A DNA stretch of 64,000 bases from Epithemia pelagica (Eukaryota > Protista > Bacillariophyta). The DNA is taken from contig OX337237.1 of NCBI GenBank assembly GCA_946965045.2, positions 3,348,001 through 3,412,000 of the forward strand, in the 5' to 3' direction. A program made the position numbers and the translations under genes. Shown in pieces: positions 1-64,000 of this stretch; within the stretch, counting starts at the first letter, position 1, and each line of letters starts with the position of its first letter. The notes beneath the pieces are model-generated. The model was not told where the DNA came from and ran no database searches. It worked only from the letters and a program-made list of their open reading frames with translations.

Positions 1-792
1 TTTGGGAAAAATGGATCCAAAGCCGGCATTGTACGTGGCCTTCCAAAAGGCAATTTCCAATCGGGCCACATGGTCCTCTGTGTAGATAGTAGAGATACGT
101 AAGATGGTGGGGAGCGAGGTTAAACACAAAAACACAATAGAGATACAGAGGGAAAGCACAACAACAAAATGTGAGACCAGGCACACGCCGAGAAGAACCA
201 CAGATTGCAGAGACAAGGAATCCTTGTGTAGAACGACAAGATGTCGTGTCCCTACAAACACAGGACACGCAAGTCATGGATCACAAGCGGTTCCAGATGT
301 TGTTTTTGTTGTGCCAGGGTGACACTTGGTACACGTACCGGAACATTGACACTGCGTGCGACAATAGGATCGAATCCAGGCTTCTTGATCGGCGGGTTGG
401 TCAAAGACGTGTTGTCGACCGTACAATTGGAGTCGTTGATCGTCCTGGGTCAACCAGGGTAGTAACAAGGTGACGCGGTGATACGACGGTTTGTTGGCGT
501 TGTGGTTATCATTGTCACAACCAATGGGTGTCTGACAGAGGGCCAAGGCGCGCAAGAGTGGATTAATGGCCGTGCCCGTCCGCCAGGGCAAGGCGGCTGT
601 GGGAACAATCCAAATATCGCGAGGACGACTCGACAAATCCGAGTTCCAAGTCGTTGTGGACGGTCGTAATGGCGGTGAGGAAAAAGATGAGGGAGTGGTG
701 GTGGTGGTAGCAGCCGCCGCTGGTTCGTCCTCGTTCTTGTTGTGGTTGCACGGTTCTTCTTGGTTGTCGCGACGGTCCTGGTCCGTGTCCAT
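1..792 (-). CDS. DGD: Digalactosyldiacylglycerol synthase (GT4 family), 5' part; runs off the left edge. Exons ~792-349 and 77-<1, intron 78-348
   Basis: IWIVPTAALPWRTGTAINPLLRAL and VTLLLPWL...DQEAWIRSY match the plant DGD1/2 motifs (TTASLPWMTGTAVNPL, VTLLVPWL). GTACGT donor at 348 and CAG acceptor at 78-80 join in frame to EDHVARLEIAFWKATYNAGFGSIFP. Start codon uncertain. Confidence 0.8.
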
Positions 793-2204
793 TGTTGTGT
801 CACTTGGTTCCTCTCGCACGCCAATCCTCCTTCACCCACTCAAGACGACGAAATGGGATTGTGTTGAGATTCCTTGCTTGATTCTCTAGCTACCTCTAGG
901 ATTCGTCTTGAACACAGCGTTGTTGTCTTGTTGTTGTTGTGTTGTGGTGGTGGTGGTTGCATTCGACCGTTGGGCTGCGAGGCGCGCGCGTTACGAGCAA
1001 CTTTTTGGGCGACCTATACGCGACCCCGTCTCAGAACAGTCGCGCGGCGGGGTCCCAAATCACAAATCACGGACACCATGGCGTGCCGTTTGGACTTGGA
1101 CATTGTGGAATGGAAGGGACCCGAGACGAACCAATGAGACTCTAAAATAGTCGTAGTGTGACACTGCGTACGACTACAACCATGGGCACGGACGACGAAC
1201 AAGGTCTCCCACCATTGGAATGACACCTACGAACGAGGACCACAAAAGACAAAAGAATGGCGTCTGTTGTAGGAATTGCTCTTGTTGTTGCTGCTGGAAA
1301 AGAGATGTGTGTAATTTCTGGAGTCGGTTGAGAACGATCCGTGCGGTAGACCAGTACCAAGGTGTGTGTTTGTTGGTCAGTGGCAGTGATTGGACCATAC
1401 GACGACGACGACGACACGTGTCGAATGCCCATTGGCAACCTACTCGTATGTAGTCGACGAAGGAACCATTTGTCTCTACCTAGGTAGGTACACACGAGCG
1501 ATGTAGGAGACCAGCATCCTCTCCACCACCCACGAAATGAGAGAACGACGACAAGAACCAGGGTCATTCTTCACTTGGTCGGTCGGTGGGAGCATGGAAT
1601 CTGTTTGGGCAGTTGCCAAAGCAGCGCTCTCGCCACTTTGTCGGTTCTGAACTGTTGTATGTGTTGACGTATTTGGAGGAACGTGTATTCCGGGGATCAT
1701 CTCCTTGGTCGTTTTGCTCTTGGTCGTTGAGAATTCGGAATTCTGCTGGCGAGGTTCATCGTCCTTATTGTATTCTGGTTTCTCGGTGTTGTGGCGCGTT
1801 CGATTGCAATGGTCGTATGTGGTGTAATGGCTTACGTGTTGTGTGTTGCGGCACGTCCGTTGCGGGATGGACGGACTCGTGTCCGTGTCGGTGAAGTTGG
1901 GACGGCTGCACCTGCACTACAGAACGTCATCCGGGACTGATGAGGAGATCGATCGAATCGGATCGAATGGGATCGAAGGATATCGAATCCATGCTTGGAT
2001 GTGGGTGGATGTGATCCGCGTTGTGGCACACGTGTCGGCAGATGGGTGGGTGTCATGAAACGTCATCCTGCTCCAGTCGTCGTCCGTCGTGGGGGAAGTT
2101 GGAGGAGAGTGGTCGTAGAAACCACGCAGACAGCCATACGAGCCGCCCACTTTCCACAGTGGACGAAGCACAACTCACCCGAACCAAAAGACTCCAAAAC
2201 AACC

Positions 2205-3873
2205 ATGGCAAGCATGCAACACGAACACCACCAAGGAAGAAGATACCCATCACAATCACAAGGAGTGTGGTGCATTCTTCTTGTCCTTGTATCGCTCTCC
2301 TGTTCGACCCACGCTTTGATAGTGCCTTCCCAACAACAATCACAGTTTCGCGGATCGCTGCCGAATGACCGCCATGCAAGTGCAACTGGACACTGCTCTA
2401 CACGACTGCCAATGGCGGGACGCCGTCGTCGTCGTCCTTCCGTGGCATTGGGAGTGTCGTCCTTGAAAGAGGGCGTGGAGAAATGGAATCAAATCTGGAC
2501 GACGACCACCACCAAACCAGACAATGCTGTAGTAGTCAGCAAGGAGGAGGACGATCGGTTCTTTCCCTTTGAATCCAATCCAGTGGTATCGATTCAGTCA
2601 TCCTCCTCCAAAGTCCCACAACAAGACGAAGCAGCATCACAAGTACAATTGTCCTCCGAGGTGTGGGGCTATGTCGCGCTGGGCATGGTTCCCATTTTGT
2701 GGGGCACGTACGGTCCGATTGTCCGCGCCATGTACGAACTGGAAATTCCCGTGCCGGGCTTTGTCTTTTCCTCCTGCTACTTTACCGTGGCGGCCCTCAC
2801 CACGGTCGCCTTGGCCGTGAGCCAAGCAGCATCGACCGAGGACTCCTCCTCCAAGTCATCGTCGACATCTATTTTGCACGAGTTGCAACAACTCTTTACC
2901 GACCGTCCCACCGTGTTGGGTGGCATGGAACTGGGCGTCTATGTCTTGTTGGCCAATTGTTTTCATGTTGTGGGCCTCGAGACGGTCTCGTCCGATAAGG
3001 CGGGCTTTTTGTTGCAGAGTACGTGTGTGCCAACGGCATTTGGAGTTTTGTGGATCACCAGCAATCACTTACAGTCTTTTTGGGTGTTCTTTCGTTTTCT
3101 CAGTGACAACCGTGTTGGTTCCCTTGGTCTCGGCCTTGATGGCTCGTAACCTGGCCGCCGTGGACGGCCGCACCTGGTTGGCCTGTGGCGTGGCCTTTTG
3201 GGGCATTGCTGTCATGAATGTGGACCCGACTCAAGACTCCTTGGGGTCCCTCCTGTCGAGTGTGTCGGGTGGCGAAGGCTTGGTGATTGGTGCGGCCCTC
3301 TTGTATTCCCTCAATGTCATTCGCATTAGTGACTATGCCGGCCAGACGGATCCTCTGCGACTCACGGCGGTCAAGGCGACGGTGGAAGCCCTCTTGAGTT
3401 GGTCCATTGTCGCCGTTAGTGTTGGTTTGGCCAGTGGCGGCGACGATTCCTTTGTGGCGTCGCTCGAACCACGACCCGATGGCAGTTGGATCGAATGGAG
3501 TCAAACGACGGGCCAAGGCATTCTCGATTTTGGGCGGGCCCTTTCGACGCGCGCCGCCGAAGGAACGCTGTCGTGGGAATTTGGAGCCAAGCTCGGTGGG
3601 GCCGTGACATGGGCCGGTCTCATGTGTACCGCCTTGGTGGTCGCGTTGCAATCCTATGGCCAACGCTGGGTGAAACCCAGCGATGCCAATTTGCTCTATT
3701 CCTTGCAACCCATTTGTACGGCGTCGTTTGCCAGTTGGCTCCTCGGCGAACAACTCGATACCAAAGGCTTGGTCGGCGGCGGTATCATCCTGGCCGCTGT
3801 CCTGTTGGTGGCCTCGAAACACGTGGGGGATGACGATACCAACAATGATGTGGATTCCAAGAAATCGTCGTAA
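2205..3873 (+). CDS. EamA / drug-metabolite transporter (DMT) family membrane protein with N-terminal targeting region; intron 3019-3103
   Basis: Two EamA-like halves (LWGTYGP...GGMELG...AGFLLQ and LQSYGQRWVKPSDANLLYSLQPICTASFASWLLGE..L...GG.IILAAVLL). GTACGT/CAG intron joins ORFs 1995..3149 and 2920..3873 in frame (LLQ-M-TTVLVP). Hydrophobic signal CILLVLVSLSCSTHA-LIVP. Confidence 0.8.
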
Positions 3874-4628
3874 TTCTGCAACCAGGGTCGCGCCCCATGG
3901 GGACCCAGTCTCTTTCTGGGATGGTCCACCCGTAATGTCCCAATGGGGCCGTTTCGTTCGGCGTTGGGGGGCATTCCCCGCTCGGCATCCCCAAGTGGAT
4001 ACCTGCTGCAATGGCACTGCCACACAGGGGTCGCACGGATTCGTCCACGTACGCGCACAGGCACACAAGTGGACCATCGATTGGTGCTTTGAGTGTTCTC
4101 TCGTAGTAGATAGTCGTGAACTCTATTGCTTGGTTTCTAGTTACTACAACTACCTACTCTGGTGTGACGTATCTATCTCGACTAGTCTAGGATGAGTGTG
4201 ACCGGGGGAGTTTCTCTCTCTCTATCTCTCTCTCTGAGTTCCTCCACGCAGAGCGTTGCGTAGCAATCGTTTCGGGACGGCGATCCGTTCGTCGAGACAG
4301 CGGTTCCAACCGAGTTGCCACGCACAGAGGAGCAGTGGCCATTTGTTCATGGGAGGCGGACTGTGTGTGTGCGCGCGCATGTTCCAGAGGCCTGCTTCCG
4401 CAGTGGATCATCTACGGTACCTTGAATGGTGGTCGTTCTCGCTGTCATTCTCCTCTCACGGAGTAGGTAGATCGTCTCCATCGTCTCATCATCATCATCA
4501 TTCTTGGGCCACGATTGCCTGCGTTTTCTAGGGCTCTGTTGGTTTGAGGTTCGCCGCACGCGACTAGGTAGTTTAGTCATTCGGGTTACAGTTTTCTCTG
4601 TCTATCTATCTGTCTGTCCTTGTCCTTG

Positions 4629-5411
4629 TGTTAGAATTCTCACCGTCTATGGTGGTTAGATTCTACATCTCATCGATTCCCCATGTCACATAGCCTCGTG
4701 CTATCACATCATGCCCTCTAGCTTCGAGCTATGTTTCCTAGCTTCGCGCTATATCGACCTATATTTCTTCGCAAATCATGAAAAGTGAGAATAGATTGAC
4801 GAACTCACTCTCAAGACTAAACTGGGTCGTGCGGTATTACAACGGACGTAAATTTGGCCGTTGCTCGGACATTATACTAACGCCCTAAGCGTACGCGCTC
4901 GAAATCATCGAGCGCGCCCAAGCGACATCCGAGCGCTATCGGCATCTATCCGACCCAACGGTCTAAGTATCCCAAGCACGACACACGATCACGCGAGACC
5001 ATATTTCCATTCCCACAATCTCCAAATTGTCAACAAGCTGCGCGCCATGAAAACAACTATGCCAACCCAAAGCAAGAGCTGTTGACCCTGTATATGTTAT
5101 CCGCCCACATATACATGTCATATACATCACATGAATCAACTCCAACTATTCCAAACCTGTTGCCGCCAAGAACCTATGACACATGACCCTTGGCAGGACC
5201 GAACATTTCACGTAGACCTATCGTAGTAATCAACACACAATCTAACAATATCACCATTTATCACATCCTCTTTTGTGTCCCGACTATCCTTCTGATAGAC
5301 TTCGACTTGCTTGCTTCTCTGACCCTGAGAAGCTTGTATCGGTTGGTGACCTACCTGATTGTCTGCTCTACCGAGCATCAATGTCCCTAGGATTCAGAAA
5401 GAATTGTAACA
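4629..5411 (+). repeat. 5' LTR
   Basis: Direct repeat of 12235-13017. Only two substitutions noticed by eye (4745 C/12351 T; 5390 G/12996 C). Confidence 0.97.
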
Positions 5412-5425
5412 GATTAACAGTCTCA
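5412..5425 (+). promoter_or_regulatory. Putative primer binding site complementary to a tRNA-Asn(GTT) anticodon arm
   Basis: GATTAACAGTCTCA directly follows the LTR. Its reverse complement TGAGACTGTTAATC reads as anticodon stem plus CTGTTAA loop. No TGGTATCAGAGC-type iMet PBS is present. Confidence 0.6.
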
Positions 5426-5447
5426 AAGCTTATTTCCTTGTGGTTTC

Positions 5448-6227
5448 ATGGATACTAACGAGATTATCACTCCTGTACGACAGATCTATCGAGCCAACCT
5501 GCATCCCGGGCAGCCCGATACCCTGGTGCAGCAGGAACTGGTGCCGACGCCGAAGGCAGCCAACACATCGGTCAACATCTCCGTCGACAGTTCCAACAGC
5601 AACCCATTCGAGACTCCAACCCAGCCTCACGCTCCAATCCCTGCGCCGTTGCTTCGGCCCCCGAGTCCGCCTCGTCGGCTCGTCCCTTCTCGATCCCGTC
5701 GTACCACCCGGTTGATTGCTGATCATATCAAGTACTTCCGCCAACCAACTTGTTCGACCTTCGATCCCGAGATCATCCGTGGGGAGACCCAGATCGAACG
5801 CCAGTTCCAATCGGTGACCCACATCGTCGACCAAGAAGACATTGACCGTCTGAACGACCAACTTCACCGTTCTCCGAGGCGTCGCCTCATCTTTGCCGCC
5901 CTCTCGGGCAACCCCATCCGTACTGTCCACCTCCGCTTCCTAACCTTCGAGCGCCCAACTGGATACTACAATACCATCCACGTCGTGAACGCGACGACTT
6001 GCCCTCTGCCTCCTAACGTTGTACGCCTAGATAACTACGTTGCCTACATCCACGAGGTCCATACCATCGAGGACCATCGTGCAACTATCTACCCTTTGCG
6101 TACCGAGGTCGAGAACCACCTGGCTGAAGGTGATACCCCTTCTTCTGTTGCTTGTGCTGCCCCATCTGAGCCTGGAAGCGACTCTGATCATTCGGAAGAG
6201 GGTGAGGACTCGGAGACCGAAGCTTAA
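5448..6227 (+). CDS. Extra 259-aa ORF of unknown function inside the retrotransposon, upstream of gag
   Basis: Uninterrupted ORF between PBS and gag; Pro/Arg-rich N-half, acidic C-tail; no recognisable domain. Confidence 0.65.
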   Translation: MDTNEIITPVRQIYRANLHPGQPDTLVQQELVPTPKAANTSVNISVDSSNSNPFETPTQPHAPIPAPLLRPPSPPRRLVPSRSRRTTRLIADHIKYFRQPTCSTFDPEIIRGETQIERQFQSVTHIVDQEDIDRLNDQLHRSPRRRLIFAALSGNPIRTVHLRFLTFERPTGYYNTIHVVNATTCPLPPNVVRLDNYVAYIHEVHTIEDHRATIYPLRTEVENHLAEGDTPSSVACAAPSEPGSDSDHSEEGEDSETEA

Positions 6228-6289
6228 TTACTCATAGTTAACTCCCGTCCTCTCAAAACCTTTCCAAGACTTAAACTCAACGCACATCC

Positions 6290-6480
6290 GGGTACCCTTG
6301 GTCGCACAACACGCCACACATTCCCGTCAAATCGCGAAAATTCGGCGAAAATTTGTTGAAACTCGGCGAAAATTTGTCGAAATCAACGGAAATTTCCAGG
6401 AGTCGCACATCACAACACACATCCGGGTATCACATACGTGGTACATACGTGGCACACGTGGTACATCCGGGTTCACATCA
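6290..6480 (+). repeat. Short tandem repeats in the ORF0-gag spacer
   Basis: CGGCGAAAATTTGT twice (~6342-6380), ACGTGG/ACATACGTGG iterations, and CACATCCGGGT three times. Confidence 0.6.
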
Positions 6481-6547
6481 CATCACACATTAAATAAACC
6501 ACATCACACCGCACATTAAATAAACATCGAACCAACCAAATAACACC

Positions 6548-9500
6548 ATGGATCCTCAATCACCCAAGACACCTACAACTCCTAAGGGAGAAGATAACCA
6601 AGACAATGTCTCGGACACAGACCTATTCGACCACATCATATTTACTGTCTGCCAATTCTTCACCAAAGAAAGGGCCGACTACTTAATGAAGTGGATGAAA
6701 TACCATGGTTTTGAGAACATTACCCATGTTATCTCGTATATGCAAACTAATACCGAGGAATCCATGAAGGAACTGACACAATACAAGGTCAACAAACAGA
6801 CACATGATCTACAAGGCCCCACAAGACAGCAGATCAAGCTCTTGGCTTATTGGGCCACATACAAGACCAATGAAATTCAAGACGAGCTATCCAATAGCGA
6901 CTGGATGAACCTAACGAGGAAAGAGTTCAACACTTGGAGGATCAACACAGATTTCTCTAAGGGACCACCTAGCCAAGTCCCAGTCTCGCCAATGAAGTCA
7001 CCGTCATCTGTGAAATCTGTCAGCACAGTTACTGCCGCATCCCAATCTCAACAAGACCTTACAGCATTCAGAAAGGGAACTAAGCGCGACGCAACTGCAT
7101 ATGAGGTATTCAAGGATGAACGATACTACGATTCATTCTGGCGTGTATTCAAGACTACAGCTAAGGCTCAAGGCCTATCCAACGTTCTGAATTTCAAATA
7201 CACACCACCCCATGATGATGAGTATGCCGAAGAACTTTTTCAAGAGCAACAAGTATTTCTTTACTCCGTTCTTGTCCGTATCATTCAGACTGACCAAGGT
7301 CGAGCCTATGTACGTGAACATGAACATGATGAAGATGCGCGTGCCGTATTGCAGAAGTTACACTCTTTGCATACCGAATCCGACCTAGCAAAGCGAGAAG
7401 TCCTCCGCTTAACCAACTACATTTCCAATCTACGCCTTGACGACGCATGGCGCGGAACAACACGTCAATTTCTTCTACACTTTCAAGAGCAGCTACGTTT
7501 GCTAGACAATTTAGTGACATTGTCTGATCGCATCCCTGATCATACCAGGATGACCTTCCTCATGCAAGCTGTAGAAAAGGTACCTGATCTCCGCCGAGTC
7601 AAGATCTTGGATAATGTGGTGAACACCAAATCCGGTGCAAAATCCCTTTGCTATCAATCATACTTCCGTCTCCTTCTAGACGCAGCTTATGACCATGATC
7701 AAGCAACCCAGTCATCTGTTCATAGTCGCCGTCGACATGTCAAACAACATGAATCACTATATGGCCAAGATACAGATGCTGACATAACCTCACAAGATGA
7801 TATGGAGTATCATGTCCACAACACCAAAGCGACATCTGAATCTCCATCCTCTTCGTCCAAGGTTAGTCTACCGCGTGACCTATGGTTCAAACTTTCTGAA
7901 GAAGATCGCAAGTTGATCATTGAGTATAACAAGATGATTCAAGCACCTTCATCAACAACACCGAGGACAGTGCAAACACATGCCCTCGACATTGATCCGG
8001 AACCTGATCCTGACCCCAACCAAGTTGCATCTGATGACGACTCACCTGGCATAGTCCCTGAGCATTCAGATGATTCAGATCCGGTTACACAATTTATCAA
8101 CCAAGCCATGACGACTGATATCAATCACCCGGCAACTGACCTGACTAGTGTTCTTTCTAACGCCAAGTCCAAGACGAGCAAGAAGGTTACTTTCAAAGCC
8201 AACATGCATAAACAAGCAGGACATGTTCCACGCTATCTGTTTTCCAGGAAATTTACTTTACCAGGGAATCAATTGATTGACCGTGGTGCTAATGGAGGAC
8301 TTGCTGGTTCTGACATGCGCATCCTTTCTAAGACTGGCCGCCATATCACTATTGTGGGTATTGATAACCATGAACTTACTGGACTTCCTGTCGTCACATG
8401 TGCCGCAAAGTTTGAGACCAATGACGGACCTATTGTCGGCATCTTCAATGAATATGCTTATTATGGAAAGGGCTTATCTATCCATGCTCCTGGTCAATTC
8501 GAGCATTTCGGACTTGCTGTTGATGAACGATCTGTTAAAGTTGATGGTAAACAACGCATCACTACACTTGATGGTCGTGCCATACCCCTTCACATCAAGG
8601 ATGGGTTAGCCTATATCCACTCCTTGGGTATCCCCAGCGACGATGACATGGATACCTTACCTCAGATCATCTTCACGTCACCCGACACATGGGATCCTGG
8701 TGTTCTGGACCATTCGTATTCTCCCACACCCTCTGACAATGATCCTGATTGGAAACACGTCAAGACTGATGGTAGTATGTCGAACCATCCATATGACAAC
8801 TATGGGGAGTACACTGATCGTGTTGTTTGTAACCTCAATCTCCTTTTGGATCTCCCATACGATCATGGACCCGACGACGCACCTTTCTTTTCTATCTATG
8901 CTGACGCAGAAGGTAATGATCCTACACTTCATGCCTCTGTCCACCGTCGTTACCAGGAAGCGTATGACTGGAAGAAGTTCCGTCCATTCTTTGGTTGGCA
9001 ATCTGAAGATGTTATTGCCGATACGTTCAAGCACACTACACGTAATGGTAGCATTACTTTTGACCACGACACCCTCAAGAAACATTTCAAGGCTCGCAAT
9101 CCGGTCCTTAATATACCTCGACGCCATGAACCCGTTGCTACTGACTCGGTTTTCTCCGACACCCCTGCTGTTGACCATGGCGGTAAAGTCGCACAAATCT
9201 TTGTTGGTCGAGATACTCTGGTTACTGATATCTATGGGATCAAGTCAACCAAACAGTTTGTCAATACTCTTCAGGACAACATCCGGTTTCGTGGTGCCAT
9301 GGAGACTCTTATCAGTGATGGTGGTTCATCTCTCATCTCTCAAAAGGTTAAAGACATTCTTCGCACTTTGCTTATTGGGGAGTATCGATCCGAACCTTAT
9401 CATCAACACCAGAATAAGGCTGAAAACCGTTACCAGACCGTTAAACGTATGACCAACGCTCTCATGAATGCCACTGGTTGCCCTGCCAACACCTGGCTTC

Positions 9501-12240
9501 TTTGCCTTGAGTATGTCTGTGACTTATTGAACCATACGTCATCACCCACCCACTCCGGTCGCACTCCTCTTGAGGCTCTCTCCGGACGCCCACCCGACAT
9601 TACTCATCTCTTGTTCTTTCCTTTCTGGGATGAGGTTTACTACCGTGTCAACCCCGCTGAACCCTATTCTGGTTCATATCCATCTTCTTCTGATGAGAAA
9701 CTTGGCCACTGGGTTGGTTTTGCTCACAACGTTGGTGATTCTTTTACTTGGAAGATTCTCACCCAAGATAACCAGATAATCTACCGTTTCTGCCGTTCGC
9801 CGTGTTGAATCCACTACACCTAACCTACGTGTGGATCGACCTTCAGGGGAGGATTTGTCTGAGAAGGATGACAATGATAAGCAAGCTGACACTGTCTTCA
9901 TTCGCAGTGATAGTGAAGATCCATCCAAACCAATGCCCACCACGATCGATTTTGACGACATGATAGGACGCACATTCCTATGCGACACAGAAGAAAATGG
10001 GGAGCGACATCGTGCACGTGTCATCAAACGAGTCATTGATCTTAATGAAGAAGCAACGAAACAGGAAGAACGTGTCAAATACATCTACCGAAAGACAAAT
10101 TCTGATGTTGATGAGATGATATCCTATAATCAACTCATGGAGTATATCGAACGAGATAACCAAGCTCAAACCTCTGGAGATAATCTTTTCAGGTTCAGGG
10201 ATGTCATTGCCCATCAAGGCCCACTGAACACAACTGATCCAGATTACAAGGGGAGCAAATATAATTTACTTGTTGATTGGGAAACTGGGGAGACTACCTA
10301 TGAACCTTTATCACTCATCGCCAATGATGATCCGATCACTGTAGCAATTTATGGAAAGAAACATGGTTTACTCAACGAACCTGGATGGAAGCATTTGAAA
10401 CGTTATGTCAAAACAAGCAAACGTCTCATTCGAGCAGCCAAACAGTCAAGGATTAAACAAGTTCATCATTCCGTCAAGTATAAGTTTGGATTCCAAGTAC
10501 CACGCAATTATGAGGAAGCTGTCGCTCTTGATAAACAACATGGCAACACAAAGTGGCAGGATGCAACAGAATTAGAATTGTCACAGATCCAGTCCTACAA
10601 GACATTCAAGGATTTTGGGAAAGCCATCTTCATTAAAGGGAAAGTATCCAATGCACCTGAAGGATATCATAAGATACGTGTACATCTTGTCTTTGACGTA
10701 AAACATGATGGACGACATAAAGCAAGACTTGTCGCAGATGGACATCTCACGAAAGAACCTGTTGAGACAATCTATTCAGGTGTTGTTTCCATTCGCAACC
10801 TCCGCATTGCCTTATTCCTGGGGTACTTTGAATGACTTGGAAATATGGGGAGCAGATATTGGAAATGCATATCTGGAAGCCTTGACAGGGGAGAAAATTT
10901 TCATTGTCGCAGGACCTGAATTCAAGGAATTAGAAGGTCACATCCTGATTATATACAAGGCACTTTATGGATTGAAGTCATCAGGCGCACGCTGGCATGA
11001 TGTCTTATTCGATGTTTTGACAGACATGGGATTTTCACCAAGCAAAGCAGATCCGGATATCTGGATGAGGAAAGCACCTGGAGAAGACTGTTACGAATAC
11101 ATTGCTGTATACGTTGATGACTTAGCCATTATTTCTACTGATCCTGGGAATATCTGCAAGATCCTGAAGGAGAAATACAACTTCAAACTCAAAGGAGATG
11201 GACCTATTGATTTCCATTTGGGATGTTGTTACACCAAGGATTCTGATGGAACATTAGTAGCAGATCCAAGACGCTACATTGGTAAGATGATGGACACTTT
11301 CGAACGAATCTTCAAGGAGAAACCCAAGAAAGCCAAAACACCTCTTATTGGTGGAGACCACCCTGAATTGGATGATTCTGAGTTCCTTGATGAAGAAGGT
11401 ACTAGCCATTTCCAAACTCTGATTGGACAACTCCAATGGGTGATCACTATTGGTCGTTTCGACGTCTTCACCGCTACAATGACGCTATCACGCTTTCGCG
11501 CTGCTCCGAGGAAAGGACATCTTGATAGAGCCAAGCGTATCTATGGATACCTTGCACATCTCCCAGAAGGCGCAATCAGATTTAGGATTGGAGAGCCTGA
11601 TTATTCAAGTCTTCCTACCCAAGAATTTGATTGGACTCGCACTGTCTATTCGAATGCAAGTGAACGTATTCCTGAAGACTGCCCAACACCTCTTGGCCGC
11701 TATGTTACCACAACTCATTATGTTGATGCCAATCTCATGCATGACATAGTCACTGGTAAATCCGTCACTGCTGTTCTACATTTGTTCAACGGAACACCTA
11801 TTGACTGGTACAGCAAGAGACAGAGCACGGTGGAAACTGCTACCTATGGATCCGAGTTTGTGGCTGCAAGGACAGCAATAGATCAGATTACAGAATTACG
11901 ACATTCTCTCCGCTACCTTGGAGTACCTATCCGAGAGCGAAGTTACATGTACGGAGATAACAGATCCGTTGTGCTCAATGCAACCGTTCCTCATTCCATA
12001 CTATCCAAGAGACACCATCTTCTGTCATACCACCGAGTTCCTGAAGCCATCGCAGCAAAGTATGTTGCATTCTACTGGAAAGATGGAAAGACCAACCCTG
12101 CCGATATCCTTAGCAAACATTGGGATTTCGTATCTATTTGGCCCATGCTCAAGCCATTGTTGTTTTGGAAAGGAGAAGTTCAAGATCTCAACAAATCCAA
12201 TGATGACAAGGCTGAAACGACGAGTTGTGGGGAGTGTTAG
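6548..12240 (+). pseudogene. gag-pol polyprotein (Gag, aspartic protease, integrase, RT, RNase H) broken by two +1 frameshifts at ~9788 and ~10822
   Basis: Gag FRKGTKRDATAYEVFKDERYY; protease LIDRGANGG; integrase D(ATDSVF)-D(ISDGG)-E(NKAENRY); RT ADIGNAYL, LYGLKSSG, YVDDL; RNase H YVDAN, WYSKRQ, SEFVAA, GDN, NPADILSK. Removing one T from CGTTTCT and one G from CTGGGGT restores a single frame. Confidence 0.93.
12229..12234 (+). promoter_or_regulatory. Polypurine tract
   Basis: GGGGAG immediately 5' of the 3' LTR TG. Confidence 0.7.
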
Positions 12241-13017
12241 AATTCTCACCGTCTATGGTGGTTAGATTCTACATCTCATCGATTCCCCATGTCACATAGC
12301 CTCGTGCTATCACATCATGCCCTCTAGCTTCGAGCTATGTTTCCTAGCTTTGCGCTATATCGACCTATATTTCTTCGCAAATCATGAAAAGTGAGAATAG
12401 ATTGACGAACTCACTCTCAAGACTAAACTGGGTCGTGCGGTATTACAACGGACGTAAATTTGGCCGTTGCTCGGACATTATACTAACGCCCTAAGCGTAC
12501 GCGCTCGAAATCATCGAGCGCGCCCAAGCGACATCCGAGCGCTATCGGCATCTATCCGACCCAACGGTCTAAGTATCCCAAGCACGACACACGATCACGC
12601 GAGACCATATTTCCATTCCCACAATCTCCAAATTGTCAACAAGCTGCGCGCCATGAAAACAACTATGCCAACCCAAAGCAAGAGCTGTTGACCCTGTATA
12701 TGTTATCCGCCCACATATACATGTCATATACATCACATGAATCAACTCCAACTATTCCAAACCTGTTGCCGCCAAGAACCTATGACACATGACCCTTGGC
12801 AGGACCGAACATTTCACGTAGACCTATCGTAGTAATCAACACACAATCTAACAATATCACCATTTATCACATCCTCTTTTGTGTCCCGACTATCCTTCTG
12901 ATAGACTTCGACTTGCTTGCTTCTCTGACCCTGAGAAGCTTGTATCGGTTGGTGACCTACCTGATTGTCTGCTCTACCGAGCATCAATGTCCCTACGATT
13001 CAGAAAGAATTGTAACA
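12235..13017 (+). repeat. 3' LTR
   Basis: Direct repeat of 4629-5411, followed by TSD CCTTG. The pol stop codon lies within its first bases. Confidence 0.97.
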
Positions 13018-13572
13018 CCTTGTTGGTGCGGACATCATCGGACATCTTGGAAAGCGCAAGAAGTCGTCCGTTCAAAAATAGTTCCAGGTTCCAGCTCTTG
13101 CTACTCATTCAAAAACGACCATTGTACTAGCTACTCCTAGCTAGGAGTACAATTTTGTGTGGTGCGTGCGAAAACCGTTGTCACAATTGTCGCTTTTCGC
13201 TTTTCGTCGACCATAAGAATAATAACCTCTAAGTAAAGCTGCATTCAACATTCAACACAGGTTGAGGCGACTTGCGAAAACAAGGCATCCATGATGGAGA
13301 TTGATCCTTGCCACGTTCTCGAGAAAAAGTTGCGGTTTTGCGGTCACAGTCATCATTCTGAATTACACTATTGCACGCAAGCCTCAGAGGTATTTTTTGT
13401 TTTTCTGTTGGGGCGGTTACGTCGGTTTTCGGTCCCTGTGAACTAATAATATTACACGTAACAAAAAAGTTCAATATTTTAGAAAAACCCTTCCACGACG
13501 GTCATAATTTATCCAAATCCAAAAGTTCAAGAGGTCCTCATATTTTTTCCTGTATCCTTGCAAAGATCCAAA

Positions 13573-14130
13573 ATGATGAAGACGATCACGAACACAAAAA
13601 CTGCATTGTTCCTCCTTTCCCTCTGCCTTACATGGCTGATCGAACTCTCTCTGGCGGCTCAAGAAGAAGGGCGTCTCCTCAGCGGCAAGAAAAAGGGCAA
13701 GAAGGAAAGCAAAAGCATGAGCGACAACACGATTATGGTGGGAAACGTTAAAAGTAATACCGAACAGGTAACCGGCAATCCCCTTGTAAAAGGGGATATG
13801 ACTATTTTGGACGACCCCTTGTTTTCCATCAACCCTTACACGATGATGCTGGAGGGTCCCGAAATTGGACGATCCAAGGGCGTCTGCACAGTCTTTGCCA
13901 CTCCACCCAATGCCATTACCCCTCCAGAGTATGTATGTGTTGGAACCTATGTGATCTACAACAAGGGCAAGATTACGATTTCCGGAGACTACCAGCCACC
14001 CTCTGGCATCTTTGCTGAGACAGGTGGGACTGGATATTACAAGGGTGTTTCGGGAGAGCTCACCCTGGACAAAATTCCCCACGACGAGGACTCTTTCATG
14101 AATGTCTTGGAATTCTCATTGGATCACTAA
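13573..14130 (+). CDS. Secreted dirigent / allene-oxide-cyclase-like beta-barrel protein (185 aa)
   Basis: Signal peptide (ALFLLSLCLTWLIELSLAA), basic linker, then GD..IL.DPL....GRSKGVCT....CVGTY....GKITISG....AETGGTGYYKGVSG, the pattern of dirigent/AOC-like barrels (GGTG.F..A.G). Confidence 0.6.
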   Translation: MMKTITNTKTALFLLSLCLTWLIELSLAAQEEGRLLSGKKKGKKESKSMSDNTIMVGNVKSNTEQVTGNPLVKGDMTILDDPLFSINPYTMMLEGPEIGRSKGVCTVFATPPNAITPPEYVCVGTYVIYNKGKITISGDYQPPSGIFAETGGTGYYKGVSGELTLDKIPHDEDSFMNVLEFSLDH

Positions 14131-14667
14131 CTACCGATGGTTGTCAGTTTACGAATGGCGGCTTGTCTTGTGGATCAAGAGCAAGGGCAGTATCTGTTTC
14201 GTCCAAGTTGGACATTTGTCGCTCTGAATGTGTTGCGCTCTTGTCAGTGTCAGGAATACATGATTGCCGTAGTATTTCGATTGAGGCTATGAGTAATGAA
14301 TACAGATGATGTAGAAACTACGTACTCCTATGCGTTAGGAGTAGATCCTCATGGTCTTTCGAACACATCGAAATCGAGGGGGAGGATTCAGATTTTTTGG
14401 CACAACATGAGTGAGGGGCACATGTAAAAAAATCAGATGCTGTGACGTGACGTCGGCGTCAGACCTCTGGGGGCCTTTGGTGGGGTGGTGGGGTGCTTCG
14501 ACTTTCGACTTACTTTTGACGGGATTTGGATTGGGGGTGTTCTTAATTTCCACCATCTTCTGGAAGTTTCTTTTCCCTTCGGTCATCGATCTACCGAACC
14601 CGGAAGGTATCTTTTCGCTTTGTTCGCTCGGTATCTTTAGGGAAAAAATTTGAGCAAAGCAGAGACC

Positions 14668-14924
14668 ATGACGAATCCTCGAGGAACGGCCCCCGCAGAT
14701 ACGATCCAATGGAAGGTGGAGGTTGTAGAATCCATGCCAGATGTGACAGACTTGGTGGAAGCCCATGCCATGTTGGCGTCTCCTACCAAAATGAAAGAAT
14801 GGCGCAGTTCGGACTTTGCCAAGATGAAAATCACAACCAAGGCGACGGAACCCTTACAGACGGGCACGGACTATCAGTGCAAGTCGGACCCATGTCCATG
14901 ACAGCGTCCGTGAGCGAGTCGACC
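14668..14924 (+). CDS. Partial ORF cut by the assembly gap, weakly resembling SRPBCC/polyketide-cyclase proteins
   Basis: LASPTKMKEW...LQTGTDY..VGPMSMTASVSE pattern. A frame change near 14880 beside the gap may be an error. Confidence 0.3.
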
Positions 14925-15124
14925 NNNNNNNNNNNNNNNNNNNNNNNNNNNNNNNNNNNNNNNNNNNNNNNNNNNNNNNNNNNNNNNNNNNNNNNNNNNN
15001 NNNNNNNNNNNNNNNNNNNNNNNNNNNNNNNNNNNNNNNNNNNNNNNNNNNNNNNNNNNNNNNNNNNNNNNNNNNNNNNNNNNNNNNNNNNNNNNNNNNN
15101 NNNNNNNNNNNNNNNNNNNNNNNN
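14925..15124. other. Assembly gap (200 N)
   Basis: Run of N. Confidence 1.
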
Positions 15125-15279
15125 TAGGAAGAAGGAGTGGACTGCCAATGCGGTGGTCGTTCGGGTAGAATTGTAACCCTGTAACGGTGTGGTACTAGTA
15201 ATGTGAGATGTATTTTACGCAAGGTGGATGGATGGATCATGCATGTCATTTGGACAAAGAGGAACAAGGCTTTCAGCGT

Positions 15280-16835
15280 TTACTGAAGCAGGATCCACAA
15301 GACTGCACCAGCCACAACCCCCCAAACGCTGGAGTGGAAACCAGCCGCCCCGCTGCTATCTACGTCTTGGGGAGCGTCGGTCGGAGCCGGCACTCGGTCC
15401 GCATCGCTCGTAATAAAGACATTGGTCGCGCTGCCGGGACAAAAGGTTTCGAGGTCAACTCCGCCGTACGTTGGAAGACGGGTGTACACCATGGCACCGC
15501 TCTTGCCCACTGCCTGTCGGGCTTGCGTTTCGGCCAAGGACACTTCGGAAAACTGGACCGACGACAAGGAGGCCGGCTCGTCGCCATCACCGCTGCCGGC
15601 CAGGACGGTCACGGCTTCGGCCAGGTTGTAGGCCAAGGATCCAATGCGTACCCCCAGGGTGGTGGCGCTAAAGGGCACAATCACAAAGCGGCGATTTTGC
15701 ACGGCACGAAGGTTGCGCGTGACTTGGTTGTCGCAGAGATGAAAGAGCTTTTTGTCTGTTGTTTTTGAACAATGAAGAATGAGACAAGGCACGCCGGCAA
15801 AAATGAGACAAAAGAGACAACAAACGGGTTTGTGAGTCCATCCACAGATGCCACAAAAGCAGAGCAACAACAACGCAATACGCGCATTATAAAAAGAGCA
15901 ATTACAGACGCACCTGCTAGATCCCAAGAGGCATCCACCACGATAATGACATCGGGGTCTTCTTCCACAATGTCCGTCCAGTTGGCATCGGCCCAAGTCT
16001 TTTTCTCCTCGGTCCCCAGGTCCTTAAAGATGTTTTCGGCTCCGGCGTACTCGATAATGGAGTTGATGGAACCACAGCAGGCTCCGACCAAGGGAGTCGT
16101 ATCGTCCCAGCTGTCCAAAAACAAGACACGCAAGGCACTATTGTCACCACCGCCGTTAGTATTGGCTTGTACCAGGGCCTCTGCCGACTCGAAATGGCCT
16201 TCAATGGTTTGGCGCAGACTGGCCGCGTTTTCCGGGACACCAAAAATGGTGGCAATATCGTCAATCTCTTGGTACAAGTCCTCCAGGGAAAGGCTGTCGG
16301 GTCGGTACTCCTTGCGCTCGCAATACGGCGTTTGGAGATAGGACTGAATGCCCAACACGCTGTCGAGTTCGGGACGGCAGTACGTGGCGTTGCCTCTCGT
16401 GTCTTCCATCTCGAACGCACAGCCGTCCGTCAACCAGTCAAAGTAGTCAATGCGGTTCTGGGGGCTATCTTCGGTCCTGGCCTGAAAGGCGCTGCGGTAG
16501 GACGCGTACAAAAAGTCGGGATTGGCTTCGCGCAGTTTGTCAATGGTGGGATAGGTCAACGCTGCGAGGACCGGCACAGTCTCGTAGGCGGCGGCAAACT
16601 CGGGCCAGATGGCATCGTCCAAGTAGGCGGTTCCCACCATGCGGTCTTGCAAGCCCAGACCGAGCATCATTTCGGTCGTTCCTTGGTTGAGCGTCACGGC
16701 TCGTTCGGGAGCATCGTCCACGGTAAAGTTGTACCCGCAATTGGAGTATTGCAATGGATACGGCTCGGCATTCGCCGCCACAACCGCAGCCGAAAGGGCA
16801 CCCAAGATCCCGCGAGCATGGCTAGAAATCTTCAT
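15280..16835 (-). CDS. Bacterial-type class III (TroA/BtuF/FhuD-like) substrate-binding protein with signal peptide and C-terminal hydrophobic anchor; intron 15756-15913
   Basis: YPLQYSNCG..FTVDDAPERAVTLNQGTTEMMLGLGL.DRMVGTA, NPDFLYA, WTDIVEEDPDVIIVVD, AVQNRRFVIVP. GTGCGT/CAG intron gives in-frame LA-D-KKLF. C-terminus SSGAAGFHSSVWGVVAGAVLWILLQ. Confidence 0.85.
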
Positions 16836-16914
16836 ACTGATGGATGATGACAATGAGGAGGGTAATCTTTTGTTAGTTGGAATCTTGTAGGAGTAGCAAG
16901 TCTATCCACAATGA

Positions 16915-17275
16915 ATGGCTACAAGGAATCAATGACACGTTCAAGCGAATCCAAAGTTGATGAACAATGAATGGATGAATGGTGGATGAATGGCGGATAG
17001 CTCGAGTTGCCTTAGGCCTAAAACCTAAAAAGATGTTGTATGGCTACAAGAGGCTACAAGTAATCAATGTTCAGGCTAATCAAAAGATGATGAGCAATGA
17101 ATGGATGAATGGATGAATGGTGGATGAATGTGGTGGATGGTGGAGAGCTCAATTTGCTAAGGCCTAAAAAAATGTTGTATGGCTACAAGAAATCAATGTT
17201 CAGGCCAATCAATGAGCAATGAATGGATGGCGGACGATGGTGGATAGCTCAATTTGCTAAGAGGCCTAACAACGA
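16915..17275. repeat. Three degenerate ~110-140 bp tandem units in the divergent intergenic region
   Basis: Each unit runs GGCTACAAG..AATCAATG..TTCA(G/A)G..ATGA(G/A)CAATGAATGGATG..GCTC(A/G)A(T/G)TTGC..AGGCCTAA. Units start near 16917, 17042 and 17181. Confidence 0.85.
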
Positions 17276-17449
17276 AAAAGATCTTCTTGTCATCCAGAGA
17301 AAAGATATGGCCGTGTGTCAACTCTACCTAGATGTCCTCCTGGATTTCAGTCAATTAGGCCTTTTCTAGATGATGATGATGCTCATGTCGACTTCCTCGT
17401 TCTTTCATCGTTCGATTGTAGTACTATTATACCAACCAAAGCTCCAACC

Positions 17450-19192
17450 ATGGCATTCCTAGTACTACTACCACAACGGTTCTGGTTGTGCGGCTTGCTC
17501 CTCTGGTGGTCCTTGTCGTTGCCGTCCTCCCACTGCTGGGGCGGTCCCAAGACAAGGAGGATGACGACGAAAACAATGATTCGTTCCAACAGCAGCAGCA
17601 GAAGCACCAATCCTATTTCGACTGGCCGCTTTTCCACTTCACTGTTTCTCTTGTCGAATGCGGCTGCTGCACAAAAAGAGACGTTTCGAAGCAAACCACG
17701 TCGAAACCTCCAAGTGACGGGCGACGTCTGGCTCGCCTGCTCTTCCAACAACACCGAGGGCCAACGCAGTGTCGATCAAAACCACACCAACTACACCAAG
17801 GCCGTTTACCAACTGGTCGACTACGACGACCAAGCTCTGCTGGACGACGATACCAATAGCACCAATAGCACGCAACCCGTGTGCACCTGCCTGTGGAACG
17901 ATCTCGCCAGCCAGTATTGGATGCAGTGCAGCCTGGGGGACGAGACCTGCCAACAACAAGACGACACCGACAAACAGGCTTGCACAACAACCCAAGAGTC
18001 GTTTTTGTTTTCGACACGGACAGGCAACCTAGAGCAAAAGTCGACTTGTCAAGTGTGTGCGTCCAACAGCAGTGCCAACAACGACAACAAGTATTGCACG
18101 GGAATCGAAGCGTGTACGGTCGTGGTCTTTGACGTCGACTATGGAACCCCCGAGCGGTGTGTTGTCCAGCAAACCGAACTGGGGACACCCACGCAAGTGT
18201 GCGACCAATGCACCATTTGTCGGGATGACAATGGCAAGTACGGCGTGGCCTACGACTGTTTTGGAACGTCGACGCCCAAGGGCCAATGCGACACGAGCCA
18301 CACCACGGCGGTCGTCAACAACTTTGTTCCTACCTGGGAGTATTTGCAAGGACGTTCTCGGATCGGAGGGACCTTTGGGCGTCTTTGCCAAAACCAAAAC
18401 AACGACGCAATCCTTGCGGCTCTGTATGGAGGACCTGCCGTGACGTACGACGACGACTATCAAAAGATTTGCCGCTGCAAGGATCCCACCCGAGGTATTA
18501 TCGCCTGCGATCTCTTTCGAACCGCCGACACGGGAACCTTTGATTGCTTCGGTACCGAATGCAGCGAAATTTCCGAAGTCTTTACGTTTGCCACGGCGAA
18601 CGGAGAGCTCTACGAAAAAATCACGTGCGACTCGAACCGAGACGTTTGCAGCATTGTCACCTTTTCCAGTACCACCACCTCGGAGGATGATGACGATGGA
18701 AATGCCGTGTGGACGGGCGATCCGTTGGACTGTTCGATATTTCTCATGCCGGCCGAGCATCCCATTGACGCGGTCGTGGGACACAACCGTATCCACAACC
18801 GAGGACCCACGTGTGACGATTGTCGAATTTGCCGAGACGAAGCAACGCAGGCGACGGGGATTCAATTCGACTGTTTTGGAAACGTGACGGACCATAGCTG
18901 CCAGACAAATTACGGACGAACGGTATTCAACATCCAAGGGAAGGCTCCAAAAAGCGGCGGCAGCAGCAGCAAGGTAAATAGGGCGTCGGGCGCAACGATT
19001 GGCATAGTAGTGGCGTCGTTGCTGATTGTGGTAGCTGCTGTTCTCATGGTCAAGCGGAAGAATCGAAAAAGAACCAAAAAGTCTTCCCCCGTCGAGGAGG
19101 AACCCCCCGTCGATTTCGATGTTGGTCCTGCTGCTTCTGTTGCTGAATCGGAAGAAACGCATTGGAACGAGGAGGAACCCCCCGTCAATTGA
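17450..19192 (+). CDS. Cys-rich type I membrane / cell-surface protein with two internal repeats (580 aa)
   Basis: Signal peptide, RRNLQ putative processing site, two Cys-patterned units (C.C...C...C..C....GNL/GEL..K.TC...C.IV.F...G.P..C...CD.C.ICRD...G..(Y/F)DCFG), TM IGIVVASLLIVVAAVLMV followed by KRKNRKR, acidic tail. Confidence 0.75.
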   Translation: MAFLVLLPQRFWLCGLLLWWSLSLPSSHCWGGPKTRRMTTKTMIRSNSSSRSTNPISTGRFSTSLFLLSNAAAAQKETFRSKPRRNLQVTGDVWLACSSNNTEGQRSVDQNHTNYTKAVYQLVDYDDQALLDDDTNSTNSTQPVCTCLWNDLASQYWMQCSLGDETCQQQDDTDKQACTTTQESFLFSTRTGNLEQKSTCQVCASNSSANNDNKYCTGIEACTVVVFDVDYGTPERCVVQQTELGTPTQVCDQCTICRDDNGKYGVAYDCFGTSTPKGQCDTSHTTAVVNNFVPTWEYLQGRSRIGGTFGRLCQNQNNDAILAALYGGPAVTYDDDYQKICRCKDPTRGIIACDLFRTADTGTFDCFGTECSEISEVFTFATANGELYEKITCDSNRDVCSIVTFSSTTTSEDDDDGNAVWTGDPLDCSIFLMPAEHPIDAVVGHNRIHNRGPTCDDCRICRDEATQATGIQFDCFGNVTDHSCQTNYGRTVFNIQGKAPKSGGSSSKVNRASGATIGIVVASLLIVVAAVLMVKRKNRKRTKKSSPVEEEPPVDFDVGPAASVAESEETHWNEEEPPVN

Positions 19193-19231
19193 GATGTTGG
19201 TCCTGCTGCTTCTGCTGCTGAATCGGAAGAA
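19094..19231 (+). repeat. 75-bp-period tandem duplication across the stop codon
   Basis: GAGGAGGAACCCCCCGTC..GATGTTGGTCCTGCTGCTTCTG.TGCTGAATCGGAAGAA at 19094 and 19169. The second copy carries the TGA stop. Confidence 0.9.
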
Positions 19232-20033
19232 GCCCCAGCAGTCTTGATGGCCCAAGAAGGTAATAGTCAAGTGTTTGGGTGCCTATTCCTGTTGCCGTAA
19301 CATAGTAGCAAGAAATCGTATGATTTGTAACCAAAAAGCTCGACTGTCCCTGCTGTTTGGTTGTTCTTTATTCTTGACAGAGGCCCGAAATTGATCATTG
19401 ATAGCGCCTGGCTGTACTTGCATGGTCAATTTTCATGGATCAGCCATCCACGGTGTCTGAAAACAACAATGATTACTCTAGAGACTCGATAGCATAGCCG
19501 ATGTGCATTGCATCATGATGATCCGATCTGAGTACTGTCGTGTACGTATATGTTCGCAGTTCGTCTGTGTCATCTTTAGCAGCTATGCTCTCTAGTAGCT
19601 GGAAATGATTGGAAAGTTCACGTAGTCTCTTCCTGTTTTGCTCTCACCACAAGTACGATACGTACAACTCTCAAACCCTTTGCTTTTGACGCTTTGGGCT
19701 TGCTTTTGATCCATTCTGTTGTTGGATCGTTTCTTATGCTGCTGATGAGATCTGATGAGATCGTGTCAGCCGCCGCTTCCTCGCGTTTGAGTCTCGAGTG
19801 ATCGAATGACACGAGGAACGAGGAGTGAGTCGTATTGTTATTGCTGAGACGGTCATTCTGCTGATGAAAATGATTGACTCTTTGTTCGCACCATCAATGG
19901 GAGGTGCTCGTCATTTCCTTACCCCAAGCGGGGGTGAGTGAGTCCCGCAGGCCTCAGTCGGAAAAAAATTAAGGGAATGTACCTATTAGTGCGACTGAGC
20001 GGGTCGTCCCTGCTCGGGAGTACTATTGTTCAC

Positions 20034-20350
20034 CTTCCGGGTCATTGATATAGCAACCCGGAGATACCGAAAGGTATCTTTTCGCTTTGCTGTTCAGAAT
20101 CTCGTTGGTACGTCAAGCAAGTACAATGACAATCGGTTTGGAATCAAACGTGAGCCTGTAACTCATGTCTCACGCTTTAACTTTGGTCTAGGCCGTTCAC
20201 GGTGTGGGACATTCATGAGGCCAACCGAAACAGATATGCAGTGAAGAAGCGAAAAGTCTCATCAACCATGGCTGTTCAGAATCTCGTTGGTACGACAATT
20301 GCTATGCCAGTCGGTTTGGAATCAAACGTGGGCCTGTGGCTCTTGTCTCG
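20034..20350. repeat. Non-coding dispersed/tandem repeat block
   Basis: GCTGTTCAGAATCTCGTTGGTACG...TCGGTTTGGAATCAAACGTG occurs at ~20089 and ~20271. 20034-20089 is also homologous to 14575-14622. Confidence 0.7.
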
Positions 20351-20592
20351 CGCTCCCCCTCTCTCGCATGGCAGCCGGCAAGTGTTGTTGAGGTAGTCCA
20401 TGATCAATCTGGTCCAAGAAATCGCGACTCTAGGAATAGACAGACGCCTCCGTCGTCCAAGACAAACCAACTCTTGTGTGCAATGCGTACATATAATATG
20501 AAAGATCCATTGCGATGGATTAGTCGTGCTAGCTATTAGTTGATACCAAAAGAGAGATGAAGTCTGATGGCCAAGAGAACTTTCAATCTACT

Positions 20593-23346
20593 TTAGACCG
20601 TTGACAGGACAGAATTAGTTTTGTTGGTGGCACCAAAAAATGGGTCAGTGGCAAGTGCAACGACCGGTTCCAGGTCATGTGGTGTTGGTGTCGGTAGCGA
20701 GTCTTGGCGAGTAACGGGTCGATTTGGAATCTGATCTTCGTCGTCGCCTTTGAAAAGGTCCTTCACAAACTCGTCAAACACCAACAGTTTCTTGTATTGC
20801 TGGTAATTCGTAGGAGGGAAGTTTGCCGCTGGTGTATCTTGGAGATACGATCTCTTGATGCCCCATGTACCGATTGGGTTTCCGGTGGCATCGATTTCAT
20901 TGTTGTCACCAGCGAGGGGTCTACTGCGTAGTCGCGCACTTTCGCGAACTTTGGACACGAGGCTTGGCTGGTCCCCAAACGAAGTCCCCGAGGCGATTTG
21001 GGCTTTTACAGGAGCGCCGTTCTGCGAAAAGTCGACAAAGTAGGGGGATGAAATTCCGTTGGCATCCGGTTCGCATGCTTCGTGGGCCTCTCGACGCCAA
21101 TCCCAAAACCGTTTGATCAAGTCATCTCCCAGGCCACCGACGGCCATACGTGGAGAGCCCCAGTCTTCAATGCGATTCGCCTGGCCTTGCATAACACAAG
21201 AGTCTTCCAGAGCAATGTGGTAGTTCCAATTGTTGACCAAAAGAGTGAGGATGGGTCGGACGAGTGGTATCCCTGTGATTGTCGAAAGAATGGGTCCTCT
21301 TGGAAGATGCTGCCGAAGAAGCACCCGCGTTCGATGAGGCGCAACCGGAATAATTTGAAACTCTTCTTCAAATCCACTGACCCCGCCGTGACGAACGATA
21401 TTCGGAGGGTCAAAACGGATAAGCTTTTTTGGTCGTCCATCCTTTTCAATGGATCCCAAATGTCCCATCCCACAGTCATCCGTGAAAGCCTTGAGCTTCA
21501 ATTTTGGTAGATTTGAGTTCTTCATGCCAATACTCTCGATTGGCGGGATACTCCCGTCATGTAGAAAGAACAAGTGCGGAGAATCGAGATTGTTTTCGAC
21601 AATGTACGAGTAGTCGACCGCGTAATCCAGGACGGTGTCGATCGTGACAGTCTCCATATCCCCTTTGCGGCGTGTTGGGAGCAAGGAAGGGTCCGCTTCC
21701 AACACATTGCCCCTCCAAACATAGACCAACCCATCGTGTTCCACAACAGCGCGATTATTCCCACAGTTGGTTTTGGTCACTGACTTGAGAAAGTTGGAGC
21801 TACCCGTCCTCGCCGTGACATTCGCGTCTTCATCAACCGTGTTGAGCGTTGGAATATTGACGCATTCTCCACCCTTTCCAAACCTCCACCCGTGGTAAAA
21901 GCACACGAGTTCGCCATTTTCGACTTTTCCCATGGACAGAGGAACTGATCGATGAGGACATACATCCGCCGTCGCGACAAGCTCACCGGCCGAGTCGCGA
22001 TAGATGACAATGGGCTCTCCCCATAGCCTTGTTCCAAATGGTTTGCCATCTGATGTTTTCCGTCCCAGAACGGCATCCAGCGGCGTCTCGTAACCATCAA
22101 TCTGCCAGGTGTAGGCAACAGCGTACCAGACCTTGTCAAAGCTCGGCTTCTTCAACAGCACCTGGTTATTGCTCTGAGTCGGTGTGTACGACTTGACAAG
22201 GCCGTCGACGCGGCTGCTAATGTGCTGGGCAATCTTCCCTTGTTGAGAAACTTGATCCAGCTGGCCTTGGGCAGTCTTACTGGAACGGGAGGCTGCCAGG
22301 CAAAAGTGGACGGCACCTCCCCATCGGGAACGGTGCTCCAAAAGATCCATGTTTGCCGTCTTGTCAAAGAAGATGGAAGCCTCGTTGGTGAATGGTACAC
22401 TCACAAAGGGTTTGAGACTATCCGTCATGCAAACCATACACTCAGCACCATTGTTTCCCTGTGGGGAACAAAACTCGAAAATATCGGGCATCATGTTGCG
22501 AATAGCGTCCTCATTGACGTAAAATAGAACCGCTTCGGAGACAAACAAGGTGGGAACACCCACTTGGAGTCCTCCTTTCTCTCGTAGTGTGTCAATAATG
22601 CCTACAGGAGAGTCGCCGCCACAGTCATTCAAATCAAATGGGACAAGTTTGGGGCCTTTCCCTTCCAGATCCCAGGTAGGGTCATGCTCGTCTCGAAATT
22701 TCGCGTAGAGCTTCTCCTTGCCAGCGCAGACATCGGGCAGGTCTACTTCCATAAAGTTGATTTTGTCGTCGTGTGCGTGACGAAATCTCAAGGATCTCGT
22801 ATCGTATCCTGCACCGAACAAGACGATATTACACTCGACGGCATTTCCAGACTCATCGGTACATGCTGGACTTGTTAAAAAGTGGTCGACTGCTTTGTCA
22901 ATAAAGTCTGTTCGTGCTTGAATCCATTCGGTAAACTTGACAATGGGATCGAACAAACGACTGCCACCCTCGGTGGTAACCAGACCGCGTGTGGTCGGTG
23001 GAAGAAACTTTTGCGCTACATCATCTTGGATCATACCTCTCTGGTTCAGGAGAGCTCTCACCCAAAGAACTCGAAGGTTCTTGCTGGAATCACTAATCGG
23101 ATCCGGATCGAACGCATGAAGGAGGCCAAACGCAGCACCAGTAAAAGCATCGGAAAGGATTCCAAACATGTTTTGTGAATCGGCCTCGCTGGTCTGTCCG
23201 GGTGCTTGCTGCAGTCTACTAGAGCTCGAAGGCAGGCCCGTGGCGCTAATACGAGCCGCCAAGTGTACAGGAGCCGTAAAAGCATGCGAGCTGACGGCAA
23301 AGAAAAGACCGAGACAAATCAGAACGGATCTCTTATGAGGCATCAT
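20593..23346 (-). CDS. Plastid-targeted fusion: LCM/TcmP-type SAM-dependent carboxyl methyltransferase + Rieske [2Fe-2S] + CAO/PAO-type mononuclear-iron oxygenase domain (917 aa)
   Basis: Bipartite presequence MMPHKRSVLICLGLFFAVSSHA-FTAP. LCM motifs ARTDFID, IVLFGAGYDTR, FMEVDLP, VPFDL, PTLFVSEAVLFY. Rieske CPHRSVPLSMG...CFYHGWRF. Fe site ENNLDSPHLFFLH plus distal ALEDS..GQ. Single uninterrupted ORF. Confidence 0.9.
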   Translation of the reverse strand: MMPHKRSVLICLGLFFAVSSHAFTAPVHLAARISATGLPSSSSRLQQAPGQTSEADSQNMFGILSDAFTGAAFGLLHAFDPDPISDSSKNLRVLWVRALLNQRGMIQDDVAQKFLPPTTRGLVTTEGGSRLFDPIVKFTEWIQARTDFIDKAVDHFLTSPACTDESGNAVECNIVLFGAGYDTRSLRFRHAHDDKINFMEVDLPDVCAGKEKLYAKFRDEHDPTWDLEGKGPKLVPFDLNDCGGDSPVGIIDTLREKGGLQVGVPTLFVSEAVLFYVNEDAIRNMMPDIFEFCSPQGNNGAECMVCMTDSLKPFVSVPFTNEASIFFDKTANMDLLEHRSRWGGAVHFCLAASRSSKTAQGQLDQVSQQGKIAQHISSRVDGLVKSYTPTQSNNQVLLKKPSFDKVWYAVAYTWQIDGYETPLDAVLGRKTSDGKPFGTRLWGEPIVIYRDSAGELVATADVCPHRSVPLSMGKVENGELVCFYHGWRFGKGGECVNIPTLNTVDEDANVTARTGSSNFLKSVTKTNCGNNRAVVEHDGLVYVWRGNVLEADPSLLPTRRKGDMETVTIDTVLDYAVDYSYIVENNLDSPHLFFLHDGSIPPIESIGMKNSNLPKLKLKAFTDDCGMGHLGSIEKDGRPKKLIRFDPPNIVRHGGVSGFEEEFQIIPVAPHRTRVLLRQHLPRGPILSTITGIPLVRPILTLLVNNWNYHIALEDSCVMQGQANRIEDWGSPRMAVGGLGDDLIKRFWDWRREAHEACEPDANGISSPYFVDFSQNGAPVKAQIASGTSFGDQPSLVSKVRESARLRSRPLAGDNNEIDATGNPIGTWGIKRSYLQDTPAANFPPTNYQQYKKLLVFDEFVKDLFKGDDEDQIPNRPVTRQDSLPTPTPHDLEPVVALATDPFFGATNKTNSVLSTV

Positions 23347-23759
23347 GGCCCCTCGTTTAGCTCTGTTGGTGTCGGCAATCGAAAAAAGGTATCTTGGTGG
23401 TTGTTGTTTTGATTGGGCACGGGGCACGGTGAGTGCCGATTCTCGAAATCTTCTTGGATGCATGTTCAAGATGTCAAGAATTCGGGTTCGGTCCATCTGC
23501 TACAGATGGTATCTTGTAGAGTAGTGTACTTTTTAAAGGAGGGTCCCCCGGCGCGTAGGTCATGAATACGCGTGGAAGCTTTTGAGACACTCCGTCTCAA
23601 GTCTCAAAAGCATTTATGACTGCCATAGTATGGCATATTCCACACAGTCTCCACGCAAAGGGCTTCCACGCGTTTTGCTCTGTTACAAACATATCCTCTC
23701 CGAGAGGATATGTCCTCTCGTGCTGCTATTTCTTGTCGACGTTATAAAGCGCCGGGACC

Positions 23760-24842
23760 ATGACAACGACTCTGCAAAAGCAAGCATGGCAGTCGGGCCT
23801 TGTCCTTGTAGATGACACAGAAGAATGGAATGAAAGAGACTGGCCTCCTCTCGAGGGAGGATGGCGTATGGGTCATGCTTCGGTCGTACTGAATCATACC
23901 GATAACAACCAGGAACAAACCGTCGTCGTGTTGGGCGGATATCAAGCAGGCCAGGGCAGTGTCGATTCCATTCTTGTATTGAACTTGGCAGAATCAAACA
24001 AGCAGTGGCGAGAAGGGCCACCCATGAACAAGAAACGTTGTGGGCATGCCGCTGTTGTGTGCAAAGGAGGTGTTTATGTTGTTGGAGGAGAATACAATAA
24101 TAGCTATTCAAGTTTGAATTGCATCGAAAGAATTGATTACAATGATTTGCTGCAACCAATTTTGACTTCAAGCAGCACACATGAGAGTCATTGGACAACA
24201 TTGACATGTCGATTATCAACGGGCGGGTGTGGATGTTGTGCTATTGCGGTTCACAACCGTTACATCGTTGTAATGGGTGGCTACAACGATCGTTGTTCGT
24301 CCTCAGTCGATATTGTTGATACCAGGAATGAAACTGTCACTGCTGGACCATCCATGACTGTTCCTCGACAATTATGTGCCAGTGCGGCAATTGGTCACCG
24401 CATTTTTCTCGTTGGAGGCCAAAACGAGAGTGGCAATCTTGACTCGGTGGAGTACATTGACTTTGCAATGATTTGTGATAATGAAAAGACAAGAAAGGAA
24501 ACTGGCTCGACGTTCATTTCTTTCTCACCCACTTGGACCACTCATTCGGAGTTGGGGCTTTCCAATGCAAGCAGCTTTTGTGCAATTGTCGCCGTGGGAT
24601 CGTGTCTGGTTGTTGCCGGAGAAAAGCTTCAAACCCTCGAAGTCTTGGACACGCACCGCAACCGCGTTTGGAATCTGCCACCATTCGGACATGACCGCGA
24701 TGGCAGCATTATGGTGACTGCTGCCAATCAAGTTGCCGTTATAAGTGGCTTTGGCAATCCTTCCTGTGCAACATTAGGAATAATCGACAAGAATACATGG
24801 TGTTTTCGTCGACTCTGTGAGCAAGAGCCCAGCGGATGGTAG
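23760..24842 (+). CDS. Kelch-repeat beta-propeller protein, copy K1 (360 aa)
   Basis: Six blades with GG motifs (VVVLGGY, VYVVGGE, IVVMGGY, IFLVGGQ, LVVAGE, VAVISG) and W..GP.M..R spacing; no BTB or F-box seen. Confidence 0.9.
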   Translation: MTTTLQKQAWQSGLVLVDDTEEWNERDWPPLEGGWRMGHASVVLNHTDNNQEQTVVVLGGYQAGQGSVDSILVLNLAESNKQWREGPPMNKKRCGHAAVVCKGGVYVVGGEYNNSYSSLNCIERIDYNDLLQPILTSSSTHESHWTTLTCRLSTGGCGCCAIAVHNRYIVVMGGYNDRCSSSVDIVDTRNETVTAGPSMTVPRQLCASAAIGHRIFLVGGQNESGNLDSVEYIDFAMICDNEKTRKETGSTFISFSPTWTTHSELGLSNASSFCAIVAVGSCLVVAGEKLQTLEVLDTHRNRVWNLPPFGHDRDGSIMVTAANQVAVISGFGNPSCATLGIIDKNTWCFRRLCEQEPSGW

Positions 24843-24929
24843 TGGAAGGAATGAGTATCCGAGATGCTGATATCTCACCCCTCTCCATCTCGACATCAGC
24901 TTAAAAACGAGCAAGGCCCAATACGCGTG

Positions 24930-26100
24930 TCATGGTGACAAAGGGAAGGATCAAGCCTAGCCGTTTATTTCTCGAGTGATGGACTTGTTTTCTACATTCG
25001 ATTGCAATCCTAGAAACTTGTATTAAGTGTTTACACAAAAGTAGAAACAATATGTCGCAAGATAGAAGGTGCTTGTTTTTTTGTCAAAGGCGGGGAAGGA
25101 ACGCCCGATTTGTGTACCTCTACAAGTGCTGGTACTACGCTTCGGCCATTACCTGTACCTCCTGTCAGTTGTGGGACAGTGCCACCACCGTGACTGTGCA
25201 GTAGTGACCAGAATCGGGTACTTTGCGGTGGCATCATGGCTCTCTACATAGCACAGAGTCGTTCTCCATGGATTGGTAGCTGTGGCAGGGAGGCCACCAA
25301 CCGGTGAGAGGAGCAGGAACAGAAGCACGCCAAGGCGAAACCTTGTTGGACCTGATGTTGTCCGCTTCGAATGGTTCTTCTTCGAAAGATGGCAAGGGGT
25401 CGAGTTTGGATGAAAGTAAGGAGGGAGGACCGTATCATATCCAATTCCGACATGATGGCCAAGAACAGGTTGTCCCTTTCGGAGGAGTCTCCGTGCTCCA
25501 GTCGCGATGCCTTCTTCTAGCTGCTGTTGCATGTGAATCGCAATACGTTGCTGCACTTGTCATGTGATGTCAAGCCGGAATGGCCCAATGAAGATGACGA
25601 GTCCAAGAAGATCCCCACCAAATCGGATCGAAGATCGTGCCAGTTGTCGCAATGGACCAGAACGAAAACAAGGAATCGAGTCTCGACGTTGCGACGAGAC
25701 AGACAGGACACCTCCCCCCACCACTACTTTCTGTCGCAGCATTGCTCGTTCAATTGCTCATGCCTGGAAACATGCCGCTCCCCATCGCGATGTCTTGCCC
25801 CTCAATGCCAGTTCCCCGGAAACCTTGTTGCACGATTACGACAACACTGTCGAACAGCAGTGTTGGACCTTGACCACTACATCCTTTGTGCATCGTACCG
25901 AACTCAGCAGCAGCAGCACCAACAACACAACCACGACAACGAACGCCGCCGATCATGTCTTGGCCATTATGGAAGCCTTGTCACCCACACCGTATGAATG
26001 GATGTTCGAACACGAGTCGCCCGAAGCGGTTGTGTGGTCGAATGGTTTTGCTCGTCGGTGTCGAAATGGCGAAATTCGTGTGTCTGCTTCTTGTTTGTCG
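24930..26100. repeat. Segmental duplication, highly similar to ~62010-63170 (downstream modules of K1 and K7)
   Basis: Long shared stretches such as CTAGCTGCTGTTG(C/T)ATGTGAATCGCAATACG...GAAATGGCGAAATTCGTGTGTCTGCTT. Confidence 0.9.
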
Positions 26101-27439
26101 TGGAATCGCCCGACCGTCTGGCTCGCTTATCACGCTGATTGGGTGGAGTGTGGGTCGCTTCGACATTTGGTGCAATCACCACAACGCTGTCCCTGGTGTG
26201 CACCAGACACCAACACGCTCTGTATCAACCACTCATGTGTGTGGCTTCTGTGGTCATCCCAGCGAATCAAATATACCTGGACAGGAACTGAAGGAAACTC
26301 TCATGCCGTTGTGTACAACCAGCATGTGTCCGCACAGGAAGGGGGCGTCGGGATTTGCCGGGGATCCGACCAAGTCGACCGCAATCACACGACAATTCCC
26401 AAATCTTGATTTCCGTCCTCATCCACTCGCACTGGAATAGTTGCTTGTGTCAAGCAAGCAGGGAAACAGATGGATCCAAGCGACGACTCATCTGGTCCAC
26501 TTTTCCTGTTGATGGAAATCTTGTTGGTTGATCAGCGCATGTTGTGGATTTTGTTGCTGTCGATTTGGGAATGGAAACAAAAGCAGCAGAGTGTCAGGAA
26601 TGGTTGATGCCTTTCCACTTTTCTCATCCTCCTCTTAGAAGAACGGCCATTGTTTCCGTTGAAAATTGTAGTGGGTCGCTGGATTCTCGTCTATCGTAGT
26701 CTGCAGGGAGGAGCGACGGCTCCAGACCATGGCCATTATTTGTGTTTGTGGTGTCATTGGTCGGAATGACTCCCCATCGAAAGCTATCGTATCTTTGCCG
26801 CGATTTGCATTCTGATTTCTTGCAGAGATTTGAACCGGATCGCGCGGGATTTTAGAGAAGCTCTGCTAGCCGTGCTACCTTGTAGCTATGAGGTGTGATT
26901 TTCGGAGGGCATGAGTAACGCTATAATCTATGGCACATTTAGTATGACAAAACCTGTGGTTGTTGTCCATCTAAAAGTTTGTACCATCCATGAGAGCTGG
27001 CTACATGACACTCTTTGTACCCACCTTGGAATGTGGTTGTTTGTATTCGGACTTGGTTTGTAACAAGCAAAAGCTATGCTGTTCCATCCATCAGGACGCG
27101 ACATACACCTCTTGTTTTGGAACCTGACTCCTCGTTGTCATAGCGACGGTCATGATATTGCATGCGTACCAAATGGTCAGTCATTCTTGGAAGGTTTGCG
27201 TCGTTTCCTTTGCCTAGGCAAAGGATCAGGCAAAGGATCCTGGTGCGAGGTATAATCTTCGTTGCACCGGCGCTCTCGTGTAGTTGAGAGAGCGTGTTCC
27301 TGATGGATTTTGAAACAAGAGATCACCTCTTTTGCGACCTCTGCCATGTTACCAACCAACTGTTTGTATCTGGAATCTGTTGCGTTCAAGTCCGCATAGC
27401 AACAACAACCAGGCAACCGCTTAGGTCCAGTTCAAGAAG

Positions 27440-30391
27440 TCACACATGAATTTTTCCTACCGGTGTTGTCGGGAAACACTTACCATAGACATTTCCGCCA
27501 CCAATGGTACACCTATGTATGGACGGTAGTTTAGTTGGAAACAAACCAATGAAATCATTGATCCATTCGCTCGCATCCCGAGTACAAATTGCCGGTGTTG
27601 ACGCACTCGCTGTAGAGCGACAGGGCGGAAGAACCCATTGGCATCCTGGGAAGGCGTCCACTACCACTGGACTGAGAATCGAATGTGGGCAAGCCATTTC
27701 ATTCCGAGATAATGCACAGAGAAGTTCAGCAATCGGCCATTTCTTTTGGACATAATGTGTAGTTGTCACACACACAACCACTCCTGCTGTTAATACATGC
27801 GTCAACATGGTCACTTCCGGATCTGGCTGTTGTCCGGGCTTCATGGTCTTCTCTGCCACAAAGATATTGAGTGTGTTGCCGCCACCAGCTGCGATTTGCA
27901 ACTGATCCTCCAAACTGGTGACGTAGTCAAACTCACGTTCTTTCCGAACTTCCCCAGCAAAAGAAATGAAAATGTCGTGTTCCGGTTTCTGGTTTTCAGA
28001 AGGAAGCTTGCCAAGCATCATCTTTGCCACCTCAATTCCAAATCTCAAAATTTCTTGAAGCTTCTCTTTCTGGTGTTCAGACATCTGTTTCAGTGCCTCT
28101 GTTCCACACATCTTAAGTCGTATCTTATTGATTTTTGCAAGTACCGCCGATACTTCCAAAAGTCGTTCGCCGTGTTCGACAAAGCTCCATGACCGCATCG
28201 AATCTAACTTGGTAATCAGAGTATGCCCAATTAGAAAGGTAAGATCAAGAGATGTATCCAAACATTCCACGTCTTCACTTATTCGCGCAATAATCAGCCC
28301 AAGGAAGTTGACATTCTCGCCCATTAGCGAATTACTTTTGGTTTTGGTAATGAGACTGCATTCTTGAGTTATTTCGTTGCTCGTGGCCTGATAACGACCG
28401 GCTGTTAACAACGGAACGTTGGGTCGATGAATAGAGGAAGAAAGAGCATTTTCTTGATTTGTTCCGACATGAATGGTGTGCCATGGACGACCATCAATGG
28501 AAAGAAACAACCTCCGAAATGCTTCATCAGATAAGGGCATGTGGGAGATAGAGAACCAAGACCATGTGGTGTTTCCTTCCAAAAAGTTACGCAGTAACCG
28601 TGCTCCCAGCTGGCCAATCTCGGTATGGGATAAATTCATACATCGCCAATCACGATTGCTCTTCATACCTTCAACCAGCGCCTTGAATCCAGTGTCATTT
28701 AGATGTGTGTGCGCTAGATCAAAGATTTGCCATTGAGGACTGTTTTGTAACAGGTCCGCAACGGCATTGGCTCCCTCCTCCCCAATGTCCAGATGACTCA
28801 ACGACAAACGAACCCAATCGACATGGTCTTGTCGTCTAGATGCAAGAACGGCTGATGGCATGGAAGCACTGGTGCTGTTAATGTTCTTAGCTGATGCACC
28901 GTCACCTTGGATTGACTGGATCATTCGAAGGGCTGCGGGAAAGGTCAACCGTGGCGTGTGGTGCAGTGAAATGGTCCGAGGAATGGTAAACCGTCGACCG
29001 ACACGGAGTGCCCGATTTGAAGCCAGCATGCACAAATCCATCGATTGCCAGCATTGTCCCAAATACTCTGCCATTTCCAGGGCATCGGTTGCTTTGACGT
29101 GATTGGTAAGGAATAAATTCGTAATGGTTTCTGCCGTCAGTCCAATTTCGCCTGGATGATTCTCTAGCAAAAAGGGCAGGTGCTGAATGAGGTCGGGTTT
29201 GTCGCCACGCTTGGACGGAAACCAAAGCACCAACGAGTTCCAATTCTTCACCAACTGTTGGAGAATGGCAGGACCAACCTTGAGCCACGGCCCAATTTCG
29301 TGATATTCTACATGTAAAACAAACCGTTCCCAGCTTGGTGACGTTTTTAACAGATTGGCCAACATTTCCACCCCTTGGTCGGGAGTGTCATCAGGGAGAC
29401 TCAAAACAAAATATTTCCAAGAGGTTTGTCGACGGAGACCCTTGGCTAGTATGTCGGCATGTGTTGCCTTTTCTAAATCCATATCAAACACTCGCCAGAC
29501 TGAGTTGCCATGCAGTGATTTGGCAATGGATACCAGTTCTCCATCAAAATCATATGGACATGTATAGCGAAACGTTTCCCAGCATTGATTGCAACGCAAG
29601 GCACATGACAATGCTTCCAATTCATAGTCGCGGATCCTCTGAACCCGTGTACCATATCGTACCTCAAGTTGGAAAGATTTCCATGTTTTGTTGACACTCA
29701 AGGCTTCACCCAAGGCTTTGACTCCATTCACAGAAGAAAACTGTATGTCCCAGAGCTCGAAGTTGGTCCATTGGGTATTTTGTTGCAGTGCTTTTGCCAG
29801 TGCGTCAACTCCTTCATCTTCAAGGTTCGTTTCATAAAGCACTAAGTTCTTCCAAGCATGATTGTTGCTCAAAACGCCAACCAGTGCTTTCAATCCACGC
29901 GATCCAAAATCGCATTTATAACTCACCAAGGTGTCCCAGGACGGATTCGTATAGAGGGCATTTGCCAACCGAACCGCCGTTTGGTCGTCCAGGCCTTTGA
30001 CGCCAGACAAGCCTAGCCATGGAATTGGTGCGGTGGTTTGGATGAATGCCCGGGCGAGCGCTTCAATGCCCACGTCACCGATATCCGTATCTTCGAGGAA
30101 CAGAAAGGACCAATCCACATTAGCACGTCCTCTGCCCCTGACATCTCTATCCAAATCGAGAATGGCTTGTGCAGTGCGGTCAATGGCTTTGGTGTTGGTC
30201 AATCTTGGCAAAAACGGTTCTTTCCCAAAGTGCTCCACCATTCGTTGTTTCATCTTGGGGCTGATCCGGGTACGTCGCAATCGATATGGATCGCATTCGT
30301 TCATTTCAGGGTTGTTTACGTCCATTGTCGTTTCTGGAAGAGGCATGGTGCGGTCCATTGGCTCGTTGAGGTCGAAAGTCGTTGTTGTCAT
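27440..30391 (-). CDS. RI-like LRR protein with C-terminal TIR domain (983 aa; a short extra 3' exon near 27177-27420 is possible)
   Basis: ~28-aa LRRs (LEDTDIGDVGIEALARAF, LYETNLEDEGVDALAKALQQN, LAHTHLNDTGFKALVEGMKSN). TIR signature HDIFISFAG...IFVAE.....VVVCVTT..Y..KKWPIAEL with the conserved Glu. GTAAGT donor near 27474. Confidence 0.85.
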   Translation of the reverse strand: MTTTTFDLNEPMDRTMPLPETTMDVNNPEMNECDPYRLRRTRISPKMKQRMVEHFGKEPFLPRLTNTKAIDRTAQAILDLDRDVRGRGRANVDWSFLFLEDTDIGDVGIEALARAFIQTTAPIPWLGLSGVKGLDDQTAVRLANALYTNPSWDTLVSYKCDFGSRGLKALVGVLSNNHAWKNLVLYETNLEDEGVDALAKALQQNTQWTNFELWDIQFSSVNGVKALGEALSVNKTWKSFQLEVRYGTRVQRIRDYELEALSCALRCNQCWETFRYTCPYDFDGELVSIAKSLHGNSVWRVFDMDLEKATHADILAKGLRRQTSWKYFVLSLPDDTPDQGVEMLANLLKTSPSWERFVLHVEYHEIGPWLKVGPAILQQLVKNWNSLVLWFPSKRGDKPDLIQHLPFLLENHPGEIGLTAETITNLFLTNHVKATDALEMAEYLGQCWQSMDLCMLASNRALRVGRRFTIPRTISLHHTPRLTFPAALRMIQSIQGDGASAKNINSTSASMPSAVLASRRQDHVDWVRLSLSHLDIGEEGANAVADLLQNSPQWQIFDLAHTHLNDTGFKALVEGMKSNRDWRCMNLSHTEIGQLGARLLRNFLEGNTTWSWFSISHMPLSDEAFRRLFLSIDGRPWHTIHVGTNQENALSSSIHRPNVPLLTAGRYQATSNEITQECSLITKTKSNSLMGENVNFLGLIIARISEDVECLDTSLDLTFLIGHTLITKLDSMRSWSFVEHGERLLEVSAVLAKINKIRLKMCGTEALKQMSEHQKEKLQEILRFGIEVAKMMLGKLPSENQKPEHDIFISFAGEVRKEREFDYVTSLEDQLQIAAGGGNTLNIFVAEKTMKPGQQPDPEVTMLTHVLTAGVVVCVTTTHYVQKKWPIAELLCALSRNEMACPHSILSPVVVDAFPGCQWVLPPCRSTASASTPAICTRDASEWINDFIGLFPTKLPSIHRCTIGGGNVYGKCFPTTPVGKIHV

Positions 30392-31369
30392 CGTTTTAAT
30401 AGATATATGATTCCTATATCATGCACAGAGAGGCCAAAAAGATCTTGTGTTCGTGGTTCGTGATGCCATTCCAGCACCTCGGCGGGGAACATGTGAATGC
30501 GTACAGTCTTCTCTATTCTGGTGAGTATGCGAAGCGCGAGGAATCCTTCATGGGTCGCAGCAAAAGTCGCAACCTCCTCGCAACCTCCTGTTGTGAGGGG
30601 GTTCGGATTCTCAGACAGACAATGTCAGTTCTGTGTCGTCATCTACAGCATCGGCATAGAGTGATCCTTACATGTGACACAACACGAGACAGAAAAGGAG
30701 ATAGAGAGAAGACGAAAGACGAACCATCGTTACTGTTCGACGGCCAGACGAAGTATGTGTGGTCGATGGTCGACGACAATGGACGAGATGGACCGACTGT
30801 CGGTGTGTTCCACGGCTGGAAGCTTTTCAACGAATTGCGTACCTATACAGCAATTGGTCCGGTGTCCTTACCGACATGCTCGTTCGTCTTTACTTTTGTC
30901 GGTGCTTTTCGTAGAAGACGCCGAACGAGGTTCACCGTTTGCCTGCACCGTACCAAGCCATGTCAGCCTTGGCCCTTTTTATTGCTGGTGTTTTTCGCGA
31001 GAGGCACCACGAAACGCTCTACTAATACTTGGGCGACGCATCCCAACGGACCTGAGCCAGTAAAACGACAACAACTGGCCTCCTGTCGAACGACGATCGA
31101 CGTTTGTACGGTCCAGTAGCTCAAGCAAGTTCAGTGTCGTTGCTTCTCGGTCGACTCGGCGTTCGTTTGGAACCAACAACCAGACAGACTGTGGAGCATT
31201 CATTGCATGGTTGGATATTCCATGGCACTGTGATTCTGATGCGTGGAAATGCCAACCAGATCACGAAAATACTCTACTCAACCACCCATTTCAAGTGACA
31301 CCAGCAACAACCACAAAACATCACCTTCATCACTGTTATGGGCATTCTCCGTTTACGCTTCAAGGGCTG

Positions 31370-32480
31370 CAGCAACTTGATTGTTCTGTTTCAGCTTTCT
31401 TACTGTCCAAGTACTCTTCTTACCACCTGAAACGTTCCACTGGGTCCCCAAAGCCACATGGTGGCCACCTATTCTTGTTGGCACCCAACAACAAATTGTT
31501 GTTCTACTTCTAGAGGGGATTGAAAACTTGGTTGCAGGCAATGAGCATCCTGCCATTCTTGCTGTACGAGTCGAGGGGATGACGGAGGAGCACATGCCCA
31601 ATCGGTATACTGCTAGTTCCCATGGGCGCTTGGCAGAGCTCGGACAATGGCGGAATAGAGAGACGACGGAATGACGAACAATGCCGCAATCAGTGCAGCC
31701 GCAGTAATAGGTGTGGCAGCGACAGCACCGAGGATGCAGAACCGTTGACAATCTGTCCTTCCTCATGTACAAAACTCCGTCCATAGGTTTTCTTTTACGG
31801 CGAAAGAGCCTCGAGATAGTCTGCCCAACGACCCCACGGTTCCCGTGGGCAATCAGTGTTTGTGATGAGACTCTCTCGATCGACCAAGTGGTCCCAGCAG
31901 TTGTTCGTCTTCCCAACAACATCCTAACGCTAAATGAGCAATAAGAACACGAGCGATCCACCGGGCCAAAACAAGTGTGGTGGAAGCAAATTCTCTTCTG
32001 ATTTAGCGCATTCCTCTTCAATGTGAGGAAAGATCAGCAATGATGGGTACGTGGAATCTCTTGTTTCGTGTAATGTGTACATCACCATCCCATGGGTCCC
32101 TCCGTAAGAAGAGAAGCTGTGGTTATCAAAAACAGAGACTCGGACTGGAAAGAGATCCTCTAGGTAGTCATGAGCGCATCGGAAGAACCTATGGATGCAA
32201 CACAAGGAAACAGAGAAATGGATAGGAGCCATACATATCAGTGGTTGTCTTTCTCGCCATGAGGATTATTTCGATATCCAAAAACTCTCATGGAACTCCA
32301 AACAAGAATGCGTGATGTTCTTCATTGCGTGGCTATTGTCACGATTTGATGTCTCGTGACGAAAGCTCCTACCCCTCTTTGGTCCATCCATTTCGTGCAG
32401 TCAGTCGTGCTTCCAGTCCGCACCCATCAGCATCAGCATCGCAACAAAAGAGCAAACCTACGTGCCTCTTACAAGGCAGT
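31370..32480. repeat. Segmental duplication similar to ~44760-45660 (upstream modules of K2 and K3); its 3' part also recurs at ~63770-63960
   Basis: Shared CCAAAGCCACATGGTGGCCACC and near-identical GCCATGAGGATTATTTCGATATCCAAAAACTCTCATGGAACTCC...CACCCATCAGCATCA. Confidence 0.9.
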
Positions 32481-32522
32481 GTCTCGATCCCCATAAATTC
32501 GCTGCAGTCATTGTGTGGAGCC

Positions 32523-33699
32523 ATGACCACAATACTGAAAGAACGAGCATTGCAGTCGGGCCTTGTCTTATCGGACGAGACACCTGAATGGAATGAAAAC
32601 AAGTGGCCGCCGCTGGAGGGTGGATGGCGCTGGCATCATGCTACGGTCGTACTCGATCATCCCGATGAAGACAACAACATCATCAGGGGACAAACCGTCG
32701 TTGTGTTGGGTGGCTATCATCAACGCCAAGGTGGCACCAATTCCGTCCTTGTATTGAATCTAGCAGTCACAAACATGCGATGGCGAGAAGGACCATCCAT
32801 GGACAAGAGTCGTCGTGAACATGCCGCTGTTGTGTGCAATGGCGCTGTCTACGTGATAGGAGGACACAATCAAGGTCCGTTAGATTGTATCGAAAGAATT
32901 GACGTAAAGGATTTGCTGCGATCATCTTCGACATCCAGCACCACACAGGACAGCCCTTGGATGACATTGACATGTCGATTATCAACGCGACGGTTTGGAT
33001 GTTGTGCTGTTGCGGTTCACAACCGATACATCGTTGTAATAGGTGGCTATTACAACCTTCGTTTTTTGTCGTCAGTGGATTTTCTTGATACCAGGAATCA
33101 CATTGTCACTTCTGGACCATCCATGACTGTTAAACGACAATATTGTGCCAGTGCGGTTATTGGTCACCGCATCTTTGTCGTTGGAGGTTGGAACGAGCGT
33201 GGCAATCTTGACTCGGTGGAGTATTTAGACCTTACAAGGCCATGTGGTACTGAAAAGACAAAGGAGGACTCGGCTAATACATTCATCTCCTTCTCACCCA
33301 CCTGGACCACTCATTCCGAGTTGCTTTCCATTTCACGCAATGGTTGCCGTGGGATCTTGTCTGGTGGTGGCGGGAGGACGAGGCAATTCAAGTGTGGACG
33401 TCTTGGATACGCACCGCAACCGTGTGTGGAATCTTCGACCGTTTAGTACTTTTCGCAGGGGCTGCGGTATGGTGACTGTTGCAAATCAAGTTGCGGTGAT
33501 TGGTGGTAACGGCAATCCTACCTGTGCGACATTACCACTAATGGACAAGAATACATGGTGTTTTCTTGAACTCTCGGAACGAATGGTATCATTGTTTAGA
33601 CAGATCGGGAAACGGGATGTCAATGTATCTTCCCGCACCAACTCGACGTCCACTCTTAAAGATTTAGGACCAATACATATGATGGAGGATAGGACTTGA
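32523..33699 (+). pseudogene. Kelch copy K2, frameshifted by a ~14-nt net deletion near 33330
   Basis: ORF 32325..33446 reads kelch until HSELLSI. Blades 5-6 (AMVAVGSCLVVAGG...QVAVIGG) continue in another frame (33244..33699). Confidence 0.85.
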
Positions 33700-34157
33700 A
33701 ATGTGCAACAAGTTGCACGGCCATGAGCCCGGCAACTATAATTATACTCTCGTACAAAACAGGAGATCGTGTCCATCCTAAGTAACGTTGTCAATTACTT
33801 AACTCTTTTGGGACGGCAAATTTTTTACTCCGGTCATTGACCATTTGGTTAAAATTTTTACTTAACAAAATCACCGATCACTTATAGGATTCTCCACGTA
33901 AGCGATGACTCCCAACTCGTGATTCAAAAACCATTGACCATAAGGACAATTCCGAAAATCGAGACTTTGTCGTTAATGTAACTCAACAACCAAACCATTT
34001 GGTCATTACTCCTTCATACATACTCTTCCATTTGTTACAAGCTTTCAGTAGCCGGTCCAAATGCCGAATTCCGACCGGTAGTTCTTGCGTACGAGCAGTT
34101 TTGGGAGTATTTCGTACCCTCATTTTTGTTGCACCTCCTTCGTCTACGACCTTCACC

Positions 34158-36665
34158 ATGGCAGATCGGTCAACACAAGACACCGACAAGCCTCCTACGG
34201 CTGCGAGGGAACTTGACTTTCGACAGCCTGACTCCGATGATGACGAAGATAACGAAGAAACCTCTGTCCCTTTGATTTCTGCTCATACTCCCACAGAAGA
34301 ACAAATCAGTGCTTGGAGATCGGAAAACAAGTACATTGATGAACAGATGGCTGCGTCGGACCTGGTTCTATTCAACCCGGTGGCTTGTGCTCAGGCTTAC
34401 AAAGACGACGGCCCACTTGGACTATTCTTCCAGTTCATCCCGCGAGGATTCATTGATCGCTTCATGCTCAAGGCCACACAAGAAGAATTGGCCTCCAAGG
34501 ATGGCAACTCTGGCAAGAAGATTGTCCTTACACCCAAGCTTTTTCGGTGTGTCATTGGATTAGATATCGCATTATCTCTTTGCAACAGTACCTCCATCAA
34601 GGAACTGTGGAGCTCTAAAATGTTTCTCGGCTCTTTGTCATTCTCGAATTCTATGGCCAGAGACACCTTCACTACCGTCCGTGGTTCGTTGAAGGTGTAT
34701 TCGACATCGACATGTCGCAACATGGAAGACCCGCTGTGGCAAGTCCGACCGCTTCTTGGACACGTTCTCCGAAATTTCGCTTCTGTTGGGTATGTTGTTG
34801 GGCCCGTTGCGCTTGACGAGGCGAGTTGTCCGACCAAAGCAAGGACCAAAGCGTCGTCCTACCTTCCGTCTAAACCGGATAAATTTGCCATCCGTTTTTA
34901 CGCTCTTGTTGGTTGGAAGAGCGTTTATACGTTCGCCTTGTGGGATAATGGCACCGGTAATGGACTCAACCAAACGCCTGCCGAACGCTTTATGAAGGTC
35001 TTCGGTGAACTTTGGTCCTCCTTCAATCAGTTTTCACAAGCGTGCAAAAGTCGGATGCGCAACGCTTGTCCAGTAGCATTTGACAGCGCATCAATGCTTT
35101 GGGTGCTGATGATTGGATTGCTATACAGGTCGATAGCAGGAGCTGCTTCTCATCGCCGCAGCAACGATTCCCAAGTCCATACTGTCGTGTATATGGACAA
35201 TTACTATACACGACACGCATTAGCCCGGGCTTGTTCGGATTTCACAGACAATTCCATGAAAGTGACCGGTACCGTCAAGATGAACCTTGTTGACAAGGTG
35301 AACAAACCATCTGTGATCCAGGCAACGAAAGATTTAGAAAAACTTCCTCGTGGTTCCTGGATTTTGGTCCAGGTCTACACGGCCGTGATTCATCCGGACA
35401 GTAAAATACAAAAAGAGAAAGAAAAAAAGGACGGTTATTCTAAGTCGTTACCAAGAGCGAAAGTCGGCTTCGACGAGTCCGATATACTCGAGGTCGCCAA
35501 TGAATACTGTATTGTTGCGAAACGATGCGGTTTCATTGTCTTTCATGATAAAAAGCCCGTCGTTTTCTATACAAATGATCTGGCGGATACTCCCCAAACT
35601 TTGTTCGGTGACAAGAGTGACGAGCATGCCGTAAGATGTGTACATGGTCTTGCCACGTTGTTTCGGTGGACGGGGGATTCGTATCACGCCAAGCAATCAT
35701 TCAAGGTCCCAGCCCCTGTGGTGGCATACAATTTGTTCATGAACGGGGTTGATCGGGCGGACCAGATGCGATCGACGAATGCTTGTCGACGCAAGGAGAA
35801 ACATCTCCATATGACGATCTGGCATTTTGTCGTGGATCTCTGCATTCTGATTGCGTTCCAAGTGTACCTGAAACTTCGCAATTCACAATTGATCGACGCT
35901 AAAAAGCAAGGCACAGAAGAAGAAGAAATTCGAATGGCCAAAGAGATGCCTTTGAGGGAGTTCAAGAGGAAGGTCTGTGTGGCATTGTGCATGCCGTATG
36001 CAGAAACCTACAATGCCACGAAGAAAACAAATAGCAAAGCCGGTCCACAGGTTGCGTCGGCTGAGAACGTTCAAGCCAAGTTGCCACCTCGTCCCCCAGC
36101 ACGATACAAGACACCGCCGGTCCGAGGAAGAAAACTAAGAAGTTCTACGTCTTCGACAAGGAAGAGTGCCCGTTTTGAAGTTGACCTGGAAGCGGATACT
36201 CCTGGTGGTGCAAGCGAGGTAACCAAAGCCTCCCAAGCTTCGACGGAAACAGAAAAGACTGTCCAGCCACTCCGTTTTGAGACCAATTTGTCTCATCACA
36301 TTCTTCAACCCAACCCAGTCAATCATGGACGCCGACACAGAAGCACATGCTACTTGTGTAGCATCATTGGCACTGGCGGCACACATCCAGTCACGAGCTA
36401 TGGATGTGTGCAATGTCAACGGTGCTTCCATCCCGAGTGTTTTTCACTCTACCACAACAGTTGGAAGGTGGCCTTTTGCAATGATCGTTGTAAAGAGATT
36501 CGCGATCTGTTAGAGGGTTTCTGGACCGCGAATCCCCATGTCCTCGAATACAACATGGAAGGCGAAGATACACCAACAAAGGAAGATGTGGAAGAGTACG
36601 AGATTCAACAAGGCAAGAAGGGAATTTGTGCGAAAGAAGAAGACATTCGAAAATTTGGAGAATAA
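34158..36665 (+). CDS. piggyBac transposase (DDD triad plus C-terminal Cys-rich domain), 835 aa
   Basis: VALDEAS, KPDKFAIRFY, VYMDNYYT, YNLFMNGVDRADQM, and CYLC...YGCVQCQRCFHPECF; no stops or frameshifts. Confidence 0.93.
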   Translation: MADRSTQDTDKPPTAARELDFRQPDSDDDEDNEETSVPLISAHTPTEEQISAWRSENKYIDEQMAASDLVLFNPVACAQAYKDDGPLGLFFQFIPRGFIDRFMLKATQEELASKDGNSGKKIVLTPKLFRCVIGLDIALSLCNSTSIKELWSSKMFLGSLSFSNSMARDTFTTVRGSLKVYSTSTCRNMEDPLWQVRPLLGHVLRNFASVGYVVGPVALDEASCPTKARTKASSYLPSKPDKFAIRFYALVGWKSVYTFALWDNGTGNGLNQTPAERFMKVFGELWSSFNQFSQACKSRMRNACPVAFDSASMLWVLMIGLLYRSIAGAASHRRSNDSQVHTVVYMDNYYTRHALARACSDFTDNSMKVTGTVKMNLVDKVNKPSVIQATKDLEKLPRGSWILVQVYTAVIHPDSKIQKEKEKKDGYSKSLPRAKVGFDESDILEVANEYCIVAKRCGFIVFHDKKPVVFYTNDLADTPQTLFGDKSDEHAVRCVHGLATLFRWTGDSYHAKQSFKVPAPVVAYNLFMNGVDRADQMRSTNACRRKEKHLHMTIWHFVVDLCILIAFQVYLKLRNSQLIDAKKQGTEEEEIRMAKEMPLREFKRKVCVALCMPYAETYNATKKTNSKAGPQVASAENVQAKLPPRPPARYKTPPVRGRKLRSSTSSTRKSARFEVDLEADTPGGASEVTKASQASTETEKTVQPLRFETNLSHHILQPNPVNHGRRHRSTCYLCSIIGTGGTHPVTSYGCVQCQRCFHPECFSLYHNSWKVAFCNDRCKEIRDLLEGFWTANPHVLEYNMEGEDTPTKEDVEEYEIQQGKKGICAKEEDIRKFGE

Positions 36666-36732
36666 GAGAGAGAGATTTGATTCATAGAAAACTAGGTACA
36701 CGATAAGATATTCAATAATTTAGTAATGAGGT

Positions 36733-37476
36733 TTATTCTACGCTGTCATCTGTAGAGGAGGCCGAATTGTCATCACTATCTTCGTGGTTGGTATCACCTT
36801 CTTTGAGGGATGAATCGGCGTCGAATGGAGCACCGGAATTACGGAATCCAACGTAGTCGCCATTTGGATCGGGGTACATTTTGTGAATCATTAGCTCAAT
36901 ACACTGTGGAATCCGAACTCGGTTCCAACGACCCAATGATCCATACTTGGACGCGATATAGAACTTGTAGAGGTGATGCCGTGTGGCGCGATTGTGTCCG
37001 TTGTTTCGTTTATGGGCTTCAAGACCTGCGGTTTGAAGGGCAATTTCATAAGTCACGCCATCACAGGGGGAAAGTCCACATTGGTCGCAAAGAAGGTCGT
37101 TGTTGTTTTGTATAAAAGAAGAGACAACTGCTGCTGGTTTGGAGTCTTCGGCTTTGTCCTCCTTGTCTTCTTTGTCTCCTTCAGTTTCGGTGTCAACTCC
37201 TTTGGTCCGTTCCTTGTCTTCATCTTTCTTGATCATTGCCTTCACGTCGGAATCGATGATCTGCTGGTTGATTGCTTGAAGATCGATTTTCTTGTTCTCT
37301 TGTTGTGCTTGTTGTAACAATTCACCACCCAACGGACTTAGGAAGAGAGGGGACGACGATGCTTTGCAAACATGCTTGTAGGTAGCGGGATCCTCTTCGT
37401 CTATGTAAATCGTCTGTGATTCAGATGTTGGAGTACTTGGCTTGTACCGTTTCGAATGTTTGGAAGGAGAGTCCAT
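36733..37476 (-). CDS. Accessory protein inside the piggyBac, with a P2X7-ballast / KolX-like C-terminal domain (247 aa)
   Basis: CDQCGLSPC...RHHLYKFY....GSLGRWNRVRIPQCIELMIHKMYPDPNGDYVGF matches the R..Y..Y....G......LP.C....I...(F/Y)P...G.Y.GF pattern. Confidence 0.75.
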   Translation of the reverse strand: MDSPSKHSKRYKPSTPTSESQTIYIDEEDPATYKHVCKASSSPLFLSPLGGELLQQAQQENKKIDLQAINQQIIDSDVKAMIKKDEDKERTKGVDTETEGDKEDKEDKAEDSKPAAVVSSFIQNNNDLLCDQCGLSPCDGVTYEIALQTAGLEAHKRNNGHNRATRHHLYKFYIASKYGSLGRWNRVRIPQCIELMIHKMYPDPNGDYVGFRNSGAPFDADSSLKEGDTNHEDSDDNSASSTDDSVE

Positions 37477-38767
37477 GGTGCAAAGGTCGTAAGGACGACA
37501 CTAATGAAGCACAGTTATGGATTCGAGTCCTGTAACAATATTCCCTATAGATTATTCTTACGTGGTTTGGAATCCCCAAGAGATTTTTTGTCCATTTTGT
37601 TAAGTGGCGAAATGGGTCACTAAAAATGTGAAATGACCGACCATATGGTCAAAAGTAGAGGTCGCCGTCCCAAAAGAGTTAAGTTAATGGAAAACTTTAA
37701 ACCACTATACCTATACAGGAATGGCTTGCTCTGTCGAAAAAAGACATTCTAGTAGACGGGTATCACAGAGCAACTCCTAGCATATTTTGAAGGCACCAGC
37801 CTGCGTAGAAGATGACCGCACATGAATTTCCCTCTGAATCCATGGTGTTTGTGGCAGTCGGATCCATCCGCGATAGAATTGATTCTTGTGAGTGAATCGG
37901 CTGTCGACCGAGGTCGACAAAGGTTAAGGACACAAAGTCACCACGACAACTCATGAGACTATTGGACCATACAGAACAGCCAGCTCGAGACACGAATATC
38001 TGCAAGTTTGTGCGACAAGTTGGTTCTGGGTTGTTTGATATTGTCTCCCAATCGCAAACCACTTTTGATCGTGATAACATGATTTCCTGCTTTGGTTGTT
38101 CGTGGACAAAGCCGCACCATTTGTGAACCACACGAGGTTGGGGCCACGTTGTAAGGCGAAAGAGGAACATGGTCCATTGTCGAATGTAAATGGTGGTGGG
38201 CGTCGTTGTTCCTTCGCTACAGTGTCCTTAGAATTGCCACAGTGGTGTGGGTGTTGTGGGTGGATGGTTGAGACTTTGTCGTCGTGTCTCAATGGTCCTG
38301 TTACTATTGTCTTGTGACAGGGCCATCGTTGTCGCTGTGGTTGCTTGATGCAGCCAGGGAAGAGCTAGGGAGGTGTCTGGTTGGTGCAGTTGGTGTGTGG
38401 TGAATGGTGGAAGCAACACCCCCACTCGTTGTTCTACCACAGCTGAGTGACCGTTGACCAAACTCGAGGCTTGTTCCAATCCTGTACATTCCTGAGTCAT
38501 GCTGCCAACCACGTGAATCATGGTTGTGACGGACAGTTGCATCAAAAAAGGGTCGCTCTCGTCCTTGTGTTCTTCTCTTGCGGTTCTTGTGGGTTGTTTC
38601 CAAGGTCTAGTGGGGGATGGTGAAGAGTTTTCTTATTCTGACTGCGGCTCACATGTACAGGTCGATGATCAGGTGAGGAGGAGGACGATAACGAACTTGA
38701 CAATGCACCGCTGTATTACGAGATCAAAAGCATGGGGAAGATTGCCATTGTCGTAAAAGGCCAACCA

Positions 38768-41170
38768 TCACCCCAGAAAGAGTCTTTCTCCAGGGGAGAC
38801 AGGATAGAAAGTAAGGCAGAAATGGCTGCCAGAAGGCGCGAAAAGGTCAATCTCCGGAGCAAAAGACGGCGACAGCGACAGCGACACATTGTGGTGGAGG
38901 TATCTTTTTCCTGTCGTTTCGATGGATCTTCCCCCCCCCCAAAACTGGTGTGGAGTCCCCCTCCCCAAAGTCTGTAAAGTCCATTCCAAATCTTGGTCTG
39001 ATTCCTTTGCGTAGTAAGAATCAAAAACAAACTTCATTCTCAACAGACCGTGGAACATGATCACACAACCATTGACACGGGTAGAATTTGGAATGGGTAA
39101 TTCGATTGCGACCATGTTGTGCTTTGCTGCATATTGGCGAATTTCCTCGAACTTTTTGGTACGCTTGTTCATTACCAATGCCACAAGTTTGAGAGCGGCC
39201 TTGTAGACTTTGACAAAGTCAGGGAACTCGTCCTGAATTGAGCCACCACGGCGCCGCACAGCAATACCAGTTCCGTGTTTCAGGATCAACTCAGCACGGT
39301 GCATGTCACATTTCCCGCCGGTCTGATTACCGACGATATATTTTCCTGCTAAAACAGCAGCATTCGTATTATCGTTCACTGACGAAGACAAATCCCGTTG
39401 TGTGAAACCAACCGATCCTAGTATATCCAGGGTGTGCTTTGCGACAGCGGCCGCAGAATGCCCAGCTACTTCACTCAATCCCAGAGGGATCCTGTACATT
39501 GCACAGTTCCTTGGGTCGACCAGGAAAATGCATATTCCCAGGATATCTTTCCTGTGCCCTTGCCATATATCATGGCAAATTGTTCCAAAGGGAATTGCCT
39601 TTCCGCAGAGTGCCTTGTACGCATTCCGAATGTTTCTACCCAACATGGCAATGGTCCGCATGAACGAATTATAGGAAGTAAGTCGCATTTTCGTAATGGC
39701 CTTATTGCTCATTACTGCGTCATTCTTGGATAATTTTGGGCCCTGCAGAATGGCAAATTGTAGCAGCTGCCGAAAGCTTTCCTTCTCTACGGTCGATGTA
39801 GGAAGGCCGTTGTCATTGACAAACCTGTAGATTGCTTCCTTAAATTTGGATCGGGCCTCTTCTTTGGATAGCATGGTCGCCCCTTTGTATGATGTCATGA
39901 GCGACTGGCTGCTTTCCACATTCGTCGGGTGTTGAATGCCTTCTTCCTCTTCCTTTTCGACGAGCTTCGGATGAAAGTCTCGTCGGTGTTGTCCAACGTT
40001 GGATGACACACCTTTTGGCTGGGTGCCACAGAGAAGAGTGGACTGTAAGAAGGAGGCGTTTGGGTCCTTGAAGCAAATGGGACATACAACCAGACGTTTA
40101 CAGATTGATCCCCATGTCGATTTCGGCGCTTCCTGATCTTCACGGGAGGCTTGTCTTATCATGTCAAAGCATCTGATCAGGCCCTCGTATGGAACAAGTT
40201 CTTGTGATGGGATTTTCTGTCGTTGTTTAACAAGGTGGGTGAAATCAAGATGATCAACTTTCCCCCAATAGGAATTGAGATTCTTGAAATGTTTCTTTGG
40301 TGGGTCTCGGAATTTGACTTAGGATTTTTCTTTCTTGAACAATTCTTGTACTTCCTCTGCAACCGGATCAGCTAAGTCACTGTCATCAACACCATCAACG
40401 GTAGAGGAAGATCCTTCATTTTGAACTGTAGCAACATTTTGATTGTTGTTTGAGTCGGCTTGGGTTACTTGGGTCAAATTGTTTGCGTTGTTTTGGGAAG
40501 AAGGAGGTGACTGGGACGAGTTGTTTGTGTTGCTGTTTGACATGGTGGAATCAGACAAAGTCGATAGAGAAACTGGGCTTTGAAGATTGTTTTGATGGAT
40601 CGAATAACCAGGATACAAGCATGAAGACATGTGCGTCCTAGCATGAGGGGAAAGATGAAAGGATCAGGGATGTTTCTTGCTGTGGGTCAATGACCAAGGA
40701 GAAAGAGTATGAAGGGGTGCTGGTTGGTTGCTGATATACGAGGAGACGATGTATCTTGTCACTATGAGATTTTGTATGGTTGGGATCGGCAATACAAGAC
40801 ATACGAGGAAATATAGAATTCTATGCTAGGGAAATGTGAATTGAATTGAAATAGAGAATTCGTATTGCAGGGAATGGCGAAATGGAATGGAATTGGGAAT
40901 TTGGAAATACGTGGGGAGGAAATGAATGGAAATTCAGAATTGTCGAAGACAGTACTTGAAATGAAATTGGGAATTGGGAATTGTGAGGGGAGGGGTGGGG
41001 AAAATGGAGGGAAAATAGGAAATTTCCTTGTCGTAACTGTCAAAATGAACTAAAATTGTGTATTTGGGATTTCATGGACGGTGAAATAGGCGGAAATAAC
41101 GGAATTTCGCTTAAATTTCTTCCCAATTTTGGGAATTAGAAAAAATCTCAATTCGGAATTCAAAACCCTG
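38768..41170 (-). mobile_element. Truncated hAT transposon (one terminus at 41170; transposase pseudogene ~40553-38985)
   Basis: Terminus CAGGGTTTTGAATTCCG on the minus strand and GGAATTG/GAAATG subterminal repeats at 40810-41160. BED-like CPIC..QHRRDFH, ICHDIWQ, VNDNTNAA, KCDMH, NSTRVNG. In-frame TAA at 40319-40321. C-terminal half and second TIR not found. Confidence 0.8.
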
Positions 41171-41437
41171 CTGTGTAGCTTCCCAAAACCGCGCGGTGCC
41201 GAAAAGTAGTTCGCATTCATTTCACCTTGCACGGTGTACCGGCTGGGAGCTGGGGTAATCCTGAGCAGCTCGCTGTCATGCCAGGCAAAGTCTGACTACA
41301 AAGCGGAACACGACCAGAACGCTTAATCGATGTACTATAGCATAAACTATGAACATGGACAAATAGAGAACTAATAGAAAGATTTAGGCCCACCACCACC
41401 CGGTTTTTGCAACCGCCCCAAATCATACTACATTAAT

Positions 41438-42539
41438 TTACAGACGCACCATCTTGTGCTTCATGCCGCCTTCAAATTGTGCGTCCGGCTCATGTAGGGA
41501 AATCAACAACGCTCTGAATCCGTTTGTTGTGTCGTACATAAATTCGTAGTCGAACCTGCTTTGGACCATGAAAGGAAGAGAAAGAGAAAACTTTGACCTG
41601 ACAAAGTCTGTTTCTCTTTTTCGCATCTGATTCAGTCTGTTTCTCTTTTTCGCATCTGATTCATGGCGTCTTCCAAAGCAAGTTTCATTCGTAGGTTTTT
41701 CTCCTCGACATGCCACTCTCTGTGCATGTGTTGGGTTAGATAATGGATATGAGTTGCGTTGTCAGGCCAAATTACCTTCACATGTACCTGTAGCTGGCTC
41801 GGATCCACTTCAATCAAGCAATTTGTTGTGTCTTCATGTGCAATACCTGTAGGCAACACCACCAAAATCACCAAATGACGCTGTTTCTTGTCGTCGACCC
41901 ACTGTGTCAAGACATGAGGAGGCTCCCAATTCCTCATCATGTCATTACCACTGTCTTCTTCATTCGTCTTTTTCCTCTTTTGTTGTAGTTGTACCTGTAG
42001 TGTCTCCTGTAATGGCATGGATCCTGCCGCCCTTTTCTTCACCATAGCATCGTCACTGACAACAGACTCAGGAGCGACCTTGGCAGCAACACCTGGTCAT
42101 AAAAGACAATAAACCACAACAGGTAAGGACAGTGACTCAACAATCAAACAAACAGTGTACACTGGCACTTACCTTGTCCTTTGGACGACCCAAACAAAGA
42201 AGGAGCTGGTTTGAGATCTCCATCATTGGGGTTCCTTACCTTTCCATCCATAGATGGGGCCGTCTCACCACGACCCAACAACTCATGACCAGTCTCTCTC
42301 TCATGTTGATCCTTCAAGTGGACTTGGTATTTTCTTTTGGCTTTGTTGAGTGCCGACCTGAATGATTCCAATTTGTACTTTTGGAAAACAGCGTGTTCCA
42401 ACCACACAGATTTGGGTGTGGCGCTCTCCAGAATCAAGCCTTCTGACACGATTTTGTCAAGGAATTCGGCATCTGTTGACTTTGAATTCCACGAAAGTAG
42501 GGCACCCTCGCCCAAAGTGTTGCGGCCAGACCTGGTCAT
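41438..42539 (-). pseudogene. Accessory gene of the PHIS-type element (spliced; frameshifted by a 29-bp tandem duplication at 41606-41663)
   Basis: Exon 1 contains FQKYKLESFRSALNKAKRKY then an AAG|GTAAGG donor. Downstream W.D...LVILVVLPTG...VKVIWP...LALEDAM..MR...KFSLSLPFMVQ. Exact exon borders unresolved. Confidence 0.55.
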
Positions 42540-42619
42540 CGGAGTGTAGGTACTATTAGTACGTAAAACAGAAGCGCGAGGGAGTGCAAAACCAGACTGG
42601 TCTGTTCGCACGAAAACTA

Positions 42620-43100
42620 ATTATGACCCTAAAAACAGTTCACCAAAATCCGGACTGGGTCGGTTTTCATCATGGACTCCATTTTTCAATCGAGGAGGCC
42701 ATGCCCAATTTGGCTCCAATTCTGAAAGTAGTGCGACCCACGTATTGCCCTTACCTTGGGTCAACCGTGTGTCGTTCGTCCAAGTGAATTGGGCACTTAT
42801 AAGGTGTCCTGGGTCGGTTTTAAAAAAACGAGCTGGGTCGGTTTTTTCGAGCCAGGTCGTTTTTTCAAAACCGACCCAGGACACTTTCTAGTGGTTCAAA
42901 TGATATAATCAAGCGACCCACAGTTAACCCAAGATAAGGGCAATATGTGGGTCGCTTAAGATGTAGAAAGTAATAGGATGTTGGCGAGGTAGGGCCATTC
43001 AGAAATTCCAGTTTTTGAATGAAAACGATTTTTGAATCGATTTCTGCACCGTTCCAGGCCGGTTCCAATGACCGGACACGAATTCGAATTGGTCACTATA
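42620..43100. repeat. Long imperfect palindrome (foldback/MITE-like) between the divergent genes of the PHIS element
   Basis: Perfect 18-bp inverted arms at 42804-42821 / 42867-42884 and ~44-bp imperfect arms at 42733-42776 / 42911-42955; weaker pairing further out. Confidence 0.75.
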
Positions 43101-43295
43101 TGTAGAACAGTACAAAGTTTAGTGTCGCTGCTCAACTGACCAGCCAATCAAATGAACGTGATGAAATTCCAAAAAACCTGTTCCAATGAACTGACAGTAC
43201 TACACACAGACAGACCGAGATCAGAGTAAAGGTGTGGTCAGCATCGCGACACACACTGAGCAAACATAAATTTTCCAAAGCGGTTTTCTCCCACC

Positions 43296-44233
43296 ATGTT
43301 GGTGACACAACGAACATTCATCAACTTGGCTCTGCCAATGCTTGGTAGAGCAAGACACTCACACTCACTTGATTTCTCACGTGCTTTTCGTTCTTACTTT
43401 GGAATGTCTCCTTTGCTCTGTGTTCATGTGTGGGATGAACTGGACAGTTCATTGCCCAAAGGTGCATCGCCTCGTCATTTGTTGTGGACACTGGCTTTTC
43501 TGAAAGTCTATGCTACAGAGGATGTTATGGTCTCAATAGCCAAAACAACGAGGAAGACCTACAGGAAGTGGGTCAAAGTGTTTGTAAATTTGTTGTATAG
43601 TGGTCTTAATTATGTAAGTACATGGCCCTACATGAATTTGCCATGAAGTCGTCGTCCTCATATCTGACCATTGCTGTTGTTCTTATTCAGATTGTATGGG
43701 ACAATAGGTTTGATTGTTGTGTACCTGGACAGGTCTGTTTCATTAGTTTGGATGGTACTGACTTCAGGATTTTGGAGCCGTCACCTTTTGATCCAAAATG
43801 GTACTCGCACAAGTTTAAGGGAGCAGGTGTGAGGTATGAGGTGGGAATCTGCCTGAAAACTGGCTGGATAGTGTGATGGAATGGTGCATTCCCTTGTGGC
43901 GCTTGGCCAGACCTACGGATTGCCAGAGACTGGATTGTTCAAGAGCTACTACCGAATGAAAAAGTGATTGCTGATGGTGGTTACAACGATTCTGGATGCT
44001 ACTTTGTCACACCTACTGGAAGAAATGACTATCAAGACAAGATGATGGCTGATGCCAGGGCGAGACATGAAACTGTCAACAATTTACTGAAACATTACAA
44101 TATCTTAAAGGAGAAATACAGAGGAGATCTGGATGGGCATCACAAGGTGTTTGGAGCAGTGGTGAATCTGGTTCAGATGAAGATTGAAAATGGTGAGGCG
44201 AAAGTGTTTCAGATCGAAGTGGAAGATGACTAG
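43296..44233 (+). pseudogene. DDE_Tnp_4-type (Harbinger/ISL2EU) transposase; intron 43614-43690; nonsense TGA at 43874-43876
   Basis: FRSYFGMSP, HLLWTLAFLKVY, ISLDGTDFRI.EP..F.PKWYSHKF....RYEVG, FPCGAWPDL, IADGGY, RARHETVN. GTAAGT/CAG intron. IV*WNG indicates TGG>TGA. Confidence 0.88.
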
Positions 44234-45703
44234 CAGTACAAATATGTAGCGGTTATGAACCGGGTGGTGGGTTTTATTAGTACTAGCAGTCAGTATATCA
44301 TCTTTTGTCGCTAGAGTGTTCTTTATTCAGAAAGAGCGTTCGGTAACTCCTATAGGTCACAGTCAGTATCTGACTGGTAAGGTAGCGACCTGCTCAGGAT
44401 TACCCCATCTCCCAGGAATGGCTCGTGGGCACGCCGACCGAGACGAGCATTGTCACTCTATCGTATATCCAATTCGAATCGACAGAGGCTCTCGTCGCCA
44501 AAAGACGACCACTCTAATAGAATCTACTGCTACACTCGATGGGAAACCATGGAATTGCAACTTTTGAGACTCTGGTAGTGACGAGGCATCTACTTGTCTT
44601 CTTCCTTTTCTTGGTGATAGACTACGAGAGTATATTCAAGAGTATCAACGAGATTGTCACAAAGATTGGCTGGAAGGAAAAAACGAGAAGGCGCTTCGAC
44701 AACGACCATTCCACAACAGAGGCACCGAGATGGTCGACGGCCGCATGGTACTAGAATGACTCCCCCAAAGCCACATGGTGGCCACCTTTTCGTGGGACCC
44801 ACCAACACATTGATGTTCTGCTACTAGAGGGGATTGGAAACAACAGACAATGAGCGCATCCTGCCATTCTTGTTATACGACTCGAGAGGATAACGGAGGA
44901 GCACATTCCAATCGATATACTGCTACTTCCCATGGGCGCTTGGCAAAGCTCGAACAATGGCGGAAACTAGAGACGACGGAATGACGAACATGTCCGCAAT
45001 CAATGCAGCCGCAGTAATGGGTGTAGCAGCGGCAGCACCGAAGATGCAGAAACGTTGCGATGTGTCATTCCTCATCCACAAAACTTCCCCTATAAGCTTG
45101 CTCCTACGGCTAAAAAGCTTCGAGATGGTCTGCCCAAGCCCGTGGGCAATCATGGTTTGCAATAAGACTCTCGATCGACTAAGTGGTCCCAGCAGTTGGT
45201 CGTCTTCCCCACAACATCCTAACATTCATCCTCAGAGTGAGGGAAGATCCGCAATGAGGGGTACATGGAATCTCTTGTTTCGTGTAATGCACATCACCAT
45301 CTCATGTGTGTGGTTGTCGAAAGCAAAGGCTCGGATTGCAAGGAGATCCTCTTGTCATGAGCTCCCACGAAGAACCTATGGATACAACACAGGGAAAGAG
45401 AGAAATAGATGGAAACCATACATATCAGTGGTTGTCTTTCTCGCCATGAGGATTATTTCGATATCCAAAAACTCTCATGGAACTCCAAACAAGAATGCGT
45501 GATCTTCTTCATTGCGTGGCTATTGTCACGATTTGATGTCTCGTGACGAAAGCTCCTACCCCTCTTTGGTCCATCCATTTCGTGCAGTCAGTCGTGCTTC
45601 CAGTCCGCACCCATCAGCATCACAACAGCAGAGCAAAACCACTAACCACTTAGCATACAGTGTCTCGATCCCCATAAATTCTGCAGTGGAAACGTTTGCA
45701 ACC

Positions 45704-47326
45704 ATGGCCACCACACTGCAAGAACAAGCGTGGCAGTCGGGCCTTGTCCTTTCGGATGAGGCACCTCAATGGAATGAAAATGATTGGCCTCCTCTCGAGG
45801 GTGGATGGCGCGACGAACATGCTACAGTCGTACTAGATCATCCCGATACGGACAACGACAACGACAACAAGAGACAAACCGTCGTCGTGTTGGGTGGATA
45901 CCAAGCAGGTCAGGGCAGTCTCGATTCCATTCTTGTATTGAACGTGGCAGCGCCGGACAAGCACTGGCGAGAAGGGCCATCAATGAACAAGAGTCGTCGA
46001 GGACATGCCGCTGTTGGGTGCAACGGAGGCGTCTACGTGATAGGAGGAAACAATGGAAGATCATATTTAGATTGTATCGAACGAATTGACATAAAGAATT
46101 TGCTGCATTCACCTTTAACAACAAGCAACAAACATGAGAGGCATTGGACGAGATTGACATGTCGCTTATCAACGAGACGATCAGGATGTTGTGCTGTTGC
46201 GGTTCACAACCGATACATTGTTGTAATGGGTGGATGGGATGGAAGGCAAAGGTTGTCGTCAGTGGATATTATTGATACCAGGAACCACACCGTCACTGTG
46301 GGACCAAGCATGACTGTTCCACGACGATTTTGTACCAGCGCGGTTATTGGTCACCGCATCTTTGACGTTGGAGGCCATGGCGAGCATGGCAATGTTGACT
46401 CGGTGGAGTAGTAAGACTACTTCACGGTGTTTCAGTCCTTTAGAGGAGGGTCGCCCGGCGCGGAGGGTAGAATGACGAGGAGGGCATATGTTCGAGGAGG
46501 GCGCATGCCCGACAAGACATATGCCCGTCGAGTCATTCTCCCGACAAGCCGGGCGCCCGACGAGGAAGGAGTGAGAAAACACAGGGGAGTAATCTGCTTA
46601 CTTTATATCTAGATGTGTAGGTAGTGACTACCGCCCGGTTTTATTACGAGTTGGGATGTCGCAACGACATAATTTTCCTCACACGGTTCACCCATGATGT
46701 CGCGCGAATCGCACGATTACTACTTCCCGGCTCTACAATAAAATTCTACTGTAAAATAAAAATGTGAGACGAACTACCTGCATATCTAGGTATAGAGTTA
46801 CTTGGACTATACAACACCCTGGGACAATCATGAGACAAAGGAGCAAACTGGCTCGATATTCATTTCTTTCTCACCCACCTGGACCACTCAGTCGGAGTTG
46901 AGGCTTTCCAATGCACGAAGTTCTTGTGCAGTGGTTGCCGTGGGATCTTGTTTGGTTGTGGCGGGAGGATGGGGTTCAACCGTGGAAGTCTTGGATATTC
47001 ACCGCAACCGCATGTGGAATCTCCCACCATTCGTGAATCACCGCAATTGCTGCAGTATGGTGGCTGTTGCAAATCAAGTTGCCGTGATTGGTGGATGGGA
47101 CAATCCTTCCCGTGCGACATTACCACTTCTGGATAGGAATTCGTGGTGTTTTCGTCGACTCTGTGAGCAGCAGCCCAATCGATGGTATCATTCCCTCGAA
47201 AGTTTGGGTATCCGAGATGATGATATCTCACCCTTCTCCACATCGACATTAGCTTGTAAACGCGCAAGGTCCGATACTCACCGTGGTGATGAAGGGACGG
47301 ATGAAAACCTAGACGTTTTGTTATAA
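45704..47326 (+). pseudogene. Kelch copy K3, split by a ~390-bp insertion
   Basis: Blades 1-4 in 45704-46410, blades 5-6 and tail resume at 46801 (LDYTTPWD...). The junction creates a TAG stop. Confidence 0.85.
46411..46800. mobile_element. ~390-bp non-coding insertion with internal foldback; possible TA target duplication
   Basis: Absent from all other kelch copies at the SVE-Y-LD position. Internal inverted repeats CGCCCGGC/GCCGGGCG and AGAATGAC..GGGCATATGT / ACATATGCCC..GTCATTCT. No terminal inverted repeats seen. Confidence 0.6.
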
Positions 47327-48727
47327 GTCATTGACTTGTTTTCTATGTTCGATTGCAATCCTAGAACCTAGTTAGTGTTTACTCAAAAGTAGAAAGAACA
47401 TGTTGCAAGATAGAATGTGCTTGTTTGTTGTCAAAGGCATGGAAGGAACGATCCGACTTGTGTGTGTCTACGAGTGGTACTACGCCTTGGCCATGACCTT
47501 GTGGTGGTATCATGGCACTTCTTTACACGGCACAACGTCATCTATGGGTAGCTGTGGTAGCTAGGGCAAGAACCGACTGTGCTGTATTCCAAAAAGTTCT
47601 CAAATTGGCTTTGTTTCAATTTTCTAGAGTTTGATGAATCTGACAAAAGGACGAAACAGGTGGATCCAAAAGTCCGATGATGAGAGGATCAGGAGCAGAA
47701 GCACGACAAGGCAAAACTTTGTTGGACTGGATGAGGCCCGCTTCTGATGGTTCGATTTTTGGATGGAAGTAAGGAGGGAGGACCGTGTCATGTCCAATCC
47801 CGACACGATAACCAAGAACAGTGTCCCTTTCGGAGGAGTCACCATGCGACCGAATGTGTTCGATTCTTCAGCATCAAGTTTCCTGCTTCCATGGTGGATC
47901 GGCGGAACCCTACGTCCAGAGACGTATACCGCAACCCTTTTTGCAAGACCCTCTTGGCTACGATCGAACAGCCCACGTTGTCTCCTGCGAATGGAATTTC
48001 GTCTCGTCAGGAGGACAGTTGCAACAAGGACAGTGAAGTCCAAGAGGAACCCACCAAATCGGATCGGTCGTGCCAAGTGTCACAATGGACCAGCACGACA
48101 ACAAGGAATCCAGCCTTGTCGTTGACACACCACAACCTCCCGAACTACCAACGCAGCAACAAAGAAGAAGGCCCTCATTGTTCTTCCTCCAAATGAACGA
48201 AACTGATGGTATCATTGTCGTGGAACCAACTGTGTTGAACTCCGTCTTGGAAGTTGGACTTTGTGGGCACTTTCGTGCCATGGACGACGACGAGTCAGGA
48301 AACATCCACCACCACTATGACACGGAATGGATTCAAATCCCTTGCAGAGACCACGTTGTGTTGGTATTGTTGTTGCTCCTGCCGTCCTTCATTCTCTCTT
48401 TCGAAGAGAACAGCACCACTCCCATAGCTCGAATTCGGTACACTTAGTCAACGAAGAAAATATGATGATCATGCGCCGTCTTGTCCATCTTTCTTGTTTT
48501 GCTGGATCTATGAATTCGAATCTGCTGTTTTGTTCTGTCATGCATTATATGTGCGACCCACTCTTGCCCAAGATTGCGTACCCACGACAGACATTCTGGC
48601 TCAAATGCTTCCACGCGTAGTTCAGAAAATTTTGAGTTGATGTTCCATCAGTCCGCATCCATCAGCATCAAAAAACTGATGCCTTTCGATCATCCTCATA
48701 AATTCGCTGCTGTCATTGTGTGGAACC

Positions 48728-49822
48728 ATGACCACGGCACTGAAAGAACATGCATGGCAGTCGGGCCTTGTCCTTTCAGACGGGACAGCAGAATGGAATG
48801 AGAACAACTGGCCTCCTCTTATGGGTGGATGGCGTTATCGTCATGCTACGGTTGTACTAAATCATCCCGATACGGACGGCAACGACAACAACCCGAACAG
48901 ACAAACCGTCGTCGTGATGGGAGGACGTCAACAAGATCAAGGCTATACCAAGTCCGTGCTTGTATTGAATTTAGCAGACCCAAACAAACAGTGGCGAGAA
49001 GGGCCATCCATGAACAAGGCACGTTATGGACATGCAAGTGTTGTGTGCAATGGAGGTGTCTACGTGATGGGAGGATACTCTGAAGGTTCATGTTTGAATT
49101 GTATCGAACGAATTGACGTAAACGATTTGCTGCAATCACCTTTAACAACCAGCAACAAACATGACAGGCATTGGACGACATTGACATGTCGCTTATCAAC
49201 GAGACGATCAGGATGTGGTGCTGTTGCGGTTCACAACCGATACATTGTTGTAATGGGTGGCTACAACGATCGCTTTTTGTCGTCGGTGGATATTATTGAT
49301 ACCAGGAACCACACTGTCACTCCGGGGCCAAGCATGGCTGTTCCTCGATCATTTTGTGCCAGTGCGGTCATTGGACACCGCATCTTTGTCGTTGCAGGCC
49401 AAAACGAGAGTGACTATCTTGACTCGGTGGAGTATTTGGACTACGCAACACCCTGTGACAATGATGAGACAGAAAAGGAAACTGGCTCGACGTTCATTTC
49501 TTTCTCACCCACCTGGATCACTCATTCTGATTTGGCGCTTTCCAATGCACGAGGTTCTTGTGCAATGGTTGCCGTGGGATCCTGTCTGGTTGTGGCGGGA
49601 GGATGGCACAGTTCAAACGTGGAAGTCTTGGATACGCACCACAACCGCGTGTGGAATCTCCCACCATTCGGAATTAACCGTGACGACCTTAGTATAGTGT
49701 CTGTTGCCAACCAGGTAGCCGCGATTGGTGGATGGGAGAATCATTCCTGTGCAACATTGCCACTCATGGATAGGAATTCGTGGTGTTTTCGTCGACTCTG
49801 TGAGCAGCAGCTCAACGGATAG
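48728..49822 (+). CDS. Kelch copy K4 (364 aa)
   Basis: Intact six-blade ORF; ends LCEQQLNG* (TGG>TAG relative to siblings). Confidence 0.9.
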   Translation: MTTALKEHAWQSGLVLSDGTAEWNENNWPPLMGGWRYRHATVVLNHPDTDGNDNNPNRQTVVVMGGRQQDQGYTKSVLVLNLADPNKQWREGPSMNKARYGHASVVCNGGVYVMGGYSEGSCLNCIERIDVNDLLQSPLTTSNKHDRHWTTLTCRLSTRRSGCGAVAVHNRYIVVMGGYNDRFLSSVDIIDTRNHTVTPGPSMAVPRSFCASAVIGHRIFVVAGQNESDYLDSVEYLDYATPCDNDETEKETGSTFISFSPTWITHSDLALSNARGSCAMVAVGSCLVVAGGWHSSNVEVLDTHHNRVWNLPPFGINRDDLSIVSVANQVAAIGGWENHSCATLPLMDRNSWCFRRLCEQQLNG

Positions 49823-49930
49823 TATCGTTTTCGGGATGGAATGGATATCGGACATGCTCATATTTCACCCTTCTGTTTTCGTCGACTCTGTGAGCAGCAG
49901 CTCAACGGATTGTATCATTTTCGGGATGGA
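49784..49930 (+). repeat. 90-bp-period tandem duplication at the K4 3' end, shared with K6 (58293-58420)
   Basis: TGTTTTCGTCGACTCTGTGAGCAGCAG at 49784 and 49874, and at 58293 and 58383. Confidence 0.9.
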
Positions 49931-52900
49931 ATGCACCCTTCTCCTTCTCGACATCGGCTCGTAAACGAGCAAGGCCCGATACACGCCATGGTGATGAAGG
50001 CAGGGATGAAACTTGAAGTGGGCATCACGTTGCATTATTATCCTACAATGGTGAAACTATCAAATAATCATTTGATCTCAAACAGTTTTCTTATTATCTG
50101 ATACCTGTGGAATTATCATGTGAGTCCTTATAGTAGAAATGGCATGTACGGGAAAACTTCACTGTTCCAAAACGACAAAACAATGTCATGGATTCTGCAG
50201 AGTTTTGCTCTGTGTTGAGTACTATTCTTGTCGTATTGTTGAGTACTTTGGCAGTCCCTGCGGTGTTTCTCCGTGGCAAGTAATACTCCCTTGCACCACC
50301 CGTTTCCATCCTTGGAATGCATAGTTTCCCTTTCATAACAGGGAGTGACTGTGGAGACAGACAGAGGCGCGCTATCGGAGCTTCCTGATCTAACCAAGCA
50401 TCAATGACGGTGAGCGTTTGCTGTGGCTACGGTTGATTGTTTTCTTGCCTTGAGAAAGTGGTGGCCGGAACCGAGGTCGATGGTTCGGACGTCAATGGCA
50501 AAAAGGGTTTTGGGTAAGTACACGTCTGGGAGACCATGTTGTGTGGGACTGTCTGAACAACAAGTATGTCCCCGAGCGAGTGGAATTCAACACCAAGACC
50601 AAGAAATGGACATGTGCACCATGGCCAAATCGGACGTAAGGTCATCGAGACGTTTCACCTTGAGCATGACAAACTCAAAAGGATAGGTGATGATTGTCAG
50701 TTAGAACCCAAAAACGCGCGGCGGAACCTGACCAACTAGACTACCAAATGTGAGATATTGTCCATCTTGCTTCTGTGCGGGTAAACAGAGCGGTGTAGCA
50801 TCCCAATTCCCGAGTGGCGCAAAGTCTTCAATGGCATTCAATCCTGCCGTCTTTTTCAATCAATGCGCGGCGACTATATAGCATACTCTCCAGGGTTTGG
50901 AAGTCGCTGCTGTCGAATCCTTTCCATAATCGCACAAGAGCGTGTGGAAGCGGCGAGCACGATATGTTTCCAAACGTTCAGCATCGTCTTGGAAGATGAT
51001 CAATGGTTGAAAAAGATACCGACACAGAAGAACCAAGGTCACACCCGTCCAACGAGCAAGGGTAGCTTGAGAGGTCACTATTACATTACCGCTCCGACCT
51101 CACTGAAAGGAAATTCGTGCCTTTGTCCGCTCTTGTACACAACGTCTTGTTGTGGTTGTTCTTCCTCATGGTTGTCCCACAAAGATCGAATGCTGACACC
51201 CGGACGAATACTGGTGGGAGGTGGACAGTGTGGAGCGACACACGAGATCAAAACAATTGAATTGATCAGCGTTCGAACGAATCGGTGCCGTGGTCTGCAA
51301 GCCTGAATGACGGATGCGAAAGGCATGGAATTGTTCTGTAGGGGAATTGTCAGTGGTGGCCAGTACACAGGTGGAGGCCAAAAGCCACCAGAACAAGAAC
51401 GACCAGAACAACGAGTTGCACCAAAGCCCACGAATCGGACAATGCTTCATCACCACCATCATCCTGCTTTCCCTGTTTCTTGGTTCGAACGAGACTGCGA
51501 CAACCCCACAGTCAATTCGAAACAACAACCACAAGACAATGATGATAATGACGACGACGCCAGACAGTGCTGTTTGGCTGCATCAATTTGTTCCATTTCA
51601 TTCCAGTGTTTTTGTTTGGTTTCGTGGTGAGCCCAACGAGAAACGAGAAATGCGTCACATCCTCCCCAACGTTTGCTAGTGTCCTCACAATTGCCTATTT
51701 AATGTCTGGTTGGGAATGGACTGAGCTTTCATGTTCGTGGCTGTGGCCGATTCGGAAGCGAAAGGAGCCTCTAGCTAGAGTTGCTAGGTACTCCTCATGC
51801 TAGATCTAGTGAACAGTGGGCCAGAGTAGGTAGTCGCGATTGGCATCTTCGTATGTACCGCCCAAAGGACTCCTACAAGTATATTCGGGATGTAGGCAAC
51901 CCGCAACCTCCCACCACAGGGTCGGGTCGACTCGCCCGGATGCGCATATGCTGGAACCACACAAGACGAAGGAACGTGTCGGTCGCGTTCTTGTGGGCCA
52001 GAATGGACAGCAGTGTGGGCGACAACCAGGAAGGTACTACTTGCCACCCGACCTGTTTCAAGCAGTTGTTGTGACACTGTACATTGTCGAACGTGTGTAT
52101 TGTATGCTTGTGTGTTGGAGTTCCGGACCAACACTTTTTGTGCGCAGGAGGAGTATTCGACGGGCAAGATGTGGCATCCCTCTAGTATTTTAGTGGCTGT
52201 CCCTGGACAGCCTGAAACCAACAATCGCTCCACATGTGGCGCAAAAATAGCCCCAGCATCGTCGTCCCATCCCAACCACACCAGGAACCCATGTCCTTGA
52301 CACTCTGGATCGTCCACTCGCACTACCAACGGTTGAAACTCCCACTCGCACTACCAACGGTTGAAAATCTTCTCAAGACGCGTTTGTTTGCGGTCCTCCC
52401 AGAGATGTAGTCTCCCACGGTTGCCGCCAATCGGGATAGATGCGGTGCGCAAGAGTCGTCGACACTCTTGTCCCACCAATAAGAGTAGTAGTCTCGCAAG
52501 GCTCGTTTCACAGACCAAGCTCGTTCGGGTGGTGGTTGGCGCATACACAAATCACAAATCCGTGGGTACCGAAAATATCCCAAAGACATTAGCTTTCCGC
52601 ACGTATAGGAGGAGCCTGTTTCAAGAAATGATACCAAATGGTCTTGTTGAAGTCATGAATTGTATCACTCTCCGTTTGTCGAATTCCAATTCCTGATTGT
52701 GTGGATTGGAGGATCCCATGAGTTTGGGAGGAGGCGTAATGATGGATTCCACCATTAGGGATGACAGATACTCGTCACGTGACACTGTGTCATGAGACAC
52801 CAAGCTTCCATGGCTTGTATGGGTAAGCCGACTACCAAAGGAGAACGAGTAGTGGTAGTTGGTGATAAGGAGGATGTTTTTGTTGTTGCCGAATAGGAAA

Positions 52901-53689
52901 TAGAGGTGGTTGCCCTTTTGTCGTGCGTCAATCAGGATCTCCGTCTTTTTGCTGCTCATAGACGACCGGAAACAAGACGAGCAAACGGAGAAGGATAACC
53001 ACGCGAACGTTTCATGACACGGAATGGATTCGAATCCCTTGCAGAGACCACGTGATGTTGGTAGTGTTGTTGCTGCTGTCTCCTTTGTTCTCTCTTTCTT
53101 TGAGAGCTCTATTAATAGGAGAGGTTGGTAGTTAGTTGGTAGAGAGTCCATTTGTTTGAAACAGTGGCCGACACCCCCTCTGTTTTTCTGTGTGGCCCAA
53201 CAAAAGTGACATTTTTCAATTGTCAAGATTGTGAATGTATCAGGCGGTCGTCCGGGCTACACGGTTCCTTTTGGCACAAAACTCTTGAAGTGATACCACC
53301 ACCAACCACGTTCTGAGAATGATACTGCAAGCTGGTCACATTGCCAAAAGCATCATCGTGCCATCTCGATTCCAAATGTTGTAATCGCTTGAAGGTCAGC
53401 CTGCGCTCCAAGCCGCGGTTGACTGCTGTGCCGCAATTCTAACCGATGGCGAAATTCGTCAACGGGCCGGGTCCCCTTGACAAGCGCGGCTGTCATCAAG
53501 GCTAGAGCTCCATTCACAAAAGAGAACTGCACCACTCCCATAGCTCGAATTGCGCCACCTTGTCCATCTTTCTGTTGTGTTGTTGGATCTCAGATCGAAT
53601 CTTATTTTTTGCCAAAAGATCCTGTGGCTGTGGTGCTGTCATGCATACTATGTGCGACTCGATACATACGACAGACACTCTATCTCAAC

Positions 53690-53815
53690 TGCTTCCACGC
53701 GTAGCTCTGAAAATTTGGGTCGTACCATCTTTCCGCACCCATCAGCATATCTCAAAATTGCCTTTGGATGATCTGTGCTATCTTCATAAATTCGCTGCAG
53801 TCATTGTGTGAAACC
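53690..53815 (+). promoter_or_regulatory. Conserved upstream elements of the kelch genes (example: K5)
   Basis: CTTCCACG(C/T)GT at ~23664, 48608, 53693, 57005. CATAAAT(T/G)(CG)CTGC within ~40 nt of the ATG at ~32492, 45673, 48698, 53785, 57221, 63928. Confidence 0.45.
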
Positions 53816-55006
53816 ATGACAACGACACATAAAGAACAAGCATGGCAGTCGGGCCTTGTCCTTTTGGAAGAGACACCTGAATGGAATTTCGAGGACTGGC
53901 CTCCTCTTGAGGGTGGATGGCGTGTAGAGCATACTTCAGTCGTACTGAATCATCCCAATAACAACAAGGAACAAACCGTCGTCGTGTTGGGCGGATATCG
54001 AACAGGTCACGGCGAGGTCAATTCCATTCTTGTATTAAATATGGCAGACCCAGACAAGCAGTGGCGAGAAGTTCCGCCAATGAACAAGAAACGTTGTGGA
54101 CATGCCGCTGCTGTGTGCAATGGCGGCGTCTACGTAATGGGAGGACGTCATCGAAATTCAATTTGGGATTGTATCGAAAGAATCGATTCCAATGATTTGC
54201 TACAATCATCCCCAACAACAACCACCACGCATGAGAGTCATTGGACGACATTAACATGTCGATTATCAACCGGACGACCAGGATGTTGTGCTGTTGCGGT
54301 TCACAACCGATACATCGTTGTAATGGGCGGCTACAACGATGATTATTTGTCGTCGGTGGACATTATTGATACAAGGAACCACACTGTCACTGCGGGACCA
54401 TCCATGAACATTCCTCGATTTGAATGTGCCAGTGCGGTCATTGGTCACCGCATCTTTGTCGTTGGAGGTCGTAACAAGCATGGCAATCTTGACTCGGTGG
54501 AGTATTTGGACTTTGCAGAGGAGAGAAAAGACGGAACTTTGTCTACAGCTATTTGCTTCTCGTCCAGTTGGATCACTCATTCTGAGTTGGTGCTTTCCAA
54601 TGTACGAAGTTCTTGTGCAGTGGTTGCCGCGGGATCCTGTCTTGTTGTGGCTGAAGTAGGATGGGACAATTCAACCGTGGAAGTGTTGGATACGCACCGC
54701 AACCGCGTTTGGAATCTCCCACCACTCGGATATCACTGCGTTGACTGTAGTATGGTGACTGTTGCCAATCAAGTTGCCGTGATTGGTGGTGGATTCAATC
54801 CTACCTGTGCGACATTGTTACTACTGGACAAGAATTCATGGTGTTTTCGACAACTCTGTGAGCATCAATTGAATGGATGGCATCATTCTCTTGAAGGTGC
54901 GGATATCCGAGATGAAGATATCTCACCATTCTTCACATCGACATCAACTCGTTTAACGTCAGCGTCCAGTACCCACCGTGGTGATGAAGGGAAGGATGAA
55001 GCCTAG
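53816..55006 (+). CDS. Kelch copy K5 (396 aa, long C-terminal tail)
   Basis: Intact six-blade ORF with tail WHHSLEGADIRDEDISPF...DEGKDEA. Confidence 0.9.
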   Translation: MTTTHKEQAWQSGLVLLEETPEWNFEDWPPLEGGWRVEHTSVVLNHPNNNKEQTVVVLGGYRTGHGEVNSILVLNMADPDKQWREVPPMNKKRCGHAAAVCNGGVYVMGGRHRNSIWDCIERIDSNDLLQSSPTTTTTHESHWTTLTCRLSTGRPGCCAVAVHNRYIVVMGGYNDDYLSSVDIIDTRNHTVTAGPSMNIPRFECASAVIGHRIFVVGGRNKHGNLDSVEYLDFAEERKDGTLSTAICFSSSWITHSELVLSNVRSSCAVVAAGSCLVVAEVGWDNSTVEVLDTHRNRVWNLPPLGYHCVDCSMVTVANQVAVIGGGFNPTCATLLLLDKNSWCFRQLCEHQLNGWHHSLEGADIRDEDISPFFTSTSTRLTSASSTHRGDEGKDEA

Positions 55007-57257
55007 GTAGACGTTTGCTTTCAAGTCATTTACTTGTTTTCTACGTTCAATTGCAATCCTAGAACCTAGGAAGTGGTTACTCGAAAATAGAAACAATATG
55101 TTGCAAGATAAAACGTGCCTTGTTTTTTTTAAAAGGCGTGAAAGGAACGAGCAAATTTTTGTGTCTCTTGAAGTGGTGCATGGTTGTGCGAACGTAAGAC
55201 AATAATCTGGGGCTTTGTGGTGGCATCATGGGACACAGAGTCATTTTCCATGGATCGGTAGCTATATGACAGGGAGAAAGGGAAAGTTTCGCATCGATGT
55301 CGTAGTCAAGGGCAATCCGCTTTGTCCTCGCCATTTGGTGTTCCTGACGATTGAATAGTGCAGAGTAGTTTTCTTGTTCGTGACAGGGCAAATCCATACA
55401 TGTTTCTTGACATGGCGGGTGCTGTGACTGTCAAGGGTGCTCCATCCTGTCGTTTCTTGGCTTGGGATGATGGTGTGACGACACAATTCTGCTGTGGACC
55501 ACGACCATTGGCGGATCATATTTGACCATCCAAACAATACCTGAAGAACGCCAAGGGAGACTCTCCGCGTTGGTTGATTGCGGTATTGGCAGAATTCTTG
55601 TCTGGGTTGAGTTGCGGACCCTGTTGCATCGGTGTGTTCCTCCTCTGTATATGAACCTGGATAATGTTCTTGCTGTTCTGCTGCTGCTTCGGTGCTGGTG
55701 TTAACAACAACTCTTTGGTGAAAAAAGGATGGAACCAGTGTTTGCCCTACTACAAAAGTGGAAGACTCCGCATCGACTATTGGCCTTGCATGATTTCTCG
55801 TTTTGTTCGTTGGGTTGTGATTTGTTTTTTATAACACTCTGGTTCATGTTATTGTGGCTGGAGTTTGTGCCTTTGCTCGTGTTCTTGATGAGATGGGTGG
55901 TGCTTGGTTCCTCTTTCTTTGAACCACAAGTCACTCGACACGGTAAACAAAGTAGTTGCAGTGCTACTGTGTCGGTGGTTTCTGTTTGTGGTGCTGGTGG
56001 GTCGTGTTCAAAAATAACCAACTGGTTGTGGAAGTCGTCATTTGGTCCATCAGTTTTCGTTGCAACGATCAAAACCCTTCATTCCTTAGCAGTGGAAATC
56101 ACGAGAGATAGGGCAAAGCGGGATGCCTCTGTTGTGCATGCGACAATTGTTGCTGTTTGGGTCCTGTTGAGTTTTCTCTTCTTGTCGTGCTGCTCCACGA
56201 ACGAGCAGGACGGCTGTTCCCATTGTTGTTGTTTGGGTGTAGCTGTGGTTGTTGTTCTTGTTGTTGTCGGCATTATCGTAGTACAATCGAATGACTGTGT
56301 TGCCATTGCTCCTTTCCCGCCACGAACCACGAGTTTCGACATCTGTTGGTCGTGCTCCTTGTATGGCTTGGTTCATGGTCTCTTGTGGTCAATGAATCCG
56401 ACAAAAGGACGAAACGGGTGGATTCCAATGTCTGATGATGAGAGAAGCAGTACGACGAAAAACACGACAAGCGAAAACCTTGTGGACCTGATGTTGTCCG
56501 CTTCTCTGATGGTTCTTTTTGGAAATCGAGCATGGTTGGTTGGTTGCTGCTTCTCTACATTCCTCGTCCGTCCTCTTGTGAAGAACGAATCATTATTGAT
56601 CGAGCAAAGATGGAATGGAACCGTCCTTGACAATCAAGGGGAAGGAAGGAGTCTCTGGACTGACGCAACTGGGTCGACAGTGGTTGAATTAAACTTGCTG
56701 CTGGTGCGATCGTCGTTTTGTGGCAGTGGAACGAGAAATTCATGGCCTTATCGGCACAGGTGCCAAATCCACCAATCGCGGTGCTTCGAGGATAGTTTTG
56801 TGCCGTATATTGAGACTGAAACCAGTCCATCCGCATTCTCTGATGTGAATTGAGACGCCAGGCACGAGACAATGCAATTCACATTCGTCAACAGTCCGGA
56901 TGTACCCATAGTTGGAATCCAATCCATGATGTTTTGTTTGTATTTGGGCAAAAGATGTGTGTGTGGTGTTATGTACGTACCCGACAAAAGCACTGGCTCG
57001 AAAGCTTCCACGTGTAGTACTCAGACGCCTACCTCCGATCGCACATGAATGTAAGGGTGGGTCGCGTGTGTGTCGTGCTTTCTGTTTTCTAACCACTGAG
57101 TCACTAATCCTCATGATTCCCCCGCTGGGGCTTAGAGTATAGTACTCTTCTTTTTCCAGTCCACACCCATCCGAGCAGCCCACTGCAATCAACACAGTCA
57201 GTGTGTGCTCCTTTGATCCTCATAAATGCGCTGCGGTCAACAAAAGGAAGACTGAGC

Positions 57258-58331
57258 ATGACTCTGAAAGAACAAGCATGGCAGTCGGGCCTTTTCCTTT
57301 CAGACGAGACAGCAGAATGGAATGAAAACGACTGGCCTCCTCTTCAGGGTGGATGGCGTTATCTTCATGCTACGGTCGTACTCGATCATCTCGACAAGGA
57401 ACTCCACAACGACAACAACAATGGACAAACTGTTGTCGTGTTGGGAGGACATCAACAAGGTCAAGGTGATGTCAATCCCGTTCTGCTATTGAATCTGGCA
57501 GACCCAGACAAGCAATGGCGAGAAGGAACGCCCTTGAACAAGAAACGTTCTGGACATGCCGCTGCTGCGTGCAACGGAGCCGTCTACGTGATGGGAGGAT
57601 ACGATGAAGGTCCATTGGATTCTATTGAGCGAATCGATGCCAATGATTTGCTGCAATCACCCTTAACAACCAGCAACAAACATGAGACGCATTGGACGAC
57701 ATTGACATGTCGCTTATCAACGACAAGAAATGGATGTTGTGCTGTTGCGGTGCACAACCGATACATTGTTGTAATGGGTGGATGGGATGGAAGGCAAAGG
57801 TTGTCGTCGGTGGATATTATTGATACCAGGAACCACACTGTCACTCCGGGGCCAAGCATGGCTGTTCCTCGATCTTTTTGTGCCAGTGCGGTCATTGGCC
57901 ACCGCATCTTTGTCGTTGGAGGCCAAAACACTGATGACTATCTTGACTCGGTGGAGTATTTGGACTTTGCAACACCCTCTGACAATCGCGAGACAAAAAA
58001 TGAAACTGGATCTACATTCATTTCCTTCACTCATTCTGATTTGGCGCTTTCCAATGCACGAGGTTCTTGTGCAATGGTTGCCGTGGGATCCTGTCTGGTT
58101 GTGGCGGGAGGATGGCACAATTCAAACGTGGAAGTCTTGGATACGCACCACAACCGCGTGTGGAATCTCCCACCATTCGGAATTAACCGTGACGACCTTA
58201 GTATAGTGTCTGTTGCCAACCAGGTAGCCGCGATTGGTGGATGGGAGAATCATTCCTGTGCAACATTGCCACTCATGGATAGGAATTCGTGGTGTTTTCG
58301 TCGACTCTGTGAGCAGCAGCTCAACGGATAG
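57258..58331 (+). CDS. Kelch copy K6 (357 aa)
   Basis: Intact ORF; 3' half nearly identical to K4; small in-frame deletion at FISF-THSD. Confidence 0.9.
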   Translation: MTLKEQAWQSGLFLSDETAEWNENDWPPLQGGWRYLHATVVLDHLDKELHNDNNNGQTVVVLGGHQQGQGDVNPVLLLNLADPDKQWREGTPLNKKRSGHAAAACNGAVYVMGGYDEGPLDSIERIDANDLLQSPLTTSNKHETHWTTLTCRLSTTRNGCCAVAVHNRYIVVMGGWDGRQRLSSVDIIDTRNHTVTPGPSMAVPRSFCASAVIGHRIFVVGGQNTDDYLDSVEYLDFATPSDNRETKNETGSTFISFTHSDLALSNARGSCAMVAVGSCLVVAGGWHNSNVEVLDTHHNRVWNLPPFGINRDDLSIVSVANQVAAIGGWENHSCATLPLMDRNSWCFRRLCEQQLNG

Positions 58332-60854
58332 TATCATTTTCGGGATGGAATGGATATCGGACATGCTCATATTTCACCCTTCTGTTTTCGTCGACTCTGT
58401 GAGCAGCAGCCCAACAGATGGTATCATAGTCTAGAAAGATCGGGTAAGGGTAACGGAGATGTCAATGTAGCATCCTGGACATCTCGACATCGACTCTTAA
58501 GCGATTAAAGACCAATACATGATGGAGGATGGAACTTGAAATGTGCAACAAGTTGCATGGCCAAGAACTATATCATGGTCAATATATACTCTCGTCCAAA
58601 AAAAGGAGATCGTGTCCATTCTAAGTGTCCAGCCTTAGTTACGTTGTCAATAATGAAAAGCTCTAAATCACTGTACCTATACGGAGTGGCTTGCTAGGTC
58701 GAAAAAGATATTACTCAAGACTGCTTTCGAAGAGCACATCCTAGTATGGTTTGAAGGCTCCACGTTGTATAGAAGATGACCACACATGAATTTCCCTCCG
58801 AAGCCATGGCGTTTGTGGCAGTCGGATCCATGCACCATGGTCAGCTATCCGTGCACTATATAACTATATAATGAGATGTTACAGCGTCCGCCATGGCACT
58901 GCTGTCCTCTGCAAACCTGCGGATGTAAGACAGCCACTCTTGGGTGGATGGCCATGCTACCGTTCCCTTTCTGTGCTGTTGAAAAATCTCTGGCCTTGAT
59001 CAGAATGAATGATCTTTGAATGGAAGATGACAGTCTTTCATGGGCTCGTTCTTGCATCTTTTCGGGAAAGAGGGGGCGGCCTGAATTGTGTCTCTTCAAT
59101 TGATGGCACATAAGGAACAAGTGACGTTTCGACCATGACCTGATAGTTGTGGGACGCAGTCGGTGGGGCCATGGATTGGTAGCAACGGCGGGATCCGACA
59201 GCAGCCAACACAGTTTGTCTTCGTTTTGTTTTCGTTGCGATGGCAGCAGTGCAAAGTATACTTCCCCTGTTGCAGGCAGGACAGGTTTATCGCGGGTCAT
59301 CGTCGATTCCTCTTCCTTGGTGTCGATATCTCGTTGTGGAGCAACCAATCCGTCGACGCGGTACAAATATTGGTGGTGCTACAATCCCAAGACTGTGCTT
59401 CTGGTGGACCTTGTTACAACAAGGCATTTGTTTTGGAAGTCGTCATTTGATCCACCCATGGTGATAGTGATGCATCGATCGACCTGTTGTGCAAGCGACG
59501 ATTGTTCTTGTTGTTGGTTGGCTGCTGTTGGTGGATCAGGAATCGTGATTATTCACGTCTTGTCATGATCCTTGTTGAAAGAGACGGACGATTGTTACAG
59601 TGGTGTTGTTCGGATGGGTCAAGGCGAATGTTGTTGTCACTGTTGTCCACTTCTGATTGTTCTTTGTAGAAATCGAGCATGGGTGGTTGCTACTTCTGTA
59701 CTTTTGTTTTGTTATTGGGCGTGGAAGTGGGGAAACCGACAAGTTTTACACACCACTCCACCAAGGCAATATTTTTACAGCAGAATGAGCAAGCGACAAA
59801 AAAGCACAAGCGAGACCCCAACAAAGCCTTGTCACAAGCAGGACAGGAATGTTGATTGATTGTTCATTGTCAAGGCTGGCCTCTCTTATGTATCGTGAAA
59901 TCTTTATCTAGTTTCACTCTTTTTGGCTGGAGGTCGTTTTGACGTAACAAAACTCTTGTACGTTCTCGACGCAACAGGTGGATTCAAGCGACAACTACCC
60001 CGGTCCACCTTTTGTTCCTTGCACTGTTGTGGTTTTCCATCGAGACGACAACGTCACCCACTGGCAAATATAGCACCGGTCCCTTGGTGAACAGAGGCAT
60101 CACGTCTGCCACAATCATTGGACCACATACGCGAGCATTATACTGACAACCGGCGGAGACAGCACGAGACGGTTTTGGCTCTCCCAAAAAGACGATGATT
60201 GATGGAGTCGGTATCAATCATGACATAAGGGACCAACCTTTCCGGTCCAACCACATCCACGTGACATTCTCGAAAGCGGTCCAAAGAAGACGAATGCAGG
60301 CATCTGCTGCTAATCCAACACGGGAAGCGAGTCTAAATGGGATGAACGGCATGTTCCTTCTGGTCCATCATGTCGTCGGATTCTTGTTTTTGTGTAGTTG
60401 TACTTATGGCCTTGCTGCCTCCACTATATACCCGATGCATTCGAATCACTGGATCAAGAGAAGACCACTCTCTCTGTTGTTGTTTGTTGTCGTTGTTGTG
60501 AGCAGTCTGTAGGACCAAGGGAAGAATGGTGTTCCATAAATGGCGTTGGACGAGAGATGACTCAGAACTAGGGATATCTACCCAGTGGATGTTGGATTGT
60601 CGATCTGTGGACCTCTTCATCACAGATTGGGATGTCGATCTCTCTCCCTCGTCTCGTCGTATCTTACACAGCAAAAGATACTTTTCTTGGGGCTTGTCAT
60701 GAAATATATGTGCGACTGATTGTCCTTCATCATCGTACGCAGGACAGGCACAACTTTCCTGGTCTCTCCTCTCCACGCAAAAAAGCTCATCGCTGCGATT
60801 CTCAATTGCAAAGCTGTCATTGCTCGTCGACGTGGTTGTCAAGCGCCGTTGACC

Positions 60855-61934
60855 ATGACAACGACACTGCAAAAGCAAGCATGGCAGTCGGGCCTTGTCC
60901 TGTTAGACGAGACACCTGAATGGAATTTCGAGCACTGGCCTCCTCTTGTGGGTGGATGGCGTGGAGGTCATACCTCGGTCGTACTTAATCATACCGATAA
61001 CAACAAGGAGCAAACCGTCGTCGTGTTGGGTGGACATCGAACAGGTCAAGGCAAGGTCAATTCCATTCTTGTATTAAACTTGGCAGAGTCCAACAAGCAG
61101 TGGCGAGAAGGGCCACCAATGAACAAGAGTCGTGAAGGACATGCCGCTGTTGTGTGCAACGGAGGCGTCTATGTGATGGGAGGATACTCTGAAGGTTCAT
61201 GTTTGAATAGTATCGAACAAATTGATGCCAATTATTTGCTGCAATCATCTTTGACAACCAGCATCACACACGAGATGAACTGGACGACATTGACATGTCG
61301 GTTATCAACGCCACGATGGGGATGTGGTGCTGTCGCGGTTCACAACCGATACATCGTTGTAATGGGTGGCTACAACGGTCGTTATTTGTCGTCGGTGGAT
61401 ATTATTGATACCAGTAACCACACTGTCTCTGTGGGACCATCCATGAATGTTCCTCGATTTTCTTGTGCCAGTGCGGTCATTGGACACCGCATCTTTGTCG
61501 TTGGAGGTTGGAACGAGCATGGTCGTGTTGACAAGGTGGAGTATTTGTACTATGCAACACCCTGTGACAGTGATGTGACAAAAAAGGAGATAGGCTCGAC
61601 ATTCATCTCTTTCTCATCCACCTGGACCACTCATTCGGAGTTGAGGCTCTCCAATGCACGAAGTTCTTGTGCAGTGGTTGCCGTGGGATCTTGTTTGGTT
61701 GTGACGGGAGGATGGGGCAATTCAACCGTGGAAGTCTTGGATATTCACCGCAACCGCGTATGGAATCTCCCACCATTTGGAAATCACCGTGTTGGCTGCA
61801 ATATGGTGACTGTTACAAATCACGTGGCCGTGATTGGTGGATGGGAGAATCCCTCCTGTACAACATTACCACTCCTGGATAGAAATTCGTGGTGTTTTCG
61901 TCGACTTTGTGAGCAGCAGCCCAATGGATGGTAG
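60855..61934 (+). CDS. Kelch copy K7 (359 aa)
   Basis: Intact six-blade ORF ending QQPNGW*. Confidence 0.9.
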   Translation: MTTTLQKQAWQSGLVLLDETPEWNFEHWPPLVGGWRGGHTSVVLNHTDNNKEQTVVVLGGHRTGQGKVNSILVLNLAESNKQWREGPPMNKSREGHAAVVCNGGVYVMGGYSEGSCLNSIEQIDANYLLQSSLTTSITHEMNWTTLTCRLSTPRWGCGAVAVHNRYIVVMGGYNGRYLSSVDIIDTSNHTVSVGPSMNVPRFSCASAVIGHRIFVVGGWNEHGRVDKVEYLYYATPCDSDVTKKEIGSTFISFSSTWTTHSELRLSNARSSCAVVAVGSCLVVTGGWGNSTVEVLDIHRNRVWNLPPFGNHRVGCNMVTVTNHVAVIGGWENPSCTTLPLLDRNSWCFRRLCEQQPNGW

Positions 61935-63955
61935 CATTCTCTTGAAGGCACGGGTATCCGAGACGCTGATATCTCACGCTTCTTCAACTCGTAAATGAGC
62001 AAGGCCAAATTCATGCCAAAATAATAGAGGGAATGATGAAACCTAGCCGTTTATTTCTCGAGTGGTTGACTTGTTTTCTACATTCGATTGCAATCCTACC
62101 ACCTCGTATTAAGTGTTTACTCAAAAGTAGAAAGAACATGTTGCAAGAAAGAAGGTGCTTGTTTGTTGTCAAGGAACGACCCGATTTGTGTACCTCTGTA
62201 AGTGGTACTACGCTCCGGCCATTACCTGTTACCTGTCAGTTGTGGGACAGTGCCACCACCGTGACTGTGCAGTCGTGAGACCAGAATAGGGTACTTTGTG
62301 GTGGCATCATGACACTCTGCATAACACAGCGTCGTCCGTGGAATGGGAGCTACTGCAGGGAGGCCACCAACCGATGAGAGGAGCAGGAACACAAGCACGC
62401 CAAGGCGGAACCTTGTTGGACCTGACGTTGTCCGTTTCTAATGGTTCTTCCTTGAAAGATGACAGACAATGGGTCGAGTTTGGATGGAAGTAAGGAAAGA
62501 GGACCGTGTCATATCCAATTCCGACCTGATGGCCGAGAACAGGTTGTCCCTTTCGGAGGAGTCTCCCCGCTCACCGCGCTCCAATCGCAATGCCTCCTTC
62601 TAGCTGCTGTTGTATGTGAATCGCAATACGTTGCTGCACTTGTCATGTGATGTCAAGCCGGAATGGCCCAATGACGACGACGAGTCCAAGAGGAACCCAC
62701 TAAATCGGATCGAAGATCGTGCCAATTGTCGCAATGGACCAGAACGAAAACAAGGAATCGAGTCTCGACGTTGCGACGAGACAGACAGGACACCTCCCCC
62801 CACCACTACTTTCTGTCGCAGCATTGCTCGTTCAATTGCTCATGCCTGGAAACAAGCCGCTCACCATCGCTATGTCTTGCCCCTCAATGCCAGTTGCCCG
62901 GAAACCTTGTTGCACGATTACGACAACACTGTCGAACAGCAGTGTTGGACCTCGACCACTACATCCTTTTTGCCTCGTACCGAACTCAGCAGCAGCAGCA
63001 CCAACAACACAACCACGACAACGAACGCCGCCGATCATGTCTTGGCCATTATGGAAGCCTTGTCACCCACACCGTATGAATGGATGTTCGCACACGAGTC
63101 GCCCGAAGCGGTTGTGTGGTCGAATGGTTTTGCTCGTCGGTGTCGAAATGGCGAAATTCGTGTGTCTGCTTGTGGAAGCGGCGAGCACCATATGCATCCA
63201 AACATGCAGCGTCGTCTTGGAAGACACGATCAATGGTTGAAAGAGATACCGACAAAGAAGAACCAAGGTCACGCCCGTCCAACGAGCAAGGGGAGCTTGA
63301 GAGGTCACCACTGAATTACCGCTCCGACCACGACAACCCCACAGTGAATTGCAAACAACAGCAACAAGACAATGATGAAGATAATGACGATGATACCAGA
63401 CAGTGGTGTTTGGCTGCATCGTTTGGTTCCATTTCATTCCAGAGAGTGTGTTGTTTGATTTCTGGTTGTTGGTTCGTGGTTAGCCCAACGAGACGACACT
63501 GCGTCACATCCTCAACAATATTTTTAGCTATTGCCCTTGCAATTGCCTGTTTCAATGACTGGTGGGGAGTGGGGGAAGATGACTGAGATTTCATAAGATC
63601 ACCCGTCCGTGACTGGTTGGGAAAGGCTAGGTAGAGATTCGGAAGAGTAACTTTTTTGGTGAGTGCTCACAACTGAATCCTGGATCTTCACCGCTGGGGA
63701 TGAGTCCGAACCCATTAGCAATCAAAGGTTTATTTCGGGGTATCCAAAATTGCCCACGATACTCCCAAGAAGGATGCGTGGTCTTCTTCATCGCGTTGCT
63801 ATGGTCACGATTTGTCTCGTAACCCATCCATTTCGTCAAGTCAGTCGTCGTGCTTCCAGTCCACACCCATCATAATGAAAGGAGCAGAGCAAACATACGT
63901 GCCTTACAAGACAGTGTCTCGATCCCCATAAATTCTGCAGTCATTGTGTGAAACC

Positions 63956-64000
63956 ATGACCACGACACTGAAAGAACAAGCACGACAGTCGGGCCTTGTC
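63956..64000 (+). CDS. Start of kelch copy K8 (runs off the right edge)
   Basis: ATGACCACGACACTGAAAGAACAAGCACGACAGTCGGGCCTTGTC = MTTTLKEQARQSGLV, preceded by the conserved CATAAATT..GCAGTCATTGTGTG leader. Confidence 0.8.
   Translation, partial: MTTTLKEQARQSGLV

Follow-up and report, generated by a model that had tools for sequence, protein, structure and literature searches.

A gene of the diatom Epithemia pelagica encodes a fusion of a methyltransferase and a Rieske oxygenase, which we propose to be a plastid-targeted bifunctional chlorophyll c3 synthase converting the C7 methyl group to a C7 methoxycarbonyl group. This function is inferred in the absence of biochemical or genetic data, and its probability is estimated at roughly 0.55. 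The gene lies in a window of 64,000 nucleotides, which is the whole stretch of DNA that was analysed. The fused architecture, the intact catalytic residues, the plastid-type presequence, the apparent expression and a spread that tracks the c3-containing lineages were observed directly, and the fusion is the strongest candidate to date for the chlorophyll c3 enzyme.

Chlorophyll c3 is one of the major pigments with which haptophytes, pelagophytes and some diatoms harvest blue-green light. It also serves oceanography and ocean-colour work as a standard marker, and its biosynthetic enzyme is unidentified. A single-gene candidate makes this question directly testable. If the proposal is true, the chlorophyll c pathway would be completed after the discovery of CHLC in 2023-2024, a genetic marker of c3 producers would be available for metatranscriptomes, and the engineering of antenna pigments could become possible.

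Gene structure and plastid presequence

The open reading frame listing gave a minus-strand frame at 20593..23496, which amounts to 967 aa if counted from the first ATG, and the 917-aa reading begins at the ATG at position 23346 and proceeds without interruption or intron. Run X3, which showed RNA-like behaviour, covered the ORF at a depth of about 45, compared with about 0-4 in either flank, indicating that the gene is apparently expressed. A single colinear contig of the same run spanned positions 21020-22710, so that no intron is present within this interval. The coverage extended to 23387 and dropped to 0 by 23532 without reaching the upstream ATG at 23496, and the 917-aa start is therefore favoured. 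The 50-codon in-frame extension is probably an untranslated leader, since its translation would bury the signal peptide. The features of the gene are listed in Table 1. The neighbouring genes encode a Cys-rich membrane protein and a Kelch-repeat protein, and no functional link to either was apparent.

Table 1. Features of the fusion gene, with positions in the window
Feature	Positions	Strand	Basis
Complete coding sequence (917 aa + stop, single exon)	20593..23346	-	ORF list, translation, RNA-like coverage
In-frame upstream extension (50 codons)	23347..23496	-	RNA-like coverage ends near 23387
Inferred signal peptide (aa 1-22, SSHA end before F23)	23281..23346	-	Hydrophobic core; junction in orthologs
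Transit-peptide-like linker (aa 23-55, Ser/Ala/Pro-rich)	23182..23280	-	Low model confidence
LCM-family SAM-dependent methyltransferase domain (aa 56-392)	22171..23181	-	Pfam, profile and fold matches
Rieske [2Fe-2S] domain (about aa 402-545)	21712..22143	-	Pfam Rieske; alpha3-type fold matches
Rieske cluster ligands C463, H465, C482, H485	21892..21960	-	Motif search, translation
Catalytic mononuclear-iron domain (about aa 546-760)	21067..21711	-	Fold matches, weak VanA_C match
Iron-site motif ENNLDSPHLFFLH (aa 584-596)	21559..21597	-	Bridging D588, ligands H591 and H596 (by analogy); invariant in the alignment
E714-D715	21202..21207	-	Invariant columns in the alignment (41 homologs)
C-terminal extension (aa 761-917, mainly low-confidence)	20596..21066	-	pLDDT profile

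The hydrophobic core of the N-terminus (VLICLGLFFAV) ranks second in hydrophobicity among the 19-aa stretches of the protein and is followed by SSHA-FTAP, where signal peptide cleavage between Ala and Phe is inferred without support from a dedicated predictor. A comparable junction (Ala, Ser or Gly before Phe, or Ala before Trp) was also found in the orthologs of seven other lineages. The linker region was modelled with low confidence (pLDDT 34-39 at aa 20-50 of the predicted structure), and no conservation of aa 23-55 was found in the alignment of 41 homologs. The preliminary description of this DNA had claimed one unbroken 917-aa ORF opening with a diatom bipartite plastid presequence, and both statements were borne out, the former by the ORF listing, the translation and the run X3 coverage and the latter by the hydrophobic core and the Phe/Trp junction across lineages.

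An ORF of 2.75 kb that encodes two complete catalytic domains and has more than 100 homologs lies far beyond chance. The two halves have been called as separate adjacent genes in some environmental assemblies, as would be expected if the fusion had arisen from misassembly or faulty gene calling, or if the gene were decaying and functionless. Such explanations are close to refuted by the uninterrupted ORF, the full-length fusions in transcriptomes and annotated genomes of many lineages, the invariance of all catalytic residues and the RNA-like coverage.

Methyltransferase and oxygenase domains

The Pfam LCM domain (PF04072) was detected at aa 93-286 with an E-value of 6.6e-16 and 59-62 bits against a cut-off of 22.3. 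The methyltransferase half alone gave no match as a sequence query against the PDB, and a family profile was needed, which matched human LCMT1 at an E-value of 1.4e-10, followed by Rv0731c, ML2640 and PPM1. The domain model reached a pLDDT of 89.6, and its top fold matches were LCMT1, TYW4 and mycobacterial TIGR00027-type proteins; the NCBIfam TIGR00027 subfamily model itself scored 51.7 bits, under its cut-off of 93.55, so that the criterion for this subfamily was not met. Residues G178, G180, D182, T183, R184, E200, D202 and E271 were invariant in the 41 homologs. SAM-binding motif I (GxGxDTR) is present, as is the acidic residue that follows strand 2, and the two align to GAGMDT and EVD of LCMT1, respectively. 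The characterised members of the LCM family, LCMT1/PPM1 and TYW4, methylate carboxyl groups, and by analogy with them the methyl acceptor of the fusion is inferred to be a carboxyl group, although no enzyme data are available.

In the oxygenase half, the Pfam Rieske domain (PF00355) was found at aa 432-504 with an E-value of 1e-21, including a CPH...CFYH motif at aa 463-485, the four cluster ligands of which are kept in every non-haptophyte family member. A weak Pfam match to VanA_C, obtained with the isolated oxygenase half, falls on the iron motif. Residues D588, H591, H596 and D715 were invariant in the 41 homologs; their roles as bridge and ligands are assigned by analogy, and on this basis D715 is likely the carboxylate ligand of the iron. 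The fold of aa 400-760 matched TIC55, VanA, PAO, SdmA, CAO, DdmC and GxtA/SxtT, and the Foldseek search against the PDB returned DdmC, GxtA/SxtT and NdmA (target TM 0.6-0.7, E-value about 1e-15), with no beta subunit. By its motif, iron site and fold, the oxygenase half is a Rieske non-heme-iron enzyme of the alpha3 (VanA/phthalate-like) type, the oligomeric state of which is unverified. The C-terminal extension showed no Pfam match, CxxC motif or hydrophobic helix, and a conserved patch (P839, P844, P845, N847 and Y851) was found within it.

The complete LCM/TcmP-type methyltransferase domain and the intact Rieske and non-heme iron sites that had been described at the outset were confirmed by the Pfam LCM match, the fold matches, the motif search and the invariant columns, whereas the description of the oxygenase as CAO-like was upheld only in part. 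It is supported by the fold matches and by the nearest sequence outgroups (30-36% identity), which carry PaO and VanA_C domains, but the PaO domain (PF08417) was not found in the isolated oxygenase half even at E-values up to 10, and the identity to CAO is only about 20%. In the Swiss-Prot fold search, TIC55, PAO and CAO were all within the top 15, and VanA, SdmA, TsaM and DdmC scored equally. The look-alikes from the ESM Atlas were generic Rieske clusters only, with scores of 0.70 or lower. Judged from such sequence and model comparisons, the oxygenase may be called CAO/PAO-like only loosely, and specificity for a tetrapyrrole cannot be read from homology, owing to the lack of a PaO domain and the low identity to CAO.

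The same data leave room for a plastid metabolite that is not a pigment, for instance an aromatic acid, a quinone, a sterol-like compound or an osmolyte precursor, which would be oxidised or demethylated and then O-methylated without any relation to c3. Among solved structures, those nearest to the oxygenase half are enzymes acting on small molecules (dicamba O-demethylase, SxtT/GxtA, NdmA and guaiacol O-demethylase). For most LCM/TIGR00027 relatives no substrate is known, and at 20% identity one cannot predict which substrate a Rieske oxygenase will accept. However, a substrate of this kind explains neither the fusion of both activities nor the restriction to c3-making lineages, including the c3-positive minority of diatoms, and we know of no candidate metabolite with that taxonomic spread. 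It is considered unlikely.

Proposed reaction and taxonomic spread

In the proposed reaction, the enzyme would act on chlorophyll c2 or on the c2 precursor divinyl-protochlorophyllide. Electrons, presumably from plastid ferredoxin, would pass through the [2Fe-2S] cluster of the Rieske half to the mononuclear iron of the neighbouring subunit, and the C7 methyl group would be oxidised in an inferred series of steps (7-CH3 to 7-CH2OH to 7-CHO to 7-COOH). The N-terminal LCM-type methyltransferase would then esterify 7-COOH to 7-COOCH3 with SAM, the order of the reactions being likewise inferred. The mass of chlorophyll c3 is 653, compared with 609 for c2. CAO performs only the first two of these oxidations on chlorophyllide a (7-CH3 to 7-CH2OH to 7-CHO).

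According to a review from 2024, the enzyme that makes c3 has yet to be identified; the review predicts that the 7-methyl group undergoes a CAO-like oxidation to a carboxyl group followed by esterification (PMC11879082). A review from 2026 treats only how c1 and c2 are made (PMC13297055). No published c3 synthase was found in the literature, consistent with the earlier statement that none was known to have been identified. The earlier inference that the fusion could oxidise the methyl group to a carboxyl group and then methylate it gains support from the 2024 prediction (PMC11879082) and from the spread among c3 producers, while the function remains inferred.

The fusion family is small, with 108 representatives below an E-value of 1e-30 among 1.84 billion proteins. 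Its named members include Emiliania huxleyi CCMP1516, Phaeocystis, Aureococcus, Pelagomonas, Florenciella (Florenciellales), Chrysophaeum and Triparma (Bolidomonas), together with a minority of diatoms, namely Proboscia alata, Pseudo-nitzschia multiseries, Corethron hystrix, Ditylum brightwellii and Thalassiosira exigua. Published pigment data report chlorophyll c3 in E. huxleyi, Pelagomonas, Proboscia alata, Pseudo-nitzschia, Bolidomonas pacifica and the Florenciellales, and it is also documented in Phaeocystis (PMC2639444). Aureococcus is likewise counted among the documented producers. The related pigment chlorophyll cCS-170 occurs in prasinophytes, and low-light Ostreococcus and Micromonas CS-170 form 7-methoxycarbonyl-protochlorophyllide. 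No named match to the c1/c2-only models Phaeodactylum tricornutum and Thalassiosira pseudonana appeared in three protein searches; their genomes were not searched. The majority of the family consists of environmental sequences without a name, and absence from non-producers therefore means a lack of named matches rather than a result of genome searches. Several clades consist of MMETSP-only sequences without an organism label; these are P0082, P0087, P0389, P0459 and, apart from two Thalassiosira species, clade B. Some diatom matches consisted of the Rieske or the LCM part only (60-79% identity); their interpretation as separate genes was rejected, as they are adjacent pieces of one gene that was split by prokaryote-style gene calling.

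Within the reach of the protein searches, the presence/absence comparison suggested in the preliminary description was mostly positive. The spread of the fusion fits the known spread of chlorophyll c3, being almost confined to c3-making algae, and the one counter-example is Ditylum brightwellii. Its transcriptome contains an intact ortholog, which is 68% identical to the E. pelagica protein and sister to it in the domain tree, yet HPLC showed zero chlorophyll c3 in the Plymouth strain at either of two light levels (PMC2639444).

The presence of the gene in an alga found to be c3-free in one study would be less surprising if the fusion acted on another plastid tetrapyrrole or pigment, for instance a chlorophyll catabolite (PAO-like opening plus methylation), another c-type derivative or a carotenoid methyl group. 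In that case, its co-occurrence with c3 production would merely reflect a common plastid ancestry, with patchy losses among the diatoms. Many plastid genes have been inherited in common by haptophytes, pelagophytes, dictyochophytes and diatoms, and the branching of the gene tree corresponds to these groups. The fold matches, in which PAO and TIC55 rank no lower than CAO, and the PaO domain in the nearest outgroups point in the same direction. Against this, no further known pigment of these algae requires conversion of methyl to carboxyl followed by methylation. The 19'-acyloxyfucoxanthins require acylation, not methylation, and are to our knowledge absent from the gene-bearing bolidophytes and diatoms. 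Furthermore, a housekeeping catabolic enzyme would be expected in P. tricornutum and T. pseudonana, for which no named match was obtained. Activity on another pigment is regarded as rather improbable, and chlorophyll c3 synthesis remains the preferred function.

Haptophytes are classic c3 producers, but the Rieske cluster loops have been lost from their fusion proteins, which would depend on a partner for activity. This counts against the proposed function. Standalone sister proteins keep the Rieske cluster and mostly lack the iron ligands. We give even odds to the fuller proposal that the family is the chlorophyll c3 synthase and is split in haptophytes into a catalytic subunit (methyltransferase and iron site) and a Rieske-only electron-transfer subunit. 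If true, this complementary loss in paralogs would represent an unusual transition from a homomeric Rieske oxygenase to an obligate heteromer.

Comparison with known enzymes

Chlorophyll c synthase (CHLC) belongs to the same pigment branch and makes c1 and c2 from protochlorophyllides; it was identified only in 2023-2024 (PMC11879082, PMC13297055). As a 2-oxoglutarate/Fe dioxygenase, it has a fold unrelated to that of the fusion, and it desaturates the C17 propionate to acrylate and leaves C7 untouched.

The methyltransferase half shares the SAM-binding fold and motifs with LCMT1/PPM1 and TYW4, and LCMT1 and PPM1 are among its profile matches. These enzymes differ from it in that their substrates are a protein C-terminus and the side chain of a tRNA base, their identity to it is about 15-19%, and they have no fused oxygenase.

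SdmA, a bacterial 4beta-methylsterol monooxygenase, was the best NCBIfam match and ranked fifth in the fold search. This Rieske enzyme oxidises a methyl group to a carboxyl group, which is the oxidation depth that c3 requires. However, the fusion scored 67 bits against a family cut-off of 600 and is hence not a member, and the bacterial enzyme acts on a sterol, the carboxyl group of which is removed rather than methylated.

Among reviewed proteins, TIC55 occupied ranks 1-2 of the fold search, PAO ranks 4 and 7, and PTC52 rank 16. A C-terminal CxxC motif and a membrane anchor are features of PAO, TIC55 and PTC52. Neither was found in the fusion protein, whose sole CxxC, CMVC at aa 303, lies within the methyltransferase domain and which has no hydrophobic stretch after aa 705. 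The fusion also differs from these three enzymes in carrying an N-terminal methyltransferase and lacking a PaO match.

The reaction of CAO, a plastid Rieske non-heme-iron monooxygenase, is an oxidation of the C7 methyl group on a chlorophyll-type macrocycle, as is proposed for the fusion. The two share the overall fold (Swiss-Prot ranks 6, 10, 14 and 15, with E-values of about 1e-16 to 1e-15), the Rieske CxH...CxxH motif and the 2-His-1-carboxylate site. In contrast, their identity is about 20%, CAO does not proceed past the formyl stage and lacks a methyltransferase domain, and CAO belongs to green lineages, whereas the fusion family belongs to chlorophyll c algae.

Gene model, expression and domain architecture

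Translation of the fusion gene from the ATG at 23346 yields 917 amino acids. The window stretch is contained in four public sequencing runs, three of which were DNA-like, with coverage extending over intergenic DNA. In the remaining run (X3), the depth was RNA-like, being about 45 over 20588-22800, about 12 up to 23387, and near zero in both flanks, and 21020-22710 was covered by a single colinear contig. This profile argues that the gene is expressed and intron-free, although the RNA nature of X3 is inferred from depth, its run type not being on record. The profile also argues for a transcript start between the two in-frame ATGs, so that the product is probably the 917-aa protein, in which the signal peptide is exposed. 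An artefact was ruled out by the uninterrupted ORF, its conservation, and the RNA-like transcript depth.

Two sequence variants were visible in the contigs at 22681-22887. A second copy of the fusion, the database protein P0001 (916 aa, 98% identical), was found on a separate contig and could represent either the second haplotype or a recent duplication. In all four runs, the summed word depth of the Kelch-repeat ORF directly upstream exceeded that of the neighboring gene 30- to over 100-fold; this ORF is thus a member of a large multi-copy family.

Coordinates of the fusion gene, its domains and motifs, and neighboring ORFs
Feature	Nucleotides	Strand	Residues	Basis or remark
Fusion ORF	20593..23496	minus		ORF list of the window
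LCM domain (PF04072)			93-286	Pfam, E 6.6e-16
Rieske domain (PF00355)			432-504	Pfam, E 1e-21
Rieske motif CPH...CFYH			463-485	motif search, translation
Iron motif ENNLDSPHLFFLH			584-596	motif search, translation
Glu-Asp downstream of iron motif			E714-D715
C-terminal extension	20596-21066	minus	761-917	no known domain, low-confidence structure
Kelch-repeat ORF	23760-24842	plus
625-aa ORF	17315-19192	plus		Cys-rich, Asn/Thr-rich; apparent signal peptide and C-terminal membrane helix

The N-terminus carries a hydrophobic core followed by SSHA-FTAP. In all full-length family members with a complete N-terminus, a signal peptide precedes a Phe or Trp residue, the signature of plastid import in these algae. 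Both Pfam domains scored well above threshold. All checkable details of the preliminary description, namely the 917-aa ORF, the SSHA-FTAP presequence, the LCM domain, and the Rieske and iron sites, were confirmed by the ORF list, motif search, and Pfam.

The AlphaFold2 model, built on 41 homologs (mean pLDDT 76.8, pTM 0.74), revealed two well-folded halves with disorder at aa 20-50 and beyond about aa 770. The methyltransferase half modelled by itself (pLDDT 89.6) matched the folds of LCMT1/PPM1, TYW4, and mycobacterial TIGR00027-type proteins, and the family profile matched human LCMT1 with an E-value of 1.4e-10, the alignment covering motif I and the acidic position that follows strand 2. 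Within the C-terminal extension, a patch comprising P839, P844, P845, N847, and Y851 (FPPTNY in the window) is kept in all lineages.

Kinship of the oxygenase half and family phylogeny

The PDB fold matches of the oxygenase half were alpha3-type Rieske oxygenases (dicamba O-demethylase, GxtA/SxtT, and NdmA; TM by target 0.6-0.7). As these nearest structural relatives are enzymes for small aromatics and alkaloids, a non-pigment substrate is possible, but such a substrate would explain neither the fusion nor its distribution. Among reviewed proteins, the fold search retrieved TIC55, VanA, PAO, SdmA, CAO, TsaM, and PTC52, each with about 20% identity (E 1e-18 to 1e-15); SdmA was the top NCBIfam match and the fifth-best fold match. 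PAO and TIC55 matched as well as CAO, so that involvement in chlorophyll breakdown or in another pigment remains possible. Against this, a catabolic enzyme with a housekeeping function would be expected in the model diatoms, and no other pigment known to us from these algae requires a methyl to be turned into a methyl ester.

The oxygenase had been described as CAO-like, which holds only loosely. The PaO domain is the mark of CAO, PAO, TIC55, and PTC52, whereas Pfam detected none in the oxygenase half even at E up to 10, only a weak VanA_C match at the iron motif; neither a C-terminal CxxC motif nor a membrane anchor was found in the window protein. By contrast, the closest proteins outside the family (30-36% identity) nearly all carry PaO and VanA_C, and these neighbors form the outgroup to the well-supported family clade (100/99). 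Accordingly, the family is best regarded as a divergent branch of the PaO-type Rieske oxygenases of plastids and cyanobacteria, belonging to no named subfamily.

The family is small, with 108 proteins at E < 1e-30 among 1.84 billion representatives in an exhaustive HMMER scan, many of them fragments, and about 120-140 clusters from word-indexed searches using the whole protein, a 41-sequence profile, and the oxygenase half. In GCA_977009645.1 and GCA_977009775.1 (L002:452-3440 and L003:1-3263), the diatom ortholog was annotated as two or three neighboring genes on one strand, probably an effect of introns or frame changes; such split calls account for many diatom fragments that appear "Rieske-only" in the protein database.

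The tree comprised four groups: a pelagophyte clade; diatoms and bolidophytes, in which the window protein is sister to that of Ditylum (99/98); a second diatom clade around Thalassiosira exigua; and dictyochophytes with haptophytes. Members of the second diatom clade (P0051-P0059, with P0052 from T. exigua, P0070, and P0107) share about 43-46% identity with the window protein, and their separation from the main diatom-bolidophyte clade implies two old diatom lineages or separate acquisition of one.

In the haptophyte fusions P0468, P0111, P0085, and P0087, about 45 residues with both cluster-binding loops are cleanly deleted, whereas the iron site is retained; the deletion was seen in E. huxleyi and Phaeocystis as well as in several environmental sequences. 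Standalone proteins lacking the methyltransferase domain make up a large group (P0263, P0170, P0275, P0283, and others, including Prymnesium parvum AB1Y20_016202) and are 34-44% identical to the window oxygenase half. The loss in these proteins is complementary: their four Rieske ligands are all present, but in most of them at least one iron ligand is missing, with Asn at the second His position in the Prymnesium protein. A similar homolog of Haptolina ericina was too short for inclusion in the trees. The standalone group is monophyletic (100/98) and nested in the fusion family, where its neighbors are the intact fusion P0050 and the haptophyte fusions devoid of the Rieske loops (moderate support, 95/65 and 90/63). 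On the simplest reading, which is an inference from sequence, the haptophyte enzyme would be a heteromer of a catalytic and a Rieske-only subunit. If true, this would explain why the haptophyte fusions seem inactive when viewed alone, which is otherwise an objection to the proposal.

Distribution of the fusion and of chlorophyll c3

Organism names exist for only part of the matches. Named diatom members are Ditylum brightwellii, Corethron hystrix, T. exigua, Thalassiosira sp. AJA248-18, Proboscia alata, and Pseudo-nitzschia multiseries; the others are Triparma pacifica (formerly Bolidomonas), T. verrucosa, T. laevis, Chrysophaeum taylorii, Aureococcus anophagefferens, Pelagomonas calceolata, Florenciella parvula, Phaeocystis, and Emiliania huxleyi CCMP1516 (EMIHUDRAFT_435809). 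Protein database searches gave no named match from Phaeodactylum tricornutum, Thalassiosira pseudonana, or brown, eustigmatophyte, chrysophyte, or raphidophyte algae, and the searched database clearly includes other NCBI and UniRef algal proteomes.

Comparison with published pigment data largely supported the predicted association with chlorophyll c3. The pigment is present in E. huxleyi and absent from Isochrysis, Tisochrysis, T. pseudonana, and P. tricornutum (PMC5322898); it occurs in Phaeocystis globosa (PMC2639444), P. calceolata (bioRxiv 2026.09.29.755320), and Pseudo-nitzschia spp. (PMC13540600). Proboscia alata and Pseudo-nitzschia subcurvata contain it, whereas Fragilariopsis sp. and Thalassiosira antarctica do not (PMC6590143). 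According to a table of pigment types, Bolidomonas pacifica, Florenciellales, Rhizosolenia setigera, Nitzschia bilobata, and Karenia have it as well (PMC12696874). Among 51 diatom species, 88% contained c1 and the rest usually c3 instead (PMC4584358), a minority that fits the few culture-derived diatom transcriptomes with the gene.

The exception is D. brightwellii, whose Plymouth strain had zero c3 at two irradiances (PMC2639444), whereas the Ditylum transcriptome protein P0002 has all motifs intact. Strain or cryptic-species difference, conditional expression, transcriptome contamination, or another function in this diatom subclade are possible causes that cannot be distinguished.

Proposed route to chlorophyll c3

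A 2024 review states that the enzyme converting the 7-methyl to the methoxycarbonyl group is unidentified and suggests that a CAO-like oxidation yields the carboxyl, which is then esterified (PMC11879082); a June 2026 review covers biosynthesis of c1 and c2 only, via the 2-oxoglutarate dioxygenase CHLC (PMC13297055). No publication naming a c3 synthase was found in the literature searched, which excluded subscription-only papers, in agreement with the preliminary description. The proposal that the window fusion is this synthase is supported by all available computational tests bar one species-level conflict, but remains unproven; we place its probability near one half, mainly because of Ditylum.

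As inferred from the domain families at every step, ferredoxin would reduce the Rieske cluster, and the electron would then reach the mononuclear iron (H591, H596, D715) of the neighboring subunit through the conserved D588, as in other alpha3 Rieske oxygenases. Three O2-dependent rounds would oxidize the 7-CH3 to 7-COOH, and the fused LCM domain would methylate this acid with SAM; the fusion would prevent escape of the polar free-acid intermediate. Both oxidative features have precedents, each at about 20% identity to the window oxygenase: CAO oxidizes C7 of the chlorophyll macrocycle, and SdmA is a Rieske enzyme that oxidizes a methyl to a carboxyl group.
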